Assembly: GCA_026395435.1 (NCBI GenBank)
Contig: JAPLYT010000011.1
Span: 74,363 to 138,362, forward strand
Length of the DNA stretch: 64,000 nt
From: Candidatus Saccharimonadota bacterium
Lineage (GTDB): Bacteria > Patescibacteriota > Saccharimonadia > Saccharimonadales > AWTP1-31
Direction of reading: 5' to 3'
The position numbers were made by a program, and so were the translations under genes. Of this stretch, positions 1 to 64,000 are shown piece after piece. The first letter of the stretch is position 1. Every line of letters starts with the position of its first letter. Under the pieces are notes generated by a model. The model saw nothing but the letters and a program-made list of their open reading frames with translations. It searched no databases and was not told the DNA's origin.

Positions 1-2
1 GT

Positions 3-2033
3 ATGATCACTGTCAAAGAACGCGACGCTGCTAAGAAAGTTGATACTATTGCCAAGGTCAAAGAGCCTCAAGCTAAATATGCTGGTATCAAGGCTCCTTG
101 GTTTGTGCTAGCCGCCAAGAAGCAACTCGAGACAACACGACCTGAAACTGCCAAGATCGGCGGTTGGTCGGTAACAACTACACTAGATATGGATAAACAA
201 GCGCTTGCCGAAGAGCAAGTAGCCAAAGGACTTGCACAGATTAAGCGTCAGGGTGGCGATAATGCTGCTTTTGCCGCAGAAGATGTAACAACAGGTCAAA
301 TGGTAGCACTTGTCGGAGGTGTTGATTTTACTAATCCTGATTTCGGTCAATTCAACTATGCTACCCAACCCCTCCCTCCGGGCTCTAGCTTTAAGCCATA
401 CGACTATACCGCGTTGATTGAAAACGGAAATAATGTTGGTGCTGGATCAGTTTTATATGACACACAAGGTCCTCTTGAAGGATACCCGTGTACAAAGAAA
501 GAAGTACCAAAGCAAGGTGGTAACTGCTTGTGGGATTACGATCTCAAGTACCCTGGCCCATTGACGTTACGTTATGCATTAGGTGGATCTCGCAACGTGC
601 CAGCAGTTAAGGCAATGTTGACCGTGGGCATCGACAAGACAATTCAAACTGCTGAAAAACTAGGTTTGAAGAGTGGATATAAATGTTTCCAGGATGAAGG
701 TAACACGAAAGAAGGAGCCTGCTATGCTTCTGCTGCTATCGGTGATGGTGCCTTCTTGCACCTCGACGAACACGTCCATGCTTACGGTAGTATCTCTCGA
801 AACGGTTTAAATATTCCTCAGACATATATTCTTAAAATCACCAATGCAAGCAATAAGACTATAGAAGAATGGAAGCCAAGTAAAGGTGTCCAGGCTGTCC
901 GTCCTGAATCAGCCTACATCGTTGCAGATATGATGAGCGATCCGAATGCCAGCTACTTCCCTGCCGGTCGCAAGCCGCATCGCTATAACGGATGGAAGTT
1001 CGCTATGAAGACCGGTACAACGAACGATGGAAAAGATGGGTGGATGATGGGCTTCTCGACTAAATATGCTGCCGGTGTATGGGTCGGATATCACACACGC
1101 CAGCGAGTCATGAGTGGCACCATGGAAAATATGACTCAGCCAATCTGGCAGGGTTGGATGAATAAAGCTCACGACGGTATCACGCCGGTCGAGCGGGTTA
1201 AGCCAGATGGCCTTCAGACGCTTCCAGCATTTGTGGTCCGTAATAACCCTGGTATCGGTGCGGTAGTCCCAAGTGGCGCTACCGATCTGTTCCCCTCTTG
1301 GTATAAGCAACCATCTAATAGCGGTAACTCGTCAAAGATACTTGATAAAGTATCTGGTAAAGTAGCGACCGATTGTACACCAGAACGGGCAAAGGATAAG
1401 CAAGACAATGCAGCTGCAAACATATTCTCTGCCGATAGATTTGCAGGCGGTGGAGTTGCCGGTGGCAATACATCTGAAAATGATGATATTCATAAGTGTG
1501 ATGACATAAAACCATCGATAAGCCTATCAGTTTCGCCAAATGGAACGAGTTACGACCTATCCGTCAACATTACACAAGGTACTCATGCTATCTCAAGTGA
1601 AAAATTCAAAGGTACGGTTAACTATATTATTGACGGTCAAACTATACGATCCTTTGAAGTTGGCGGCCCAGGAAGCGGTCAGGCAGCATTTACCTACACT
1701 CCAGATTTCAGCGGCACTAAGAATATCTATGCCCAGATAATTGATGGAGCTCTCTACGACGGAAGCAGTTCCGCGGAGAACATTACGGGTGGCGGCTCTG
1801 CGGCTACAACGCTTACACTCTCCGCATCAGGCTCGGGACCATATAATATGACATGGAATTCCTTGTCAGGATTCACCTCCTACATAGTTTGTTATGGTAG
1901 TCCAAATCCGTCCACTTGTACCACATTCTCCGGCACGAGCGCCTTCATCCCTGCCATCGCAGGATCAGGCACTAAGAAGGCATTAGTCAAGACAAGTGAT
2001 GGTACTATTGTATCGCCAACCGTGACCTTGTAG
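3..2033 (+). CDS. Penicillin-binding protein, transpeptidase part plus C-terminal beta-sandwich-like extension (5' end cut by window edge)
   Basis: The ORF runs from the window edge. It carries an SxxK motif (GSSFKPYDY) and a KTG motif (MKTGTTND) typical of PBP transpeptidase domains. The last ~180 aa are Ser/Gly/Thr-rich with no enzyme motif. Confidence 0.85.
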   Translation: MITVKERDAAKKVDTIAKVKEPQAKYAGIKAPWFVLAAKKQLETTRPETAKIGGWSVTTTLDMDKQALAEEQVAKGLAQIKRQGGDNAAFAAEDVTTGQMVALVGGVDFTNPDFGQFNYATQPLPPGSSFKPYDYTALIENGNNVGAGSVLYDTQGPLEGYPCTKKEVPKQGGNCLWDYDLKYPGPLTLRYALGGSRNVPAVKAMLTVGIDKTIQTAEKLGLKSGYKCFQDEGNTKEGACYASAAIGDGAFLHLDEHVHAYGSISRNGLNIPQTYILKITNASNKTIEEWKPSKGVQAVRPESAYIVADMMSDPNASYFPAGRKPHRYNGWKFAMKTGTTNDGKDGWMMGFSTKYAAGVWVGYHTRQRVMSGTMENMTQPIWQGWMNKAHDGITPVERVKPDGLQTLPAFVVRNNPGIGAVVPSGATDLFPSWYKQPSNSGNSSKILDKVSGKVATDCTPERAKDKQDNAAANIFSADRFAGGGVAGGNTSENDDIHKCDDIKPSISLSVSPNGTSYDLSVNITQGTHAISSEKFKGTVNYIIDGQTIRSFEVGGPGSGQAAFTYTPDFSGTKNIYAQIIDGALYDGSSSAENITGGGSAATTLTLSASGSGPYNMTWNSLSGFTSYIVCYGSPNPSTCTTFSGTSAFIPAIAGSGTKKALVKTSDGTIVSPTVTL

Positions 2034-2050
2034 GTGCTTCACATTACAAT

Positions 2051-2084
2051 AAAAAACACCCAGTCTGAATGACCGGGTGTTTTA
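2051..2084. terminator. Bidirectional intrinsic terminator between convergent genes
   Basis: Stem ACACCCAGTC / GACCGGGTGT (9 bp, one mismatch) is flanked by an A-run upstream and a T-run downstream. It lies between the PBP stop (2033) and the minus-strand ORF stop (2097). Confidence 0.7.
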
Positions 2085-2096
2085 GCTATCAATATA

Positions 2097-2339
2097 CTAT
2101 TTTTTGACTGGTCTACTTTTGACGATGCCGATAATAGCGCAAATCATACTAACTATGATCGACAGCACCATAGATAGCGCGATTGCTATATTGACGGTAG
2201 CACGTCCACTCGTATCTACCGGAGGGTTACCTAAAATAGTCTCAGCTATAAACTTCACTACAAGCGGTGTTATGCCAAGAAATGCTGAACCGAGTAATAT
2301 TGCAGACGTTAGATAATATTTTTTTGCATCGTCATTCAT
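2097..2339 (-). CDS. Small integral membrane protein (2 predicted TM helices), unknown function
   Basis: 80-aa ORF with two long hydrophobic stretches. It fits the gap between the terminator and radA. Confidence 0.5.
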   Translation of the reverse strand: MNDDAKKYYLTSAILLGSAFLGITPLVVKFIAETILGNPPVDTSGRATVNIAIALSMVLSIIVSMICAIIGIVKSRPVKK

Positions 2340-2385
2340 TTTTAATCCTTTAGTTATGAAGAAATTGTATCACAGACTTTGAGTG

Positions 2386-3732
2386 CTACGTTGAGAGGAA
2401 GTCGTTGAGGGCAATCCGGATGGTAGATACTCCGACGAGCCCTGCCGGAGATTTCCCGGTTCGTACAATCGGGCCGAGCGCGCCGTCAAATCCGAGTTTC
2501 TTGGCTTCGGCTACGCGTTTTTCGATATGTGGTACATGGCGTACTTCCCCGCTGAGGCCAAGCTCTCCAAAAACTACCGCGTTCTTCTTGAGCTGCATGC
2601 CTTTGCTGGCACTAGCGATTGCCATTGCCACGGCGAGATCAGCTGCAGGCTCAGTGAGTTTAATACCTCCCACGATATTAATATAGATGTCTTGGTCGGC
2701 TAGATTGAGCTTAGTCCGGCGTTCAAGCATGGCGACGAGTAGGTTGACGCGGTTTAAGTCTATGCCGCTAGCAGCCCGTTTAGGGTAGCCATAGCTCGTT
2801 TTATTTACCAGTGCTTGCACTTCAACAAGTAGAGGCCTGGTGCCTTCCATGGTGGCCAACACGATAGATCCATCGCTCACCTGTCGTTCTGCCAGCAATG
2901 ACGCTGAAGGATTCTTAACGGGAACCAGACCTTCGTCGATCATTTCAAAAATACCCGCTTCGTTGGTTGAACCATATCTGTTTTTGATGCTTCTTAGCAG
3001 TTTGAACCCACCGTAGCGATCACCTTCTAATTGCAATACAACATCCACAACATGCTCGAGGACCTTAGGTCCAGCAATAGAGCCTTCTTTTGTGACATGC
3101 CCCACAAGTACCAGAGCAGTATTGGTTTGTTTGGCGACAACACTGAGCATGTGGGTGCTATTAGTGATTTGACTAACACTTCCCGGAGCAGAGCTCACCT
3201 CACCGACCGTTATGGTCTGGATAGAATCCACGACAACAAATTTATAGTCGCCACCCGCAATTGTCGCGGCGATATCATCAGCGCTCGTACTGCTTACAAT
3301 GGATAATTGAGACCCTTTGGCACCGAGGCGGTCGGCACGCATCGAGACTTGATGCACTGACTCTTCACCACTGACATAAAGTACCGGAATTGTAGCTGCA
3401 ATACTGCTGGCGATTTGCAGCAATAAGGTGCTTTTGCCGATACCGGGCTGTCCAGCTATGAGGTTGACGCTTCCAGCCACAAAACCGCCTCCCAGTACGG
3501 TGTCTACTTCGGTGATTCCGGTAGCTACCCGTGGTTCACGTTTGAGTTTGGCAATTGCGCTGACTGATTGGGGTGTAAGCTTGGTGCCTGATTTTGTGGC
3601 GCTCGCTACAGAGTCAATCATCATTTGTTCTTGGAGTGTGTTCCACTCGCCGCACGACGTGCACCGTCCCGTCCATGTCATAGATATGGCGCCGCAATTA
3701 CTGCATTCGTATCGTATATTTTTCTTTGCCAT
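2386..3732 (-). CDS. radA: DNA repair protein RadA/Sms
   Basis: C4 zinc finger (CSNCGAISMTWTGRCTSCGEW), Walker A (GQPGIGKST), KNRYG motif (SIKNRYGSTNE) and a Lon-like C-terminal domain. I prefer the start at MAKKNIRYEC (3732) over the upstream ATG at 3750. Confidence 0.93.
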   Translation of the reverse strand: MAKKNIRYECSNCGAISMTWTGRCTSCGEWNTLQEQMMIDSVASATKSGTKLTPQSVSAIAKLKREPRVATGITEVDTVLGGGFVAGSVNLIAGQPGIGKSTLLLQIASSIAATIPVLYVSGEESVHQVSMRADRLGAKGSQLSIVSSTSADDIAATIAGGDYKFVVVDSIQTITVGEVSSAPGSVSQITNSTHMLSVVAKQTNTALVLVGHVTKEGSIAGPKVLEHVVDVVLQLEGDRYGGFKLLRSIKNRYGSTNEAGIFEMIDEGLVPVKNPSASLLAERQVSDGSIVLATMEGTRPLLVEVQALVNKTSYGYPKRAASGIDLNRVNLLVAMLERRTKLNLADQDIYINIVGGIKLTEPAADLAVAMAIASASKGMQLKKNAVVFGELGLSGEVRHVPHIEKRVAEAKKLGFDGALGPIVRTGKSPAGLVGVSTIRIALNDFLST

Positions 3733-3800
3733 AACCGAGCTTTCCCTCATCTCAAATTCAAAGACAGTGTATCATCTTTGGGTTACGAGGTTCTAGGAAT

Positions 3801-4781
3801 CTAGAATTTACTCTCGACAACGGTATCGATCCTACTATCAAGCGCTTTATTTAGTTCTTGAGCCTCTAGTGCCACCTGATTACGAGCATCGAGAGTGGTT
3901 TTATAATCAACTACATATTGCTTGGACTGAGATAATAGCGTTTTAAACGCGTTCACGCGGGCGTTATAGGCTGGTACGGCGGCGTTGTACTCTTCAATTC
4001 GATCTGCTTTTAGTAGTACATCAAGTCGACTATTTTCTGCAGCGATACTTGTCTGATCGGTATCGAGGATGGCATTATTTGTTTTTACTAACCCCTCGAG
4101 ACGGACTAAATCAGCGTCATATCGGGTTAATGTATCGCGTCGTTCCTGGAATACTGCTTGATATTTTGCCGACAAGGCCGTCACTTGTGACCGATTAATA
4201 AAATACTTTTTATAATGTGCTTCGAGAACTGGAGAAAGTTTCGCTACTTCCGTCCCTAGAATAGAATGAAGCTCATTATGAATATCTGCGCCACTATTTT
4301 TGTAGACGCCAATTTTTTCAGTTAATTGCGGATCGTTGAGCGAGTTGTAGACGGTATCAAGCTCGGCATTGATAGTCTTCTTCTCATTACTACTCAATCG
4401 TTCATAGGCTACATGAAGCATCTCGTGCGCTGAGGTGACTTGCATAATTCCCTCGAGACGCGCGTCTGTCACATTGAGCACGAATATTCCATTATTGGGC
4501 TTGTAGCATCCCAAAACAATAGTCGTTTCACCCTCTTCGCAACTTTTATAGAAGGCTGCTTTTTCTTGTAGCACTGGTTTATTCACGAAAAAGAGCTTTC
4601 GACCTTCTGCGTTCATGGTTGTTTCAGTTGCGATATTTTGAAGTGCAGCCGGAGGTGTGTAGCCACGGAGCGTATACCAATCAAAGATATCCTGCTGCTT
4701 GAATATACCGAATGCTATAACCACGATGAGACTCATCCAGAAAAGGAGTCGTGGAATATTCGAGCGTTTTTTAGGTTCCAT
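3801..4781 (-). CDS. Membrane-anchored HExxH-motif protein with C-terminal coiled coil (paralog A of an uncharacterised family)
   Basis: N-terminal TM helix (LLFWMSLIVVIAFGIF), SAHEMLHVAY motif, a second conserved NELHSILGTEVA block and a heptad-like C-terminus. It is clearly homologous to ORF 60554..61594. The likely start is MEPKKRS (4781); the ORF track begins at 4838. Confidence 0.6.
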   Translation of the reverse strand: MEPKKRSNIPRLLFWMSLIVVIAFGIFKQQDIFDWYTLRGYTPPAALQNIATETTMNAEGRKLFFVNKPVLQEKAAFYKSCEEGETTIVLGCYKPNNGIFVLNVTDARLEGIMQVTSAHEMLHVAYERLSSNEKKTINAELDTVYNSLNDPQLTEKIGVYKNSGADIHNELHSILGTEVAKLSPVLEAHYKKYFINRSQVTALSAKYQAVFQERRDTLTRYDADLVRLEGLVKTNNAILDTDQTSIAAENSRLDVLLKADRIEEYNAAVPAYNARVNAFKTLLSQSKQYVVDYKTTLDARNQVALEAQELNKALDSRIDTVVESKF

Positions 4782-4905
4782 TACGTTTAAGTATAGTGCA
4801 GAATACCTGCATCGTCGAATCAATACAGATCCTCGCAATTCTAGAGGTTTCTCCTCTAACAGATGGGTGCAATGTGATTTTGTCTCAACGGTGGAATTTC
4901 AACGC

Positions 4906-7377
4906 TTATTCGTGCTTGGTAGTAAAGGTTAGTTGGTCATTCTTAATGCCTACCGATATGATGTCGCCCTTGAGATGCGTGTCGTCCAGCAACCCCGTGG
5001 CAACAGAATCTTCGATGGTGTCTTGTAATAACCGTCGCATTGGACGAGCTCCGTTCAGTGCATCGTAGCCGTTCGCCAGCAAATGTTTCTTTGCGCCAGG
5101 GCTCACAACGAGGCCAAGTCCATGTTTTTGTAATCTAGCCCTTAGCTCATCGAGTTGCAGATCAAGAATTGTCAGTGCGTTCTTTTGGGTTAAGGCGTGA
5201 AAGACAATTACCTTATCAATACGGTTGAGAAGCTCAGGCCGCATCATCTTCTTAAGCTCGGCGTGAACTTTGTCTATGTTCTTCTCATGCAATGCTTCAA
5301 GGTCTTTCTGATCATCGGCAGAAGATGCTTGGAAACCGAGACTTGCCTCTTTCTGGAGCTTGTCGGCACCGAGGTTACTGGTCATGATGACGATGGTATT
5401 GGTAAAATCAATTTTTCGTCCTTTGGCATCGGTAAGCACCCCATCTTCGAGGATTTGTAGCAGCATATTGAACACTTCTGGGTGCGCTTTTTCAATTTCA
5501 TCAAACAGTACTAAACTGTAGGGCTGGCGTCGAATTTTATCAGTAAGCTGACCGCCTTCATCATAACCAACATATCCGGCAGGTGCACCGACGAGGCGAG
5601 CTGCGGTGTGTCGTTCCCCAAATTCACTCATGTCTATTTTTACAAGAGCTTCGCGTGAACCAAAGAATTCATCGGCTAATACACGAGCCAGTTCTGTCTT
5701 TCCGACTCCTGTTGGGCCGAGGAAAATGAATGATCCAATGGGCCTACCGGCACTAGAAATACCTGAACGACTTCTTCGTATCGATTTTGCTACTGCTTCA
5801 ACTGCTTCATCTTGTCCGATGATATGTTTGCCAAGTGTCTTTTCGAGGTTCAGAAGATACTTGGCTTCGGCTCGGATAACGCGCTGTACAGGAACCCCTG
5901 TCATTCGGGCGACAACATCTGCTACATCATCACTTTTCATAACGAGCTTATTGGTAGTCTTGCCGGAAGCTGCAAGCTTTTTGAGTTCGGCTTCTATCTG
6001 GCTGGCCCGTGTTTTAGACCGAGCGGCCCGTTCGTAATCTTCGGATTCGACAGCTTCGTCAATCCTGACATTTACGAGTTTAAGCTCTTTAGTCAATTTT
6101 CTAATCTCAGGCGGTGTCTTGCCTTTGTCGACACGCAAGTGAGCTGATGTTTCGTCGAGTAGGTCAATTGCTTTGTCGGGCATGAACCGGTCGTTAATAT
6201 ATCGTGCTGCAAAGTTGACAGTATCGACGATTACTTCATCGCTGACCGAGACATCATGAAATGCTTCATAGTGCTTGCGAAGTCCTTTAAGGATCGCAAT
6301 AGTTTCGGGGATGGTTGTTTCTGGTACTTGTACGGGCTGGAAACGGCGTTCAAGGGCGGCATCTTTTTCGATATGTTTTGTGTACTCAGCCGTGGTGGTA
6401 GCTCCAATCATTTGGATTTTACCGCGAGCTAATGCTGGCTTGAGGATATTTCCGGCGTCCATTGCCCCTTCAGCCGCACCTGCTCCGACGATAAGGTGGA
6501 GCTCATCAATAAAGACAATTGTCTTCTTGTCATCTTCGAGCTCTGCCATAACTTTTTTGAGTCGTTCTTCGAACTCACCGCGGTATTTCGTACCGGCAAT
6601 CATACCCGCAAGATCAAGCATAATAATTCGCTTGTCGATAAGACTATCGGGCACGTCTTCGGCCACGATACGCTGAGCTAACCCCTCGGCAATCGCGGTT
6701 TTACCGACACCGGGCTCACCGATCAGGACGGGATTATTTTTAGTTCGTCGATTAAGAATAGTGATGACTCGACGGATCTGAGCCTCCCGGCCAACAACAG
6801 GGTCAAGTTTATTATCTTTAGCGAGAGCGGTCATATCCGTACCAAAGAAATCGAGCGCAGTTTTGCGTGATTTTTTACCACGTTTTCGAGTGCCTGTACC
6901 ACCAGAATCTTCCATCTGTTGTCGATTGAGGAATTGCTCGAGTTCGCCAGTGAGACTTTCGACATTTATATTCATATCTCGGAGCAATATGGTCGCGCGA
7001 GCGTTTTTCTGACTGAGAATACTAAACAAAATATGCTCGGTACCACAGTATTCCTGGGTGAAATCCTGGGCAACATCATAGGCCATGCGGAGTGTGAGTT
7101 TGGCGGTTTCGCTGAGCCCCTTGGCCTCCATGTTGAGGGCAATCGCTTTGGGTGTGAGGTTCAGCGCCAGTCTCGCTCTATCAAGCGTAACTCCTGCCCC
7201 TTCAAGTATCTTTGCTCCCATGCTCACATCTTGGGCAAGGACACCAAGCAGTAGATGCTCTGTGCCGATATAGGCACTACCAAAACTACGAGCGATTGCA
7301 TCGGCGTGTTTGAGGCTTTGCAACGCATTGTCTGTGAGGTGATTTAAAAATTCGTGGAATTCTGGTGTGTCTTGCAT
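4906..7377 (-). CDS. clpC: ATP-dependent Clp protease ATP-binding subunit ClpC
   Basis: Two Clp_N repeats, two AAA+ modules ([13 protein letters not shown] and [12 protein letters not shown]), a short UVR-like linker ([20 protein letters not shown]) rather than a long ClpB M-domain, and an LGF loop (KEASLGFQ) resembling the ClpP-docking tripeptide. Confidence 0.9.
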
Positions 7378-7440
7378 ATGAGTGTGCCCCCTGGTGTTAG
7401 CTATATTGATAATAGAATATGCTCTTTAAATAGTATCAAA

Positions 7441-7467
7441 CTAGCACTCGCCATGCAAGAGTGCTAA
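7441..7467. promoter_or_regulatory. CIRCE-type inverted repeat (HrcA operator) upstream of clpC
   Basis: CTAGCACTC-N9-GAGTGCTAA matches the CIRCE consensus TTAGCACTC-N9-GAGTGCTAA at 17 of 18 positions. It lies 64 nt upstream of the clpC start. Confidence 0.75.
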
Positions 7468-7537
7468 TCCTCAACATCAGACCAGCTGGCATGTTAGGGG
7501 CAAAGCCCCGAACTTTGCCATCTTTTTGAGCCCTGGC

Positions 7538-7668
7538 GCAATTTTATTCTGCGATGCTCGCGTCGCCGTACCATGTGTACGGCTTGCTCCGCTCCTCACA
7601 TATACATTGCACTGCGCATTCATGTGTGAGGCTGTGGATCGAATCGGGATGCAATTTTATTCTACGAT
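7538..7668. repeat. 18-nt direct repeats GCAATTTTATTCT[G/A]CGAT (7538..7555 and 7651..7668) bracketing a 95-nt structured segment
   Basis: The repeats match at 17 of 18 positions. The enclosed segment holds the 7-bp hairpin motif (7565..7583) and a CCTCACA...TGTGAGG inverted repeat (7593..7630). Confidence 0.6.
7553..7596. repeat. Intergenic hairpin motif, copy A (nusA-clpC spacer)
   Basis: Sequence is gatgctcgcgtc-[GCCGTAC catgt GTACGGC]-ttgctccgctcct. It shares its flanks and hairpin geometry with copy B at 9000..9042. Confidence 0.6.
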
Positions 7669-7672
7669 AAAA

Positions 7673-7698
7673 AATAATCCGGATAAATCCGGATTATT
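7673..7698 (-). terminator. Intrinsic terminator downstream of nusA
   Basis: On the minus strand, the AATAATCCGGA / TCCGGATTATT stem is followed by TTTTTAT. It lies 30 nt after the nusA stop. Confidence 0.8.
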
Positions 7699-7727
7699 GA
7701 TGAGGCCCTAGCGCACTGCGATTGTAT

Positions 7728-8906
7728 TTACTCGCCGTGTTCTTCGATGGCGTCGAGGAGGCTGCTTTCGAGCTGGTCCTTGCGCTTGAGTCGAGGCATT
7801 GGCTTCGGTTCAGAAGGCTTAACTGGTGCAGCAGGTTTCGGTGCTTCAGCAACCACAACGGGCTTTGGTGCATCAGACGTGATATCAAGGTCATACCCTG
7901 TAAGTTTACTAGCAAGCCGGACGTTTTGACCGCTTTTACCGATAGCAATACTGAGCTGATCTTCTGGAACTGTTACGGTTGCCTTCTTAACATCTTCAAA
8001 GAGTTCTACTTTGGTGATTTTGGTCGGGCTGAGTGCGTTGGTGATGAATTCTTTTGGTTCTGCGCTCCAGACGACGATATCGATTTTTTCTTGTTCACCG
8101 ATTTCGCTCATGACGGCGTTGACGCGTGTTCCATGACCGCCAACAAATGTACCAACGGGGTCGACGCCAGGCATGCTGCTTGCAACAGCAATTTTGCTGC
8201 GGACACCAGCTTCTCGGGCAATGTTTTTGATTTCTACAGATCCGTTTTCCATTTCAGGAACTTCATTGCGGAATAAGTGTTCTACGAAAGCTGCGTTCCC
8301 GCGGCTGACGACGAGTTGTGGCCCGCGGAATCCGCGTTCTACGTCCTTAAGGAACACTTTGAGGCGTTGTCCTGGGTAGTAGCGTTCGCCCATGATCTGT
8401 TCGCTTTTCGGCATAATACCTTGAGCTTTGCCCAAGTCAACTCGGACAATCATACCTTCGACGCGTGATACGAGACCGTTAATAACGGTGCCGATTTTGT
8501 CGTCATATTCAGCCATAACGATTTCTCGTTCTGCTTCTCGAAGTCGTTGCAAGATAACTTGTTTTGCAGTTTGAGCAGCGACACGACCAAAGTCTTCGAC
8601 TTTCTCGTGAATTTCTTCGGTTGCACCAATGGCAGCGTTTTTACGCATAGCCTGTGCTTGAGTAAGGCTGATCTCGAAACGATCGTCTCCAACAAGTTCG
8701 ACGATTTCTTTGCTAATGTATGCATCAACGTCGCCCGTCGCGAGGTTCATCGTTACACGAACTTCTTGTTCGCGATCACCATAATCACGTCGATACGCAG
8801 CAGCGAGTGCTTGTTCGACGATTTCTTGAACGGTTTCAAGTGGTAAGTTTTTTTCTTCGGCTATAGTTTTGACAGCTATAGCCAGACCTTTCATATCTAA
8901 TTCCAT
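7728..8906 (-). CDS. nusA: Transcription termination/antitermination factor NusA
   Basis: N-terminal domain, S1 and two KH regions with typical strings (GPQLVVSRGN, EVPEMENGSVEIKNIAREAGVRSKIAV, KLTGYDLDI). The C-terminal tail is Pro/Lys-rich. Confidence 0.93.
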   Translation of the reverse strand: MELDMKGLAIAVKTIAEEKNLPLETVQEIVEQALAAAYRRDYGDREQEVRVTMNLATGDVDAYISKEIVELVGDDRFEISLTQAQAMRKNAAIGATEEIHEKVEDFGRVAAQTAKQVILQRLREAEREIVMAEYDDKIGTVINGLVSRVEGMIVRVDLGKAQGIMPKSEQIMGERYYPGQRLKVFLKDVERGFRGPQLVVSRGNAAFVEHLFRNEVPEMENGSVEIKNIAREAGVRSKIAVASSMPGVDPVGTFVGGHGTRVNAVMSEIGEQEKIDIVVWSAEPKEFITNALSPTKITKVELFEDVKKATVTVPEDQLSIAIGKSGQNVRLASKLTGYDLDITSDAPKPVVVAEAPKPAAPVKPSEPKPMPRLKRKDQLESSLLDAIEEHGE

Positions 8907-8999
8907 ACTATATTCGACTTTTCTGCCGCATGAACCTGCCTACCGACTACGTCGCTAGCACCGTTCATGTTGGCTGTTCGCTGCTGCGTCAGAAGCTTC

Positions 9000-9042
9000 G
9001 GTGCTCACGCATCGTACCGATAGTACGATTTGTTCCGCTCCT
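9000..9042. repeat. Intergenic hairpin motif, copy B (nusA leader)
   Basis: Sequence is ggtgctcacgc-[ATCGTAC cgata GTACGAT]-ttgttccgctcct. The stem differs from copy A at its two outer pairs, and both changes are compensatory (G-C/C-G versus A-T/T-A). Confidence 0.6.
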
Positions 9043-9134
9043 TGCCTCTTCCTTGCATCGATCGAGCCCAGAAAAGTCTCTCCTTTCTTGAGATTAGTCT
9101 TTATATTTTTGTAATAATTATTTAATGTACGGAT

Positions 9135-9160
9135 GAAAAAATCCGACCTGTTGGCCGGAT
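9135..9160 (-). terminator. Intrinsic terminator-like hairpin inside the long nusA upstream region
   Basis: In minus sense, AUCCGGCC-AACA-GGUCGGAU (8 bp including one G-U) is followed by UUUUUC. No minus-strand gene lies upstream of it, because pepN diverges at 9295. Confidence 0.5.
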
Positions 9161-9294
9161 CTATGTACTACAAGTATAGCCTAGTTTGATGGAAATTGGA
9201 AGGGCTAACCTACATTTTCTTGATTAGATGGTGGGCATGCGTAATGTAATTTTGAATTTTTAAGTGCCCCTATTCAGATGGTACACTTGAGTGA

Positions 9295-11910
9295 ATGAAA
9301 AAAGTAAAACGCCTCTACGACCAATTTAAACCAATTCATTATCAACTTGACCTCGCTCCAGATAGCGCGGCGATGACCTTCACGGGTACGGTAATTATAT
9401 CTGGCAATAAAGTAGGGCGACCAAGTAAGCGGCTCACCTTCCACCAGAAAGATCTCAAAATAACATCGGCCCATATCGTGTCGCATGGTAAGCAGAGCGA
9501 TGCCGTTGTAGAGCTTGATCGGAATAATCATCACGGATCTTTTGACGAAGTCCGCCTTCATGCCGCGCAGGTATTATTCCCTGGGAAATACACCGTTACC
9601 CTCACCTTTACCGGAACCATTACTCGGGCGATGAATGGCATGTATCCTTGTTTCTTCAAAGATGGAGATGCAGATGGTACATTGATCGCCACGCAGTTTG
9701 AATCACATCATGCCCGTGAAGTATTCCCCTGTATCGATGAGCCCGAAGCGAAGGCTACGTTTGATTTGTCTCTTACTTCACCTAAAAATGAAGCAGTTAT
9801 TGCTAATACGCCTGTTAAAAATCAAACACCAGTCAAAAACAGCCCGGGTCTGGTCAAAACTGTGTTTGAGCGAACACCGCATATGAGCACCTACTTGCTT
9901 GCTTTTGTGTATGGCAAAATGGAGTATCTGGAAGCAAAGACGAAAGCTGGAGTCGTAGTGCGGACATACGCCACCCCAGAGAACACTAAATATACTAAGT
10001 TCGCGCTGGATGTGGCCGTCAAATGCCTCGACTTTTATAATGAGTATTTCGATATCCCCTATCCACTGGCGAAATGTGACATGATTGCACTGCCCGATTT
10101 TGCTAGTGGCGCCATGGAAAACTGGGGTTGTATTACCTACCGAGAACAAGCATTGCTTGTCGATCCAGAGAATACCAGCATGTCTGCACAGCAATATGTT
10201 GCTATGGTAGTCGCACACGAACTGACGCATCAATGGTTTGGTAACTTAGTGACGATGCAGTGGTGGACCGACTTGTGGCTTAACGAAGGCTTCGCAACAT
10301 GGTTTGAATATTTAGCTGTTGATCATATATTCCCGAAATGGAAGATGTGGACCCAATTTGCCGTCGACGAACAGCAGCAAGCACTTAAGCTCGATGCGCT
10401 CGAACACACCCACCCGGTTGAAGTGGCGGTCAATCACCCGGATGAAATTAGGACAATCTTTGATGGTATCAGCTATAGCAAGGGCGCTAGTGTCATCCAT
10501 ATGGTCTATCACTACCTCGGTGCTGATGACTTCCAAACGGGGCTTCGATATTACCTAAAGAAACATAGCTATAAAAATACGACAACGCTCGATTTGTGGG
10601 ATGCGCTTGAAGAAGCATCTAAAAAACCTGTCAGAACCTTCATGCATGCCTGGACAAGTCAGAGCGGGTACCCGCTGGTTCATGCCGAAGTTGCCCGTGA
10701 TCACGTCACGCTCAGTCAAAATCGATTCTACTTCAACCCGAAAGCAAAAAAATCAGGGTCTGTGGTTTGGCCAGTACCGACGCTGAGCAATTCAATTGAT
10801 ATGCCTGAAACCCTTAATACCCACGATATACGAATCGATACGAAACACTCTGAGAACTTTAAACTTAATCATGGCGGAAGTGGATTCTACCGAACGACCT
10901 ATAATGCTAGTCACTTGCAACAGCTGGCCGGGCGTGTGCGTTCAGGCCACCTTGAGCCGCTCGATCGATTGGGCTTACTGGCCGATATGACCGAAGCTGC
11001 AAAATCTGGATTTACTGATGTCGTTGAAGTACTTAATCTCCTAAAAAGCTATAAGAATGAAGATGATAACGCGGTATGGGACGTAATTGCTGGGCTACTT
11101 GGTAGCATAAAAGTTGTTATGGATGATGAATCCGTCCGAGAATCTATGAAGCCATTTATTCGAGACCTCGTAGCTGGACAAGTAAAACGACTTGGGTGGG
11201 AGCCAATCGCCCATGAGTCACACTTTGACCGTTTGCTACGACCTACGATCCTTGGCATTGCCGCAGCCAGTGATACGCCAGAAGTTGTTTCTGTGGCTCA
11301 AGAATTCTTTGCAAATATGCATGCCCCCGAAGACGTTGGTACTGAGCTTCGAACTCCTGGACCACGTGCCAGCCTCCGCAATACTGGGCTCGATCCAGAC
11401 TTACGCGGTGTCGTGTATGGTACCGCTGCCCGAACTGGAGGTGAAGCGGAGTTTAATAAGCTACTGGCGATGCATAATGCCAGTACCTTCAGTGAAGAAC
11501 GGCTCAACCTATGTGCCGCACTTACCGGTTTCGAGCAACCCGAACTTATTGCCCGGGCTCTCGCGCTGATTGATACCGACGAAGTTCGCTTACAAGATGT
11601 TGCCTACTGGATTGCCTATAGTTTTAGCAACCGTCATGCTCGCAAGCAAACATGGGAATGGGTAACCTCTCACTGGGATTGGCTTGAAAAGAACATGGGC
11701 AATGATCTTTCATTCTATCGAATGCCAATTTACGCAGTCCGAAGCTGTAGTGATGAATCGTTCTTACCAGAATATAAAAAATTCTTCGGAAAAGTATTGT
11801 CACCTGCATTTGAACGTGCCTATAACCAAGGTATTGAAATGATTGAATGGCAGTCGGCGTGGAAAAAACGAGACCTAAAACTCGTTAAAGCATTTTTCAA
11901 AGCCTCATAG
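9295..11910 (+). CDS. pepN: Aminopeptidase N (M1 family metallopeptidase)
   Basis: GAMENWG exopeptidase motif and HELTHQWFGNLV...WLNEGFA zinc site. 871 aa with the ERAP1-like C-terminal domain length. Confidence 0.93.
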   Translation: MKKVKRLYDQFKPIHYQLDLAPDSAAMTFTGTVIISGNKVGRPSKRLTFHQKDLKITSAHIVSHGKQSDAVVELDRNNHHGSFDEVRLHAAQVLFPGKYTVTLTFTGTITRAMNGMYPCFFKDGDADGTLIATQFESHHAREVFPCIDEPEAKATFDLSLTSPKNEAVIANTPVKNQTPVKNSPGLVKTVFERTPHMSTYLLAFVYGKMEYLEAKTKAGVVVRTYATPENTKYTKFALDVAVKCLDFYNEYFDIPYPLAKCDMIALPDFASGAMENWGCITYREQALLVDPENTSMSAQQYVAMVVAHELTHQWFGNLVTMQWWTDLWLNEGFATWFEYLAVDHIFPKWKMWTQFAVDEQQQALKLDALEHTHPVEVAVNHPDEIRTIFDGISYSKGASVIHMVYHYLGADDFQTGLRYYLKKHSYKNTTTLDLWDALEEASKKPVRTFMHAWTSQSGYPLVHAEVARDHVTLSQNRFYFNPKAKKSGSVVWPVPTLSNSIDMPETLNTHDIRIDTKHSENFKLNHGGSGFYRTTYNASHLQQLAGRVRSGHLEPLDRLGLLADMTEAAKSGFTDVVEVLNLLKSYKNEDDNAVWDVIAGLLGSIKVVMDDESVRESMKPFIRDLVAGQVKRLGWEPIAHESHFDRLLRPTILGIAAASDTPEVVSVAQEFFANMHAPEDVGTELRTPGPRASLRNTGLDPDLRGVVYGTAARTGGEAEFNKLLAMHNASTFSEERLNLCAALTGFEQPELIARALALIDTDEVRLQDVAYWIAYSFSNRHARKQTWEWVTSHWDWLEKNMGNDLSFYRMPIYAVRSCSDESFLPEYKKFFGKVLSPAFERAYNQGIEMIEWQSAWKKRDLKLVKAFFKAS

Positions 11911-11918
11911 TCGCATAA

Positions 11919-12266
11919 TTATAGATCTACATCATAGAGGACGTTTGTTACGGCATAGGCAGGACCTGAAAGCTCAATTGCTCCTAAGCTGTAGTCTTGT
12001 TTCCAATTATGAGCTTGCACCCAACTTTCGGCAGCCCGGCTCATTTGGGCGATTTTGCGAGGTGTGATGTAGTCTTAGCCCGAGCCTTGCCAATCACTTT
12101 TTCGATACTTGACTTCAAAGAAACAAATACTGTTGTCCCGAACTGCGACGATATCTATCTCACACCAGGTAGTGCGCCAATTGAGCTGCTTAATTATCCA
12201 TCCATGCCGGATAAGATACTGAGCAGCTACTTTCTCAGCTTCGTGACCGTTGGAGTAGTTTGTCAT
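11919..12266 (-). pseudogene. yraN: YraN/UPF0102-family endonuclease-like gene interrupted by one in-frame TAA
   Basis: ORF 12075..12266 carries the N-terminal family pattern (CEIDIVA, FFEVKYR). The same frame stays open after the TAA at 12075..12077 for 51 more codons (DYITPRKIAQMSRAAESWV...SLGAIELSG) to a TAA at 11919. The combined 115 residues give the normal family length. Confidence 0.7.
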
Positions 12267-12316
12267 TTTGTAGCATCCTTCACAGTATTCCTGGGCCTAT
12301 ACTATACGGAAGATAC

Positions 12317-12345
12317 AAAAAAACCCACATTTCTGTGGGTTTTTG
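12317..12345 (-). terminator. Intrinsic terminator downstream of rplS
   Basis: In minus sense, AAAAACCCACA-GAAA-TGTGGGTTTTT is followed by TTGTAT. Confidence 0.8.
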
Positions 12346-12360
12346 TATGATCGAGATTGA

Positions 12361-12885
12361 TTAGGCTTCGTCGTGGCTTGCGACAGCTGCTTCGACTTTT
12401 GCTTCAGTCTCTGCTTCGGCTGCTGCTTTTGTCGCTTCAGCGGCTGCGTGTTCTGCTGCAGCTTCGTCTTTGAGCTTTTGCTCAGCTGCTTCAATGGCTG
12501 GATCTTCAGGAAGTTCATTGACTGCTTTGTCGAATGCAACGCCAGTAAGTCGAGCAGCTTTACCGGTTCGAGCACGCATGTAGGTGAGGTAGTTTCGGCG
12601 AACTTTACTTCGCTTCGTTACTTCAATCTTCATGACGAGTGGTGAGTGCATAAGATAGCTCTTCTCGACACCGATTCCACCAGCAACGCGGCGAACAACG
12701 ATTGTTGAGCTAAGGCTGTCTTTTTTAGACACACGGATGACGAGTCCTTCGAAAATTTGAATACGCTCTTTTGCGCCTTCACGGATTTTTTGATGGACTC
12801 GGACGCTGTCACCAGGACGTACGTCAACGACTGCATGTTTCTTATATTTTTCTTCGATTTGTTTGATAACAGATGGCATAATCAT
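12361..12885 (-). CDS. rplS: 50S ribosomal protein L19 with ~60-aa Ala/Glu/Lys-rich C-terminal extension
   Basis: The L19 core is recognisable (VRPGDSVRVHQKIREGAKERIQIFEGLVI...VRRNYLTYMR). The tail is low-complexity (AAEQKLKDEAAAEHAAAEATKAAAEAE). Confidence 0.93.
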   Translation of the reverse strand: MIMPSVIKQIEEKYKKHAVVDVRPGDSVRVHQKIREGAKERIQIFEGLVIRVSKKDSLSSTIVVRRVAGGIGVEKSYLMHSPLVMKIEVTKRSKVRRNYLTYMRARTGKAARLTGVAFDKAVNELPEDPAIEAAEQKLKDEAAAEHAAAEATKAAAEAETEAKVEAAVASHDEA

Positions 12886-12969
12886 TAAATTCTACACTAT
12901 TTAGGGGTTTACTTCAACCCCTTTTGGATCGATTTTCCCGACGGCTCGTGCTAGCGTATACTGAAGTCC

Positions 12970-14103
12970 ATGGATTACAACGCAGAAGCACTCAAGAAAC
13001 ACAAAGAATTAAAAGGTAAGATCGGCATATCGCTCAAAGACAGCTTAGATAGCCAAGATAAATTAAGCACGTATTACACCCCAGGAGTCGCAGCAGTCAG
13101 TACCTATGTAGCTGATCATCCGGAACAGGCTCGTGACTACACCTGGCTCAACAACTCGGTCGCTGTTATTAGCGATGGGTCTGCTGTATTGGGGCTCGGT
13201 AATATTGGCCCGTATGGTGCGCTACCAGTCATGGAAGGCAAAGCAATGCTGTTCAAGCATTTTGCCGACATCGATGCCGTGCCTATTATTCTTAATGTAC
13301 ACACAGCCGATGAAATTGTTTCCACGGTTTCTGCTATTGCGCCAAGTTTCGGTGGGATTAACCTCGAAGATATTGCAGCCCCAATTTGTTTTGAAGTCGA
13401 GGACCGCCTAAAAGAGATGCTGCCAATCCCCGTTTTTCATGATGACCAGCACGGTACTGCTATCGTTGTGCTTGCAGGGCTCATAAATGCTATGAAGGTA
13501 ACCGGTGGTGATCTATCCAAAGCCCGAATCGTCTGCGTCGGTGCCGGAGCTGCTGGCACCGCCATTATGAAATTGATCAATCTCTATGCTGGGCCAGAAA
13601 TTTTGGCAGTGGATAGCAAAGGTATTATCAGTAGCAGCAGAACCGATCTCAATGATGACAAGAAAATGCTCCTTGAGTTCACGAATAAGAACAACGTCTC
13701 CGGATCGCTTGCCGATGCACTCGTGAGCGCCAATATTTTCATAGGCGTATCCCAAGCAGGTCTTTTAACCGCTCAAATGGTCAAGACAATGGCCAAAGAT
13801 CCAATTGTCTTTGCTATGGCAAATCCGACTCCTGAAATAATGCCTGATATTGCAAAAGCAGCGGGCGTGGCAATCATGGCAACCGGCCGTTCAGACTTCC
13901 CAAACCAAGTGAATAACTCGCTAGCCTTCCCTGGTATTTTCCGTGGAGCACTTGATAATAAAGTTCGCAAAATTACCGATGATCATAAGATTGCTGCGGC
14001 TAAGGCGATTGCAGGACTTGTCGAAAACCCAGACGCCGAACATATCATACCTTCAGCAATGGACGAGCAATTAGTACCAGCAATAGCTTCACTAATTGTT
14101 TAG
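12970..14103 (+). CDS. NAD(P)-dependent malic enzyme (short form, no PTA-like domain)
   Basis: YTPGVA, VISDGSAVLGLGNIG, HDDQHGTA and the GAGAAG dinucleotide fold. 377 aa. Confidence 0.88.
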   Translation: MDYNAEALKKHKELKGKIGISLKDSLDSQDKLSTYYTPGVAAVSTYVADHPEQARDYTWLNNSVAVISDGSAVLGLGNIGPYGALPVMEGKAMLFKHFADIDAVPIILNVHTADEIVSTVSAIAPSFGGINLEDIAAPICFEVEDRLKEMLPIPVFHDDQHGTAIVVLAGLINAMKVTGGDLSKARIVCVGAGAAGTAIMKLINLYAGPEILAVDSKGIISSSRTDLNDDKKMLLEFTNKNNVSGSLADALVSANIFIGVSQAGLLTAQMVKTMAKDPIVFAMANPTPEIMPDIAKAAGVAIMATGRSDFPNQVNNSLAFPGIFRGALDNKVRKITDDHKIAAAKAIAGLVENPDAEHIIPSAMDEQLVPAIASLIV

Positions 14104-15704
14104 CCCAATACGCGAAATACTTCTTCGATAGTAGTTTCGCCAGATAGTAACTTGAATAATGCACTGTGGAGCATGGTGAGCATGCCACCTTCTACGGCTG
14201 ATTTTTCGATCGCTTGCGTTGAAATTTCAGACACCGGTCTTTGCAATAGTGCGCGAAGTTGATCGCTCATGACCATTTGTTCGCGAAGTGCAATTTGGCC
14301 CTTATAGCCGAACGGATTGGCTTCACTCTTACCAGGGCGATATAACTGGATAGCGCTGATATCGGGTTTTTTATATTGCAATGGCAGACTATCGATAATC
14401 TCTTGGAGCTGTTGTTTCGTTTCAGCATCTGGCGTGTATGCTTCTTTGGTAGCGTCATCGAGTCTTCTGATGAGCCTTTGGGCCATAATGAGTCGAATAG
14501 CTGATACGAATAAGGGGTTTTGACCAATGATGTCTACCATGCGAGTCAGTGCTGCGGCGCTTGAACTAGCGTGAAATGTAGAAAGTACGAGGTGTCCGGT
14601 GAGCGATGCCTGGAGGGCAGTTTTGGCCGTATCATTGTCTCGAATTTCTCCGACCATCACGACATCGGGGTCGAGCCGTAAGACAGCACGAAGTTTATCA
14701 GCGAAATTAGTTTCTTCGCCAGTCGTACTGGTGACTGATATTTGAGTGATACCTTCAAACTGGTATTCTACCGGATCTTCAATGGTGATGATTTTACGAG
14801 TGTCGATATTGAGGGTATTGAGCATGGAATACAAGGTGGTAGTTTTACCAGACCCTGTCGGACCTACGGCTAGCACCAGCCCGCTCGGTTTACGGATGAT
14901 ATCATCGACAACTTTTCGCTCAATACTATTAAGCCCCAGGCGATCAAGTGTATACATGCTGGCTTCCATATTAAAGAGACGCATTACGATATCCATGCCG
15001 TTTATCGCCGGTACCGTTTCGACGCGAAGGTTCACATCCACTATAGAAGTATCAGCCATGGCTACTTTTTGGGTTATATGCCCTTGCTGGGCGATATTGG
15101 CCGACGTTGAAACGTTTGCGGCACTGGCGATGGCCGAAATGAGCATTCGACATCGTTCATGACTTATTTTTGCAATTGGATGCAAAACTCCGTCAATCCG
15201 AAGCCGAATCCGTACGTATTCCGGCTGATTCTCTATATGAATGTCTGATGCACTGAGTTTGTGGGCTTGATCGGTGAGATACGCCAGCATATCGTCAGCT
15301 CGAACCTGCTCCAACGTATTCGATACTTGGCGAACCAAATCAATATTGGATCCACCAGTGATTTGTATATCGTTATAAACGACTTTTTTTGGCGGATCGT
15401 ATAGCTTCATATAGTCGTTATAGCCGCTGTCAGAAATAAGGGTATAGCTTACGCGTTGGTCCAAGAACTGCTGGCTCAGCATGGTCATTGTTTGCTGAGA
15501 GGTGGTGGTGGTAATACCAAATTGGATACCATTTTTAGAGTAGCTGAGCGGAATAACACGTAATTTATAGAGATCTTCTTTCGGCAATATCTCTTTATAG
15601 AGGGGTTTTTCGGTCAATAGCTGCGTATTAGTGTACGACAGGCCTAAAAGTCGGGCCCGTTTTTCAGTTGACTGTTCGTCGGTGACGCGGATATCTTGTG
15701 TCAT
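14100..15704 (-). CDS. Type II/IV secretion-family ATPase (PilB/GspE-like)
   Basis: T2SSE N-terminal region, Walker A (GPTGSGKTTTLYS), Walker B region (DPDVVMVGEIRD) and His box (TGHLVLSTFHA). Its stop codon overlaps the malic enzyme stop on the opposite strand (TTAG at 14100..14103). Confidence 0.88.
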   Translation of the reverse strand: MTQDIRVTDEQSTEKRARLLGLSYTNTQLLTEKPLYKEILPKEDLYKLRVIPLSYSKNGIQFGITTTTSQQTMTMLSQQFLDQRVSYTLISDSGYNDYMKLYDPPKKVVYNDIQITGGSNIDLVRQVSNTLEQVRADDMLAYLTDQAHKLSASDIHIENQPEYVRIRLRIDGVLHPIAKISHERCRMLISAIASAANVSTSANIAQQGHITQKVAMADTSIVDVNLRVETVPAINGMDIVMRLFNMEASMYTLDRLGLNSIERKVVDDIIRKPSGLVLAVGPTGSGKTTTLYSMLNTLNIDTRKIITIEDPVEYQFEGITQISVTSTTGEETNFADKLRAVLRLDPDVVMVGEIRDNDTAKTALQASLTGHLVLSTFHASSSAAALTRMVDIIGQNPLFVSAIRLIMAQRLIRRLDDATKEAYTPDAETKQQLQEIIDSLPLQYKKPDISAIQLYRPGKSEANPFGYKGQIALREQMVMSDQLRALLQRPVSEISTQAIEKSAVEGGMLTMLHSALFKLLSGETTIEEVFRVLG

Positions 15705-15756
15705 GCTCTTCCTATTTAACCATAAGAGGCGTCTTTACAGAAGTAAAAAGGATGGA

Positions 15757-16284
15757 ATGTGCGGTATACTGCAGGCTATGGCAAACCATACTATTAGCAT
15801 CATCGTCCATGATATCCGCAGTACCCATAACGTCGGCTCTCTCATGCGTACCGCCGAAGGAATCGGCATTGATCACTTATATTTTACGGGATATTCGCCC
15901 TACCCAAGTAAAGTAGGTGATGCCCGCTTACCGCACATCGCTCGCAAGCTTGATGCCCAAATTCACAAAACGGCCCTTGGTGCGGAACATATGGTTGCTT
16001 GGAGCCACCACGATAGCCTTGCGCAGCTCATTGATCAGCTTAAGGCTGATGGAATACGTTTGTGCGCCCTTGAGCAAGCGGACCAGTCGATACCGTTGCA
16101 TACCTATCACACGGATCAGCCTATCGCGCTTCTTTTGGGGCGCGAAGTGGAAGGCATCGAACCTGATATTTTAGCGCTTGTCGATGACATTATCGAAATC
16201 CCTATGTTTGGTAAAAAAGAATCATTCAACGTGGTTCAGGCAGCAGCAATGACGCTGTTCCAATTTCGTTTTCACGCTAGATAA
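15757..16284 (+). CDS. SpoU/TrmH-family RNA 2'-O-methyltransferase
   Basis: SpoU-type strings (VHDIRSTHNVGSLMRTAEGIGI, LLLGREVEGI, IPMFGKKESFNVVQAAAM). The start is chosen at the ATG at 15757, preceded by AAAAAGGA. The ORF-track start at 15631 overlaps the pilB-like gene. Confidence 0.8.
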   Translation: MCGILQAMANHTISIIVHDIRSTHNVGSLMRTAEGIGIDHLYFTGYSPYPSKVGDARLPHIARKLDAQIHKTALGAEHMVAWSHHDSLAQLIDQLKADGIRLCALEQADQSIPLHTYHTDQPIALLLGREVEGIEPDILALVDDIIEIPMFGKKESFNVVQAAAMTLFQFRFHAR

Positions 16285-16329
16285 TACTAGTAATTAGATA
16301 AGCTTGTGCGGTATAATTATTGGTAAATC

Positions 16330-17394
16330 ATGAAAACAAATACTACGAGGTCCGTAGGACACAGCAGACGACACGGTCATCACCAAAAAAGAAGTACTCA
16401 TTTTCTAAAAGTCTATACCCCCTATTTACCGCTTAGTATTTTGATCTTACTGAGCGTATTCATGAGTGGATATCCAGCTCGATATTCCCGGAAAGACGGG
16501 GCTAGTGTTCTATCCTATGCTACAAATGTAAGTGTTGATGGCTTACTGGCATCAACAAATAACCAACGAGCAGCAAACGCGCTTGGTGGATTGGCTCTAA
16601 ACGGACAGCTCAATAGTGCAGCACAGGCAAAAGCAAACGACATGGTAACCCGTGACTACTGGTCACATAACACTCCAGAAGGAAATCCGCCATGGGTGTT
16701 TATTACGAATGCAGGCTATAGCTATAACCGAGCAGGCGAGAATTTGGCATATGGCTATGCTACCAGTAACGATACGATCGTAGCCTGGATGAATAGCCCG
16801 ACACACCGTGAAAATCTACTTGAAACGCACTTTACGCAAGTGGGATTTGGCATTGCCAATGCGCCTAATTATACCGGTGACCCCAAAGCTGGTGCCCCTG
16901 CCCCTGCTACTGTTATTGTTGCCATGTATGCGGAGCCATACACTACTCCAGTAGCCGCCACACAACCACAACCTACCGTTGTTAAGCCAGCTGACCCTGC
17001 TCCAACAGCGCCTGTCACGGCCGCACCAGTAACCACCCCGTCGTCTGACGCGCTTGTACCTAAGGACGAAAAGGACAATACCAAATCAACAAAGACATCA
17101 GCCACTAAAACTACAGCGGCAAACACATCTGCAGGCTCGCTTACCAAAAAATCAAGCACAACTAACCGACTTCAATTACTTACAAAGAGCAGTCTGCCGT
17201 GGCTGGGAAGTATGCTTTTCGTACTAACGCTTTCTGGATCAATGATCGTTCTGGGTAAACATGGGATCGCTTTGCATCGTTTCGTCGTACGAGGAGAACG
17301 CTACGTCCTCCAGCATGCATTGTTTGATATGACAGTTATAAGTCTCATCGGATTCTATGTGATCGCCATGCAACACGTTGGCGTCATCCTCTAA
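16330..17394 (+). CDS. Membrane-anchored CAP/SCP (PR-1-like) domain protein with Pro/Thr-rich linker
   Basis: N-terminal TM helix and a CAP-like core (DMVTRDYWSHNTPEG...GENLAYGY...WMNSPTHRENLL...VGFGIA). A PT-rich spacer and two C-terminal hydrophobic helices follow. Confidence 0.7.
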   Translation: MKTNTTRSVGHSRRHGHHQKRSTHFLKVYTPYLPLSILILLSVFMSGYPARYSRKDGASVLSYATNVSVDGLLASTNNQRAANALGGLALNGQLNSAAQAKANDMVTRDYWSHNTPEGNPPWVFITNAGYSYNRAGENLAYGYATSNDTIVAWMNSPTHRENLLETHFTQVGFGIANAPNYTGDPKAGAPAPATVIVAMYAEPYTTPVAATQPQPTVVKPADPAPTAPVTAAPVTTPSSDALVPKDEKDNTKSTKTSATKTTAANTSAGSLTKKSSTTNRLQLLTKSSLPWLGSMLFVLTLSGSMIVLGKHGIALHRFVVRGERYVLQHALFDMTVISLIGFYVIAMQHVGVIL

Positions 17395-17422
17395 GCTACC
17401 TTTTGGCAAAAGCTATATGCTT

Positions 17423-20400
17423 TTATTTTAAGATAACGTTTTTATCGCCTACTAGGGCACGGAGAGATGTTCGAATTTCTTTACTCGACTCCACTCTCAT
17501 CGGAAGTTTTATGACTTGTCGATCTTCGGTGTCGCCAAGAACTAATACGACTTCAGTAGAGCCCGAATGGTCATCAATAAGTTTTTTTATGCCGCGAAGC
17601 ATTTCTTGGTCACCACCTTCACTAAGCTTTATATACAGCCTCTTCGGTGTCCCCTCTTCAGAAGGCGCTGGGGCTTTTTCAGTAGCACGCGGAACTCGAA
17701 CTTTTGGCGGTTTCTGTTTCTTCATACTTGGTACATAGTTTTTGGCTTCTTTGTGGGTGACTTCCCGCGCAGAATCGACAAGAATTTGGGCGGAGCTACT
17801 CACTTTGCCTTCTTTATCTTCACCCGATATCTTCCCCGTCAATGTTACGACAGTATCGCGTTGCCACAGATCACCACTTTTTTCATAAACGCCAGGGAAT
17901 AAGATCAACTCCATCTCTCCAAATTCATCGGCGATTTTTACGAAGGCCATTTTCTGACCCTTTTTAGTCAATATTTCTCTGGATTCGAGTACCACACCAC
18001 CAATAGTGACGGCCTTGCCATGGAGATCTGGAGTAACAAGGTTTGTTGCTACTGTTTGCTCAGAAAGCCACATTTTATATTCTTCAAGCGGATGGGCACT
18101 GAGGTATAACCCTAGAAGTTCACGTTCCCATTGCAATTGCTCACGCATGTTCGTTTCGATTTCATCAGTAGATAGTTTGAGCTTAGGTTTAATTTGGTCT
18201 GATGTCTCAATCGCATCACCAAAAATATCAATTTGACCACTCGCTTTTTCTTTTTGAATTCTGCTGGCATAGGCCAAAAGTGTTTCCAGGTTTTCCAGTA
18301 ACATGACGCGTTTACCATAGCGATCGAGGGCACCGGTTTTTATCAGACTGTCGAGCGCCTTACGATTCACAATCCGTACATTCACCCGCTCAAAGAAATC
18401 TTCTAAACTGCTAAATTGTTTTTCATCACGAGCCCGTAAAATTTCTTCCACGGCCGCCGTACCAACATTTTTAATTGCTGCCATGCCGAATCTGATCTGT
18501 GGCTGATCGGGCACAACGGCAAACTCTACAAACGACTCGTTCACGTCGGGAGATAGCACTTTGATCCCCATGTTGTTACATTCATTGATTTCGATTGCTA
18601 AACGATCGATATTATCAAAATCACTGGTCATCAGAGCTGCCATAAAAGCCTCAGGGTAGTGTGCTTTCAGGTATGCCGTTTGGTACGCAATAAGGCCATA
18701 GCAGGCAGAGTGACTTTTGTTGAAGCAGTAGTCGGCGAATGCCTCAAGTTGGGCCCAGAATTTACTGGCAAAAGATTTAGGGACGCCACTTTTTTCGACC
18801 ATACCTTCGATAAATGCTACTTTCATTTTGGCCATGGTCTCGCGTTGTTTTTTACCAATTGCTTTTCTGAGAGTATCGGCTTGGCCACCAGTAAATCCGC
18901 ACATATCTTTACTGATTTGCATGAACTGTTCTTGGTACACAAGGATGCCGTACGTTTCAGAAAGTGCAGCCCGAAGTCCTTCATGCTCGTAGGTAACTTC
19001 TTTGAGGCCATGTTTTCGGGCAATAAAGTCATCAATAAACTGCATTGGACCAGGTCGGTACAAGGCTACCATGGCGATGATGTCATCAAACTTGGTTGGT
19101 TTCAGTTCGCGGAGATATCGCTTCATCCCAGCCGATTCAAGCTGGAATACCCCGGTGGTATCACCTTTTTGGAGTAGTTTGAATGTTTTGTCATCATCAA
19201 GTGGAATGGTGGAAATATCAATATCGACGTCATTCACTCGCTTTATCACGCGGAGGGCGTTTTTGATAATAGTGAGGTTAGACAGCCCCAGGAAGTCCAT
19301 TTTTAATAGTCCAAGTTCTTCCACGGGACCCATAGAATATTGGGTTGAGACAACGCCTTTTTGAGCCATTTCAAGTGGTGCGAATTTGACTATTTCGTCA
19401 GGTGCGATCACTACACCTGCAGCATGAATACCATGGCTCCGGATTGTGCCTTCCATCTGCACAGCGAGATCAAAAATACGTCGTGATTGTTCACTCGACT
19501 CATACTCAGCTTTGAGGTCGGGGTCTTTGAGGAGTGACGTTTTGAGGGGTATATGGCGACCCTGAACAGGCGGCGGTATCATTTTTGATAGATGATCAGC
19601 TTCGGCATAGGGAATCTGGAGAACACGAGCAACATCACGCACCGCGTTTCGTGCAGCCATACGACCGAACGTGACAATATTCGCCACTCGTTCAGTACCA
19701 TATTTTTGGACGCAGTACTGGATTACCTCATCCCGCCGGGTATCTTGAATATCGATATCAACGTCGGGCATGCTGATACGGTCAGGGTTCAAGAATCGTT
19801 CAAACAGCAGATCATAGGCTAGCGGATCAAGCTCGGTAATACGCATGGCATAGGCCACGATAGAACCGGCTGCTGAGCCCCTACCTGGCCCAAACACAAT
19901 GCCCTGATCTTTGCCCCAGTTAATAAAGTCGGAGACGATTAAGAAATAGCCATTGAATCCCATTTGTGCAATGATACCAAGCTCGTATTCTGCACGCGTC
20001 AGGACATCTTTACTGAGAGATTTCTTGGCGAGTGGGATGCTCAGCTTGTTGGCGTCATTGACGTCGAGACCTCCGTAACGCCAGGCTAAACCTTGATATA
20101 CAAGCGTATGGAGGTAAGATTCTTCTGTCTCGCCTTTTGGCACGGGAAATTTAGGAATTAAAATCCCACCAAGTTTAATGTCTATATGGCAGCGTTTGGC
20201 AATTAAACCAGTGTTTTTGATAATCTCGGGATGCTCTTTGCCCCATCGCGCAATAATTTCATGTGGGTCGGTGACATGAAGCTCAAAATTCTTGAGTGAC
20301 ATACGTTTTTCATCACTCAGATAGGACCCGGTTTGGACGCAGAGCAATAGCTCGTGAGCTTCTTGGTCGGAATGCCGAAGGTAATGGGCATCACACGTCA

Positions 20401-21049
20401 GGGCGCACGATATATCAAGTTCTTTGGCTAGTTTAAACGTTTGTTCAGTTACCCGTACTTGCTCGTCCCAAGAACTGGGATGTCCGGCATGACCATGGTC
20501 TTGGATCTCCAGATAGTAGCGGTCGCCAAATACTTTTTTATACCACTGGGCTGTGGCTTTTGCTTGATCATATTGTCCGTTGCGGAGCGCGTCACCAATC
20601 TCGCCACCGATACAAGCACTCAGTACGATCAATCCTTCATTGTATTTTTCTAGCAACTCGTGGTCTACACGCGGTTTATAGTAAAAGCCCTGTAAGTTGG
20701 CGATGCTACTGAGCCTCATCAGATTTTCGTAGCCCTGGTTATTCATAGCGAGCAGAATAAGGTGAAATGGGGTTTTGTCTTTACCGGCTTCGCGATCAGT
20801 ATGTTTCCGCGGTGCTACGTATGTCTCCATGCCGATGATAGGCGTAATACCTGCAGCGTTTGAGGCTTTGTAGAACTCAATAGCTCCCGACATCGTGCCG
20901 TGATCGGTAATGGCTATACCCGGCATTCCCGATTTTTTGACGTACTCAACAAGGTCTGGCACTTTGGTGAGACCATCGAGAAGGCTGTATTGTGTGTGAT
21001 TATGTAGGTGCACAAAATCAGCGGGCGTTAATTGCTCTTGCTCTACCAT
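17423..21049 (-). CDS. dnaE: DNA polymerase III alpha subunit
   Basis: PHP domain (HLHNHTQYSLLDG), polymerase core (GPGRGSAAGS, PDVDIDI), an OB fold near residue 1000 and a C-terminal domain. 1208 aa. Confidence 0.95.
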   Translation of the reverse strand: MVEQEQLTPADFVHLHNHTQYSLLDGLTKVPDLVEYVKKSGMPGIAITDHGTMSGAIEFYKASNAAGITPIIGMETYVAPRKHTDREAGKDKTPFHLILLAMNNQGYENLMRLSSIANLQGFYYKPRVDHELLEKYNEGLIVLSACIGGEIGDALRNGQYDQAKATAQWYKKVFGDRYYLEIQDHGHAGHPSSWDEQVRVTEQTFKLAKELDISCALTCDAHYLRHSDQEAHELLLCVQTGSYLSDEKRMSLKNFELHVTDPHEIIARWGKEHPEIIKNTGLIAKRCHIDIKLGGILIPKFPVPKGETEESYLHTLVYQGLAWRYGGLDVNDANKLSIPLAKKSLSKDVLTRAEYELGIIAQMGFNGYFLIVSDFINWGKDQGIVFGPGRGSAAGSIVAYAMRITELDPLAYDLLFERFLNPDRISMPDVDIDIQDTRRDEVIQYCVQKYGTERVANIVTFGRMAARNAVRDVARVLQIPYAEADHLSKMIPPPVQGRHIPLKTSLLKDPDLKAEYESSEQSRRIFDLAVQMEGTIRSHGIHAAGVVIAPDEIVKFAPLEMAQKGVVSTQYSMGPVEELGLLKMDFLGLSNLTIIKNALRVIKRVNDVDIDISTIPLDDDKTFKLLQKGDTTGVFQLESAGMKRYLRELKPTKFDDIIAMVALYRPGPMQFIDDFIARKHGLKEVTYEHEGLRAALSETYGILVYQEQFMQISKDMCGFTGGQADTLRKAIGKKQRETMAKMKVAFIEGMVEKSGVPKSFASKFWAQLEAFADYCFNKSHSACYGLIAYQTAYLKAHYPEAFMAALMTSDFDNIDRLAIEINECNNMGIKVLSPDVNESFVEFAVVPDQPQIRFGMAAIKNVGTAAVEEILRARDEKQFSSLEDFFERVNVRIVNRKALDSLIKTGALDRYGKRVMLLENLETLLAYASRIQKEKASGQIDIFGDAIETSDQIKPKLKLSTDEIETNMREQLQWERELLGLYLSAHPLEEYKMWLSEQTVATNLVTPDLHGKAVTIGGVVLESREILTKKGQKMAFVKIADEFGEMELILFPGVYEKSGDLWQRDTVVTLTGKISGEDKEGKVSSSAQILVDSAREVTHKEAKNYVPSMKKQKPPKVRVPRATEKAPAPSEEGTPKRLYIKLSEGGDQEMLRGIKKLIDDHSGSTEVVLVLGDTEDRQVIKLPMRVESSKEIRTSLRALVGDKNVILK

Positions 21050-21114
21050 GATCCCTCGTTAGTTAGCTACCCTTAAGTATACCTTAGATACTTACGGTAA
21101 TGAGGTGAATTTGA

Positions 21115-21378
21115 TTATTTTTTTTCTTGAATCGTTGTTTTGACCGTATCGGTAATTGGACCAAGGAGCGGTATGTGTTTAAAAAGCGATAGCGACCATG
21201 CTAAGGCGCCAATGACGAGTGTTGCGCCAAGTACTCCGCCGATGCCGCTAGCTACGCCTTTTAAGAAACTTGATTTATATGATTGATTGGCGTTTATATA
21301 GCCTGTTTCATAAATTGAAACGAGCATTTTACCGAGTGATTCATAGTCTGGGTTTTTGGTTTTTTGTGGCTTATTCAT
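21115..21378 (-). CDS. Small membrane protein, unknown function
   Basis: One long hydrophobic segment (GIGGVLGATLVIGALAWSLSLF). The ATG at 21378 overlaps the upstream gene's stop (ATGAATAA). Confidence 0.5.
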   Translation of the reverse strand: MNKPQKTKNPDYESLGKMLVSIYETGYINANQSYKSSFLKGVASGIGGVLGATLVIGALAWSLSLFKHIPLLGPITDTVKTTIQEKK

Positions 21379-21778
21379 GCTTATCGAGATATGCACGTAG
21401 GTGATCGATTGCTTCTTTTACGTCAGCAACGGCCGTTTTAAGGTCGGCATCTTCAACATCGCCATCATGAAGGGCGGTGAGCATATCACGAGCTTTTTCT
21501 TTGGCTACGGTAGCAGCAGTAACAAATTTTTCGAGATCTTTCTTCCCGCTCTCTTCGAGCTTTGAAGTGAGTTTTTTACCACGTGTCAAAAGAACGGTAG
21601 CTTCACTGTGTAAGCTTTTGAGGGACTTTTCGGCTTCACGTTTTGCTTTTGCTGCGGCATTCTTTACATCTTCGCGTGTTTCTTTGCCGCTTTTTGGCGC
21701 CGTGAGAATACCAGTCAGGTATCCAGCAATTCCGGCAAACAATGCTCCGAGTGCGAATCTTTTAGAGTTTTTATTCAT
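21371..21778 (-). CDS. YtxH-like membrane-anchored protein
   Basis: N-terminal GALFAGIAGYLTGILTAPKSGKETREDVK signature typical of YtxH-domain proteins, followed by a charged helical region. Confidence 0.65.
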   Translation of the reverse strand: MNKNSKRFALGALFAGIAGYLTGILTAPKSGKETREDVKNAAAKAKREAEKSLKSLHSEATVLLTRGKKLTSKLEESGKKDLEKFVTAATVAKEKARDMLTALHDGDVEDADLKTAVADVKEAIDHLRAYLDKHE

Positions 21779-21780
21779 AG

Positions 21781-22050
21781 TTAGTCCTTCTTTCCTGATT
21801 TATGTTCACGACTTGCATTAAATATATTTGAAATCAATTTGCCCAAGGCAACGTGGCTGGTCGTGTTCTGAAAAAATGTGGTGACTGATTCTGCCTTGTC
21901 GGCAATGCTTTCGGCTTTGATAGTGATCTTTTTTAGATGATCCAAGATTTGGATTACTTTGACAGTTGCAATAATACTAACCGTTAAGAAAAGGGCCAAC
22001 GTGAGTGAAAGAATGACAAGAATTATTTGTTCAGCAGTAGTTATATTCAT
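21781..22050 (-). CDS. Small single-TM protein (DUF948-like architecture)
   Basis: N-terminal TM helix followed by a helical soluble segment. Its stop lies 2 nt before the YtxH-like start. Confidence 0.45.
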   Translation of the reverse strand: MNITTAEQIILVILSLTLALFLTVSIIATVKVIQILDHLKKITIKAESIADKAESVTTFFQNTTSHVALGKLISNIFNASREHKSGKKD

Positions 22051-22082
22051 AGTACTTGTAAGTATACTCTTATGCGTATGGT

Positions 22083-22973
22083 TTAGTCTACGATTGAGCG
22101 TAGATAGGCCTTAAATTCATCACGAATATCATCACGCTTGAGAGCAAAATCAACGACTGTTTTAAGGTATTCAAGCTTGTTGCCGGTATCGTAGTAGTGA
22201 CCATTTTTGACTTGGTATGCCAGGATTCCTAAACCGTCTTCAATCATCATTTGCAAGGCTGGTTGGAGATAAAATTCTGTTTCTGGTGGGCGTACTTTTT
22301 CTGCATCATGGAGATACTTAAATATATCTGGAGTAAGAAGATAGCCACTCACACTTGCTAAATTACTTGGGGCGGCTTCTTTGCCCGGTTTTTCGATAAT
22401 ATGAGACATCTGTAGCAGTCCTGGTGATAGTTCCTCACCAGCTACTATTCCATAACGAGAATAATCGGCATCGTTTTGGACCGTAATACAGGTCAGAACG
22501 CTGCTGCCATGTTCTTTATAGACATCTATCATCTGCGAAAATCGCGAGGGACTGGCAACAATAAAATCATCAGCATAGGTATATATAAACGGTTCATCGC
22601 CAATCAGGTGCTCAACGTTCATAACTGGCGTAGCGCTCCCATAAGGTCCTTTTTGTCGAACGTAGGCAAAATTAGCCAGTCCACTTATTTTTTTAGTGTC
22701 TTCCAGTAGCTCTAATTTGCCGGCGTTTTTTAGGTTAGCCCGCAAATCTGCACTCATATGATCAAAATGATCTTCAATCGAGCGTTTGTGGTAACCGGTG
22801 ACGATGACGATATCTTCAATACCGGCATCAACAAGCTCCTCGACGATATATTGAATAATAGGCTTGTCGACAAGGGGAAGCATTTCTTTAGGCAATGCTT
22901 TAGTTTGTGGAAGGAATCGTGTTCCGAATCCGGCTGCGGCGATCACTGCTTTTCGTACGGGTTTTGTATTCAT
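22083..22973 (-). CDS. galU: UTP--glucose-1-phosphate uridylyltransferase
   Basis: AAGFGTRFLPQTKALPKEMLPLVDKP nucleotidyltransferase signature. 296 aa. Confidence 0.9.
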   Translation of the reverse strand: MNTKPVRKAVIAAAGFGTRFLPQTKALPKEMLPLVDKPIIQYIVEELVDAGIEDIVIVTGYHKRSIEDHFDHMSADLRANLKNAGKLELLEDTKKISGLANFAYVRQKGPYGSATPVMNVEHLIGDEPFIYTYADDFIVASPSRFSQMIDVYKEHGSSVLTCITVQNDADYSRYGIVAGEELSPGLLQMSHIIEKPGKEAAPSNLASVSGYLLTPDIFKYLHDAEKVRPPETEFYLQPALQMMIEDGLGILAYQVKNGHYYDTGNKLEYLKTVVDFALKRDDIRDEFKAYLRSIVD

Positions 22974-23018
22974 ACATAAATAATACCGTATCTTTATATG
23001 ATCTTGGCAAGATAAATA

Positions 23019-24491
23019 CTATTGTAGTTTTTTGCGAATTAATTCTTGAGCAAGTCCAGGGTTGGCAGTCCCACGACTGGCTTTCATGACTTGTCCAACT
23101 AAGAATCCAATAGCCTTCATCTCGCCATTTTTGACGTCCTCTGCAGCCTGAGGATTGGCGCTCAGTACTTCCGTGACTATCGCCTCGATGGCTGACGTAT
23201 CCGAAACTTGCATCATTCCCTGCTGATCGGCATACCCACGAATATCTTTTGGTAGGCTGCTATGGCTGAATATGTCGGTGATTAGTGCCTTGGCATTACT
23301 TGAGCTCAATAGTGATTCTTGTGCCAATGCATGTACTTCTGAATACAGCTTGTTGCGATCATCTACCGGTAGTTCAATATTAGCTTTTTCGTCATTCCGA
23401 AGTGGAATTTCGATGTTTACAAACCAATTTGCCAGTTGTTTTGCATAGGCTTGATCTGATAGTGCGCTTTCTAGTACATCAAGATATCCGACTGCTTCTG
23501 AATCTACTTCTGCTTCGATAAGGACGGCGCTTTGACTGGCGTCAAGTCCTAGGCTGCTTAAACGCTCGCGCCACTCGTTAGGAAGTGTCGGGATCGTAGC
23601 TTTAATCCTTTCTATATATTCGTCACTAAGGATAACTGGCGGAAGATCAGGGTCAGGCATATAGCGGTAGTCATGTGCTTGCTCTTTGCCGCGTTGGCTA
23701 CTCGTCCGTTGCTTGGCGTCATCCCAGCCGCGGGTTTCTTGCTGTATCAGGGTTCCTTTTTCTAAAAGTTCTATTTGCCGGTTAATTTCATATTCGGCAG
23801 CTTTTTCGACACTTCTAAACGAGTTAAGATTTTTTGTTTCAGTACGTGTTCCTAGCTCATCGGTCTTGCTGACACTCACGTTGACGTCGAAACGCATATT
23901 GCCATGGAATAAATTAGCCTCAGACACATCAGCGTATTTCATGAGCAAATACAGCTCATGGGCATAGGCCCGCGCCTCGGCCGGACTATGAATGTCGGGT
24001 TCTGACACAATTTCGAGTAGTGGAGTTCCAACACGGTTCAAATCGACGAGACTATAATCGGCATTGGCTGGATGACTACTTTTGCCGGCGTCTGCTTCCA
24101 GATGCGCCCGGGTGATTTTGACGACGTGTGGTTCGCCATCGACAATGGTTTGAACTTCACCGCCAAGCACGATAGGCTCGTCAAACTGGGTAATTTGATA
24201 GCCGAGCGGGAGATCAGGATAAAAATAGTGTTTACGATCAAATTTACTGAAACTACTGGGTCGCGAACCGAGTGCAAAGCCAGCTCGAGACGCTAATTCT
24301 ACAGCCGCCTCATTAAGTACCGGTAGTGCCCCGGGCATGCCCAGGCAGATGTGACTAATAAGGGTATTCGGTTCAGCACCCTTGGCATCGTTTCCGACGC
24401 TCGCAAAAAGTTTTGAGACAGTCTTGAGCTGCACATGACATTCAATGCCAATGGTTACCTGGTACTGATCTTTTACTTCTTTACTGATCAT
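23019..24491 (-). CDS. gatB: Asp/Glu-tRNA amidotransferase subunit B
   Basis: Matches GatB throughout (IGIECHVQL, GMPGALPVLN, NLNSFRSV, C-terminal YqeY-like tail). I prefer the ATG at 24491 (MISKEV...); the ORF track uses the TTG at 24503. Confidence 0.93.
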   Translation of the reverse strand: MISKEVKDQYQVTIGIECHVQLKTVSKLFASVGNDAKGAEPNTLISHICLGMPGALPVLNEAAVELASRAGFALGSRPSSFSKFDRKHYFYPDLPLGYQITQFDEPIVLGGEVQTIVDGEPHVVKITRAHLEADAGKSSHPANADYSLVDLNRVGTPLLEIVSEPDIHSPAEARAYAHELYLLMKYADVSEANLFHGNMRFDVNVSVSKTDELGTRTETKNLNSFRSVEKAAEYEINRQIELLEKGTLIQQETRGWDDAKQRTSSQRGKEQAHDYRYMPDPDLPPVILSDEYIERIKATIPTLPNEWRERLSSLGLDASQSAVLIEAEVDSEAVGYLDVLESALSDQAYAKQLANWFVNIEIPLRNDEKANIELPVDDRNKLYSEVHALAQESLLSSSNAKALITDIFSHSSLPKDIRGYADQQGMMQVSDTSAIEAIVTEVLSANPQAAEDVKNGEMKAIGFLVGQVMKASRGTANPGLAQELIRKKLQ

Positions 24492-24495
24492 AGGT

Positions 24496-24849
24496 TTATT
24501 CAAGTGCTCCTAGGTCACGTAGTGCTTGTCGAATGCCAATGAGTGACTTCTTGACATCGGATTCTTTGAGTTTGCCAGCAGATTCATCAAGTAATTTTTT
24601 AGATAAGTTATGTGCAAACCAAACAGCGTCGTTGTCGGTTAGAATTTTCTGCGCTTCGACTAATCGTTCCCCCATACTCTTGCCCTTAAGATGCTTCTTC
24701 TTCAGAGCTTCGTCGAGTAACTTGTCTGCGTCGATAATAGCTAAAGCCCAGGTTTCCTTACTCTTACAGAACTTCTGGAGCTCAATCCATTGTGCTTTGA
24801 ATTTTGCGGTTTTAATTTTTCGCCGTGGTAGTTTTGGTAAAAACTTCAT
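24496..24849 (-). CDS. Hypothetical 117-aa protein inserted between gatA and gatB
   Basis: The ORF fills the gatA-gatB gap exactly. Its ATG overlaps the gatA TGA (ATGA at 24846..24849) and its stop lies 4 nt before the gatB ATG. It is basic and helical, with no motif I recognise. Confidence 0.55.
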   Translation of the reverse strand: MKFLPKLPRRKIKTAKFKAQWIELQKFCKSKETWALAIIDADKLLDEALKKKHLKGKSMGERLVEAQKILTDNDAVWFAHNLSKKLLDESAGKLKESDVKKSLIGIRQALRDLGALE

Positions 24850-26276
24850 GCTGACATAACTTTCTGTGCCGCGGCGGCTACATTTAATAATTGATTATCT
24901 GTTTTAGCGGGTGACATCAACTGCAATCCAACAGGTAGATCTTCACTCGATCCAGCTGGAATGACGATAGCCGGTAAACCAGCTAAGCTGGCACCTACCG
25001 TCATAACGTCGGCCAGATACATTTGGAGTGGGTCGTTGGCATTTTCGCCAAGCTTGAAAGCAGTTGTCGGCGCAGTTGGCCCTACCAAGTAGTCAACTGA
25101 TTCGAATACGCTATTAAACTCGTTAATGAGTTTTGTACGAACCAGCTGGGCTTTCTTGTAGTAGGCATCATAGTATCCACTACTGAGAACATGCGTTCCA
25201 ATAATAATACGGCGCTTGGCTTCTTTGCCAAAACCATGAGACCGAGACTTTACATAACTGTCTTCAAGATTAGTCGCTGACGCATCGCTATAACCAAATC
25301 GTTGACCATCGTATCGACTGAGGTTACTGCTGATTTCTGCCGGTACAAGAATGTAATATATCGCCAGTGATAATGCCAGGCTCGGAATACTGACCTCGAC
25401 AATTTCTGCTCCGGCACGCGCAAGCTTCTCAATTGCTGATTCGATGGCAGTTTTTACTCCTGGGTCTAACCCCTCACCCATATATTCTTTGACAACGCCA
25501 ATCTTCTTACCCTTAAGGCTAGTATCGGTAATGGCGTAGCCCTCTGTCTCCCGCTGGATTGTCGTGCTATCCAGCTCATCTATTCCCGCCAGCACATCCG
25601 TAATTGTAGCTACATCTTCAACTGAGCGTGCAAGAGTACCGATGGTGTCAGTGCTGCTGGCCATTGCTACGACCCCGCTCCGGCTAATCAGACCATAGGT
25701 TGGTTTGTAGCCGACACATCCAGAAAAACTAGCAGGCTGACGGCTAGATCCACCCGTGTCGGTTCCGAGGGCAAATGGGACCATATCAAGAACTACGGCA
25801 GCTGCAGAGCCTCCAGAAGATCCTCCCGGTACTCGTGTTTTGTCATGAGGGTTCAAGGTAGGCCCAAAGTCACTGTTCTCAGTACTCGCCCCATGTCCAA
25901 ATGCGTCGAGGTTAGCTTTTGCCACGCAGATCGCGCCTTCGGCCTCCAGAAGATTGATTGCGGTTGATTGATACGGAGCTTGAAAGCCTTTCAGAATATT
26001 GCTGGCTGCTGTTGTTTCGGCTCCAAACACGAGGAAATTATCTTTGGCGATAAATGGCACGCCGGCAAGTTTGCCGATCGTCTCACCTTTCGCGATTCGA
26101 GTGTCTATGTCTTTTGCTCGAGCACGTGCAGATGCTTCTAGAACTGACAATACTGCATGATATTCAGATTTAGCGGCAATGGTTTTTAAAGATGCCTCAA
26201 CGAGTTCTGAAGCCGAGATGACTCCACTTTGGACGTCATTGGCAAGTTCAGAAACGGGCTTCCATTGTGATGCCAT
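24846..26276 (-). CDS. gatA: Glu-tRNA(Gln) amidotransferase subunit A
   Basis: Amidase signature GGSSGGSAAAV and a Ser-cisSer-Lys type core. 476 aa. Confidence 0.95.
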   Translation of the reverse strand: MASQWKPVSELANDVQSGVISASELVEASLKTIAAKSEYHAVLSVLEASARARAKDIDTRIAKGETIGKLAGVPFIAKDNFLVFGAETTAASNILKGFQAPYQSTAINLLEAEGAICVAKANLDAFGHGASTENSDFGPTLNPHDKTRVPGGSSGGSAAAVVLDMVPFALGTDTGGSSRQPASFSGCVGYKPTYGLISRSGVVAMASSTDTIGTLARSVEDVATITDVLAGIDELDSTTIQRETEGYAITDTSLKGKKIGVVKEYMGEGLDPGVKTAIESAIEKLARAGAEIVEVSIPSLALSLAIYYILVPAEISSNLSRYDGQRFGYSDASATNLEDSYVKSRSHGFGKEAKRRIIIGTHVLSSGYYDAYYKKAQLVRTKLINEFNSVFESVDYLVGPTAPTTAFKLGENANDPLQMYLADVMTVGASLAGLPAIVIPAGSSEDLPVGLQLMSPAKTDNQLLNVAAAAQKVMSA

Positions 26277-26567
26277 CTAGAGAACCTTGTTCACTTTCAT
26301 ATAATTGCCTGATCGAGCTGGCAAGTTCTTAAGTAGTTCTTCTTGTGAAACGCCATAATCTGTAATCACATCTTTTCGCATGACGTTAGTGAGTCCCGTG
26401 ACCTGGTTGATTGGCTCGAGGCCTGATACGTCAACTGAGGATAATTGTTCGATGTAGCCCAGAATATCGCCTAGCTCTGTTGTGAGTGCAGTAAGCTCCT
26501 CTTTGTCCAAAGAAATCTTTGAAAGAGATGCCAATTTTAATACGTCGTTTTCGGTGAGGTTCGCCAT
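26277..26567 (-). CDS. gatC: Asp/Glu-tRNA amidotransferase subunit C
   Basis: 96-aa protein with GatC-like sequence (LAKLSKISL...EELTALTTELGDILGYIEQL), abutting the gatA start. Confidence 0.88.
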   Translation of the reverse strand: MANLTENDVLKLASLSKISLDKEELTALTTELGDILGYIEQLSSVDVSGLEPINQVTGLTNVMRKDVITDYGVSQEELLKNLPARSGNYMKVNKVL

Positions 26568-26662
26568 TTCAATCTATTATACTCGACTTACGACAGAACT
26601 TCTAGCGAACTCCTGAGCAATTTCGGATGCATATAACTCTAAGTAAACACAAACTAAATCGA

Positions 26663-27379
26663 TCAGCTGATTAATATCCAGCGCGCGACGATATCCCTCA
26701 GCCGTTTGTACTCTGCTTCGTCATATTGCATATTCGCAACCATGTATCGTTGACCACTTATATTAGTACAGAACATACTGTCTTGCATATCACCGGTGTC
26801 GTGTAGAAAAAAACTGTTTGTTATCTTGCCAGACCACGATATCCCAAAACTATTAGAACACTCACCGCTATCTTCAATACGGATACAAAATGTCGAATTA
26901 CCAGATCGTTGGCTGGCGGCTACGAATTCACTGCCAAATACACCATCGGATAAAATGATATTCTTGCTATTATGAATATCTTGTGATCGCCAAACGCTTT
27001 CAGATCTATCGATGTTATCAGATTGGCCAATATTGAGCGACTCTTTATATCGTTCGGTCGTGGTTAAATTGATTTCGTTCCACGCAGAGAGGATGTCATC
27101 CATATCTTTGAGCTGCCGGGCTGGTCGTCGATATTCAGAGTCGGCGCCCATTATTTTATTTATCTCACCGCCTCTTGCATACTCCATTTTGACGAATTTA
27201 AGCGGATTTGTAGACGAAGCCCATGTATCGGAGCCATCCATGGCATCGGTAACTTTCTGAGGTAATCTGATATCAAAGGTAAATTTTTGCATGAACTGTT
27301 CTAAGCTGAGGGGATTTGCATACCCTAGAACCTGACCAACTATCTTATCTAGTAATTCTTTTGCGTCTTTTTCTGTCAT
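26663..27379 (-). CDS. Hypothetical 238-aa protein, translationally coupled to the upstream ATPase
   Basis: The ATG lies 2 nt after the ATPase stop, with AAGGA inside the ATPase 3' end. No TM helix, no recognisable motif, Ser/Asn/Asp-rich C-terminal half. Confidence 0.55.
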   Translation of the reverse strand: MTEKDAKELLDKIVGQVLGYANPLSLEQFMQKFTFDIRLPQKVTDAMDGSDTWASSTNPLKFVKMEYARGGEINKIMGADSEYRRPARQLKDMDDILSAWNEINLTTTERYKESLNIGQSDNIDRSESVWRSQDIHNSKNIILSDGVFGSEFVAASQRSGNSTFCIRIEDSGECSNSFGISWSGKITNSFFLHDTGDMQDSMFCTNISGQRYMVANMQYDEAEYKRLRDIVARWILIS

Positions 27380-27381
27380 GT

Positions 27382-29397
27382 TTAATCCTTTTTCCGTAAC
27401 TTAGCTCTGCTCGATGAATGTTCAGTCAACAATTCTTGTACATTAAACTTACGTCGTGGAGCCTGCTCAGCTCGATCTGCTTGTGGGTCATGTGCAATGC
27501 TTCCTGAAAGTTGGTCAACAAATTCTTGAGAAAACTCAATCGGTTTATCGATCACCTGACTGCCTTCGACAAATTTATCTGGCAGGACCGCTTTTAACTC
27601 TTGATTTTGGTGTCGAGCAGTAGTAGATAGGGGGGCATCGACGGTACGAGTCTTAAAACACGGCACTACCTGTCCGTTAGAAACAATTCGCACTAAACAC
27701 TCCCGGGGGTGTAGCTCGGTCATAATCTTGACCTTAATATCAGCTTCTTTTAGGCCCTTGGCGTGTTCAGCTTTGATTATTTCCTGCGGCAACTCGATAT
27801 TGAGGTTACCTTCTAACGCCCGAGCGTCTTCTTCAGATACTTTAAAGGCGTAATAGTTGTAAACGTTAGCAAAGATAGCATCCCGTAAGTCCTTATCTAC
27901 TTGGCCAAAATACTGCTGCGTTAAAATAACTGTGAGATTGAACTTTCGAGCTTCGGCCAGAATTTGAGACAAAGCAGGGTTTTGGACGATAGAAACTTCG
28001 TCAATAATCAAAATGACTTTCTGCTCGAAGGCCCGAGCCTGTGCCAGCAAAAAGATTTGCTGGATGAGTAATCCGGCGACAGTCTTTACAACCTTCTCGC
28101 CCATACTGACTTTGTTGAGCGAAAACACGGTCAAAAAATTATCTTGAATGGTCTTGGCAAGTGATGTTTCGCTCTCGCCCACGAGCGAAGGCTGCAACTG
28201 CATCTCGTCAACCATCGAAACAAGCGGTAAAATCGTTTCGTTATAGTACTGCGTTCGGATTTCGTTATAGTCGCCTCCAAAGAACTTGGTCACATTTGGC
28301 GGTACGAAACCTTCGACATGCTGCATTATCTGACCGCGATACTCGACTTCAGTTAAGAATCGTTTGAGGTTCTGGAGAGACATCGTTTGAGCAGTCATGA
28401 GAACAAATAAGCTAAACCTAAGAAGTCGATCAAGCCGAGGATTATATTGGTCCGTTAATAACGATTTAAAAAGCGTCGCAGTAAGTTCGGTTGCAGCCGT
28501 AAGATCAGTCCTGGCATCGGGGAATAACTCAGTGCTATCATCCTTGCCAAAGTTTATGACCTTAGAGTCGGCGATGTGATTAAAGTCTTCGGCGAGAGAT
28601 GCATGTGGGTCGATCACCACGACTCGGTAGTTCGTTTTTAGGGCTGTTGCTGATAAGCGGTCGACAATAAGACTTATCAGTTTGGACTTACCACTTCCGC
28701 TGGCGCCAACAATAAAGGAGTGTTTATCGAAATCGTAGGAAGTAAGTGGTAGGTAGTAGTTATTAGGACGGTATGGAAAGGTATCTACCTCAAACAAGGC
28801 ATTTACATTTTCGCTTTGCATTAAGTGTAAGGCTTTTTGGATATCGAGATATTTTGGCTGTTTCTTGCGGAGATATTTGGTGTTAGCGATGAAGTCGACG
28901 GCCAATAAATGCGATGGTAGCATAAATAACGTTTTACGAGCTACTGAGTATTGCCCTGCTTTATCCTTGAAAAAGCATTGTATCTTTACGTGTGCTTTTT
29001 CGACATTGATTGTCCGTATAGTAAATACGGCATATTCAAGTTCACGTCCTCGTTTGACCTGATATTTTTCTTTGATGTCTAAGATGTTGCCACCACCAAC
29101 ATACTGAATGAAACGTTCAACCGAAGCGGCTGTTGGTATTGAAATGTCCTCGAACGACGCAGGTCGTAAGACAACGCCTTCTAGATTGTTGGACAGCAGT
29201 CCGACATCTTTGCTGACCCCAATGTAATATCGAAGGGTGTTGTTTTCTATCGATAATATAAGTTTCCAGCTTTTAAGAAAGCCAATATATTGCGAAATGC
29301 CGAGTACAATAGCCGCCCAAGCTTTTGTATCGAGCTTGTCTTGAAGTAAATAGAGTTCAAACCAGTATTCATGACCCATGTAAGTCTTGCTTTGCAT
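27382..29397 (-). CDS. FtsK/HerA-superfamily P-loop ATPase with unknown ~225-aa N-terminal domain
   Basis: Walker A ([12 protein letters not shown]) is followed by [10 protein letters not shown], as in HerA/VirB4/TraG-type ATPases. Walker B is VILIIDEVS, and [13 protein letters not shown] is the typical post-Walker-B block. No clear TM helices. Confidence 0.7.
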
Positions 29398-29485
29398 AAT
29401 ACACAGTATACGGATAAGTACTTCTAAACGAAAGCTTTACAAAATCAAAACTCAGGACTAGCATAAACATAATGAGGTATTCCTA

Positions 29486-30679
29486 GTGCCACCTAAATTA
29501 GAAATAGAAGGTAAGATACATCGACCTGAAGCAGTTTTAGAATTCGATCAATCATCGCACCCCCAATTGAATGGGGGTGTTTTATTATCGCCAGACGAAG
29601 CATACGTGGAACAACAAGAAGCCGTATCAGACCTGCCTGATTATGATGTAACTGTCAGTAGACGAACGACACACAAAAATCTTGGCTCGACTGAATATGC
29701 AGACTTTAGTCTGGAATGTATTCGGTTTGATGACGGTGCAATTCGTCTACTAACTCGAGCACAGCCAAAAATATCATATTTTGGAGCACACGGCATAAGT
29801 CCATATGGTCTATCGGGGGGCGACGCATTATTCACTGGCCCAGACGGCATGAATGCAGAACTGATATACAATTATGCGAAACTTGGATTTCCCGTGGTCT
29901 GGCTGCATCACCAAGGTCGACATACTCCATGGCCGACAAATCCAGACAGACTTAAGACGCTCGCCCATTTCCTTTCTAGCAAAAGCGTCGGTAAGTCGGC
30001 CCACCATGATCATGCTATGCTCGATGATTTAGAACAAAAAGGTGCTGTAGATTTTGATACCTACGTTATGATTCGCGATGGATTTTCCAGGAGCGCCATG
30101 TCGGGAGAAGCATTTATCGCTCTTGCGGGTCTCAATAAACGAACGATCGTCCATAGTGATTTAACAGCCAAATGCTTTGCGCTTTACCCAGGATTAAAGA
30201 ACATGATAGAACTCGCTACCATCCAGGGGCCAGAAGAAATAAAGGGGCTCGGACGGGTTGCCTGCAATCTTTTCCAACGAGAACGAGCAGGAGAAAAAGG
30301 AATACTCAAAAAGTATCTGGGAACGTTTGATCCACATATCCTGAATATTCTCCATGAATTAGCATGGATTCCACCGCTCATCAATGGCGATAATGGGGTG
30401 TACTCAAAAGCCATACCACTTGATACTGCAGGGGTTCGGGGATTTTTGTCGAAAGATACGATGTCTCAATACGAGGAACACGAAATCATCCATGCCAATC
30501 ATCCTAACCTTGCTCTCATTGTTGAAGATGGCGCCCATGTTGACGGAGCTATCGTCCAGCAAAAAATTAAAAGATACGCCAGAGTCATGCGGTTCTTACA
30601 GGAACATGACATGTCTATCCTTGGTATGCGGCCAGAAGATTATCTTGATAATTATGGTGAATTCGAACTTGCCAGTTAG
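29486..30679 (+). CDS. Hypothetical 397-aa protein, possible alpha/beta-hydrolase fold
   Basis: GTG start 8 nt after GAGG. There is a candidate nucleophile elbow (DGFSRSA) and a C-terminal EDGAHVDG. The assignment is weak. Confidence 0.45.
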   Translation: MPPKLEIEGKIHRPEAVLEFDQSSHPQLNGGVLLSPDEAYVEQQEAVSDLPDYDVTVSRRTTHKNLGSTEYADFSLECIRFDDGAIRLLTRAQPKISYFGAHGISPYGLSGGDALFTGPDGMNAELIYNYAKLGFPVVWLHHQGRHTPWPTNPDRLKTLAHFLSSKSVGKSAHHDHAMLDDLEQKGAVDFDTYVMIRDGFSRSAMSGEAFIALAGLNKRTIVHSDLTAKCFALYPGLKNMIELATIQGPEEIKGLGRVACNLFQRERAGEKGILKKYLGTFDPHILNILHELAWIPPLINGDNGVYSKAIPLDTAGVRGFLSKDTMSQYEEHEIIHANHPNLALIVEDGAHVDGAIVQQKIKRYARVMRFLQEHDMSILGMRPEDYLDNYGEFELAS

Positions 30680-30686
30680 AAGAAAT

Positions 30687-32651
30687 CTATAGTTTTGACT
30701 TAATATCATCGATGATATCGCGTAGTTCGGCTGCTTTCTCAAACTCGAGGTTCGCAGCAGCCAAATCCATTTGGCCAGATAATTCTTTGATAAGATTTTT
30801 ATATTCGTCTTTTGGAATTTTCTTGAGATTGAGTTTCGCCGTTTTAGCATCTTCGGGCAGGTCAGCACGCATCCCCTTCTCAACAAGTTTGGAGATCCCC
30901 TCAGGAGTAATGCCGTGTTCGGTATTGTAGGCCTCTTGGATACCACGGCGGCGATCAGTTTCGTTGATAGTGTAGCGCATACTGTCAGTCACTTTGTCGG
31001 CATACATGATAACGCGACCTTCCAAGTGCCGGGCTGCACGACCTACGGTTTGCACAAGTGCCTGTTTACTACGCAAGAATCCCTCTTTGTCAGCGTCTAG
31101 AATCGCTACTAAACTGACCTCAGGTAGATCAAGCCCTTCTCGAAGCAAGTTGATACCAACCACCACGTCGTAGACGCCAAGACGAAGATCTTTAAGAATG
31201 TCGAGTCGATCGAGGGTATCGACATCACTATGGAGATAGGCGACCTTGATATCGAGCTCTTTGAGGTATTCAGTAAGGTCTTCACTCATTCGCTTGGTGA
31301 GTGTCGTCACAAGTACCCGTTGATGCTTGGAGGTGGTTGCTCGAATCTCGGCAATAAGATCATCTACTTGTCCTGCCACAGGCCTAACTTCTATCGGAGG
31401 GTCAAGCAGGCCGGTTGGCCGAATAACTTGCTGGACAGGCTCGGGACTATGACTAAGCTCATATTCTGCAGGTGTAGCACTCACATATATAACTTGGTTG
31501 ATATGTCGCTCAAATTCGGTAAAGGTCAGAGGTCGGTTATCGAGCGCACTTGGCAGTCGGAAACCATGTTCGACGAGTACTTCTTTGCGTGCTCGGTCGC
31601 CGTTATACATGCCACGAACTTGAGGTAGTGTCATATGGGACTCATCGACAAACATCAGAAAATCGTCGGGATAATAATCGAGAAGTGTTGCTGGCTGCTC
31701 ACCCGGCTCTCTGTTTGTCAGATATCGGCTATAGTTTTCAATTCCTTTTACAAAACCAGTTTCTTGCATCATCTCGAGATCAAAATTTGTTCGCTGTTGT
31801 AGGCGCTGAGCCTCAAGATGGAGACTGTTTTTCTTGTAGTGTTTAAGCCGTTCATCGAGCTCATGCTGGATACTACCAATAGCAATCTTCAGTTTATCGT
31901 ACGGCGTGACATAATGTGAACTTGGGAAAATCTTGAGAGCTGGGAGTGATTTCTCTATTTCGCCAGTCAGTGGATTAATCCTTGTGATCCTTTCGATCTC
32001 ATCGCCGAAAAATTCAATCCGGTAGGCGACTTCTTCTCCGGCTGGAAATACATCTACCACATCCCCACGCACCCGGAAGGTACCACGGTGAAAATCTATA
32101 TCGTTCCGTTGATATTGGATATCGGTGAGTTGACGGAGAAGTTTATCTCGTACTCGTCGCTCGCCAGTAGTAAGAGTTACTGCCAGCCCATCATAGTCCT
32201 CTACAGAACCAATACCATAGATGCAGCTCACGCTAGCCACAATAATCACATCTTTCCGTGATAGAAGTGAATCGGTGGCTGCGTGACGTAGCCGATCGAT
32301 CTCTTCGTTTATCTGACTATCTTTTTCGATATAGGTGTCACTGCGGGCAATATAAGCTTCTGGCTGATAGTAATCGAAGTAGCTTACAAAATAATGGACA
32401 GCATTATTCGGGAAAAATCGTCTGAATTCTTCGCACAGCTGAGCTGCTAAGGTCTTGTTATGACTTAACACGAGCGTTGGCTTCTGGACATTTTGGATGA
32501 TGTTAGCCATGGTAAATGTTTTACCTGAGCCCGTTACTCCTAAAAGGGTTTGTTCTTTTTCGCCACGAATGAGGCCGTCGGTAAGCGCGGCAATGGCGCC
32601 TGGTTGATCACCTGCGGGTTTATATTTGCTCTGAATTTCAAACGATGCCAC
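30687..32651 (-). CDS. uvrB: Excinuclease ABC subunit B
   Basis: GVTGSGKT Walker [11 protein letters not shown], a helicase C-terminal domain and a C-terminal UVR motif ([11 protein letters not shown]). Confidence 0.95.
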
Positions 32652-32700
32652 CTGATAAGTATAAAGGTTAACTCGACATACACATAATTACCACGCCCGA

Positions 32701-33264
32701 TTATTTGTAGAGCTTGGCGTATTTTTTGTGATGTTCATCAAGGACTGTAATGAGTTGCTGAAGAACGGCGTGAGCGGTGTCGCCGAAAAAGACATTATCG
32801 CCCGGTTCTCGCCCTGCGGCTTTAAGAATATCCATGATCTCATCGCTGATTCCCCCGGCCCCGTGAATAAAACCTATTGGGGTGTTTGTCTCAAGCGCTA
32901 TGGTAAATTCATGAAGGGTTCCGATCCGCCCGCCAATACTGATAACCGCATCACTTGAATTAATGAGTAGCGTATCTCGGCCAATATAATGAAGCCCGGA
33001 ATATAGGATTGAATCATATGCTTCTGTTGGAAGACGATACTTCATGACATGCTCAATTTTACTTGCCGCTGGGCTGATCCCGAGACTCATAGCTCCTTTA
33101 TTCGATTTGTAACTTTCGGCTGCAACATTCGGCAGACCAACTGTTGCACCCGTCATTAAACCGTGGCCGGCAAGTGCAATAGACTTACCTGCTGCAGCTG
33201 CCAATTCGCGCCCTTCTTCGACGCTGATGCCTCTCGCGGCTGCAGACACGCAAATTTGATACAT
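32701..33264 (-). CDS. LOG/TIGR00725-like Rossmann-fold protein (possible nucleotide N-glycosidase)
   Basis: GGRIGTLHEF matches the LOG-family PGGxGTxxE motif, and there is an N-terminal glycine-rich region. The start overlaps the upstream stop (TAATG at 33262..33266). Confidence 0.65.
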   Translation of the reverse strand: MYQICVSAAARGISVEEGRELAAAAGKSIALAGHGLMTGATVGLPNVAAESYKSNKGAMSLGISPAASKIEHVMKYRLPTEAYDSILYSGLHYIGRDTLLINSSDAVISIGGRIGTLHEFTIALETNTPIGFIHGAGGISDEIMDILKAAGREPGDNVFFGDTAHAVLQQLITVLDEHHKKYAKLYK

Positions 33265-34502
33265 TAGGCACGTACCTCATCGTCGATAGAGGTGTTTTGG
33301 TCGTTGAGTTGTTCGATAACAATTGATTCGATCGACTCTTGGCCCATATACCTCAAGTAAATCTCATTCCACAAGCTTTCTCGAAAGTGACCCACCGATT
33401 GGCTGCCGTATTCGAGCCCATTACAATAATTAACTGCATTATCCATAAGATTGAGCGATACCGGAAGTTCACTATTGGTCCCCACATAATCGAGGTCTTC
33501 CCAGAATTTTAAGGCTGGTTCAAACGTATACAGGATATCTTCGGCCTTACGCCACGATAAGTCTTCAAGTTGTACGTGCGGCTCAAACAATTCTGGATGT
33601 TCACCCGCGGTTTTAGATGCAAAATGTCGTTGTAATACCCGCCAGTGAATATCCTGCCCTGATACTTTCACTGAACTTTTAGGATCGTCCAAAATTGAAC
33701 GAATTATCACCTCACTGAAATTCGGTAGAACCTGTTGAAGTTTGAAGAATGAGCTATAGGAACGTATCTCGTTGATGTAATGAATGGCCAGTGGCATGAC
33801 CGTAATCACGACGCCTCTCAGACGACGAACTGGTAGCGGAAGTATCATCACAACACCAAGTTCTTTGAGGTGCGTGATGTTATGCCGTTGCGCACGACAC
33901 ATGGCATCTGCAGCTGCCCCCCACTTCTCACGCTTAAGAAATAGTATTTCGATATCTCGAATTTCAAAATCACTTGGTCGGAGTTTTTTATACGATTTAA
34001 CCAGCCTTCGTTGCCAGGCCTCGGTTTCCATGAAGCGAACGGCAGTGAATATCTCAGCGATATTCTCACGCTTGAGCATAGAATCAACCGATTTATAATG
34101 GAGTACGTCCATAACTTTTTTGGGCGGCAGTGTTTTTAGAAGTTTCTTGGCTACGCTATGTTTAATGACCCAACATGATTTCGGCATTCGCAGCTTTTTG
34201 AGCGCTTTAGCGATGGCTTTTAGTTGGTCATCTAAGTCGGCAGTAGACTCAGTTCCAATAGCTTTTGCTAAGTACTGATCATGTAGTTTTACGATTCCTT
34301 GCAGGGCATGATAGAGCTCTTTGTCTGTAGTGTCAGTAGGGTCAAGGCCACATTCTCGAATTTTTTGGCGTACTCGAACTGAAATATCGGCGATAAGTCG
34401 AACATCTACCGATTGATGACCACTTGCTTTCTCCAGGTTACTGAGCGCCATGGTGAACATGGGTTCTTCGGCATGTAGTAATTGAGACAGAACATTTGAC
34501 AT
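33264..34502 (-). CDS. Hypothetical 412-aa cytoplasmic protein
   Basis: Long uninterrupted ORF in operon position between the PfkB kinase and the LOG-like gene. No motif I recognise. Confidence 0.55.
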   Translation of the reverse strand: MSNVLSQLLHAEEPMFTMALSNLEKASGHQSVDVRLIADISVRVRQKIRECGLDPTDTTDKELYHALQGIVKLHDQYLAKAIGTESTADLDDQLKAIAKALKKLRMPKSCWVIKHSVAKKLLKTLPPKKVMDVLHYKSVDSMLKRENIAEIFTAVRFMETEAWQRRLVKSYKKLRPSDFEIRDIEILFLKREKWGAAADAMCRAQRHNITHLKELGVVMILPLPVRRLRGVVITVMPLAIHYINEIRSYSSFFKLQQVLPNFSEVIIRSILDDPKSSVKVSGQDIHWRVLQRHFASKTAGEHPELFEPHVQLEDLSWRKAEDILYTFEPALKFWEDLDYVGTNSELPVSLNLMDNAVNYCNGLEYGSQSVGHFRESLWNEIYLRYMGQESIESIVIEQLNDQNTSIDDEVRA

Positions 34503-34517
34503 AAATTTTTCTTGATA

Positions 34518-35525
34518 TTAGGTTAACGGTTTTGCACGATATGTTTTTGGCGACTGTTTGAGTAGATTATTGAGCTGTGCTTGCGTGAGAAGACCTTTTT
34601 GGGCGCCAACATGCTGTACGACACTCATAGAGTTGATTGGCCCCCACTGCAGGGCTCCCTCAATATCGCTTCCATGGATCAGGGCAGCCACAAATGTCGA
34701 AGTGAACGCATCACCTGCCCCTGTTCGCTCATAAGGAGGTGACGGATCGGGATAGATCGGCATCGCTAAACGTCGTACTCCATCCGAAGCGTATGCTCCG
34801 TCAGGTCCATCGCTGATGACAACGATTTTTGGACCGAGCGCGTGAAGTTTATCAAAAAGTCCATTAATGTCTTTATAATCTCCACCTGTCACTAGTACTG
34901 CTTCTTCTCGATTAACAGCTAGCACTTCTGTCTGAGCATATAATTTCGCTAGGCGCCTTGCACCCATTTCGATCTGGAACGTTCCGGGCTGGAATGCGAG
35001 TTTAACCTCACTGTGACGTTCCAGCCAATCGGCAAGTTCATCATGAAATTTTTCCGCATTTTTGCTTATTGAGCTAAAGTATATCCATTTCGGCATTTCA
35101 TCGGGACGAAGATGTGGCCAATGATACGTATAATCTTCGTGTTTGATGAGGATAGTTCGTTCATCCTTGTACCAGAGTACATAGTGATAATTACTTATTT
35201 TGCCTGGATTAATTTTCATTAATCGAGTATCGACTTTGTTTTTATCAAGGGCTAAAAGTATATCACGCCCAAATTGATCGCCACCGACATTGGCATGAAG
35301 GGCGCTTTTAAGCCCGAGTCTCGCGAAGCTAACGCTTGCATTAGCCGCATTTCCGACAGCTTCCAGTACTTCAACATGATCAAACGGGATCTTGACTCCG
35401 AAAGGCATCGTTATCCATTTACCGTTATCATCTTTCGTGACTTTAGCTTGATCGTCAATGAGCTTAATAAAGGCATCTGTGACGATATCCCCAACCGATA
35501 ATACATCAATTCCCATGGCCACCAC
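34518..35525 (-). CDS. PfkB/ribokinase-family sugar(-phosphate) kinase
   Basis: C-terminal TGAGDAFTSTF anion-hole/catalytic motif and an N-terminal GDIVTD region. Confidence 0.85.
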   Translation of the reverse strand: MVAMGIDVLSVGDIVTDAFIKLIDDQAKVTKDDNGKWITMPFGVKIPFDHVEVLEAVGNAANASVSFARLGLKSALHANVGGDQFGRDILLALDKNKVDTRLMKINPGKISNYHYVLWYKDERTILIKHEDYTYHWPHLRPDEMPKWIYFSSISKNAEKFHDELADWLERHSEVKLAFQPGTFQIEMGARRLAKLYAQTEVLAVNREEAVLVTGGDYKDINGLFDKLHALGPKIVVISDGPDGAYASDGVRRLAMPIYPDPSPPYERTGAGDAFTSTFVAALIHGSDIEGALQWGPINSMSVVQHVGAQKGLLTQAQLNNLLKQSPKTYRAKPLT

Positions 35526-35593
35526 TTTCTTAAATTGTATATGCTTAGTATGTCACAAGCATAACTTTACACGCAAGTGCAGGAGACACTTTA

Positions 35594-36514
35594 TTAACGA
35601 ATTGACGGCTTGGCCATGCCAGTCGCCCCAAAAGAGTCTATCTTGCTTTCGACAACTTCTTGTACGGCGTCGATCACCTTATCCATAAGTTTAATCACGG
35701 CAAATTCAGTTTTGTTTTCTTTAAGCTGTTGTTCAAGGGTCGTCCGATACGCAACACGCATATCCGAATTGATATTTATTTTACCCACACCAATTTTGAC
35801 TGCGTCTTCAAAGTAATGTCCAGGTGTCCCGCTCCCTCCGTGAAGGCTAATATTACAGTCGATGGCATTACGAACTTCCTGCAAGAGTCTGAGATCGAGG
35901 CGTTTTGGTACTGGATAGCTGCCGTGCAGATTTCCAATAGCGGCTGCATAGGTGTCGATCCCGGTGGCTTCGACGAATGCTCGAGCTCCTTCGGGCGTAC
36001 TAAAGGTTTTTTTAATCTCGGCGTAGTCGAAAGCTTTCGTAAAGCGATTAGAGCCACCACCAAAGTAGTGAGGTTCACTCTCTACCAGTGCACCAGTTTT
36101 CTTGGCGTAGGCCACCACCTCCTTAGTGCAATTAATGATATCTTCTTCCGTAGCGTCATGATTAGCTTGTGAGATATCGATATGAATAAACTCAAAACCG
36201 GCATCTATACCTGCTTTTGCTGCTTCTACGCTTGGCGAATGGTCAAGGTTGATATACATCTCGACACCAAATTCGGCTTTGTAGTTATCGACCATATCGC
36301 GGACGTTTTCAAGTCCAAGCAGTTCTACTTCTCCATGACTAATTTCTACTAGTACCGGTGCATTCTTTTTTACGGCAGCTTTGGTGACCGCAATGAGAGT
36401 TTCTTGGTTATCGAGATTGAAAGCCCCCAGCGCATACTGCCCCTCCCTTGCTCTCGCTAACGCCGATCGAGCATCTTTACAGTCTTGGCGCATAGATTCA
36501 ATTGATTTTGACAC
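35594..36514 (-). CDS. fba: Class II fructose-bisphosphate aldolase
   Basis: INLDHS, ISLHGGSGTP and KININSD blocks typical of the class II FBA/tagatose-BP aldolase family. Confidence 0.88.
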   Translation of the reverse strand: MSKSIESMRQDCKDARSALARAREGQYALGAFNLDNQETLIAVTKAAVKKNAPVLVEISHGEVELLGLENVRDMVDNYKAEFGVEMYINLDHSPSVEAAKAGIDAGFEFIHIDISQANHDATEEDIINCTKEVVAYAKKTGALVESEPHYFGGGSNRFTKAFDYAEIKKTFSTPEGARAFVEATGIDTYAAAIGNLHGSYPVPKRLDLRLLQEVRNAIDCNISLHGGSGTPGHYFEDAVKIGVGKININSDMRVAYRTTLEQQLKENKTEFAVIKLMDKVIDAVQEVVESKIDSFGATGMAKPSIR

Positions 36515-36608
36515 GGGGCAAACTCCCTCTGATTACTGTTCTTATGGTTAAAATATACCATAGATTCGAAAACAGAAGCATAATGGGGTATTATAGAATT
36601 ATTACGGT

Positions 36609-37232
36609 ATGAATAATTTCCTAGAAAAAACAAAAAACGTAGTATTGTGGCTTACACCGTCTGGTGTTGAGATAGCTTTTTATATATTCCTCACGTTCGC
36701 TTCTTTCGTACTCAGCAGCTTTGATTTAGTGAAAAGTTCATTGTCGGTAACGGGTGATTTCAACCCCATACGCTCAGGTATTGGAGTGGTGGACTCCCTA
36801 TTACAGCATTTTGTGGGCGAGAAAGTCGCAGGGTCACTGTCGCTGGCGATTTTTTGGGGTCTTATAGGGCTTACGGTGAATGTGATCTGGTGGCTTGGTT
36901 CCAATTTTTCAACAGAACTCAATAACGATCTGGTGTTTAGTAAATATGTTCATCCTAAAGATACCGACCCTCGTGAACAACTTCGTGTCTTTGCAATTCG
37001 AACAGTTATTCGTACCATTGTGGCAATTTCAGGCATCCTATATTTGAACTTCTTTTTAAGTGATGGGCTGCCTCGGCTCAGCACGAGGTATGCGGCAGTT
37101 ATTGGGAGTTGGTCAAATAGCCAACAGTATTTGCTAGCTACTACAACAATCCTATTCCAAATTCTTATGCTTCATATTTTTATCGTACTTATACGACTCA
37201 TACTTCTCCGCAAAAAAGCTTTCGACAGCTAA
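36609..37232 (+). CDS. Integral membrane protein (about 4 TM helices), unknown function
   Basis: 207-aa ORF with four long hydrophobic segments. It is the only plus-strand gene in this block. Confidence 0.5.
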   Translation: MNNFLEKTKNVVLWLTPSGVEIAFYIFLTFASFVLSSFDLVKSSLSVTGDFNPIRSGIGVVDSLLQHFVGEKVAGSLSLAIFWGLIGLTVNVIWWLGSNFSTELNNDLVFSKYVHPKDTDPREQLRVFAIRTVIRTIVAISGILYLNFFLSDGLPRLSTRYAAVIGSWSNSQQYLLATTTILFQILMLHIFIVLIRLILLRKKAFDS

Positions 37233-37259
37233 CACCAATAAGCTCTACAAGAGCCGGCC

Positions 37260-38237
37260 CTACTCGCTGACCATGTGCGTCGCATGGAGTATGATTTGTT
37301 TTGCAGTTAGCCCAAAATGCTCAAGCAATTCATCGGGTTTACCTGATTCCCCGAAGTGATCTTTCATCCCCAAACGAACAATGCGAGTCGGTTGATATTC
37401 TCCGAGTAGTTCAGCGACGGCTCCACCAAGCCCACCAATTATCTGCGCTTCTTCAATAGTAATAACGTGTTTCGTCTTTTTGGCGCTGGCGAGAATTGTG
37501 GTCGTGTCGAGTGGTTTAATGGTCGGTACATGGACAACTTCAGCGGAGATGCCATCTTTCTTCAACTTTTCAGCAGCGACAAGCGCTTGGTATGTCATAG
37601 TCCCGGTTGATATGATCGTGATATCTGTCCCGGGATGGTAAATATAAGCACGACCAATCTCGAACGGTGTGTCTGCAGTCGTAATAATTGGTGTCGCTTC
37701 TCGGGCTAGCCGTAAATATGATGGTCTAGAGTCCTCAGCGAGAGCCTGTGTGGCGCGTTCTGCTTCTAAACTATCTCCTGGAACTATGACGACCATATTG
37801 GGCAATACCCGCATAATTGCGATATCCTCGAGCATTTGATGCGTTGCTCCATCAGGCCCTACAGAAATTCCGGCATGTGACCCCACGACGTTCACCGGAC
37901 GGTCGTTCAAGCAAATTGTGGTTCGTATTTGTTCCCAGTTTCGGCCAGGACTGAAAGCAGCATAACTACTGACAAACGGGATTTTCCCCATAGCGGCCAT
38001 ACCGGACGCGACAGTCACCAGGTTCTGTTCGGCAATGCCGATTTCGACAAAACGTTCAGGAAATTCAGCTTTAAAAAGATGCATTTGAGTTGAGGTGGTT
38101 AGGTCTGCGCAGGCAGCGACAACGTCTTTGTTAGCTTTTCCGGCGAGCACCAGACCTCGCCCAAAACCCGTTCTGATCGGTTCAGTCTTAAGATCTTTCC
38201 CGATAATGTTTGCTAGTTTAAGATCACTCATGTTCAC
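37260..38237 (-). CDS. tkt: Transketolase, C-terminal (pyrimidine-binding) subunit
   Basis: FVEIGIAEQNLV and GATHQMLEDIA motifs. Overlaps the N-terminal subunit gene by 14 nt. Confidence 0.92.
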   Translation of the reverse strand: MNMSDLKLANIIGKDLKTEPIRTGFGRGLVLAGKANKDVVAACADLTTSTQMHLFKAEFPERFVEIGIAEQNLVTVASGMAAMGKIPFVSSYAAFSPGRNWEQIRTTICLNDRPVNVVGSHAGISVGPDGATHQMLEDIAIMRVLPNMVVIVPGDSLEAERATQALAEDSRPSYLRLAREATPIITTADTPFEIGRAYIYHPGTDITIISTGTMTYQALVAAEKLKKDGISAEVVHVPTIKPLDTTTILASAKKTKHVITIEEAQIIGGLGGAVAELLGEYQPTRIVRLGMKDHFGESGKPDELLEHFGLTAKQIILHATHMVSE

Positions 38238-39078
38238 TCCTAATCTTACCTTTTAAGGTACGAAGATCGTGAAGAGCTTCAATCGCCTGCTCATGATTTG
38301 GCGGTGCGCCGTGCCAATTAAAGTCATATTCCATGAAATCAACACCCTTACCTGGAATAGTATGAGCGATGATCATGATTGGCTTCTCAATGATTGCCCG
38401 AGCCATAGCACAGGCGTCTATCACTGCTTCGACATTATTGCCGTCAATTTCTATGACATGCCATCCAAAGCTTACCCACTTGCCTTTAAGATCTTCTAGC
38501 GGCATAACGCTTTCAGTCGGGCCATCTATTTGAATATTGTTTCTATCAATAATACCTATGATGTTACTGAGTTTATTTTTGCTAGCGAACATTGCCGCCT
38601 CCCAAACATTTCCTTCATCGAGCTCACCGTCTCCCATCACGACATAGATCCATCGATGATGTTCTTCATTCATACGCATCGCCATAGCCATGCCAGATGC
38701 CTGACTCAAGCCACATCCGAGTGGGCCACTGGTATTTTCTAATCCTGGAAGTTTCGTGCGCTCTGGGTGCCCCTGTAATCGTGTGCCTAATTTTCGCAGA
38801 GTCATAAGTTCGGCTACGTCAAAGTATCCTGCTCGTGCCATTGAGGCGTACTGCACTGGCGCGCAGTGGCCATTACTAAGCAGTAAGATATCGCGTTCTT
38901 CCCAAGAAGGATTTTTTGGATCTTTTTTTAGTACATCAAAATAAAGTGCCGTAAAAATATCGGCAAGACCGAGTGGCCCGGCACTATGTCCACTTCCAGC
39001 ATGCTCAAGCATCCTGATAATATCTTCTCGAATCTGTTCAGCTTGCAGCTCAAGTTGCTCAACACTTAGCGTACTCAT
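38224..39078 (-). CDS. tkt: Transketolase, N-terminal (TPP-binding) subunit
   Basis: GHSAGPLGLADIFTALYF and GDGELDEGNVWEA TPP-binding motifs. Confidence 0.92.
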   Translation of the reverse strand: MSTLSVEQLELQAEQIREDIIRMLEHAGSGHSAGPLGLADIFTALYFDVLKKDPKNPSWEERDILLLSNGHCAPVQYASMARAGYFDVAELMTLRKLGTRLQGHPERTKLPGLENTSGPLGCGLSQASGMAMAMRMNEEHHRWIYVVMGDGELDEGNVWEAAMFASKNKLSNIIGIIDRNNIQIDGPTESVMPLEDLKGKWVSFGWHVIEIDGNNVEAVIDACAMARAIIEKPIMIIAHTIPGKGVDFMEYDFNWHGAPPNHEQAIEALHDLRTLKGKIRSEHE

Positions 39079-39713
39079 AGACTCTCCTTCATATTTGTTA
39101 CTAGTGTATCATAAGCTTTTTGAGGATTTTGAGCGTTCTGAACGGCGCCGCCTGCATTCAATACATCTACCCCGCCTAGAACTAATGTATGGACGTTAGC
39201 TGGTGCTACGCCCCCATCCCATCCAATTTCAATAGCAGGCGATAATCGTTTTATTTCCTCAGCTTTTTTAAGATACTCGAGCTTTGCATGACCTCCAAAA
39301 TAGCCAAGATCACCGCTGAATATGAGAACGTGATCAATGTGTGCTAACGCTGGTTTTATGACGTCAACTGCTGTTTCGCCAAGTAAAGATACCCCTACTT
39401 TGATTCCAAACGCATGAAGTCGCTCAGCAACTTCAAAATAACTGCCAGTTGCTTCAGCCTGGACAATCACCATGTGAGGCTTATGAACTAAAAGTTGCTT
39501 CATATACGGCATAACTGCCTTGTACATTAAATGCAAGTCAGCCTTCACACCAATCGGCCACCAGATTTCATCGAGTGATATGAGTGTATTCGGTGTGAAA
39601 ACGCCGTCAGCAAGATCGATATGTACTCTTTTGGCAAATGGTGCCACACGGTTCATCTGAATATCGTAGGTCTCTTTGTTCTCAGCGGTAATACAGGGAG
39701 CGATAATCGCCAT
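39075..39713 (-). CDS. rpe: Ribulose-phosphate 3-epimerase-like protein (divergent)
   Basis: The pattern follows Rpe (IAPCITA, HIDLADGVFTPN, DLHLM, FSGDLGYFGG, GWDGGV) but with substitutions at several canonical positions. Confidence 0.7.
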   Translation of the reverse strand: MAIIAPCITAENKETYDIQMNRVAPFAKRVHIDLADGVFTPNTLISLDEIWWPIGVKADLHLMYKAVMPYMKQLLVHKPHMVIVQAEATGSYFEVAERLHAFGIKVGVSLLGETAVDVIKPALAHIDHVLIFSGDLGYFGGHAKLEYLKKAEEIKRLSPAIEIGWDGGVAPANVHTLVLGGVDVLNAGGAVQNAQNPQKAYDTLVTNMKESL

Positions 39714-39714
39714 A

Positions 39715-40164
39715 CTAGTTTCCTAATGTATCAAGTTCTTTATTACGACGAACGAACCGAGGCGCACCCGCAAACGGCACGTTCAGCCATGTTTCGACAA
39801 TGATGTTTGCTTCACTTGATTCGAGTACGTGGGCCGGCAAACAAAGTACGTTACAGTCGTCATCGTTACGCGCAGTTCGGACTGATTCGCGGTTATACCC
39901 TAAACAAGCCCGAATGCCCTTAAAACGATTGGCTGCAATACACATACCTTGCCCGCTGCCGCAGATTAAAATTCCTCGTGACTCAGTATCAGTGGAGTTC
40001 CGCATACTTTGCACAACTTTAGATGCAAAAATTGGATAGTCATCTTCCGCCAAAAGCACAGTGTCACCGTCGTCTTCAACGTCATGGCCAGCAGCACGGA
40101 GATACCTAATAAGGTCATTTCTCAGCCGAAATCCGTTATGGTCTGCTCCGACGAAAATTTTCAT
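39715..40164 (-). CDS. rpiB: Ribose-5-phosphate isomerase B
   Basis: MKIFVGADHNGF and ICGSGQGMCIAANR are typical of the RpiB/LacAB family. Confidence 0.9.
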   Translation of the reverse strand: MKIFVGADHNGFRLRNDLIRYLRAAGHDVEDDGDTVLLAEDDYPIFASKVVQSMRNSTDTESRGILICGSGQGMCIAANRFKGIRACLGYNRESVRTARNDDDCNVLCLPAHVLESSEANIIVETWLNVPFAGAPRFVRRNKELDTLGN

Positions 40165-40172
40165 ATGAGTTT

Positions 40173-41213
40173 CTATTGATGACTCGCTTTATGATCATGT
40201 TTCAAGTGGAGTAAGCGACCGGTATCAGCAACTACTTCAACAAGCCTGTTACTGTAGCCCCATTCGTTGTCATACCAGGCAACTACTTTGAGCATGTTGT
40301 CGCCAACTACTGCGGTAAGTTTAAGATCGACTATAGCTGAGTGACTATTACCAATATAATCACTGCTGACGAGCTCTTCGTCTGAAACAGCTAGAATTCC
40401 TTGGTAGTAGGGCTCTTTGGCGGCTTTACTAAATACTTCGTTTACCGATTCAATGGTAACTGGTTTTTTAGTGATAATTACGAAATCACTGAGCGAAACA
40501 ACAGGCGTTGGCACGCGAACACTGAGGCCTCCAAAGATACCCTTGAGTGCCGGCAGCACCAGAGCAGCCGCTTTACTGGCTCCGGTTGTGGTTGGCACAA
40601 TGTTTTCGGCAGCGTTACGAGCTTCTCGCAGGTCTTTTGCTGGTGCATCCTGAAGTTTCTGACTGGCAGTGTAGCTATGTACGGTGGTCATCATGGCTTT
40701 TTCAATACCGAAATTTGCTTCGATCACAGCAGCCACTGGAGAGATACAGTTGGTTGTACACGAGGCGTTACTGATGATATCTTCAGCTGTTTCAAGTTTG
40801 TCTTCATTGACACCAAGAACAATGGTTGTAGCGCCGTCACCCTTGGCAGGCCCGGAAATGACGACTTTGTGGGCGCCGGCATCAATATGCGCTTTGGCGA
40901 GCGTAGGATCTACGAAGAATCCGGTAGATTCGATAACGACATCAATTTTGAGTTCTTTCCATGGCAACGCGGCAGGATCTTTTTCGGCAACAACGGCGAT
41001 AGATTTTTTATTAACGATAATGTTTTTGTCATCAAAGGTAACGTCGTGTTGATAGGTTCCGTAGTTGCTGTCATGCTTCAGTAAGTGTGCTAACGTCTTA
41101 GTATCAGTAAGATCATTGATAGCCACGATTTCTATATCACTTCGCTCAAAAGCTACCTTAAAGGCATTTCGTCCGATTCTTCCAAACCCGTTAATTGCTA
41201 CTCGTGTCTTCAT
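40173..41213 (-). CDS. gap: Glyceraldehyde-3-phosphate dehydrogenase, type I
   Basis: NGFGRIGR, the active-site SCTTNC and WYDNEWGYS. Confidence 0.95.
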   Translation of the reverse strand: MKTRVAINGFGRIGRNAFKVAFERSDIEIVAINDLTDTKTLAHLLKHDSNYGTYQHDVTFDDKNIIVNKKSIAVVAEKDPAALPWKELKIDVVIESTGFFVDPTLAKAHIDAGAHKVVISGPAKGDGATTIVLGVNEDKLETAEDIISNASCTTNCISPVAAVIEANFGIEKAMMTTVHSYTASQKLQDAPAKDLREARNAAENIVPTTTGASKAAALVLPALKGIFGGLSVRVPTPVVSLSDFVIITKKPVTIESVNEVFSKAAKEPYYQGILAVSDEELVSSDYIGNSHSAIVDLKLTAVVGDNMLKVVAWYDNEWGYSNRLVEVVADTGRLLHLKHDHKASHQ

Positions 41214-41317
41214 GATCCCCCCATGTAAAAGCTACTATTTCTACATAGAAGCATAACCGATATTATGCATTACGGCAATTGAATCTCGGTTATTAAAACA
41301 TGGAAAATAGAGGATTT

Positions 41318-41851
41318 CTACGCTTCTTTGGCCCAGCGAGTTTGGCATTCTTTGATAGTTGCTTTGGCATCGTCAATACTGCCCCAACCTAATACTTTGG
41401 TGCTGCCTGGTTTTTTGAGATCTTTATAGTGGTTGAAGTGGTGTTCTACTTGTTTGAGCCATTGAGCCGGAAGATCATCAAGAGATTTGATTGCGTCGCC
41501 ACTGTTTCGGTCGTCTGCAGGTACAGCTACGACTTTGTGGTCCATTTCGCCATCATCTTCAAAATTCATGATGCCGATTATCGTTGCTGAAACAACAACT
41601 CCTGTAGGGATTGGTTCGTCACAAATGAGCAGTACGTCGAGCTCATCGCCATCTTCGTCAAGTGTTTGCGGGATAAAACCATAATTACATGGCTTGGCAA
41701 AAATTGCCGGTTCTACACGATCGAGTTCGAAGATCGCCTGCTTGCGGTTCCATTCAATTTTGAGTTTAGAACCCATTCCTATTTCAATTACGGTGTTGAT
41801 CGTGCCATTGTCTACAGCGCCAGTGTCAAGAATCACGTTAAAATCTGCCAT
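41318..41851 (-). CDS. ppa: Inorganic pyrophosphatase (family I)
   Basis: DGDELDVLLI and the surrounding family I PPase pattern. 177 aa. Confidence 0.9.
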   Translation of the reverse strand: MADFNVILDTGAVDNGTINTVIEIGMGSKLKIEWNRKQAIFELDRVEPAIFAKPCNYGFIPQTLDEDGDELDVLLICDEPIPTGVVVSATIIGIMNFEDDGEMDHKVVAVPADDRNSGDAIKSLDDLPAQWLKQVEHHFNHYKDLKKPGSTKVLGWGSIDDAKATIKECQTRWAKEA

Positions 41852-41940
41852 ATATTCTCCTTAGTTTCAGCTTAGTATCTCAAATTATAATACCTTATTA
41901 TACGCAGTACGTCAGGAATTTTGCTACACTAGACATACGA

Positions 41941-42636
41941 ATGAAAATAATCGGACATCGGGGTGCTGCTGGCCTGGCCCCAGAAAACTCACTTGAAGCA
42001 ATAAGGGCTGGTATTAAAGCCGGTGTCGATGCTATTGAGTTTGATATACGATGCACGGCAGATGGAGAACTGGTGCTGTCGCATGATTCGACAACGCTCC
42101 GTACCCATGGCGTTGATCGTCGGGTGAAGGATATGCATTCCCACGAAGTAAGTAAGATTCGATCACCTGAAGGCACCACAGTGCCTACACTTGATCAAGC
42201 CGTACGACTTTCGGGCAAGACGCCACTGTTTATTGAAGGAAAGAGTGATGCCTGGGCAGAACCGCTCAGTGCTTATATTAATAAGCACACACTTAAAAGA
42301 TGCAGTGTCATATCGTTCAATCACGCCGAATTATCCAAATTCAAAAGGCTCTGTCCTACAATCAAAACCTATGTGCTGGAGCATCGCAATCCATTTGATG
42401 CCATTAACGCAGCACGTACGTACAACTTTGATGGTATCGATTTTAATTTCTGGACACTGAACCCGCTCACCTATTGGTTAGCCCGACGTCATAAATTTGA
42501 TATAGCGGTATTTACTATAAATAAATCATGGATCGCAGCCTTTGTGCATTTCCTCTACCCTGATATTTCGATTACCACTAATAATCCGGAACGAATGCAA
42601 CATTTAAGAACAAGCAAGAAAAGAGTTAACCCATAA
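41941..42636 (+). CDS. Glycerophosphodiester phosphodiesterase family protein
   Basis: N-terminal IIGHRGAAGLAPENSLEA and EFDIR motifs. Confidence 0.85.
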   Translation: MKIIGHRGAAGLAPENSLEAIRAGIKAGVDAIEFDIRCTADGELVLSHDSTTLRTHGVDRRVKDMHSHEVSKIRSPEGTTVPTLDQAVRLSGKTPLFIEGKSDAWAEPLSAYINKHTLKRCSVISFNHAELSKFKRLCPTIKTYVLEHRNPFDAINAARTYNFDGIDFNFWTLNPLTYWLARRHKFDIAVFTINKSWIAAFVHFLYPDISITTNNPERMQHLRTSKKRVNP

Positions 42637-43307
42637 TGAATATTACCTTAGTCCGAGTTTTTCATCATACCCCTCAAATCGTCAGTTATTCCTTTACTCC
42701 CGAACGCCCTATTCGCTATATCGCAGGGCAGTTTGTAGAGATCATCATACAGCATAATGACCCTGACAAACGAGGAGTCAAGCGTTGGTTCACGCTTTCC
42801 TCATCTCCAACCGAGAAGTACCTCACCATTACCACGAAACTTAGTGTAATTTCACCAAGTTCGTTTAAAAAGAACTTGATGCATCTGAACATTGGTGATT
42901 CTGTAGAATGTAGCGAAGCCATGGGAGATTTCGTGCTCCCAAAATCAGATAATATTCCACTGATCTTTGTAGCTGGTGGCATCGGCATTACGCCATATCG
43001 ATCAATGATTAAATGGCTTGTTGATTCAGGGCAATCTCGAAATATTCAAATCGTATATAGCGCTCATTCTACCGCTGAACTTACATTTAAGGATTTGCTC
43101 AACCAACCCTTCATCGAATTATATCCATACACTGAGAAGGAAAAACTTACCGCAGTAAAAATAGATGCCCTCTGTAGCGGTATTAAAGATAAGCAGATAT
43201 ACATTGCCGGGCCAGAACCTATGGCTGATGCTCTGTCTAAAGGATTTAAAGACTTAGGATCCTCCCGGCATCAAATAGTAACCGATTACTTCCCCGGTTA
43301 TAAGTAA
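42636..43307 (+). CDS. Ferredoxin-NADP reductase-like FAD/NAD(P)-binding oxidoreductase
   Basis: RWFTLSSSP (RxYS-type FAD site) and GGIGITPYRS (NAD(P) site). The start overlaps the upstream stop (TAATG). Confidence 0.75.
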   Translation: MNITLVRVFHHTPQIVSYSFTPERPIRYIAGQFVEIIIQHNDPDKRGVKRWFTLSSSPTEKYLTITTKLSVISPSSFKKNLMHLNIGDSVECSEAMGDFVLPKSDNIPLIFVAGGIGITPYRSMIKWLVDSGQSRNIQIVYSAHSTAELTFKDLLNQPFIELYPYTEKEKLTAVKIDALCSGIKDKQIYIAGPEPMADALSKGFKDLGSSRHQIVTDYFPGYK

Positions 43308-43308
43308 T

Positions 43309-44277
43309 CTATTTTAGATCGTGAAGAAATTCACGAATCATAAGAGCCGCCGTGTCCCCTTCACCAGTAGCGCTTGCTATTTGCATGGTAGCTCCACTAC
43401 GAACGTCGCCGGCTACAAATACGCCAGGCATATTTGTTTCTAATTTACTGTCAGATTTAATGAGACCAATCTCATCAAGCGCAATTTTGGTATCTTTCAG
43501 GAATCCAGTATTTGGACGTAACCCAATGAATATAAACACACCGTCAGTAATGATATTCTTTTGCTTGCCAGTTTTGCTGTTGGTGCTAACGACATGCGTC
43601 ACAACATTATCTTTAGCAACAATTTCATCGGTCGTAGTATTGAAATGAACGCTAATCTTATCTTTATAATCATTGAGCTCATGCTGTAAGACTTCTGATG
43701 CACGCATAGAGTCACCACGAACCAAGAGATCGATATGTGTAGCATAGCGGGTAAGGAAGATAGCTTCTTGTACTGCAGAATTTCCACCACCGACTACCAC
43801 CAGTTTTTTACCACGATAAAAAGCACCATCACATGTTGCACAATAGTGCACGCCGCGCGCAAAATATTCTGCTTCCCCGGGAATACCTAACTTTTTATAG
43901 TCACTTCCGGTGGCAATCAGCACTGCTCGAGCCTTAATGTCACCACTTGTTGTGGCCAAGAGCTTGTGTGTTCCTTTGTCTGTGATAGACATCACTTCGC
44001 CGAGTTCAATGACGGCACCAAACCGTTCGGCCTGTAAGCGTAAATTATCCGACAACTCCAGTCCGGCAACACCTTTTGGAAACCCAGGGTAGTTATCAAT
44101 CCAATCGGTTATTGCCGCTAAACCTCCAATTACTCCTTTTTCAAAGAGTAATGTAGTTATATCTTCACGAGTAGTATAGAGAGCTGCCGAAAGGGCTGCT
44201 GGTCCTGCTCCAATTGTGACTAGATCCCAGATTTTATGACTGGTTGCATCCATTACTGCTGGTTTATCTTTGACCAT
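43309..44277 (-). CDS. trxB: Thioredoxin-disulfide reductase
   Basis: GAGPAALSAALY, redox-active CATCDG and GGGNSAVQEA. Confidence 0.93.
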   Translation of the reverse strand: MVKDKPAVMDATSHKIWDLVTIGAGPAALSAALYTTREDITTLLFEKGVIGGLAAITDWIDNYPGFPKGVAGLELSDNLRLQAERFGAVIELGEVMSITDKGTHKLLATTSGDIKARAVLIATGSDYKKLGIPGEAEYFARGVHYCATCDGAFYRGKKLVVVGGGNSAVQEAIFLTRYATHIDLLVRGDSMRASEVLQHELNDYKDKISVHFNTTTDEIVAKDNVVTHVVSTNSKTGKQKNIITDGVFIFIGLRPNTGFLKDTKIALDEIGLIKSDSKLETNMPGVFVAGDVRSGATMQIASATGEGDTAALMIREFLHDLK

Positions 44278-44279
44278 GA

Positions 44280-44528
44280 CTAGGCAACTGCCGGCGCTAA
44301 TTTTGCTAGATTATACCCGACGACAATTTCTTTCGAATCATCATCTTTGGTAATGACTGTCACAGGCACGGCTAATTGTCCGCTCATTTCGAATGCTTCT
44401 TTTTGTCGTTCTGGATGATCATCGAGGTTAACCTCTGAATAGCTGTGGCCTTTCGCACCGAGCCATTTTTTAACCATTACGCAGTATGCGCAGGTATTAG
44501 TAGTGTAGATTGTGATGTCTTTTGCCAT
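44280..44528 (-). CDS. Glutaredoxin-like/NrdH-type small redoxin
   Basis: 82 aa with a CAYC (CxxC) motif near the N-terminus and a thioredoxin-fold pattern. Its stop lies 2 nt before the trxB start. Confidence 0.8.
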   Translation of the reverse strand: MAKDITIYTTNTCAYCVMVKKWLGAKGHSYSEVNLDDHPERQKEAFEMSGQLAVPVTVITKDDDSKEIVVGYNLAKLAPAVA

Positions 44529-44609
44529 GATTTGTACTCCAATTAGTGTTTTATTGTTTATTTTGTGAGGATGAATACAGTATATATAGTGCTTACGCTA
44601 ATTGCAAGA

Positions 44610-44623
44610 ACACTATATAGTGT
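44610..44623. promoter_or_regulatory. Perfect 14-nt palindrome ACACTATATAGTGT upstream of the redoxin-trxB operon
   Basis: Seen directly in the sequence. A related half-copy (TATATAGTG, 44583..44591) lies 19 nt away in inverted orientation. The palindrome is 82 nt upstream of the ATG at 44528. Confidence 0.35.
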
Positions 44624-44644
44624 GTTTTAGGCCTTTATGAATAT

Positions 44645-45211
44645 TTATTGACCGATTTTGACGAGTTCAATATCAAATACGAGGTCAGCGTTTGCGGGGA
44701 TGCCAGATCCTTGTGGTGCGTTAGCGCCATATGCTTGGACGGCAGGTATAAGGAGACGTCGTTTGCCACCAACTTTCATGCCTGGGACGCCTTCTTGCCA
44801 GCCTTTAATAACGTTTGCAAGTGGAAACGTTGCAGGTTGACCAGTATCAAGCGAACTTTGGAATATAATGCCAGTCGCTGCGACTGCTCCCGTATAGTGA
44901 GCTGTAACTGTATCGCCAACTTTAACTTCGTCGCCGGTTCCTTCGACGAGATCAGTTTTTACGAGCGTATCTACTTTGGCTGTCGTTTCGAAATCTTTTA
45001 GTTTAGTTCCTTGCAAAGCGCCCTCCTTAGGCTTAGTTGGTGTATTTGTTCCTGATTTTTTGGCTGCGTCTACAGCTGTGCTGGTATTCTTTTTATCCTT
45101 TTTACTTTCTTGATGTGTCTGCCAAATGACAAGACCACTAAAACCAAGGCTGGTAATTAAAAATAATACTGCAAGTGTAACAGCAGCAATTCTCTCGCCT
45201 ATTTTAGCCAT
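44645..45211 (-). CDS. Membrane-anchored FKBP-type peptidyl-prolyl cis-trans isomerase
   Basis: N-terminal TM helix and an FKBP core (GDTVTAHYTG, VIKGWQEGVPGMKVGGKRRLLIP, DLVFDIELV). Confidence 0.88.
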   Translation of the reverse strand: MAKIGERIAAVTLAVLFLITSLGFSGLVIWQTHQESKKDKKNTSTAVDAAKKSGTNTPTKPKEGALQGTKLKDFETTAKVDTLVKTDLVEGTGDEVKVGDTVTAHYTGAVAATGIIFQSSLDTGQPATFPLANVIKGWQEGVPGMKVGGKRRLLIPAVQAYGANAPQGSGIPANADLVFDIELVKIGQ

Positions 45212-45288
45212 AACACTACTCCTCTAAACATTAATGCTATACCAGTATACCGCACATCTACTCGTGTTTTGTATGATTTAGCAAGAAA

Positions 45289-45768
45289 CTACAACGTTGA
45301 TTTAAATTCCTGTACTTCATCGGGAAATCCATTTTTTATATGTCGAAGTAACTTTTTGTGGATAGTTTTTGATCTAAACGGTAGACCATCGAATTGTGAT
45401 AAAGGCACCCACATTGGGGTGTATATGTTTAGGCCAAGAGCATTGATTTTTCGCTCATCAGCTTTAGGATGCAACATAGGTATGCCCGATATAAATTCAC
45501 AAAGATACACATATTGCATGCCATACGGTTTTGGAGCTTGTTCTTTGTAGACGAGTCGAGGATTAGCAACTCTGACCATCGTTTCTTCATGAATTTCACG
45601 AAGTAAGGCCTTTTCAACGGATTCCCCAAGCTCTACGTGCCCACCAATAAGCGTATAGTACTGTTCACCAAACTTGTCGCGCTTCATGAGAAGGATATGG
45701 TTATCTTTGATAATTATGGCTCGAGCGGCAGATATCATAGTGCAAGTATACACTTTAGCAGTCACCAA
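45289..45768 (-). CDS. NUDIX hydrolase
   Basis: Nudix box GGHVELGESVEKALLREIHEETM. An alternative start is at 45738. Confidence 0.85.
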   Translation of the reverse strand: MVTAKVYTCTMISAARAIIIKDNHILLMKRDKFGEQYYTLIGGHVELGESVEKALLREIHEETMVRVANPRLVYKEQAPKPYGMQYVYLCEFISGIPMLHPKADERKINALGLNIYTPMWVPLSQFDGLPFRSKTIHKKLLRHIKNGFPDEVQEFKSTL

Positions 45769-45868
45769 CTACTACCTTCACGGGTTGAACCCGTGGAATG
45801 CATGAGTTATCCACAGGAATACATTTACAATCACATTCCGCTGACCTGTTAGAGGAGAAACCTCTAGG

Positions 45869-47638
45869 CTAGGCGGACATTTCAAATTCTTGAAGCTTCT
45901 TCTTGCTTGATTCAGACTTGCCTTGTTGGAGCGCAAGCAGTTGGGCATAAATACCATCGGTCTTGGAAAGCTGAGCGGGCGATCCTATTTCAGAAATGGT
46001 TCCTTTTGAAAGTGTGATGATTTCATCAACATCTTGAATAGTACTAAGCCTATGCGCGATAATGAGCGTAGTACGACCCTTCATGAGGCGCTCAAGCGCA
46101 GTTTGGACCATTGCTTCTGACTTGCTATCAAGACTACTGGTAGCTTCGTCGAGTATCAAGATTGGTGCGTCTTTGAGGAGCGCCCTGGCGATTGCGATAC
46201 GCTGTTTCTGACCGCCGCTGAGTTTGAGACCACGTTCGCCAATTTCGGTGTCGTACCCTTTTTCCAGCTTTTCGATGAATTCATGCGCGTTGGCAGACTT
46301 TGCAGCTTGGGTGATTTTCTCGATACTTGCACTGCTATTGCCGTAGCTAATGTTTTCGCGAATCGTACCGCTAAACAGTGCTGGATCCTGGAACACAACA
46401 CCGATATTTTCACGTAAGCTCTGTTGGGTCACTTGAGAGATATCTTGATCGTCTATCATGATTGTTCCGTATTGTGGTTCATACAATCGTAAGAGTAGAT
46501 TTGTCAGTGTTGTTTTGCCTTCACCGCTTTCACCAACGAGTGCTACCTTTGAATCAGGTTTTACAGTGACATTGATGTTCTTTAATACTTTCTTATCTCC
46601 GTAAGCGAATGACATATCGCTAAATGTGATTTGACCCTTTCGAACGACGAGTCGTTTGGCCGATGCAGTATCTTCAATGTCCGGTTTGAGGGCGATGATA
46701 TCAAAATAATCCTTACTGTCGGCAATTGCTCGCTGCGTATTTTCAACCAAGAAGCTAATTGTAAAGATAGGAATTCGAATCTGCATTGCATATAAGATGA
46801 GCGCCACAGCCTGACCTGGCGTTAGCAAACCGTTAGCTGCCTGTACAAAGATAAATAGATAGACGGCAAAAAATATGGCGTTTAGGGCCAGTCTTCTCAC
46901 CACATCCTTAGTGTGCCAAAAACGAGATTGTGGCTTGGTGAGCCCAATGACATTGTTGGTATGCTTTTGAAAGAATGAAATTTCTCTTTTTTCTTGGATG
47001 AAGCTCTTAACTACTTTTATCTGACCAATAGACTCCGCAAAACGACCACTTGCAATATCATTATTGTGGTTAATTTTTGCTTGGTAGCCTTGCCATGTGC
47101 CACTGGCTTTGATAGTCATCAGTATAAATATCGGATACAAAGTGAACAGTAGAAGCGCCACAGGGATACTATAATAGGCTACAATCGCCAGCGATAAGAC
47201 GGTACTAAAGATAAACTGCAAGAAGTTGTTGCTCCACATTTGCATAAAGTTAGTAATCTGTACGACCGATCTGCTAAGTCGGCTAATTATTTTGCCGGTA
47301 AGTTCTTGGTCAAAATAACTTTGCGGTAGTGTCATGAGATGTTTGTAATACCGTTCTCCTAGAACCTTGTATAATCGAGCTGACATTTGGTCACCATAGT
47401 AGCCATTAATATTGCTAATGAGGTTGCTCGCCAGGTCACTTACAAATATACCGACCACAATTATAACGAGACGATTGATATTTGAATCGGTACCACGACG
47501 TAGTTCATCTATTGCCCAACCACTGAGCAGCGGCTGAACTAAGCCGACGGCAGCTACCAGGATAGAAAGAGCACTGATGAGGTAGTAATAGCCCCGTAGT
47601 TCGCGTGTAAACCGAATAATTCGTAAGATGTGCTTCAT
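45869..47638 (-). CDS. ABC exporter, fused permease/ATPase (MsbA-like architecture)
   Basis: Six-TM N-terminal half, Walker A (GESGEGKTT), signature (LSGGQKQRIAIARA) and Walker B (ILILDEATS). Confidence 0.9.
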   Translation of the reverse strand: MKHILRIIRFTRELRGYYYLISALSILVAAVGLVQPLLSGWAIDELRRGTDSNINRLVIIVVGIFVSDLASNLISNINGYYGDQMSARLYKVLGERYYKHLMTLPQSYFDQELTGKIISRLSRSVVQITNFMQMWSNNFLQFIFSTVLSLAIVAYYSIPVALLLFTLYPIFILMTIKASGTWQGYQAKINHNNDIASGRFAESIGQIKVVKSFIQEKREISFFQKHTNNVIGLTKPQSRFWHTKDVVRRLALNAIFFAVYLFIFVQAANGLLTPGQAVALILYAMQIRIPIFTISFLVENTQRAIADSKDYFDIIALKPDIEDTASAKRLVVRKGQITFSDMSFAYGDKKVLKNINVTVKPDSKVALVGESGEGKTTLTNLLLRLYEPQYGTIMIDDQDISQVTQQSLRENIGVVFQDPALFSGTIRENISYGNSSASIEKITQAAKSANAHEFIEKLEKGYDTEIGERGLKLSGGQKQRIAIARALLKDAPILILDEATSSLDSKSEAMVQTALERLMKGRTTLIIAHRLSTIQDVDEIITLSKGTISEIGSPAQLSKTDGIYAQLLALQQGKSESSKKKLQEFEMSA

Positions 47639-47639
47639 G

Positions 47640-50168
47640 TTAAACGCGCGTTACTTTCAGATCATGTTCTACTTTTGAAGTAACCGCATCAACGAATGCT
47701 GTAACTTCTTCTGTCTTTAGTGTACGCAAGTTGTGCGTTAGGGTAAGTCGAATACTGATATTTTTTGTAGTGGCAGATTCTTTTTGGAAAATATCAAGCG
47801 GCAACAATGCAACATCGTAGCCGTGATCACTAGATTCATGTGTGATAGCTTTATGTAATGATTGCTCAAGCGTAGCGTACAAAAGCGCTTCTGGGCACTG
47901 ATAGGTCATGTCTTGTGATATCGATGGATATTTCGACAATGGCTTGTACGATGATGGATTCGCCACACATTCTAGTAGTCCTTCGGTTCCGACTTCAAAT
48001 CCAGCACTATTGCGAGGCAATTTAAAGTTTCTTCGAACGAGAGCGGTGTATTCTCCGATAATGCCAATAAATGTACCATTAACTGATTCGGTGACCATTG
48101 CTGAACGACTGTAGTCAAACGGCTTCGTAACTTCATAGTTCGGATCTTTATCTATTGGTGTGTAGGTGAAGCTAACGCCTAGTTTTGAAGCGATATAATC
48201 AAGGTAAGCCTTGGCTTGATAGTAAGCTGCACCGGCGTTTTTACCGACAGATTTATCATTCGCTGCATACACGAGTGATGTCATTTGTAGCTCAAGTGGT
48301 AGTTCATCCTCATCTTTGCCGTGCAACTTGACATGTGTCTTATTGATTTCAAATAGTGCAAAGGCGTCATGACCAGCGCGAATATTAGGAGATACTTTCT
48401 GTAATAAGCTTGGAGTTAGCGTGAGACGATAATATTCTAGCTCAGGGCTCAGGGCGTTTGCCAGCTGATAAGCCTCAGATGTACTTTGACCTGTTTTCGT
48501 GAGTAATGAACCAGACACGAAGCTATAGGTAACGACTTCATTAGCGCCAGCAGATGAAAGAATCGATCGTAGCCGGCGCTTTATCTCCATGATGGCATTT
48601 TTAGGCGCGGGTTTTGTAGTTCTGGAAGGTAGATAGACGGGCAACTTATCGAAGCCATACAGTCTACCGACTTCTTCAACGATGTCTTCCCCGACCTCAA
48701 TGTCTCGCCTCCAGAATGGCGCTGCAATAGTTAAAGAATCGTTTTCTATTGTTACATCAAACTCGACGTTCAGTAGAAGTTGCTCGATATCTTTGACACT
48801 CAAATCTGAACCGAGACGTGCGTTGATAAACGACGCTTCGACGGTGAGCGGCTCCCAAGATTCCGTAGGTTCGTTCGCAAGCGAGTCGACAACTATGCCG
48901 GCGGTGCCGCCTGCAAACTCACACACTTCAGTGACCATTTTAGCGAGTACGCTCGGATTTTGACGATACGACTGACCTTTGTTGAATCGCGTCACTGCAT
49001 CAGTGAAAAGTCCATGACGCATGCTCGTTCGACGAATTGTGTACATGTCGAAGTTGGCGCATTCCACGATAATATTTTTAGTATCGGCATCGACTTCCGT
49101 CTCAGCACCACCCATGACACCTGCGAGTGCGATTGCTTGCGTATCGGTTGCAATAACAATGTCGTCTTTTGTAAGCGTGATAGTTTTACCATTCAGCAGG
49201 GCCAATTTTTCACCATCCTTTGCCATACGTGGAAATATAGAAACCTCACCACTGCATAGTTCTTTTACCTTATCGTAATCAAAGGCGTGGGTTGGCTGTG
49301 CAGTGAGATGCATGTAAAAGTTTGTGAGATCAACGAGGTTGTTGATGGGTCGGCTTCCGACGCGCATTAATGCTGCTTGTACGCCCGTACTGCTCTGATG
49401 AACGGTAACGTTTTCGACTACCTGAGCCATAAACCGTGCGACCTTATGTGGTATATCGTTTTTGGACGTTAATGCCAGCGTGGCTTTCGAGGTATCAGGT
49501 AGCTCAGGCTTGAGATACCACGCTGGACTTTCAAATTTCTGATTCATAATTCCGGCAAGTTCACGAGCAACACCAAGGATTCCAAAACAATCAGGGCGAT
49601 GGGTGAACATTTTATTTTCGCAGTCAATAATGACGTCATCGAGTGCATACAGACTTGCAAAAGGTGTGCCAGGCTTGGCATGTGATTCGCCAGCAATGTG
49701 TGCGTTAATCTCAAGGATTCCATCATGATCATCGCTGATTCCGAGCTCATGGGCGCTAGCCAACATGCCATTACTCACCACCCCACGAAGTTCACGAGCA
49801 CTGAGTACAAATGGATCCTTATCTATTGAGCTTGGTACGGTGCTCCCTGGGGGAAGCCATGCTACCAATATGCCTTCTCGAGCATTTGGCGCACCACAAA
49901 CAACTTGCACAAGGCCGTCTTTGTCTCTTTCTACGTCTGGAGTTACGCCACCATCATCGATCATGCAAACGCGTAGTTTATCGGCGTCTGGGTGTTGTAC
50001 GCACGAAACAATATGGGCTACGACAACGTTGTCAAAACGCGGCCCCCAGTAGGTCACTTCTTCGATGGCACCGAGCTGCGAGCCAATCTTCTGAAGCAGT
50101 TCATCGGTACTGATCGAAGACAAATCAACGTTGCTATACCGTTGCGCCCAATTAATGCTTACTTTCAT
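47640..50168 (-). CDS. pheT: Phenylalanine--tRNA ligase beta subunit
   Basis: 842 aa with an N-terminal tRNA-binding domain and B3/4, B5 and C-terminal FDX-ACB-like regions. Overlaps pheS by 4 nt. Confidence 0.92.
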   Translation of the reverse strand: MKVSINWAQRYSNVDLSSISTDELLQKIGSQLGAIEEVTYWGPRFDNVVVAHIVSCVQHPDADKLRVCMIDDGGVTPDVERDKDGLVQVVCGAPNAREGILVAWLPPGSTVPSSIDKDPFVLSARELRGVVSNGMLASAHELGISDDHDGILEINAHIAGESHAKPGTPFASLYALDDVIIDCENKMFTHRPDCFGILGVARELAGIMNQKFESPAWYLKPELPDTSKATLALTSKNDIPHKVARFMAQVVENVTVHQSSTGVQAALMRVGSRPINNLVDLTNFYMHLTAQPTHAFDYDKVKELCSGEVSIFPRMAKDGEKLALLNGKTITLTKDDIVIATDTQAIALAGVMGGAETEVDADTKNIIVECANFDMYTIRRTSMRHGLFTDAVTRFNKGQSYRQNPSVLAKMVTEVCEFAGGTAGIVVDSLANEPTESWEPLTVEASFINARLGSDLSVKDIEQLLLNVEFDVTIENDSLTIAAPFWRRDIEVGEDIVEEVGRLYGFDKLPVYLPSRTTKPAPKNAIMEIKRRLRSILSSAGANEVVTYSFVSGSLLTKTGQSTSEAYQLANALSPELEYYRLTLTPSLLQKVSPNIRAGHDAFALFEINKTHVKLHGKDEDELPLELQMTSLVYAANDKSVGKNAGAAYYQAKAYLDYIASKLGVSFTYTPIDKDPNYEVTKPFDYSRSAMVTESVNGTFIGIIGEYTALVRRNFKLPRNSAGFEVGTEGLLECVANPSSYKPLSKYPSISQDMTYQCPEALLYATLEQSLHKAITHESSDHGYDVALLPLDIFQKESATTKNISIRLTLTHNLRTLKTEEVTAFVDAVTSKVEHDLKVTRV

Positions 50169-51196
50169 GAGAATTGCCTCAAGAAGTCTAATTTGCCCGA
50201 TTCGAAGTGACGAATATCTTCAATGCTATTTTTCATCATCACAAGCCTTTCTATACCACAGCCCCAGGCAAAACCTGTGTAGACAGTAGGGTCGATCCCG
50301 GCAGCTTTGAGTACATTAGGATGTATCATGCCGCATCCGAGAAGTTCAAGCCATTGGTCTGCCTCAGTATCACCTTTTTTGAGACTGTCTGGTCGTTCTA
50401 TTGCAAACTCAAAACTTGGTTCAGTAAAAGGAAAATAGAACGGTTGAATTTTGGCTTTCAAGTCTTGTCCGAAGTATTCGCTCATAAATGTTTTTAGCGT
50501 CGCTATTAGGTTGCCAACCGTGATATTTTTGTCGACGTAGACACCCTCGAATTGATAGAAGGTGTGTTCATGGGTAACATCAAGATCCTCATTGCGAAAT
50601 ACGCGATCCGGTATGACCACAGCTATTGCCTCGCCAGCTTCGAGATTCTTTTTTCGTTCGCTTAATACGCGGTTTTGCATGGTACTGGTATGAGCCGGTG
50701 CAATGAGACCATCGGTAGTCATGAAGGTGTCATAGTCGTCGCGCGCAGGATGTCCTTCGGGGAAGTTAAGCGATTCGAACATGTGATAATCGTCATCAAT
50801 TTGACGTGATTCTACTGCCTCAAATCCCATTCGACCAAAGATATCTACAATGTATTGGAGTTCGGTCATAAGTGGGTGTATGCTCCCTTGGGTGACAGGT
50901 AGCAACATTTGTTTCTCGTCTTTTGAGGTATTGACATCGAATGGGGCGGTAACATCTATTGGGGGAAGTTGCTCCTGATTATCTTGCACTTTGTTTAGCC
51001 AGCTCATGATTTCAGTCTTGAGCGCATTAAGTTCTTTGCCGTAGGTTGCTTTTTGATCATTCGGAAGTGCACGAAGCGCTCCATATAATGATTCAAGGGT
51101 TTTGCTTCTGAGAATTTGTTTCTTTTCCGTTAGGCTCTCGAACTCTGCTGCAAGGGCACTGTGCGCTTTGATGATCTCCGGTTTTGTATAACTCAT
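50165..51196 (-). CDS. pheS: Phenylalanine--tRNA ligase alpha subunit
   Basis: Class II core strings (HPARDDYDTF, RVFRNE, GCGMIHPNVL, GFAWGCGIERL). Confidence 0.95.
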   Translation of the reverse strand: MSYTKPEIIKAHSALAAEFESLTEKKQILRSKTLESLYGALRALPNDQKATYGKELNALKTEIMSWLNKVQDNQEQLPPIDVTAPFDVNTSKDEKQMLLPVTQGSIHPLMTELQYIVDIFGRMGFEAVESRQIDDDYHMFESLNFPEGHPARDDYDTFMTTDGLIAPAHTSTMQNRVLSERKKNLEAGEAIAVVIPDRVFRNEDLDVTHEHTFYQFEGVYVDKNITVGNLIATLKTFMSEYFGQDLKAKIQPFYFPFTEPSFEFAIERPDSLKKGDTEADQWLELLGCGMIHPNVLKAAGIDPTVYTGFAWGCGIERLVMMKNSIEDIRHFESGKLDFLRQFS

Positions 51197-51293
51197 AATT
51201 ACAGTAATTATAGCAGTATTTTATGCCCTCAACGAAATCATATTATTAGGCATGTTCTAGAGTTCAATCTGTTAAATGTGTATACTGTTAGGT

Positions 51294-51791
51294 ATGGCAA
51301 ATTTTTCATTCGACATAGTATCCGATTACGACAAAGCAGAAATGACCAACGTGTTTGAACAAACCAAACGTGAGCTCGATTCACGGTATGATTTTAAGGG
51401 CACCAGTGCAAGTATCGATTGGGTCGATGCCGATAAAACTGGCTTTAAAATTATCGGCGACAGTCAATATCAACTTGATTCTATCATTGAGATCATCCGC
51501 AAAAAACTGGCAGCACGCGAGCAAAGCCAAAAACTTCTTGATGTCACCAAAGAGCCAGTGACAAGCAACCTCAAAATGACCTGGGAAGTACCATTCAAAA
51601 AAGGGCTCGACCAAGAAAAAGCCAAAAAGATAACGGCTAAAATACGCGAAGATTTACCTAAAGTTAAAACACAAATACAAGGCGAAGAAGTAAGAGTCAC
51701 CAGTAGTAGTAAAAATGATTTGCAAGACGCTATGGCCATTCTACGAGCCGAAGACTTCGACTTCCCACTCAGCTTTACAAATTTCCGATGA
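51294..51791 (+). CDS. yajQ: YajQ/UPF0234 family nucleotide-binding protein
   Basis: The N-terminus MANFSFDIVSDYDKAEM... matches the YajQ family pattern. The start is set at the ATG at 51294 rather than 51276. Confidence 0.8.
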   Translation: MANFSFDIVSDYDKAEMTNVFEQTKRELDSRYDFKGTSASIDWVDADKTGFKIIGDSQYQLDSIIEIIRKKLAAREQSQKLLDVTKEPVTSNLKMTWEVPFKKGLDQEKAKKITAKIREDLPKVKTQIQGEEVRVTSSSKNDLQDAMAILRAEDFDFPLSFTNFR

Positions 51792-51920
51792 AAATCTCAT
51801 TCTTTGCTCACAGCACAACAGCTAATAACGAGTTACCTGATTTTACCGGCTGATTCTTTAAATGTTAACCTAATTAATTGAGCATTACTTTGGCATGCAT
51901 AAGCGAGGTATACTGTACGT

Positions 51921-53237
51921 ATGAGTTCTAATTCTGATTTGTTTGATCAAGCACGACAAGTGCTGAAAAAGAATGATCAGAAGAATTTTACTATCCCTGC
52001 AGAAGGTCTGTACCCTCATCAGTGGCTATGGGACAGCTGTTTTATTGCTATTGGCCTGAGTCATGTAAACGTACCAAGAGCCAAGCGTGAAATTAAAAGC
52101 TTACTTCGTGGACAGTGGAGCAACGGCATGCTCCCGAATATGATTTTTGATGATGCGTTATGGCTGAACCAAGATCGTAATATCTGGCGAAGTCATCTTT
52201 CGATATATGCCCCAGACAAAGTGAGTACCAGTGGAATCACTCAGCCACCGATGCTCGCAGAATCAGTTGTGAGAGTAGGCAGAAAAATGACTAAGGGCGA
52301 ACGACGAACATGGTATAAATCAATGTTACCTGCCTTGATCGCCTATCACCAATGGTTGTATGAGGAACGCGATCCAAACCAGTCAGGGCTGGTGACGCTT
52401 ATTCACCCGTATGAGTCTGGGATGGACAGCACGCCGCCGTGGATCAATCAGTTACACAAGCATCATCGACCCTGGTGGGTGAAGCCATATAAAAGTCTTA
52501 AATTAGACAATATAGTCAACCGGATTCGCAGGGACACCAGACACCTACCTCCAGGCCAGCGTATGGACACGCTTGATGCAATGCTGTATTACGACGTAAT
52601 CCGATCACTGCGTAACAAGCATTATGATATCGGACGGATATTTAAGCACACTCAATTTACCATTCAAGATCTTGGGTTTAATAGTATTTTTATTCGTGCT
52701 AACCAACACTTGCTCGATATGGCAGAGTACTCTGGCTACGAGTTGCCCATTCAATTGACTGACAGAATAGAACAAAGTAAACACGCACTAGAGATGCTAT
52801 GGGATAACTATAGCGGCCAGTATTTATCAAAGAATTTTAAGACCAACAAATTGATACGAGAACCAACAATTGCCACGTTACTACCGCTCTATGCCGGCAC
52901 CGTAACCAAAGAACGGGCACAGACTCTGGTAAATCTCCTGTTAGATGATACAAAGTTCATGATGCCGCACCCAATACCGAGTGTTCCAAAAGATTCAAAA
53001 TATTTCGAGCCAGAACGGTACTGGCAAGGACCTTCATGGATTAACATTAACTGGCTCATTATTGATGGTCTCGAGCGTTATGGATATACGGACATTGCAT
53101 CAATCCTAAAGCAAAAATCACTTGATCTTGTTTCGACTCATGGGTGTTTCGAATACTTTTCTCCAATAGATGGGACACCAGCAGGAGCAGCTAATTTCAG
53201 CTGGACTGCAGCACTTACTATTGATTTTCTACAATAG
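51921..53237 (+). CDS. GH63-like (alpha/alpha)6-barrel glycoside hydrolase (MGH1/glucosylglycerate-hydrolase-like)
   Basis: YPHQWLWDSCFIAIG near the N-terminus and ERYWQGPSWININW near the C-terminus, as seen in GH63-related hydrolases. Confidence 0.7.
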   Translation: MSSNSDLFDQARQVLKKNDQKNFTIPAEGLYPHQWLWDSCFIAIGLSHVNVPRAKREIKSLLRGQWSNGMLPNMIFDDALWLNQDRNIWRSHLSIYAPDKVSTSGITQPPMLAESVVRVGRKMTKGERRTWYKSMLPALIAYHQWLYEERDPNQSGLVTLIHPYESGMDSTPPWINQLHKHHRPWWVKPYKSLKLDNIVNRIRRDTRHLPPGQRMDTLDAMLYYDVIRSLRNKHYDIGRIFKHTQFTIQDLGFNSIFIRANQHLLDMAEYSGYELPIQLTDRIEQSKHALEMLWDNYSGQYLSKNFKTNKLIREPTIATLLPLYAGTVTKERAQTLVNLLLDDTKFMMPHPIPSVPKDSKYFEPERYWQGPSWININWLIIDGLERYGYTDIASILKQKSLDLVSTHGCFEYFSPIDGTPAGAANFSWTAALTIDFLQ

Positions 53238-53267
53238 AATCCATGCCAATACCAATAATCAAAGTTG

Positions 53268-53672
53268 CTACAGATGCGACGCGCTAAAAAACTGAAGCGC
53301 CGCATGTTTCACATCACGGCCGAGATGATTCCAGTAAGCTTGTGAGTTTTTAATCGCTCTGTCTGGAAGTGCTTGAACATTGCCCTTAAGAACTCGTTCT
53401 GCCTCCTCTCGTGATACGGGGGATGTTTCTACCTGGTAATCAACCTCGGCACCACAATATAAATATAATGCCATCGCATATTTCCCAATTGCCTGTGATC
53501 CTTCTATGCGATATTCATGCAGTACCGTTGGATGGAGTTGTGGTATGTCATCTATCTCCAGGTTTGTAAGTTCTAGCAATGTTAATGCCACATGTACTTC
53601 GGCATTAACAAATTCCCTAAAGTTTGCGAATCCTGGGTCACTATTGGCATAATTTGTAATCCGTTCTTCCAT
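53268..53672 (-). CDS. Hypothetical 134-aa protein
   Basis: ORF in a gap between convergent and tandem genes. No motif I recognise. Confidence 0.45.
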   Translation of the reverse strand: MEERITNYANSDPGFANFREFVNAEVHVALTLLELTNLEIDDIPQLHPTVLHEYRIEGSQAIGKYAMALYLYCGAEVDYQVETSPVSREEAERVLKGNVQALPDRAIKNSQAYWNHLGRDVKHAALQFFSASHL

Positions 53673-53726
53673 AATAGACAGTATACCTACCTATAGGGAA
53701 TTTCTACATATTACGAAACGCATTGT

Positions 53727-54917
53727 CTATGAAACAAGAGTTTCAGGCAAAGTTTTATCAGCTAATTGTTGAACTTTGCCCAGCTTTCGCTCAATAGTTC
53801 GACTTTTTGTGGCTGCAGTATCTATCGTGTTTGTTGCTTGGACCAGTTTCTCTCTAGTTTTTTCAAGTAGATCACCAAATTTACCGAAATCGCCTTTTAT
53901 GCCGGTGAGTAACTCCCAAACTTGTCCCGTTTGTTCAGCAATCGCTAATGTTCTGAATCCAAGCTGATAACTACTAAGTATTGCCGCAATAGTTGTAGGA
54001 CCAGCTATGGTGACCCGGTATTCACTCTGAAGCATTTCGAACAGTCCCGGTTCTCTCAGAATCTCGGCGAACATGCCTTCTGTCGGCACGTAGAGCACGG
54101 CAAAGTCGGTTGTTTTCGGCGGATGGATATATTTGGCTTTGATTGATTTTGCTTCCAGTTTAACTCTGCTTACCATAGCTTTCTGTGCGCTGGCCATAAT
54201 CACGAGGTCACCTTTTTCTTGGGCAACGACGAGACGTTGGTAATCTTCCAACGGGAATTTAGCATCAATTGGAAGATATATATAGCCATCCCGTGAACTC
54301 TTATCTGGAAGCTTAATCGCAAAGTCTACAACGTCATTAGTGTCTTCATTGACACGAACCTGTTTAGAATAATGATCTTTGATAAATACTTGCTCTAACA
54401 AGTTTTCGAGCTGAACCTCTCCCCAAGTTCCTCGAGTCTTCACATTAGTGAGAACACGCTTGAAATCACTGACATCAGTAGCAAGTGTTTGCATCTCACC
54501 AAGACCTTTGTGTACCATTTCAAGTCGTTCGCTGACAACCTTGAAGCTTTCGCTCAGTCGCTTCTCAAGAGTGCTCTGCAGTTTCTCGTCTACCGTAGCG
54601 CGCATTTTTTCGAGTTTTTCGGCGTTGTCTTTTTGGAGAGATTCTAAACGGTTCTCAACAGTTTTACGGATTTGTTCTAGTTTCTCATCATTTTTATCAC
54701 GCAGTTGCTCGAGTCGTTTATCCAGCGCATTGCGTGATTCATTCATGCCAGCCGTAAGTTCTACCCGAAGGTCCTTATTGGACGCGCTGTTTTCTTTGCG
54801 GTTTCGCGCAAACTCATCACGCATCGGACCATCAAGATCAGTCCCATTTTTCTTTAAAATCATAAAGATAAGCAAGCCGCTGTTAATTACCCCAAGAATT
54901 ATTGCCACACCATTCAT
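53727..54917 (-). CDS. rmuC: DNA recombination protein RmuC
   Basis: N-terminal TM helix, a long coiled coil and the C-terminal RmuC nuclease-like region (FAVLYVPTEGMFAE, VTIAGPTT). Confidence 0.88.
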   Translation of the reverse strand: MNGVAIILGVINSGLLIFMILKKNGTDLDGPMRDEFARNRKENSASNKDLRVELTAGMNESRNALDKRLEQLRDKNDEKLEQIRKTVENRLESLQKDNAEKLEKMRATVDEKLQSTLEKRLSESFKVVSERLEMVHKGLGEMQTLATDVSDFKRVLTNVKTRGTWGEVQLENLLEQVFIKDHYSKQVRVNEDTNDVVDFAIKLPDKSSRDGYIYLPIDAKFPLEDYQRLVVAQEKGDLVIMASAQKAMVSRVKLEAKSIKAKYIHPPKTTDFAVLYVPTEGMFAEILREPGLFEMLQSEYRVTIAGPTTIAAILSSYQLGFRTLAIAEQTGQVWELLTGIKGDFGKFGDLLEKTREKLVQATNTIDTAATKSRTIERKLGKVQQLADKTLPETLVS

Positions 54918-54954
54918 AGGTCTATTGTACCGTTATTACGCACAATGGTCGAGC

Positions 54955-55746
54955 TTACACTGGAATAAAGTGGTGCGCCAGTAGGATTGCGCCGCCTACC
55001 AGCACAGCACCTAAAATGACTAAGGAAACCTCTACATCAATCAAGTGAGTCTTTTTATCGCGATGTTGGTTGATGCTCGGAATAATATCACTCGCAGCTA
55101 CGTATATGAAGAACCCTGCCGTTGAACCTATCAACCACGCTAAAATTTGTGAACTTGATCGAGCGCTTTGATAGAATATGACCGTTCCTATCGCAGTTAC
55201 GATAACAGCTGCACCATGAACGCCTATGATCTTTATTCGATCCATTCCACGCTGTAATAGATACCCAGAATCTGCAATTTCTCGAGGAATTTCATGAAGC
55301 GCTACGGCGACTGTAGTAATGACTCCAGCACTCGGACTAATTAAAAATGCGGCAGCTATGGCTGCACCATCTATGAAGTTGTGGAGTAGATTACCGATGA
55401 CAGCCAATGCTGTAACGGGTTCGGACGATCCAGTATGTGCCTTTTTTGATTCAAATGGCTCATGACTGTGGTGATGGAACCAGTGTAGCCAGCCTTCCAG
55501 TAGAAAGAAAAAAAGTATACCAACGAGAGCGGCGATAAGCACAGTCAGCGGCTCGTAGTGTTCAACACCATCATGCAAGAAATCTAAAAATGCGGCAGAC
55601 AGTAATGCCCCTGCAGCAAACGGTGTTGCATAATGGGTCAAGATCGCAATAGTTTTTTTGTGAGTTAAGAAAATTGTGCTTGCAAAAAATACTAAAAAAT
55701 CACCGGCTAACGATACGCAAAGAACTATCCAGATTGAAGTATGCAT
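54955..55746 (-). CDS. ZIP-family divalent metal transporter
   Basis: Polytopic protein with a His-rich cytoplasmic loop (WFHHHSHEPFESKKAHTG) and a HNFIDGAAIAAAF motif. Confidence 0.85.
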   Translation of the reverse strand: MHTSIWIVLCVSLAGDFLVFFASTIFLTHKKTIAILTHYATPFAAGALLSAAFLDFLHDGVEHYEPLTVLIAALVGILFFFLLEGWLHWFHHHSHEPFESKKAHTGSSEPVTALAVIGNLLHNFIDGAAIAAAFLISPSAGVITTVAVALHEIPREIADSGYLLQRGMDRIKIIGVHGAAVIVTAIGTVIFYQSARSSSQILAWLIGSTAGFFIYVAASDIIPSINQHRDKKTHLIDVEVSLVILGAVLVGGAILLAHHFIPV

Positions 55747-55941
55747 GATTATAGTAATTGTAGATGTTTAGCCTCATAAATACAAGGAGCCCCGGACGGA
55801 CCGGAGCTCATTGGAAGCCTCACACTTCCTACATACAGCTTATGCCTTCACGCACTAGAATGCAATAGAAATTCTGCCGAACATAGCAAGAAATGATATC
55901 ATATATTTAGTTATTCATAAGCACAAACTTAAGGAAAGTGT

Positions 55942-57486
55942 ATGCGACAAATCCAGAAACTAGGATCAATTTCTATTGATGCACCGCAGCGTAAATCATC
56001 CAATAGATTGCACTCGGCTAAATTAGGCAAACTGTTGCTGCAGCGTCCTGTTGTCATTGTGTCTGCGTTTGCTCTTATAGGTGTGACTGCGCTCGTATTG
56101 AGTCACGCATCGGTTCCCTCTTTTTCTATTGAAGCAGAAAATGGAACAGTGTCATCACCAGCAAATACTGTTTCAGACGCAAGCGCTTCAGGTGGAACTG
56201 CAGTGCGATTTGGAAGTGTACGAAGATTTTTTGCTGATGATGCCTCATGGAATAAGACTGTGTCTCAGATGGGGGGCGAATATACTGAACTTAAAAATAG
56301 CGCTATTCCAAATAATGATTTTGCAAAAAGACTTTGGGATTATGGCGGAGGAACAGTTAGCGGCTCTCCAGCCGGCAATTTCTTTTTAGACCTTAAAGAC
56401 TATTCAATACCGATATATGATGTAGCTACAGCGACCACAACTGCTCAGGTCTATCAGGTTAACTGGTCTCAGAATCAACAAAGTTTTTCACAATCAGGGA
56501 TTACTCAGGGAGACTCAATACCATGGAACCCTAATTGGAAACCCGGAACAGGCAACGATGCGCATATAGAAATAGTCAACTATAAAACGGGCAAGGTCTA
56601 TAGTCTTTGGGGAGTAGGTCAGCTACCAATAAACTGCGTCGATTTTTTTGGCCCCAATGGACTACATGGATTTGATATCACTAATCCAAATCACATCTGT
56701 ATTGCTTCCATAAACACCTATGACAATCTGTATACCGCAAGCGATGCGAATAATACTACTTCGCTTGACCGTGGTATGGGAATAAATAAACTGGCATTAG
56801 TTGTGCGAGCTGATGAAGTCTTATCTGGAGCTATTCGTCATGCATTACCACTAACGACTTCAAACCCAATGTTTGGTCCGGGTAGTGAAACTCCTGGAGT
56901 GAACCCTCAGCCTGTATATAACACATCCGGAGGATGTCAAACCTTAGTGTCAAAAGGGATTGCTCCCGCAGGAGCTGGAATGATAACCCAGAAATACAAT
57001 CCCCTTTCCGATCTATCAGCAGCAGGATACACCAAAGGATTTTATCTAAAACCCGCCACTCGGCTTGAACATGAATTTGGATATATTGGGGGAACGTTGA
57101 CCAATGGTTGTGTCACCGTTGCACCAACTACAGACATAGAGCGGTCGAAGACAAACCCGAGTGGCATGAGATTCGCACTTAATATTTCTTATGCAGATAT
57201 CGACGCTTGGATAGCCACCAAGAGCAGCTGGTCTGCCGAGAAAAAACGAACTGCTCGTATATTTGCTGTCGCCTGGAAAGATTATGGAGCCATCATTGCC
57301 GAGACTGGAGGCTGGGGTATTGGAATAGAATCTGATGGGATTATAGACCCAGTCAGTAAAGCAAAGTGGGCTTCGCTTGGTCTTCCGGACGACACAGCGA
57401 ACCTACCCCAACCTCAAAGTAGCAGTGACTTATTTGCTGGTCTATTGACGCGTGATAGACTCTACGTCGTCAAACCGCCACAATAA
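55942..57486 (+). CDS. Secreted/membrane-anchored 514-aa protein of unknown function
   Basis: N-terminal signal-anchor (VVIVSAFALIGVTALVL), then the short module SFSIEAENGTVSSPANTVSDASASGGTAVRFGS, then a ~430-aa domain with no motif I recognise. Confidence 0.55.
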   Translation: MRQIQKLGSISIDAPQRKSSNRLHSAKLGKLLLQRPVVIVSAFALIGVTALVLSHASVPSFSIEAENGTVSSPANTVSDASASGGTAVRFGSVRRFFADDASWNKTVSQMGGEYTELKNSAIPNNDFAKRLWDYGGGTVSGSPAGNFFLDLKDYSIPIYDVATATTTAQVYQVNWSQNQQSFSQSGITQGDSIPWNPNWKPGTGNDAHIEIVNYKTGKVYSLWGVGQLPINCVDFFGPNGLHGFDITNPNHICIASINTYDNLYTASDANNTTSLDRGMGINKLALVVRADEVLSGAIRHALPLTTSNPMFGPGSETPGVNPQPVYNTSGGCQTLVSKGIAPAGAGMITQKYNPLSDLSAAGYTKGFYLKPATRLEHEFGYIGGTLTNGCVTVAPTTDIERSKTNPSGMRFALNISYADIDAWIATKSSWSAEKKRTARIFAVAWKDYGAIIAETGGWGIGIESDGIIDPVSKAKWASLGLPDDTANLPQPQSSSDLFAGLLTRDRLYVVKPPQ

Positions 57487-57488
57487 AA

Positions 57489-58610
57489 CTAAGCTACAAT
57501 TGCCTCCCAAGGTAGATCTTTGTCTCCAAAATGTCCATACGCGCTGGTTGCTTGATAGATAGGTCGCCGTAAATCTAATGTAGACACAATTCCTTTAACC
57601 GAACAGTGGATGAGCTCTTCTGCGAATTTCTCTATGTCTTCCTGCGTTACGGTGCCAGTACCGTACACATCGATTGTTTTCATCAATGGCTCCGATTTAC
57701 CAATCACATATGCCAGCCCTACTTCACACTTTGTTGCAAGCCCTTTGGCGACAATGTTTTTAGCAATATATCGTGCAGCGTATGCTCCACTGCGATCAAC
57801 CTTACTTGGATCCTTTCCGCTGAAGGCTCCTCCGCCAACACGGGCATAACCACCGTAGGTATCGACGACAATCTTGCGTCCAGTCAATCCCGCATCACTC
57901 TCAGGCCCTGGAATGTGCCATAAACCCGTTCCGTTAACGATAAGTGCTTCTTTGCTAATATTGAGATCATACGATTCTAGAACAGGACTAATGACATGGT
58001 CGTAGATACCTTGTTTGACCTCAGTTTCAGTAGTATCTTCATCATGGGCGGTAGCGATAACGACTGTCTCAATGCCAACTGGCTTTCCGTCTTCGTATCG
58101 TACGGTGACCTGACTTTTACCATCAGGGCGGATATAGCTAAGGATATTTTTTTCACGAACTTCATCTAATCGTCTAGTGAGCGAATGAGCAATCGCTATT
58201 GGAAGCGGCATTAGTTCGGGTGTTTCATTTACCGCAAAGCCAAACATCATTCCTTGGTCACCCGCTCCATCATCATCATTTGTACCCTGGGCGATTTCAG
58301 GAGATTGCTGATGGATATGGTTTTCGAACTGAGATTCTTGAGAGAACCCCCAATCTGGATTAGTATAGCCAAGGATTTTGATTGTATCACGGGTAATTTT
58401 TTCAAAATCAACTTTTGCAGTAGTGTTGATTTCACCGTAAAGTTCAACTCTATTTGCCCCGGCAATTGTTTCTATACCTGTTCGAGCGTGTGGATCTTGG
58501 GCAAGAATCGCGTCTAAAATAGCGTCACTAATTCGGTCGGCAATCTTATCTGGATGCCCCGCACATACACTCTCACTTGTGAAAAATGTTTGATTTGTTG
58601 ATTTTGACAT
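57489..58610 (-). CDS. metK: S-adenosylmethionine synthase
   Basis: GHPDKIADRISDA, GAGDQGMMFG and GGGAFSGKDPSKVDRS. The start is set at MSKSTNQTFF (58610), preceded by AAAGGA. The ORF-track start at 58661 would lie inside the riboswitch. Confidence 0.95.
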   Translation of the reverse strand: MSKSTNQTFFTSESVCAGHPDKIADRISDAILDAILAQDPHARTGIETIAGANRVELYGEINTTAKVDFEKITRDTIKILGYTNPDWGFSQESQFENHIHQQSPEIAQGTNDDDGAGDQGMMFGFAVNETPELMPLPIAIAHSLTRRLDEVREKNILSYIRPDGKSQVTVRYEDGKPVGIETVVIATAHDEDTTETEVKQGIYDHVISPVLESYDLNISKEALIVNGTGLWHIPGPESDAGLTGRKIVVDTYGGYARVGGGAFSGKDPSKVDRSGAYAARYIAKNIVAKGLATKCEVGLAYVIGKSEPLMKTIDVYGTGTVTQEDIEKFAEELIHCSVKGIVSTLDLRRPIYQATSAYGHFGDKDLPWEAIVA

Positions 58611-58760
58611 AAAAATATCCTTTCGTGCCGCATAGCTCCGGAAAGGATGAAGAGTATTCATATCTTTCCGCCTTATGTGGCGGCTAGATGGAGCACCTTG
58701 TCCTTAGTGGGTAGGTTGCCGGCAGGTCGACGAGCTAGTTCTCTCGCTGCACTCTTTATA
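58611..58760 (-). promoter_or_regulatory. SAM riboswitch of the SAM-I clan (SAM-IV or SAM-I/IV-like) with SD-sequestering expression platform
   Basis: The minus-sense RNA reads AAGAGUGCAGCGAG...CUCGUCGACCUGCCGGCAACCUACC...GGUGCUCC. This includes the GCCGGCAACC and GGUGC core strings of SAM-I-clan aptamers. Downstream, AUCCUUUC can pair either with the SD GAAAGGAU or with the upstream GGAAAGAU. Confidence 0.6.
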
Positions 58761-58774
58761 TTTACGTTGTTAAC

Positions 58775-58808
58775 GTTTGGATAGTACCATAAGAAGTACT
58801 ATCCAAAC
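58775..58808 (-). terminator. 13-bp perfect hairpin just after the stop of ORF 58817..59089 (terminator-like, no clear U-tract)
   Basis: GTTTGGATAGTAC-N8-GTACTATCCAAAC. Confidence 0.4.
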
Positions 58809-58816
58809 AAATGAAT

Positions 58817-59089
58817 TTAGCGAAGTGCTGAAATATCGGAGTCAAATTGACTTGCGTTGAGGTCTTTCTCTACCGGTATAGCATCAACTGCTTTTTTTGC
58901 TTCTTTAACATCAGCTTTAGATTTTATGGTTGCTGGTGCTTTTTCAACAGTAGCTACACTCTGTGTGACAACTTCTGCTGTATTAGTTTTATTCATAACT
59001 TTAAAGCCAATACCTGCGATTGCAGCTATAACGACGATCGCTAGTATCGCAACTACATGGCTACTGCCTGATTGTTGTTTAGAATTCAT
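58817..59089 (-). CDS. Small membrane-anchored protein
   Basis: 90 aa with an N-terminal TM helix (VVAILAIVVIAAIAGIGF). The start overlaps the upstream stop (TAATG). Confidence 0.5.
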   Translation of the reverse strand: MNSKQQSGSSHVVAILAIVVIAAIAGIGFKVMNKTNTAEVVTQSVATVEKAPATIKSKADVKEAKKAVDAIPVEKDLNASQFDSDISALR

Positions 59090-59787
59090 TATTGCTTATC
59101 TCCTGTGGTAGTTTCTTTAAGGCCTTCAAGTGTGGTGTGAGCAGTAGCTACTGCTTTTCGGTAGGTCAATAGATCGGCACGAGCCTTTTCAGCTGCGGCT
59201 TTAAATGTAGCAACGTCAGTAGCAACGGTTCCGCTCTCGCAATTTACGGTTGTCTGGAGTGAGCTTAAAGCTTCGACAGAAGCAGCTGCAGTAGTCTTGG
59301 CTTCGGTAGCTGCCATGATAGCGGCATCGAGATCGGCATTTTCAATATTGTTCGCGATCTTATAGGCAACTAATTTGTCCAGGAAGTCTGATATCCGGTC
59401 ATAGTGCTTTTTGGCATTAGTGTTGAGGCGGACAATCTTAGTCTCAAGACCTTTTTTCTTTTCAGCACAACGCTTCTGGCGCTCTTCTGGCGTCTTTTTG
59501 GTTTCCGGCTTTTCGGTTTTGATCAGTTCTTTAGCTCGCTCTTTATTCTGTTCAATTAGGTTACTTTTCCTTGTCTCAACTTCTTTGGGTTTAACTTCAA
59601 CTTCTGGTGGATGTTCTACCTCAACCTCTGGAGATTTAGTAGCTTCACTACCTTGGGTTGCAGTAGTCTGTCCGCCACCGCCTGATCCATTTCCAGATCC
59701 TGTGCCCCGAGCTAACACCGCTGAAGTGGGCACTAAACTAAATAATACTGCTACTACCATGTACAGAACTTGTAATCGTTTATTCAT
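59089..59787 (-). CDS. Secreted helical/coiled-coil protein with Gly/Ser and EV-repeat linker
   Basis: Signal peptide (LYMVVAVLFSLVPTSAVLARG), a GSGNGSGGGG linker, PEVEVEHPPEVEVKPKEVE repeats and an Ala/Lys/Glu-rich helical C-terminus. Confidence 0.55.
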   Translation of the reverse strand: MNKRLQVLYMVVAVLFSLVPTSAVLARGTGSGNGSGGGGQTTATQGSEATKSPEVEVEHPPEVEVKPKEVETRKSNLIEQNKERAKELIKTEKPETKKTPEERQKRCAEKKKGLETKIVRLNTNAKKHYDRISDFLDKLVAYKIANNIENADLDAAIMAATEAKTTAAASVEALSSLQTTVNCESGTVATDVATFKAAAEKARADLLTYRKAVATAHTTLEGLKETTTGDKQ

Positions 59788-59879
59788 ATTGTTCCTTATT
59801 TACATAACCAGTATACCACTAAATAGGTGTGGCAAACTTGTGGTATATAACGTATAATCTATCTGTTAAACGCATATAT

Positions 59880-60042
59880 TGGGGATTGGCCAAGTGGAAT
59901 CGTCAAAGTGATCCATGGTTCCTTGATCGGGGTGAGAAATGCCAGTGGCATTTCGCAAGGGAGTCAACTCTTGCAAACTTGTTTGCATAGATGTTGCGAC
60001 GGGCTCGCCGAAGGTGAGTCGAATCCCAATTCGAACCCTTTT
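59880..60042 (+). pseudogene. tRNA-Gln-derived tRNA-like element with ~80-nt hairpin-rich insertion (pseudo-tRNA or unknown small RNA)
   Basis: The first 18 nt (TGGGGATTGGCCAAGTGG) are identical to the intact tRNA-Gln, and the next ~35 nt are a degenerate copy of its D/anticodon region. Three or four strong hairpins follow (GAAATGCC-AGT-GGCATTTC, GCAAGGG-AGTCAA-CTCTTGC, GCAAA-CTTG-TTTGC, GCGA-CGGGC-TCGC). A T-loop-like GGTGAGTCGAATCCC comes next, and the element ends in TCGAAT-CCCA-ATTCGA plus ACCCTTTT. I could not build a cloverleaf or an anticodon loop. Confidence 0.5.
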
Positions 60043-60063
60043 AGGTTATAATTATGTTGTTAG

Positions 60064-60137
60064 TGGGGATTGGCCAAGTGGTAAGGCAGAGGATTCTGGT
60101 TCCTCGATCGGGGGTTCGAATCCCTCATCCCCAGCCA
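60064..60137 (+). tRNA. tRNA-Gln (anticodon CUG), CCA encoded
   Basis: The manual fold gives acceptor TGGGGAT/ATCCCCA, a D arm GCCAAGTGGTAAGGC, anticodon stem GAGGA/TCCTC with loop TTCTGGT, a T arm GGGGG-TTCGAAT-CCCTC, discriminator G and CCA. It resembles E. coli tRNA-Gln closely. Confidence 0.9.
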
Positions 60138-60230
60138 TATAGAACGGAGGCCTGTTTCTAACTCGTTTTTCTCTCCGTCACCTCTGTTATTTACTGGTTT
60201 TGAAAAAGTTAGATTATCCAATTTTAAAGT

Positions 60231-60434
60231 GTGCATAATAGAATGCCTGTAATTCTGCACCAAGAAGATGAATCTGCTTGGCTTGCACCCTCGCATGATA
60301 ATGACCGAAGCGCCATAGAGGCCTTACTGCGTCCATACGAAGATAATGGTTTAGAAATGTTTGAGGTTAGCAGGGACGTGAATGTTGCAAGGACGAATGA
60401 TGAACATCTCATCTATCCCCTTAACAGTCAGTGA
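60231..60434 (+). pseudogene. C-terminal remnant of an SRAP (YedK-like, SOS response-associated peptidase) gene
   Basis: The 67-aa ORF reads RMPVILHQEDESAWL...LLRPYEDNGLEMFEVSRDVNVARTNDEHLIYPL, which matches only the last third of SRAP proteins. The N-terminal catalytic Cys region is absent, and an in-frame stop lies just upstream. Confidence 0.65.
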
Positions 60435-60553
60435 GTGTACCACCTCTGAGTGTGAATAAAGCCTGAAGGTGGAAAAGCCTAAGCCAGTACCCCCACAGCT
60501 ACTTGGATTATACACCCAGCCTGCCAATGAAATGCTACTACGATTAGCGCTTA

Positions 60554-61594
60554 TCAAATGCCGCTGGAAATGTTTTGTGCAGATTTAAGATTAGTAAATA
60601 TAGCCTGATAGTCTTTTAGCCGAGCATTGAATGAGTCAACAGCGCTATTGTATGCCGAAAGCTCACTGTTGTAGATATCAACATCTTTGTTAAAGATTGG
60701 TTCGTTAAGATTGTAGCCGTAAATATTCCCATTATAGGACGCTGAGTCCATATATTTCTTTACGCCTTTGGTGACCTCTAGAGTGTGGTTTAACTGTGTT
60801 CCAAGCCCATCAATTCGTGTCCTTTCCGCTGTAAGGCTTGATTCAATTTCAGAAATCGTTGATCTTACTTGTCTCTCTGCGTCAACATTATTCTGTCTAG
60901 ACGTAAAGTATTTTGAATAGTGTTCTTCTAGCTGAGAGTCCGAAATTGCTACTTCCGTACCAATAAGTGAGTGCAGTTCGTTATCTAGCGTGGCAACATC
61001 AACCTTATTATCTAAATATGGTTGAACCATGTCGTTGAAATCTTTATCGTCTATATTTGAGGTCTTCATGGACTCAACTTCTGAATTGATAGTAGTTTTT
61101 TCTGTGCTATCCATTTCTGAGTAAGCCTTATGAAGCATTTCATGCGCAGCCGAGATGTTCATAAGTCCAGAAATTCTGTCGTCTGGAATATTGAGAATGT
61201 AGATTTTATTATCAGTCTGTATGAAACAACCATATTCAATTATTTGGTCGCTGTCACCAGGACAGTGGTTTTGAATAGTTGGATAATCAACTATCTCAGG
61301 GTTTGTTGAGTAAAACAGCGCCTTACCATGTTGATTCATGCCACTTTGATCGGCCAACTGCTTTACTTTTTCTGGACCACTGTAGAATGCGACAGTAAAT
61401 TGATCATGAAACGCACTGGATATAGCAGGTACGACAATAAATAAAATCACTAATACAGAAAGGAAGATCTTAGTTTTTGATCGTTCCTTCTTGACCTTAG
61501 ATTCCTTGCGTTTTATATGTTTAGGGTGGTTTTTGGTTTCTTGTAGATCAGATTCTCCGAATAAGTCTTTTAGTTCCTCATTGACGTAAGTCAT
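60554..61594 (-). CDS. Membrane-anchored HExxH-motif protein with C-terminal coiled coil (paralog B)
   Basis: Lys-rich N-terminus, a TM helix (IFLSVLVILFIVVPAI), AAHEMLHKAY, and DNELHSLIGTEVA, LEEHYSKYF and YNSAVDSFNARL blocks colinear with ORF 3801..4781. Confidence 0.6.
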   Translation of the reverse strand: MTYVNEELKDLFGESDLQETKNHPKHIKRKESKVKKERSKTKIFLSVLVILFIVVPAISSAFHDQFTVAFYSGPEKVKQLADQSGMNQHGKALFYSTNPEIVDYPTIQNHCPGDSDQIIEYGCFIQTDNKIYILNIPDDRISGLMNISAAHEMLHKAYSEMDSTEKTTINSEVESMKTSNIDDKDFNDMVQPYLDNKVDVATLDNELHSLIGTEVAISDSQLEEHYSKYFTSRQNNVDAERQVRSTISEIESSLTAERTRIDGLGTQLNHTLEVTKGVKKYMDSASYNGNIYGYNLNEPIFNKDVDIYNSELSAYNSAVDSFNARLKDYQAIFTNLKSAQNISSGI

Positions 61595-61602
61595 AGCTTC
61601 GA

Positions 61603-61896
61603 TTAGTCGCGATCAACGCCAAATATCAGATCCATAACTGGCTGTATAAGAGGCGAGTTAATTGTTGTCAAGGTTGTAGAATAGAATACTTTGTTCTTGT
61701 TTGTGTATACAGTGGTTCTTCCCGCCGCTATCTTTGTATCACCATATTCTTCTATTGGAAGTACTTTTGTGCCTGTGAATCCCTTTTTGGACAGTTTTGA
61801 CGTTGATATAGTCAAGTCGCCAATTTTAAGCTCACCTGTGGTTTTAAGCTTACGTAAGCATTTTTCTAAGACCTTGGGTGCTATTAGGATACTCAC
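61603..61896 (-). CDS. Hypothetical 97-aa protein
   Basis: The ORF's stop lies 8 nt before the start of the HExxH paralog B gene. No motif I recognise. Confidence 0.4.
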   Translation of the reverse strand: MSILIAPKVLEKCLRKLKTTGELKIGDLTISTSKLSKKGFTGTKVLPIEEYGDTKIAAGRTTVYTNKNKVFYSTTLTTINSPLIQPVMDLIFGVDRD

Positions 61897-61919
61897 ACAT
61901 TTGTATACTTCGCTAAATA

Positions 61920-62195
61920 CTAAGTCAGCAGTCTTTTGTTGTTGCCCTTTGAAAAGTAGTGCATCGCCCGCGTGCCGACCGAATGAAATATATTTCCACC
62001 AAGATCAAAATCAAAACTGAAACTTGTAGAGTTTGCAACGGGTATGAAATACACACTGTTACTCTTATGAGTAAGAAGGTAACCATACCCTTCAATCTGA
62101 TCATATTCAATCTCTTCTCCGTTGATCACACAATGATCTGAGTAGAAATCATAAGATTTTCCGGGAGCATAAGGTACTGTTGCAATTTTTTTCAT
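61920..62195 (-). CDS. Hypothetical 91-aa protein
   Basis: ORF 23 nt upstream of the 97-aa ORF on the same strand. No motif I recognise. Confidence 0.4.
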   Translation of the reverse strand: MKKIATVPYAPGKSYDFYSDHCVINGEEIEYDQIEGYGYLLTHKSNSVYFIPVANSTSFSFDFDLGGNIFHSVGTRAMHYFSKGNNKRLLT

Positions 62196-62271
62196 AAGAT
62201 TATAATACTAATTGTATACCATTATATTACTTGTGTCTATTCAACTAATCTAATGAATAATAGTAATGTTT

Positions 62272-62688
62272 TCATTTAGAAATTTGACTGTAAAAAATAC
62301 GTTCTAAATCACCAACCTTAGCAGACCCTGGAAATCTAGCAATCTGTAGAAACATTGAAATAATACCCCAAAACAATGCGACTACTGCCAGTTTTATATT
62401 ATTATGAGCAAAAAAGTAAATAGACACACCTGGACAGGTGACCCACATTAATTTTTTCACAAAAACGCCATAATTTGCAATCGTAGCATTTACAATATAC
62501 TTACAAAATATAGTCCACACGAAGTTCAAGCTCATTACTATTAATATTGAGTGTAAGATACCAAATTTTAATAGTAAAAAAACTCCGATACCCATAGATA
62601 AGAATGCAGGCCACGATGACCACTCCATGGCTCTAAGTTGAACGAATCTCAGTATTTCATCTTCGCTATAACCCTTGAGTGTTAGCAT
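62272..62688 (-). CDS. Integral membrane protein (about 4 TM helices), unknown function
   Basis: 138 aa, strongly hydrophobic. First gene of the minus-strand four-gene cluster. Confidence 0.45.
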   Translation of the reverse strand: MLTLKGYSEDEILRFVQLRAMEWSSWPAFLSMGIGVFLLLKFGILHSILIVMSLNFVWTIFCKYIVNATIANYGVFVKKLMWVTCPGVSIYFFAHNNIKLAVVALFWGIISMFLQIARFPGSAKVGDLERIFYSQISK

Positions 62689-62794
62689 ACTAATATTATC
62701 CTTCTATTTCAGATTAATTCAATGTCAAATAGGTTATAGTTAGACTATAGCTTTGTTTGTTATGTAAGATATAGAAAAACAATGGAGAATCAAA

Positions 62795-63382
62795 TTGAGC
62801 TTACTTAGAAAAAAACATAAAACGGTTCATGTTACTCAATCTACGTTGGAGCTTGCAAATTTTATCAGTACTTCAGCGGCAAGCAGTATTAATGCCCATG
62901 AAGATGAACTCAAAAAGCAATTTGATGTTGATAATGTTAAGGGTTCCAATATGTTAATAGCTATTTACCTTGAGTACTTGAGTCTTTATGCGCATTTAGT
63001 AAATAGAACAGCTTTTAATAATTTGGGTGATGCCGGACGAAATAAGCTTTAAGATATTATATGGCCAGTTCTTATAGATAACGCAAACAATAGTTATTTT
63101 GAAGGTGATTTAACAGATTCTACCAAAGCAATTAAAATGCAACTAAATGTTGCGGATGAAATTTACGGCCATTGTAGTGAACTAACTCCTCCACCTGAAA
63201 GCCCGTTACTTAAAGACGCAATGAGTAACATGATTGCTACTCGCATAGATGGTATTTTATATGAAAGTGATGATAGCATCGTTGATTTGAATATATTAGA
63301 AACTGGAATCTTATGCAGCGGACAAATTATACGATTTCTAACTGAATTGAAAGAAGCAGATTTTATTGACCTTAAGAAGTAA
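62795..63382 (+). pseudogene. Hypothetical ORF interrupted by a single in-frame TAA (62795..63052 and 63053..63382 share one frame)
   Basis: TTG start 7 nt after GGAG. The frame is open on both sides of the TAA at 63050..63052, including the 84 AT-rich nt before the next ATG (63137). Confidence 0.3.
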
Positions 63383-63396
63383 CAAAAGGGGGTACA

Positions 63397-64000
63397 TTGT
63401 TAGTCCTTGAAGAAAAGTTGACGTGGATATCAAGCCATAATAATGTCTCCGTTGACGTTTTTATGAACGTTAGAGTTCATCAGCTAGACTCGGACACCGT
63501 AGTTATTATCCTGCCCGGCGTAGATGGCTCAGTGGATGGATATCAGGATAAATACATACGAATGGCAGAAAAAATAGTTATGAATCAACAGAAGGCCGTT
63601 GTGAGAGTTTCAAATGACTTCATTACATCATTTCATTGGGAAGATAACTTTAGACAAGCAATCGACTATGTAAATAACAATTCTCAAAAGCTATTCAATA
63701 AAGATCGAGTGAACATTGAAGTTATTTCACACTCAGCCGGTGCTTCTGTGGCAGCCTGGTTGGCATGGGAATACCCAAACATTACGCAACTAGTCCTTAT
63801 TAACACTGCTGCTAAACTTCAACCCGAACGTATACTAGGTGGACTCGGAAAATACAAGAATAAAGCCCAGCTGGTGTATGGCAGCGAAGATCCGTCAATT
63901 GATTTCATACAAGAGTTACCAAGTACATTTGAAGTACATACTGTTCAGAACGCTGACCTCTATTTTTCCGGTGATCACTTAGAGACATTCATTAACCTAG
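63397..64000 (+). CDS. Alpha/beta-hydrolase-fold protein (3' end beyond window)
   Basis: This is my own translation; the ORF is absent from the supplied track because it runs off the window. The frame is open from 63376 to 64000. There is a TTG at 63397, 4 nt after AAAGGGGG (alternative ATG at 63463), a nucleophile elbow VISHSAGASV, and VVIILPGVDGS near the N-terminus. Confidence 0.55.
   Translation, partial: MLVLEEKLTWISSHNNVSVDVFMNVRVHQLDSDTVVIILPGVDGSVDGYQDKYIRMAEKIVMNQQKAVVRVSNDFITSFHWEDNFRQAIDYVNNNSQKLFNKDRVNIEVISHSAGASVAAWLAWEYPNITQLVLINTAAKLQPERILGGLGKYKNKAQLVYGSEDPSIDFIQELPSTFEVHTVQNADLYFSGDHLETFINL

Follow-up and report, generated by a model that had tools for sequence, protein, structure and literature searches.

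In zincin metallopeptidases, an HExxH motif carried on an alpha-helix provides two His ligands for the metal as well as the general-base Glu, and a small mixed beta-sheet of the upper subdomain lies N-terminal to this active-site helix. In gluzincins, the third zinc ligand is a Glu residue placed on a separate downstream helix. The zinc site of anthrax lethal factor is formed in this way by H686, H690 and E735, with a spacing of 45 residues and a Tyr shortly before the Glu. The M48 peptidase gene htpX belongs to a widespread gene pair with lemA, the function of which is unexplained; in Streptococcus, lemA lies 2 nt upstream of htpX. Saccharibacteria, from which the locus described below originates, are reduced-genome epibionts whose envelope proteins mediate life on the host cell.

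A protein of direct relevance is SEML1_0511 of Southlakia epibionticum ML1, a 'hypothetical protein' of 332 aa encoded by a 999-nt gene, which appears only in the supplementary tables of the study concerned, the main text being silent on it (Wang et al., 2023, Cell; PMC10633639, Tables S1 and S2). Residues 41-215 of this protein were assigned to the ECOD zincin catalytic domain via e4dv8A2 with a DPAM probability of 0.857 (PMC10633639, Table S2). A structural neighbour in the AlphaFold database bears the name 'Peptidase M48 domain-containing protein', and the gene was called non-essential at T0-T2 by Tn-seq (PMC10633639).

The gene termed copy A in this study lies in a 64-kb stretch of DNA, the whole of which is referred to as the window. 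It shares its gene order with the SEML1_0511 locus, where nusA, a Clp ATPase gene, the hypothetical gene and radA follow one another as well, with genes for a penicillin-binding protein (PBP) and tyrS nearby. The two proteins are of similar length (326 and 332 aa), the DPAM domain at residues 41-215 corresponds to a core domain at residues 40-200 of copy A, and both point to one structural reference, PDB 4dv8. Synteny, length and domain range suggest that SEML1_0511 is an ortholog of copy A. On balance, copy A is probably a Saccharibacteria-wide core gene for a membrane protein of type-II orientation, the ectodomain of which would be a small gluzincin-type zinc metallopeptidase.

Paralogous genes and their neighbourhoods

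The genes on which the comparison is based are the following.

2386..3750, minus strand: radA, downstream neighbour of copy A
3801..4781, minus strand: copy A (the core copy), an ORF of 326 aa with a TM anchor, a zincin-like ectodomain and a helical hairpin
4906..7377, minus strand: clpC (Clp ATPase), upstream neighbour of copy A
60064..60137, plus strand: tRNA-Gln(CTG), where the copy B island probably integrated (ARAGORN, Rfam, drop in GC)
60554..61594, minus strand: copy B, an ORF of 346 aa and divergent paralogue of copy A with the same architecture (BLASTP)

The preliminary description had placed copies A and B at these positions, where both are present on the minus strand, and all the peptide blocks it quoted from them were found in their translations. 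BLASTP aligned the two proteins over ~315 residues with 28% identity and 50% positives (E 2e-40), a similarity far above chance which confirms, at the level of sequence, that they are paralogues. The start of copy A is an ATG at 4781, as backed by the homologue alignment, while the mechanical ORF extends to a TTG at 4838. The description of the pair as a two-member family holds inside the window, where tblastn detected no third paralogue, but not beyond it. An exhaustive profile search yielded at least 1300 clusters at 50% identity, with the best 150 of these listed as matches, and ~180 clusters (1300 minus 1123) form a distant tail at E 1e-10 to 1e-3, through which the family may connect to a named one. 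Homologues of copy A at E<=1e-3 account for at least 554 clusters at 90% identity, all of ~320-330 aa, and the family is spread over at least 590 species genomes, nearly all from Saccharibacteria.

Searches of copies A and B against Pfam, NCBIfam, PHROGs and PADLOC gave nothing significant, nor did any Pfam family reach significance among 69 core sequences, scanned as sets of 26 and 43. Sub-threshold Pfam matches recurred for DUF6819 (10 members, best E 0.0011), Peptidase_M13, DUF2268 and SprT-like, and these are not interpretable. A PDB sequence-profile search with the core was likewise without a match, and a literature search pairing Saccharibacteria with HEXXH found no publication. As no peptidase family in Pfam, NCBIfam or PDB was matched by sequence or profile, the earlier remark that the motif context fits no known metalloprotease family was upheld. 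Judged by these searches, the family is large, unnamed and without an existing sequence family.

The association with clpC and radA, which the preliminary description had proposed to follow in relatives, was detected in most of the sampled Saccharibacteria loci. The family gene is adjacent to clpC in 65 of 72 testable loci and to radA in 59 of 71, and the full order of clpC, family gene and radA is found in 53 of 63. Copy A had been considered to interrupt the clpC-radA adjacency; it does lie between the two genes, but an order kept in 53/63 loci is the conserved one in the sampled Saccharibacteria and therefore ancestral, with no interruption involved. No terminator-like site was found between clpC, copy A and radA, whereas a strong terminator follows nusA. 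Since the three genes also share one strand, copy A is probably co-transcribed with clpC and radA. Family members have also been found in cyanobacterial (Chamaesiphon) genomes, there without clpC or radA nearby, and for this reason the linkage says little on function.

Copy B occupies a different setting. GC content falls from the tRNA-Gln onward, and the low-GC stretch that holds copy B beside this tRNA gene looks like a mobile island. The protein is identical to NCBI MCX6727849.1, and its clade comprises only 9 clusters at >=38% identity. With HEMLH, NELHS and the Cys pair described below all intact, copy B is apparently still catalytic. A role in a defence system or as a phage structural protein was considered for copy B and rejected, support from PADLOC or PHROGs being absent. 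An SRAP remnant is also found near copy B.

Predicted membrane anchor, putative metal-site motifs and predicted core fold

From the N-terminus onward, the following features were located in copy A, together with the corresponding motifs of copy B.

4701..4757, minus strand: N-terminal TM helix (residues 9-27) with the basic stretch MEPKKRSNIPR ahead of it (AlphaFold2, family hydrophobicity)
4182..4664, minus strand: core alpha/beta domain, residues 40-200, of predicted zincin-like topology (AlphaFold2 core model)
4506..4541, minus strand: Cys pair C81 (4539..4541) and C92 (4506..4508), invariant in alignments
4413..4427, minus strand: HEMLH (H119, E120, H123) within helix 112-127, a putative motif for zinc binding and catalysis
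4263..4277, minus strand: NELHS (N169-S173), on helix 167-178
61130..61144, minus strand: HEMLH of copy B, intact
60968..60982, minus strand: NELHS of copy B, intact

A single N-terminal TM helix had been proposed, in agreement with the predicted helix at residues 9-27 and with a hydrophobic segment found throughout the family, the best 19 residues of which have a mean Kyte-Doolittle value of 2.16. Lys and Arg are richer on the N-terminal flank of this helix in 217 members, as against 74 with the opposite distribution, which constitutes a positive-inside bias. One homologue carries a cytoplasmic-type double zinc ribbon ahead of the helix, and the ectodomain contains exactly two Cys residues in 383 of 391 members. 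On account of these three observations, the ectodomain is predicted to lie outside (N-in, C-out), giving in silico backing to the view of the protein as surface-exposed. The two Cys residues may form an ectodomain disulfide, C81-C92, which would brace a small beta-sheet subdomain.

Conservation of the motif across homologues had been named as a check on the assignment, and of the 392 full-length members 391 carry HExxH, with HEMLH invariant in three family alignments (A1, A3, A7). The general-base Glu is thus retained in sequences as low as ~25% identity, the sole exception being P0253, which carries HQMLH and has lost it. A second motif, xExxSxxGT, occurs in 388/392 members at 47-49 residues past the second His. 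Within it, E170 and S173 are invariant in the alignments, while position 172 holds His in most members and Asp in P0295 and P0302; Y160 is invariant as well. This second E/H block had been suggested to supply a third metal ligand, which stands for its Glu, as E170 sits on a separate downstream helix and fits a candidate third zinc ligand in presence and position. Of the two residues, E170 is the better candidate because it is invariant whereas H172 is replaced by Asp in some members. In the mechanism envisaged, H119 and H123 of HEMLH and E170 of NELHS, on the later helix, would bind one zinc ion, E120 would act as the general base that activates a zinc-bound water, and Y160 and the mostly conserved H172 would be candidates for transition-state stabilisation.

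The same conservation bears on whether the protein is an enzyme at all. It could instead be a zincin-like protein devoid of catalysis, serving as a metal-binding scaffold, an adhesin stalk or a sensor, with HExxH holding a structural zinc or a ligand. Such a role would be in keeping with the lack of a significant match to active peptidase families, with the non-essential Tn-seq call of the syntenic SEML1_0511 and with the HQMLH of P0253. Pseudo-enzymes, however, usually lose the general-base Glu, which is kept here in all members but one, and neither the putative third ligand nor Y160 varies in the alignments, so that we regard a non-catalytic protein as very unlikely.

The full-length AlphaFold2 model of copy A reached a pLDDT of 92.3 and a pTM of 0.82. 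Foldseek searches with this model were dominated by the hairpin (PI3K p85 iSH2, HlyD, LipC), and the core was therefore refolded alone, with a pLDDT of 91.9 and a pTM of 0.89. In both models, three strands (70-72, 91-94 and 98-102) precede helix 112-127, and the Glu-bearing helix comes later. Foldseek with the core gave no significant match in PDB or BFVD (best E 0.03-0.4, TM mostly <0.5). Chains of DNA gyrase/topoisomerase IV aside, the PDB list consisted of weak matches to zincins or lethal-factor-related toxin chains, those listed being lethal factor (4pks/4dv8/1pwq), Certhrax, abylysin (4jiu), collagenase H (4arf) and BsuCP (3hq2). In BFVD, the matches were mostly unnamed, and those with a functional name were nearly all metallopeptidases (PolyVal metallopeptidase, IrrE, SprT, 'zincin protease'), with probability <=0.96, TM <=0.55 and all E >0.03. 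These matches are weak yet thematically consistent, and together with the published DPAM assignment they support a zincin-like fold for the modelled core. The fold search recommended in the preliminary description thus led, gyrase and topoisomerase IV aside, to interpretable matches among zincins, none of them significant, and the notion of a zinc-protease-like enzyme is borne out in silico by motif conservation, predicted topology and the DPAM assignment.

Several known peptidases share features with this predicted core. In anthrax lethal factor (MEROPS M34), the HExxH helix also follows a small beta-sheet and a later helix carries a Glu, which in copy A lies ~47 residues past the second His; Y160 would match the Tyr that precedes the Glu of lethal factor. 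Lethal-factor chains head the Foldseek PDB list of the core, weakly (E 0.4-2, TM 0.35-0.43), and no match to Pfam ATLF or Peptidase_M90 occurred in the core sequences scanned. Lethal factor is a large soluble multidomain toxin, whereas the domain of copy A has ~150 aa, is membrane-anchored, probably contains a disulfide and is followed by a hairpin. Minigluzincins and M48 peptidases (abylysin, 4jiu; HtpX) have in common with copy A a very small zincin core, HExxH, a downstream ligand helix and membrane association. M48 homology was rejected, with a probability of 0.6% for the core in hhalign against one streptococcal HtpX; PF01435 was matched neither by the two window proteins at E<=10 nor by the 69 cores at E<=1. 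HtpX is polytopic with an active site facing the cytoplasm, unlike copy A with its single TM helix and its catalytic domain predicted outside.

In BFVD, the core has its best structural neighbours in the PolyVal metallopeptidase, IrrE/ImmA (M78) and SprT-like domains, within the TM limit given above; all are minimal zincins with HExxH and of about its size. They differ from copy A in being cytoplasmic or virion-borne, and no tie to them was detected at the sequence level, the SprT-like Pfam match (E 0.029, 1/43 members) being noise. A SprT/Wss1-type DNA-protein-crosslink protease, hinted at by the radA neighbour and by the SRAP fragment, was rejected, as an extracytoplasmic position is predicted for the domain and the SRAP fragment belongs to the unrelated island.

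The predicted C-terminal helical hairpin

Two features were identified in the C-terminal part of copy A.

3840..4193, minus strand: predicted antiparallel two-helix hairpin of ~120 residues, helices 197-258 and 262-314 (AlphaFold2)
3945..3989, minus strand: LemA-like motif YNAAVPAYNARVNAF, at the start of the second hairpin helix (hhalign)

The long heptad-like tail had been interpreted as a coiled-coil stalk; a long helical region is indeed present, but it is predicted to fold back as an antiparallel hairpin and not to form a single stalk. Following the catalytic domain, this hairpin would probably act in spacing, oligomerisation or regulation. A PDB profile search with the full-length query returned coiled-coil noise only (tropomyosin, designed helical filaments), with the LemA structure 2etd at E 6 only, and a search with the C-terminal profile returned HA2 and other coiled coils, 2etd not being ranked.

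A coiled-coil hairpin combined with an extracytoplasmic hydrolase domain also brings to mind the FtsEX-controlled coiled-coil hydrolases and activators EnvC, PcsB, RipC and CwlO. By analogy, copy A could be a cell-wall hydrolase, with a zincin that cuts peptidoglycan stems or cross-links and a hairpin that is autoinhibitory or partner-binding. A class A PBP gene is located 1-3 kb from the family gene in most loci, and a PDB sequence search reaches the EnvC coiled coil 8tzk_E, at E 0.5 only. This coiled-coil similarity is however generic, the domain order is reversed, with the catalytic domain first and the hairpin last, and the HExxH-type catalytic domain is unrelated to the M23, NlpC/P60 or CHAP domains on which these proteins rely. 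In addition, no ftsEX-like genes were found within ~5-6 kb in the annotated loci, and a function in cell-wall hydrolysis is considered quite unlikely.

LemA (PF04011; 2etd) resembles the family in its N-terminal TM anchor, its elongated helical domain and a YNxxVxxYNxxhxxF motif, which is found in both. Five relatives match the Pfam LemA profile at E ~1e-5 over profile positions 80-141, with 24.7-26.4 bits, borderline for a gathering score of 26.2, while copies A and B have no Pfam LemA match at E<=10. Using a LemA profile built from close streptococcal sequences only, hhalign placed exactly YNAAVPAYNARVNAF of copy A onto the YNxxVxxYNxxLxxFP region of LemA over 19 columns with P 0.026, compared to P 0.1-0.14 for the reversed controls. 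This result is not significant, and LemA homology was not supported by it. The similarity covers only 19-60 residues and is not significant for the clade of the window; moreover, the helical domain of LemA directly follows the TM helix, without a fused protease domain.

A functional parallel to LemA and HtpX has nonetheless been weighed, in which a LemA-type hairpin joined to an M48 or minigluzincin core would carry out quality control of membrane or secreted proteins and be co-expressed with the cytoplasmic unfoldase ClpC. The borderline relatives, the exact placement of the motif, the 2-nt spacing of lemA and htpX in Streptococcus, the M48 name of the structural neighbour of SEML1_0511 and the weak Foldseek match to abylysin all speak for this module. 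Against it stand the hhalign statistics, the poor showing of 2etd, the lack of Pfam LemA or M48 matches in the window copies, an empty hhalign comparison of the core with HtpX, and the topology of HtpX, and we consider it unlikely. That nature has joined a minimal gluzincin protease to a LemA-type hairpin in this protein, which would make it a 'Rosetta stone' for the lemA-htpX gene pair, is similarly a rather doubtful proposition.

Implications for the family

Taking copy A as an outward-facing peptidase of gluzincin type, as favoured here, its substrate would most likely be an envelope or secreted polypeptide. Some caution is warranted, as the zincin fold class is well known. The find is also a modest one: the putative ortholog has already been labelled zincin-like in a supplementary table, and Tn-seq showed its gene to be dispensable in co-culture (PMC10633639). 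An epibiosis-specific role is argued against by the presence of the family in cyanobacteria.

Being conserved, predicted to face outward, nameless and without an assigned family, these proteins constitute a concrete and cheap biochemical target for giving 'dark matter' genes a function. If active, they would represent a new MEROPS-level family of minimal gluzincins, and they might illuminate LemA-type domains. Should the doubtful fusion reading prove true, LemA-like hairpins would be dedicated to regulating membrane-proximal zinc proteases or gating their substrates, and an envelope protease of Saccharibacteria would share a transcription unit with the ClpC unfoldase and RadA.

Paralogous genes and conserved motifs

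The preliminary description had identified two open reading frames in the window as paralogues, and both coordinates and strands have proved right:

3801..4781, minus strand: copy A, the core paralogue between clpC and radA; ORF of 326 aa counted from the ATG
60554..61594, minus strand: copy B, the second paralogue; ORF of 346 aa

The two proteins share 28% identity and 50% positives over ~315 residues (BLASTP, E 2e-40), all the peptide blocks quoted as matching were found in the two ORFs, and no third copy was found in the window by tblastn. The mechanical ORF of copy A reaches a TTG at 4838; since the homologues begin at an aligned M-x-P-K-K, the ATG is the supported start. Copy B, whose HEMLH and NELHS motifs and Cys pair are intact, is a 100% match to MCX6727849.1 at NCBI; this protein was annotated in a Candidatus Saccharibacteria MAG, which places the window in that lineage.

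In a 35-sequence alignment reaching down to 26% identity, H119, E120, H123, E170, H172, S173, C81, C92, Y126, Y160, E178, R197, Y265, N266 and N273 (copy A numbering) are invariant. With the most divergent clades added, invariance was still observed for H119, E120, H123, E170, S173, C81, C92, Y160, G176 and T177, and H172 is replaced by Asp in two members. Non-conservation of the HExxH residues had been named beforehand as a finding that would refute the enzymatic assignment, and it was not observed: the motif is kept by 391 of the 392 full-length members (as HEMLH in 337), and a non-catalytic zincin-like scaffold, one of the rival explanations, has to be weighed against this count. A second motif, xExxSxxGT, occurs in 388/392, with 47-49 residues between the second His of HExxH and its Glu in 356 of the 387 members carrying both, and the ectodomain contains exactly two Cys residues in 383/391. 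The sole HExxH exception, P0253, lies outside the window and reads HQMLH, the catalytic Glu being replaced by Gln, so that this variant may be inactive by nature.

Predicted structure and membrane topology

An AlphaFold2 model of full-length copy A, based on the family alignment (pLDDT 92.3, pTM 0.82), contains the N-terminal transmembrane helix that had been proposed, followed by a compact domain and a helical tail:

residues 9-27: transmembrane (TM) helix
~residues 45 to 190: alpha/beta core, with strands 70-72, 91-94 and 98-102
residues 112-127: HEMLH-bearing helix
between the HEMLH and NELHS helices: two further helices
residues 167-178: NELHS-bearing helix
residues 197-258 and 262-314: two long helices with a tight turn between them

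A beta-sheet, an HExxH helix and then a later Glu-bearing helix constitute the zincin/gluzincin topology. Refolded alone, the core reached a pLDDT of 91.9 and a pTM of 0.89. As for the coiled-coil stalk envisaged earlier, the model also has a long helical tail, predicted as an antiparallel hairpin instead of a single stalk.

No sequence family match was found in Pfam, NCBIfam, PHROGs, PADLOC or PDB profiles, in agreement with the initial view that no known metalloprotease family fits. Foldseek searches with the full model returned coiled coils only. The zincin reading can be set beside the matches to the core model, none of which was significant and the interpretable ones of which were consistent with one another. 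In the PDB (E 0.4-3, TM 0.3-0.43), gyrase/topoisomerase IV chains aside, these were zincins or lethal-factor-related toxin chains, including anthrax lethal factor (4pks, 4pku, 4dv8, 1pwq), Certhrax, abylysin 4jiu, collagenase H 4arf and M32 carboxypeptidase 3hq2. In BFVD (E at least 0.03, probability up to 0.96, TM up to 0.55) many matches were unnamed, and almost every match with a functional name was a metallopeptidase (PolyVal metallopeptidase, IrrE N-terminal-like, SprT-like, "fused to zincin protease", zinc-binding metallopeptidase). A recurrent sub-threshold Pfam match to DUF6819 (PF20683) was also observed in 10 of 69 core sequences (best E 0.0011). The match lies over the HExxH helix (residues ~100-170 of the members) and takes in positions 37-108 of the 171-position profile; it could reflect a distant relative or motif-driven noise.

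An independent published case points in the same direction. In Southlakia epibionticum, the 999-nt hypothetical gene SEML1_0511 is flanked by the genes for a Clp ATPase (SEML1_0512) and RadA (SEML1_0510), and its residues 41-215 have been assigned to the ECOD group "Metalloproteases (zincins) catalytic domain" via e4dv8A2 with a DPAM probability of 0.857 (Wang et al., 2023; PMC10633639, Table S2); of the three neighbours given for it in the AlphaFold database, one bears the name "Peptidase M48 domain-containing protein" (PMC10633639). The 4dv8 structure is common to that assignment and to the Foldseek list for copy A. From identical synteny, similar length and matching domain range, we infer that SEML1_0511 is orthologous to copy A. 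In Tn-seq of laboratory co-cultures, SEML1_0511, clpC and radA were scored non-essential at all three time points (PMC10633639).

The hairpin bears on another rival, a LemA/HtpX-like quality-control module. In Streptococcus, lemA lies 2 nt upstream of the M48 gene htpX. Five family members from one clade match Pfam LemA over the hairpin region at E ~1e-5, at or just below the gathering score, and the second hairpin helix of copy A opens with YNAAVPAYNARVNAF. When LemA proteins (PF04011), retrieved with a pneumococcal LemA query, were compared with the family C-terminal profile by hhalign, exactly the YNxxVxxYNxxhxxF stretch was aligned, over only 19 columns (P 0.026; reversed controls 0.1-0.14). 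Nothing was found by hhalign between the core and HtpX. The LemA relationship is a lead, not demonstrated. The tail of copy B (60590..60720, minus strand) carries a heptad-spaced aromatic-Asn run (YNGNIYGYN, FNKDVDIYN, YNSAVDSFN) against the single YNAAVPAYN of copy A; the Asn/aromatic ladder of the hairpin thus seems to have been expanded in copy B.

Regarding orientation, the stretch preceding the copy A TM helix is basic (MEPKKRSNIPR), and Lys/Arg residues are richer on the N-terminal flank in 217 members and on the C-terminal flank in 74. One member from outside the window, P0305, has a double zinc ribbon before its TM helix (PF12773, E 3e-8), typically a cytoplasmic module. Together with the near-universal ectodomain Cys pair, these features favour a topology in which the N-terminus is inside and the catalytic domain outside the cytoplasm (N-in, C-out). 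In other members the N-terminus is extended by 40-75 residues, with many charged residues and prolines; such add-ons, zinc ribbon included, would be cytoplasmic and might couple the ectoprotease to intracellular partners.

Genomic contexts

Copy A had been thought to interrupt the clpC-radA pair; instead, clpC-X-radA (X being the copy A gene) is the conserved arrangement in sampled Saccharibacteria. The minus-strand order in the window is nusA, clpC, X, radA, past which lies a class A PBP gene in divergent orientation, and this order is kept in relatives at 40-45% identity. Across 80 species-level loci, clpC is directly upstream in 65 of 72 testable cases, radA directly downstream in 59/71, and both adjoin X in 53/63, the exceptions having one inserted gene or being non-Saccharibacteria loci. 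No terminator-like hairpin was found between clpC, X and radA in the window, and a strong one is present after nusA:

7673..7698, minus strand: terminator-like hairpin (11-bp stem plus T-tract) between nusA and clpC

Co-transcription is therefore plausible, and the sequence suggests a clpC-X-radA transcription unit apart from nusA. Elsewhere in the window, a SAM riboswitch (RF00162, 50.8 bits; 58657..58764, minus strand) immediately precedes metK (57489..58661, minus strand).

Copy B lies just beyond two features:

60064..60137: tRNA-Gln
60231..60434: C-terminal remnant of a SRAP/YedK gene

From these on (60064..64000), GC content drops from ~0.45 to 0.40 and then 0.35. In the public contig that encodes the identical protein, small hypothetical genes and a gene of FtsK/SpoIIIE type come next. 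A large serine recombinase is encoded 4 kb away from the closest relative of copy B (62% identity), and the B clade comprises only nine clusters at ≥38% identity. On these grounds copy B resembles an offshoot of the family carried by a mobile element, and the low-GC stretch is probably an integrative mobile element whose far boundary lies beyond the window. At one locus of a clade relative (L088, protein P0301), a B-type copy has tyrS and recG as its neighbours, with radA and the PBP gene a few kb away, so an obvious mobile element does not accompany every B-type copy; next to radA, on its downstream side, this locus has an unannotated gene of 306 aa.

Full-length homologues with intact motifs (34-38% identity) have also been detected at seven loci of Chamaesiphon or cyanobacterial MAGs (L037, L051, L053, L054, L061, L065, L080), where clpC and radA do not adjoin, indicating that the protein can work outside that context. 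Neighbours at L051 and L061 are cyanobacterial in character (biotin carboxylase AccC, ABC1 kinase, PP2C, APH-family kinase), which suggests either that the gene has moved horizontally between Saccharibacteria and cyanobacteria or that the family ranges more widely. Isolated matches carry the names Leifsonia rubra (P0367) and Anaerolineaceae (P0313).

Proposed function and place of the family

It is moderately likely that the protein is an active extracytoplasmic zincin hydrolase. Less likely readings are an endopeptidase acting on peptidoglycan, with the coiled coil in a regulatory role, the LemA/HtpX-like module and the non-catalytic scaffold. In the proposed mechanism, one zinc ion would be held by H119, H123 and E170, with E120 polarising the zinc-bound water and Y160 and/or H172 stabilising the tetrahedral intermediate. 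Outside the cell, a C81-C92 disulfide would stabilise the small sheet subdomain; the hairpin could serve as spacer, oligomeriser or gate of the active site, and the substrates would most likely be envelope or secreted polypeptides.

At least 554 clusters (90% identity) match copy A at E≤1e-3, nearly all of them 320-330 aa long and either without a name or called "hypothetical"; where a precomputed Pfam accession is given, in a few cases, it is of a coiled-coil-type family. Searching exhaustively with a core-domain profile yielded at least 1300 clusters (50% identity) at E≤1e-3, 1123 at E≤1e-10, and a relative is present in at least 590 species-representative genomes, nearly all labelled Saccharibacteria, Saccharimonadia or Patescibacteria. 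The fold class is already well known, and a zincin-like label for SEML1_0511 already stands in a published supplementary table (PMC10633639). The sequence family itself is without a name in Pfam and NCBIfam, and its predicted architecture, in which a TM helix is followed by a minimal gluzincin domain and then by a LemA-like hairpin, is distinctive.

Follow-up and report, generated by a model that had tools for sequence, protein, structure and literature searches.

The window, by which we mean the whole 64,000-nt stretch of DNA analysed here, belongs to a Candidatus Saccharibacteria (TM7) genome. It carries radA, a hypothetical gene, clpC and nusA on its minus strand and the divergent pepN beyond them (Table 1). 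The nearest relatives of its NusA protein are named Saccharibacteria, and an exact match to this protein is not on record. The spacer between nusA and clpC holds the intrinsic terminator of nusA and the clpC promoter, which overlaps a CIRCE operator, the heat-shock operator of HrcA. The same CIRCE and promoter geometry is found upstream of clpC in L001, L002, L005, L041, L173, and L174 (L numbers denote the loci and contigs compared throughout), which suggests that clpC is regulated by HrcA in these Saccharibacteria. On the other side of nusA, a minus-strand hairpin at 9136-9160 (ATCCGGCC-N4-GGTCGGAT), followed by T6, lies a few bases past the nusA promoter and is preceded by a -10 box (TATACT) at 9173-9178. 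More than 50 of 85 Saccharibacteria loci carry the near-invariant pattern CCGGCC-N(3-9)-GGTCGGATTTTTT, with its conserved G.U pair, upstream of nusA. This hairpin resembles a leader terminator or attenuator, and autoregulation by NusA through it would be plausible. Elsewhere, the window contains a SAM riboswitch (RF00162, 50.8 bits, 58657-58764, minus strand) and a tRNA-Gln(CTG) gene (60064-60137, plus strand).

Table 1. Features of the nusA-clpC region of the window, in order of position; bit scores are from the covariance models R1 and R2
Feature	Position	Strand	Remarks
radA	2386-3750	-	
Hypothetical gene		-	listed between radA and clpC
clpC	4906-7377	-	
clpC promoter, TTGCAT-N17-TACTAT	7430-7458	-	overlaps CIRCE
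CIRCE operator	7441-7467	-	TTAGCACTC-N9-GAGTGCTAG
Copy A, decayed element	7504-7633	-	between the nusA terminator and the clpC promoter; R2 57.6 bits
Direct repeat 2, GCAATTTTATTCTGCGAT	7538-7555	+	inside the 3' half of the copy A stem; within the R2 alignment
Motif A	7553-7596	-	apex of copy A
Local hairpin, CCTCACA...TGTGAGG	7594-7631	-	rearranged 5' half of copy A; sequence differs in L112
Direct repeat 1, GCAATTTTATTCTACGAT	7651-7668	+	outside copy A; abuts the nusA terminator
nusA intrinsic terminator	7673-7698, plus T-run		in the nusA-clpC spacer
nusA	7728-8906	-	
9-nt spacer GAATATAGT and nusA ATG	8904-8915 (ATG 8904-8906)	-	directly 3' of copy B; without Shine-Dalgarno
Copy B, intact 163-nt Y-shaped palindromic element	8916-9078	-	R1 185.7 bits; R2 107.3 bits
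Closing stem/terminal inverted repeat, 3' strand, CAGAAAAGTC	8916-8925	-	
Arm 2, CATGAAC...GTTCATG with inner CGAC/GTCG hairpin	8928-8970	-	163-nt subtype only
Motif B	9000-9042	-	apex of arm 1; alignment columns 37-79
Closing stem/terminal inverted repeat, 5' strand, GACTTTTCTG	9069-9078	-	perfect reverse complement of 8916-8925
Displaced nusA Shine-Dalgarno, AAAGGAGA	9079-9086	-	directly 5' of copy B; unpaired in the MFE fold
pepN	starts 9295		divergent from nusA

An initial annotation of this DNA had drawn attention to a motif of about 43 nt in both spacers flanking nusA. Both copies, motif A and motif B, are present and in identical orientation. Their stems are GCCGTAC/GTACGGC and ATCGTAC/GTACGAT, as had been described; the loops are unrelated, and every difference between the two stems preserves pairing. 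The flanks are conserved as well, with a 1-nt indel in copy A, and because of this indel a strict motif pattern matched copy B alone (chance expectation 0). Differences in the flanks are likewise neutral for pairing (A-U to G-C and G-C to G.U), in an interrupted helix of GG/CC, GC/GC, and AC/GU. In a repeat search of the window, the similarity extended in register to 45 nt at 71% identity, and a profile of B-type elements matched copy A with E = 3e-7. A covariance model built from four full elements, namely copy B of the window and the copies of L006, L007, and L051 (R1), recovered copy A as a diverged full-length relative with 38.3 bits over 7473-7633, and a second model (R2) scored it at 57.6 bits with an E-value of about 1e-13. 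The relationship between A and B is thus far beyond chance.

Several other identities for the motif were tried and rejected. The two flank differences fall at third codon positions of a 27-aa open reading frame (ORF) that overlaps copy A; the idea of a small ORF was dropped because the corresponding frame of copy B gives an ORF of just 7 codons and because of the covariation and the inverted copies described below. The conserved nucleotides or geometry required of group II intron domain V, the hammerhead core, SRP RNA, 5S rRNA, the T-box, the k-turn/loop E, and the sarcin-ricin loop are absent. Comparison of Rfam 15 with the complete window, with each of the two spacers, and with two typical elements gave the motif only sub-threshold matches at chance level.

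Motif B forms part of a larger structure. Copy B consists of a 10-bp closing stem, a long arm 1 that carries motif B at its apex, and a short arm 2, and its predicted fold reaches a minimum free energy (MFE) of -72.4 kcal/mol (z = -5.5 relative to shuffles). Within the apex, the interrupted helix (GG/CC, GC/GC, AC/GU) encloses purine-rich internal loops and a CGUAC-N5-GUACG hairpin. We found the 163-nt element at the same place in L006 (96% NusA identity) and in L002/L007 (89%) and in reversed orientation in L051 (74%), and R1 finds a diverged copy in the nusA leader of L005. The copies of the window, L006, L007, and L051 align without gaps, and 27 of their 58 predicted pairs show compensatory change. 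Between the window and L007 copies, 37 of 163 positions differ, and six of the seven pairs that changed on both sides still pair. The stem of arm 2 covaries among the orthologues (CATGAAC/GTTCATG in the window, CAAGAAC/GTTCTTG in L006, and CATTTAC/GTAAATG in L007), and helix 1, the closing stem, covaries across the element family.

Copy A retains an intact apex, with about 14 non-canonical pairs in the R2 alignment that largely affect the lower stem. Its orthologue in L112, from a strain that is 98% identical, scores 76 bits and pairs better. With the nusA terminator on one side of it and the clpC promoter on the other, copy A is probably not part of the clpC mRNA, and it would represent a decaying copy upstream of the CIRCE-overlapping promoter. 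The initial annotation had described two 18-nt direct repeats as enclosing the motif here, in keeping with a small insertion or duplication. The repeats exist (17 of 18 positions identical, 113 nt apart), but they do not bracket the element: the copy at 7538-7555 lies within it and is conserved in the L112 orthologue, while the copy at 7651-7668 lies outside, and the repeats are therefore not the target-site duplication of the element but a probable partial duplication, in which direct repeat 1 would repeat part of the 3' half of the element. The idea of an insertion holds insofar as the motif is part of a mobile insertion element, as described below, but the 18-nt repeats are neither its boundaries nor its target-site duplication. 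The CCTCACA/TGTGAGG inverted repeat is present at 7594-7600 and 7625-7631, as reported. On the other hand, the proposed weaker relative at 55820-55890 was not found by R1 or R2 even at permissive thresholds, and all that it has in common with the direct repeat is a gapped string of 12 nt (one extra match versus 0.07 expected). At 55862-55877, GCAATAGAAATTCTGC resembles the 18-nt repeat (GCAAT-N3/4-ATTCTGC) and lies outside any element by both models.

Beyond the window, the covariance models identify about 40 further copies in Saccharibacteria and in Uhrbacteria-like metagenome contigs. A metagenome scan with the apex pattern returned 43 stretches, about nine of which are chance matches in GC-rich coding DNA and about 34 of which are true elements according to R1 and R2, with scores of up to 105 bits (R1) and 119 bits (R2) and E-values down to 1e-32. 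The elements are 115-165 nt long. The form seen most often is a long single hairpin of about 117 nt (GACTTACGCGTTTGAG...CGAGGAGCGGAGTAAG-CGTAC-loop-GTACG-TGTCGAGCACCGCAG...CAAACGCGTAAGTC), which lacks arm 2, and the form of about 163 nt has the extra side arm; GACTTAC...GTAAGTC ends are shared by many copies. In an alignment of 34 copies, standard pairs occupy 92.4% of pair cells; shuffles reach 64.1% and slid controls 29-40%. Of the 58 pairs, 55 show changes in both partners. This alignment is fitted to the model, and the scan pattern itself accounts for part of the apex conservation in it. Taken with the 27 compensatory pairs among the four full elements, these counts bear out the selection on structure that had been proposed from the two stems in the window: the whole stem system is kept by compensatory change. 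Two elements (L113, 2147-2295; L124, 887-1036) have about 31 nt inserted 3' of the apex, with two extra small hairpins (...GCGCCGCTACGAAGTAGC...GTACCCTTGGGGTAC...), and the L113 locus is the same as the L089 locus, where this insert is absent. Viral contigs gave 0 matches to the apex pattern and 38 matches to the terminal repeat, 0 of which are elements by R2.

The metagenome elements adjoin thrS, nrdR/ftsZ, secA, pnp, hisS/yqeY, metG, a pilin gene, a PIN-TRAM gene next to radA, and tRNA clusters, and L112 alone among them adjoins clpC. They typically occupy the entire spacer, and some contigs carry several (three in L093, two each in L091 and L107). On L093 (1439-2290; the same as L120), a stretch of 850 bp holds three elements in +, -, + orientation and three tRNA genes in an interleaved order, and two of these elements end 2-7 nt before a tRNA. 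The polynucleotide phosphorylase (PNPase) of the L100 host is nearest to named Uhrbacteria/Patescibacteria proteins and the ribonucleotide reductase of the L097 host is 81-84% identical to named Saccharibacteria proteins; by these protein comparisons, the hosts span classes of Patescibacteria.

In about 1 Mb of Saccharibacteria nusA loci from 84 sources, all matches fall in the two spacers flanking nusA, and about 75 of the 84 loci have a short leader without an element. The window itself has just two copies in 64 kb, both adjoining nusA. Forms of 120 nt without arm 2 lie just upstream of the clpC promoter/CIRCE in L038 and L041 (R1) and in L065 (added by R2), all of them antisense to clpC. 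In L038 (8450-8680, minus strand), the 120-nt element is located between the clpC CIRCE and an imperfect CIRCE-like sequence (GGCACGCT...GAGTGCCA), and the adjoining bases extend the palindrome. The clustering in nusA spacers is odd for random transposition and suggests a site preference, a shortage of permissive spacers, or retention.

Filled and empty sites point to mobility of the element. The NYN-pnp spacer of L129/L100 contains a 123-bp element whose terminal inverted repeats are perfect over 17 bp (TAGGACTTACGCGTTTG...CAAACGCGTAAGTCCTA) and which is flanked on both sides by ACATT, and the empty site (...AAAAACATT|ATTATT...) is found in L131 (95% PNPase identity) and L132 (82%). We therefore conclude that the element inserted here with a 5-bp target-site duplication. 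This is the single insertion with both a clean duplication and an empty site. The 5-nt flanks of the elements in L114 and L092 match at four of five positions, and the duplicated flank in L114 takes in the ATG of secA; at most old copies, as well as at copies A and B of the window, a target-site duplication is undetectable. Upstream of the NYN gene, the Uhrbacteria-like contig L129 also carries an island (4617-8889) with an integrase, an ORF6N-domain gene, and an N6 methyltransferase, at the position occupied by rpsO in L131 and L132, which is a further sign of recent mobile-DNA activity in this strain.

At the nusA locus, sites are filled in the window, L006, and L007, and both window copies are missing from L174, L173, and L008 (89-90% NusA identity). 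The empty nusA site of L174, AGGAGA|GAATAATG, matches the window flanks, AGGAGA-(163 nt)-GAATATAGTATG, with no duplication visible. In L001 (98% NusA identity), the leader has a hairpin of similar architecture and unalignable sequence, and a 222-aa ORF replaces copy A; these differences indicate rapid turnover. Extra genes between nusA and clpC, with no Pfam match on record, are present in L001 (1583-2251) and in L173 (2665-3303, 212 aa; 90% NusA identity) at the position that copy A holds in the window, which makes the nusA-clpC spacer a hot spot for changes in gene content. At the ftsZ-nrdR spacer, comparison of L133 with L134 showed unrelated sequence of similar length in the 84% relative. 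Neither an autonomous partner, with a transposase bounded by the same ends, nor solitary element ends beside a transposase were found in the loci examined.

Together, these findings lead us to conclude, with a probability of roughly three in four, that the motif is the conserved apex of a non-autonomous palindromic element resembling a miniature inverted-repeat transposable element (MITE) and dispersed in Patescibacteria (Saccharibacteria and Uhrbacteria-like lineages). Terminal inverted repeats are perfect over 10 bp in copy B and 17 bp in L129, filled and empty sites are seen (L129 versus L131), and the copies are small, non-coding, and located at non-homologous sites in both orientations. 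The element inserts at unrelated intergenic sites in either orientation, and at least one recent event gave a 5-bp duplication. A transposase acting in trans and recognizing the ends would mobilize it, and a co-transcribed copy would fold into a very stable RNA hairpin. Four observations fit a plain MITE poorly, namely the greater conservation of the apex than of the ends in L093, an excess of G.U pairs, the lack of a visible partner transposase, and the clustering in nusA spacers. Because of these misfits, we retained two alternatives, one based on RNA function and one on single-stranded DNA.

The first is a family of functional structured RNAs, either a protein-binding or processing module or a set of small-RNA paralogues, in which the apex would be the active part and RNA function, such as that of an RNase target, a stabilizer, or a translation regulator, would drive spread and retention. 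We consider this unlikely, although several observations speak for it, including the very strong covariation throughout, the compensatory changes among the nusA-leader orthologues, and the reuse of the same two nusA-flanking spacers in Saccharibacteria. In L093, the terminal stems differ strongly among the copies of one contig while the apex is conserved, a pattern closer to that of a functional RNA family than to a recent burst of MITEs. The internal loops of the apex (5'-GGA/3'-GA and AA/G) and the flanking bases are conserved among copies, but some copies, such as the second of L091, have a plain helix in place of the loops. On the element's own strand, G.U outnumbers A.C in the stems by 76 to 26 (about 3:1), which favors RNA and is not predicted by a plain double-stranded DNA transposon model. 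However, this bias is equal in co-oriented and anti-oriented copies, so it cannot separate RNA-level from DNA-level models, and founder inheritance or alignment bias may be its source. Further evidence against an RNA function is that the elements show no orientation bias relative to host transcription (about 12 co-oriented and about 16 anti-oriented, by our reading), that they fill their spacers and leave no space for a promoter or terminator of their own, that the one clean insertion has inverted-repeat ends and a 5-bp duplication, and that the family has no Rfam match.

The second alternative, a single-strand-DNA hairpin element of the REP/RAYT type or derived from IS200/IS605 (PATE) and moved by a Y1 transposase that recognizes the folded strand, is improbable. 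Like the family described here, REP/BIME sequences and IS200/IS605-derived PATEs are hairpin-forming dispersed repeats with possible single-strand recognition, and the hairpin-centred architecture, the strand-specific G.U bias irrespective of host transcription, and the lack of a consistent target-site duplication at most copies, with none at copy B relative to L174, are all consistent with such an origin. On the other hand, those elements are much shorter (20-40 nt for REPs, compared to 115-165 nt here) or lack terminal inverted repeats and target-site duplications, whereas L129 has long perfect inverted repeats together with a direct 5-bp duplication. To our knowledge, IS200/IS605-type transposition yields neither, and no conserved flanking tetranucleotide was seen.

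The initial annotation had placed all copies upstream of minus-strand genes and thereby implied a 5'-UTR motif, that is, a cis-regulatory leader specific to nusA and clpC, such as an autoregulatory NusA-binding or heat-shock RNA structure. The placement is correct for both window copies, which share one orientation; copy B lies within the nusA 5' UTR, and several Saccharibacteria have copies in the nusA leader and upstream of clpC. A dedicated leader is nevertheless highly improbable, since the orientation is not fixed (the element is inverted in the nusA leader of L051 and upstream of clpC in L038, L041, and L065), about 75 of the 84 relatives' loci lack the element, copy A is downstream of the nusA terminator and upstream of the CIRCE-overlapping clpC promoter, and the element is found beside many unrelated genes. 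Lastly, chance similarity or a local duplication of part of the nusA leader without any wider family, to which the presence of just two copies in the 64-kb window, both beside nusA, might have pointed, is refuted by the roughly 40 copies in other organisms with E-values down to 1e-32.

The MITE-like family matched no description in Rfam or the searchable literature, where a search for work on MITEs or structured intergenic RNAs in Saccharibacteria, Patescibacteria, and the candidate phyla radiation (CPR) turned up nothing relevant. Correia elements (CREE) of Neisseria are 100-160 bp long, with a TA duplication and ends of about 26 bp. The two resemble each other in being non-coding and intergenic, with terminal inverted repeats and both orientations, and Correia elements are co-transcribed with their neighbors as stable hairpins able to alter expression. 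They differ in that the family described here has a 5-bp duplication (in one clean case) and 17-bp ends of unrelated sequence and occurs in another phylum, and the Y-shaped 163-nt subtype and the conserved apex belong to the Patescibacteria family. Intergenic palindromic repeats are also represented by ERIC/IRU in enterobacteria, BOX and RUP in pneumococcus, and RPE in Rickettsia. Like the family described here, these imperfect palindromes span about 100-150 nt, lie within transcribed intergenic regions in both orientations, and show modular length variants and a patchy distribution among close strains. The likeness is one of description, and a sequence relationship is not expected; RPEs, unlike the family here, also insert in coding regions. 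We know of no transposase partner for ERIC and BOX, as is the case for the Patescibacteria family.

The position of copy B may have consequences for nusA. A Shine-Dalgarno (SD)-like motif is present in the 20 nt before the nusA ATG in 77 of 80 related species, the exceptions being L006, L007, and L035, and L006 and L007 share the copy B insertion. In the window, the distance between the SD and the ATG is 172 nt, made up of the 163-nt copy B and 9 nt. The predicted closing stem would leave just 9 nt between the SD and the AUG, inside the functional range of 5-11 nt, and both are unpaired in the MFE fold. We propose that copy B is an old insertion placed precisely between the SD and the AUG, and that its 10-bp closing stem would fold the two back to a distance of about 9 nt, creating a "split" ribosome-binding site. 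Split ribosome-binding sites with an intervening structure over 22-27 nt are found in genes 38 and 25 of phage T4 (PMC3014915). There, too, the SD and the AUG are too far apart, and the intervening structure is predicted to restore a functional distance (PMC3014915). The T4 cases differ in that 22-27 nt form a small hairpin, whereas the predicted structure at nusA is a 163-nt three-way fold of mobile-element origin, which would be about seven times larger than the T4 precedents.

Such a role could explain why the fold has been retained by compensatory change in the orthologous copies, an explanation to which we give slightly less than an even chance; gene conversion from other copies is an alternative to selection for the fold at the nusA leader. 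It is also conceivable, if rather doubtful, that the nusA copy has been domesticated, such that nusA translation would rely on the 163-nt fold to join the split SD and AUG, and that the apex of the family would be a protein-recognition module and not inert filler. If copy B is domesticated in this way, NusA synthesis would respond to RNA folding, temperature, or RNase III.

The tiny genomes of Patescibacteria (CPR) are generally considered repeat-poor. A structured mobile element common to Saccharibacteria and Uhrbacteria-like lineages would be useful for following genome dynamics and horizontal exchange in this group, and since it fills spacers and overlaps called ORFs, it would also be a source of mis-annotation. 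The nusA case is a natural experiment in which a mobile element that separates the ribosome-binding site of an essential gene from its start codon has been retained. Copy B has apparently persisted because its own predicted fold would rescue nusA translation, and the case illustrates how selfish DNA may turn structurally indispensable.
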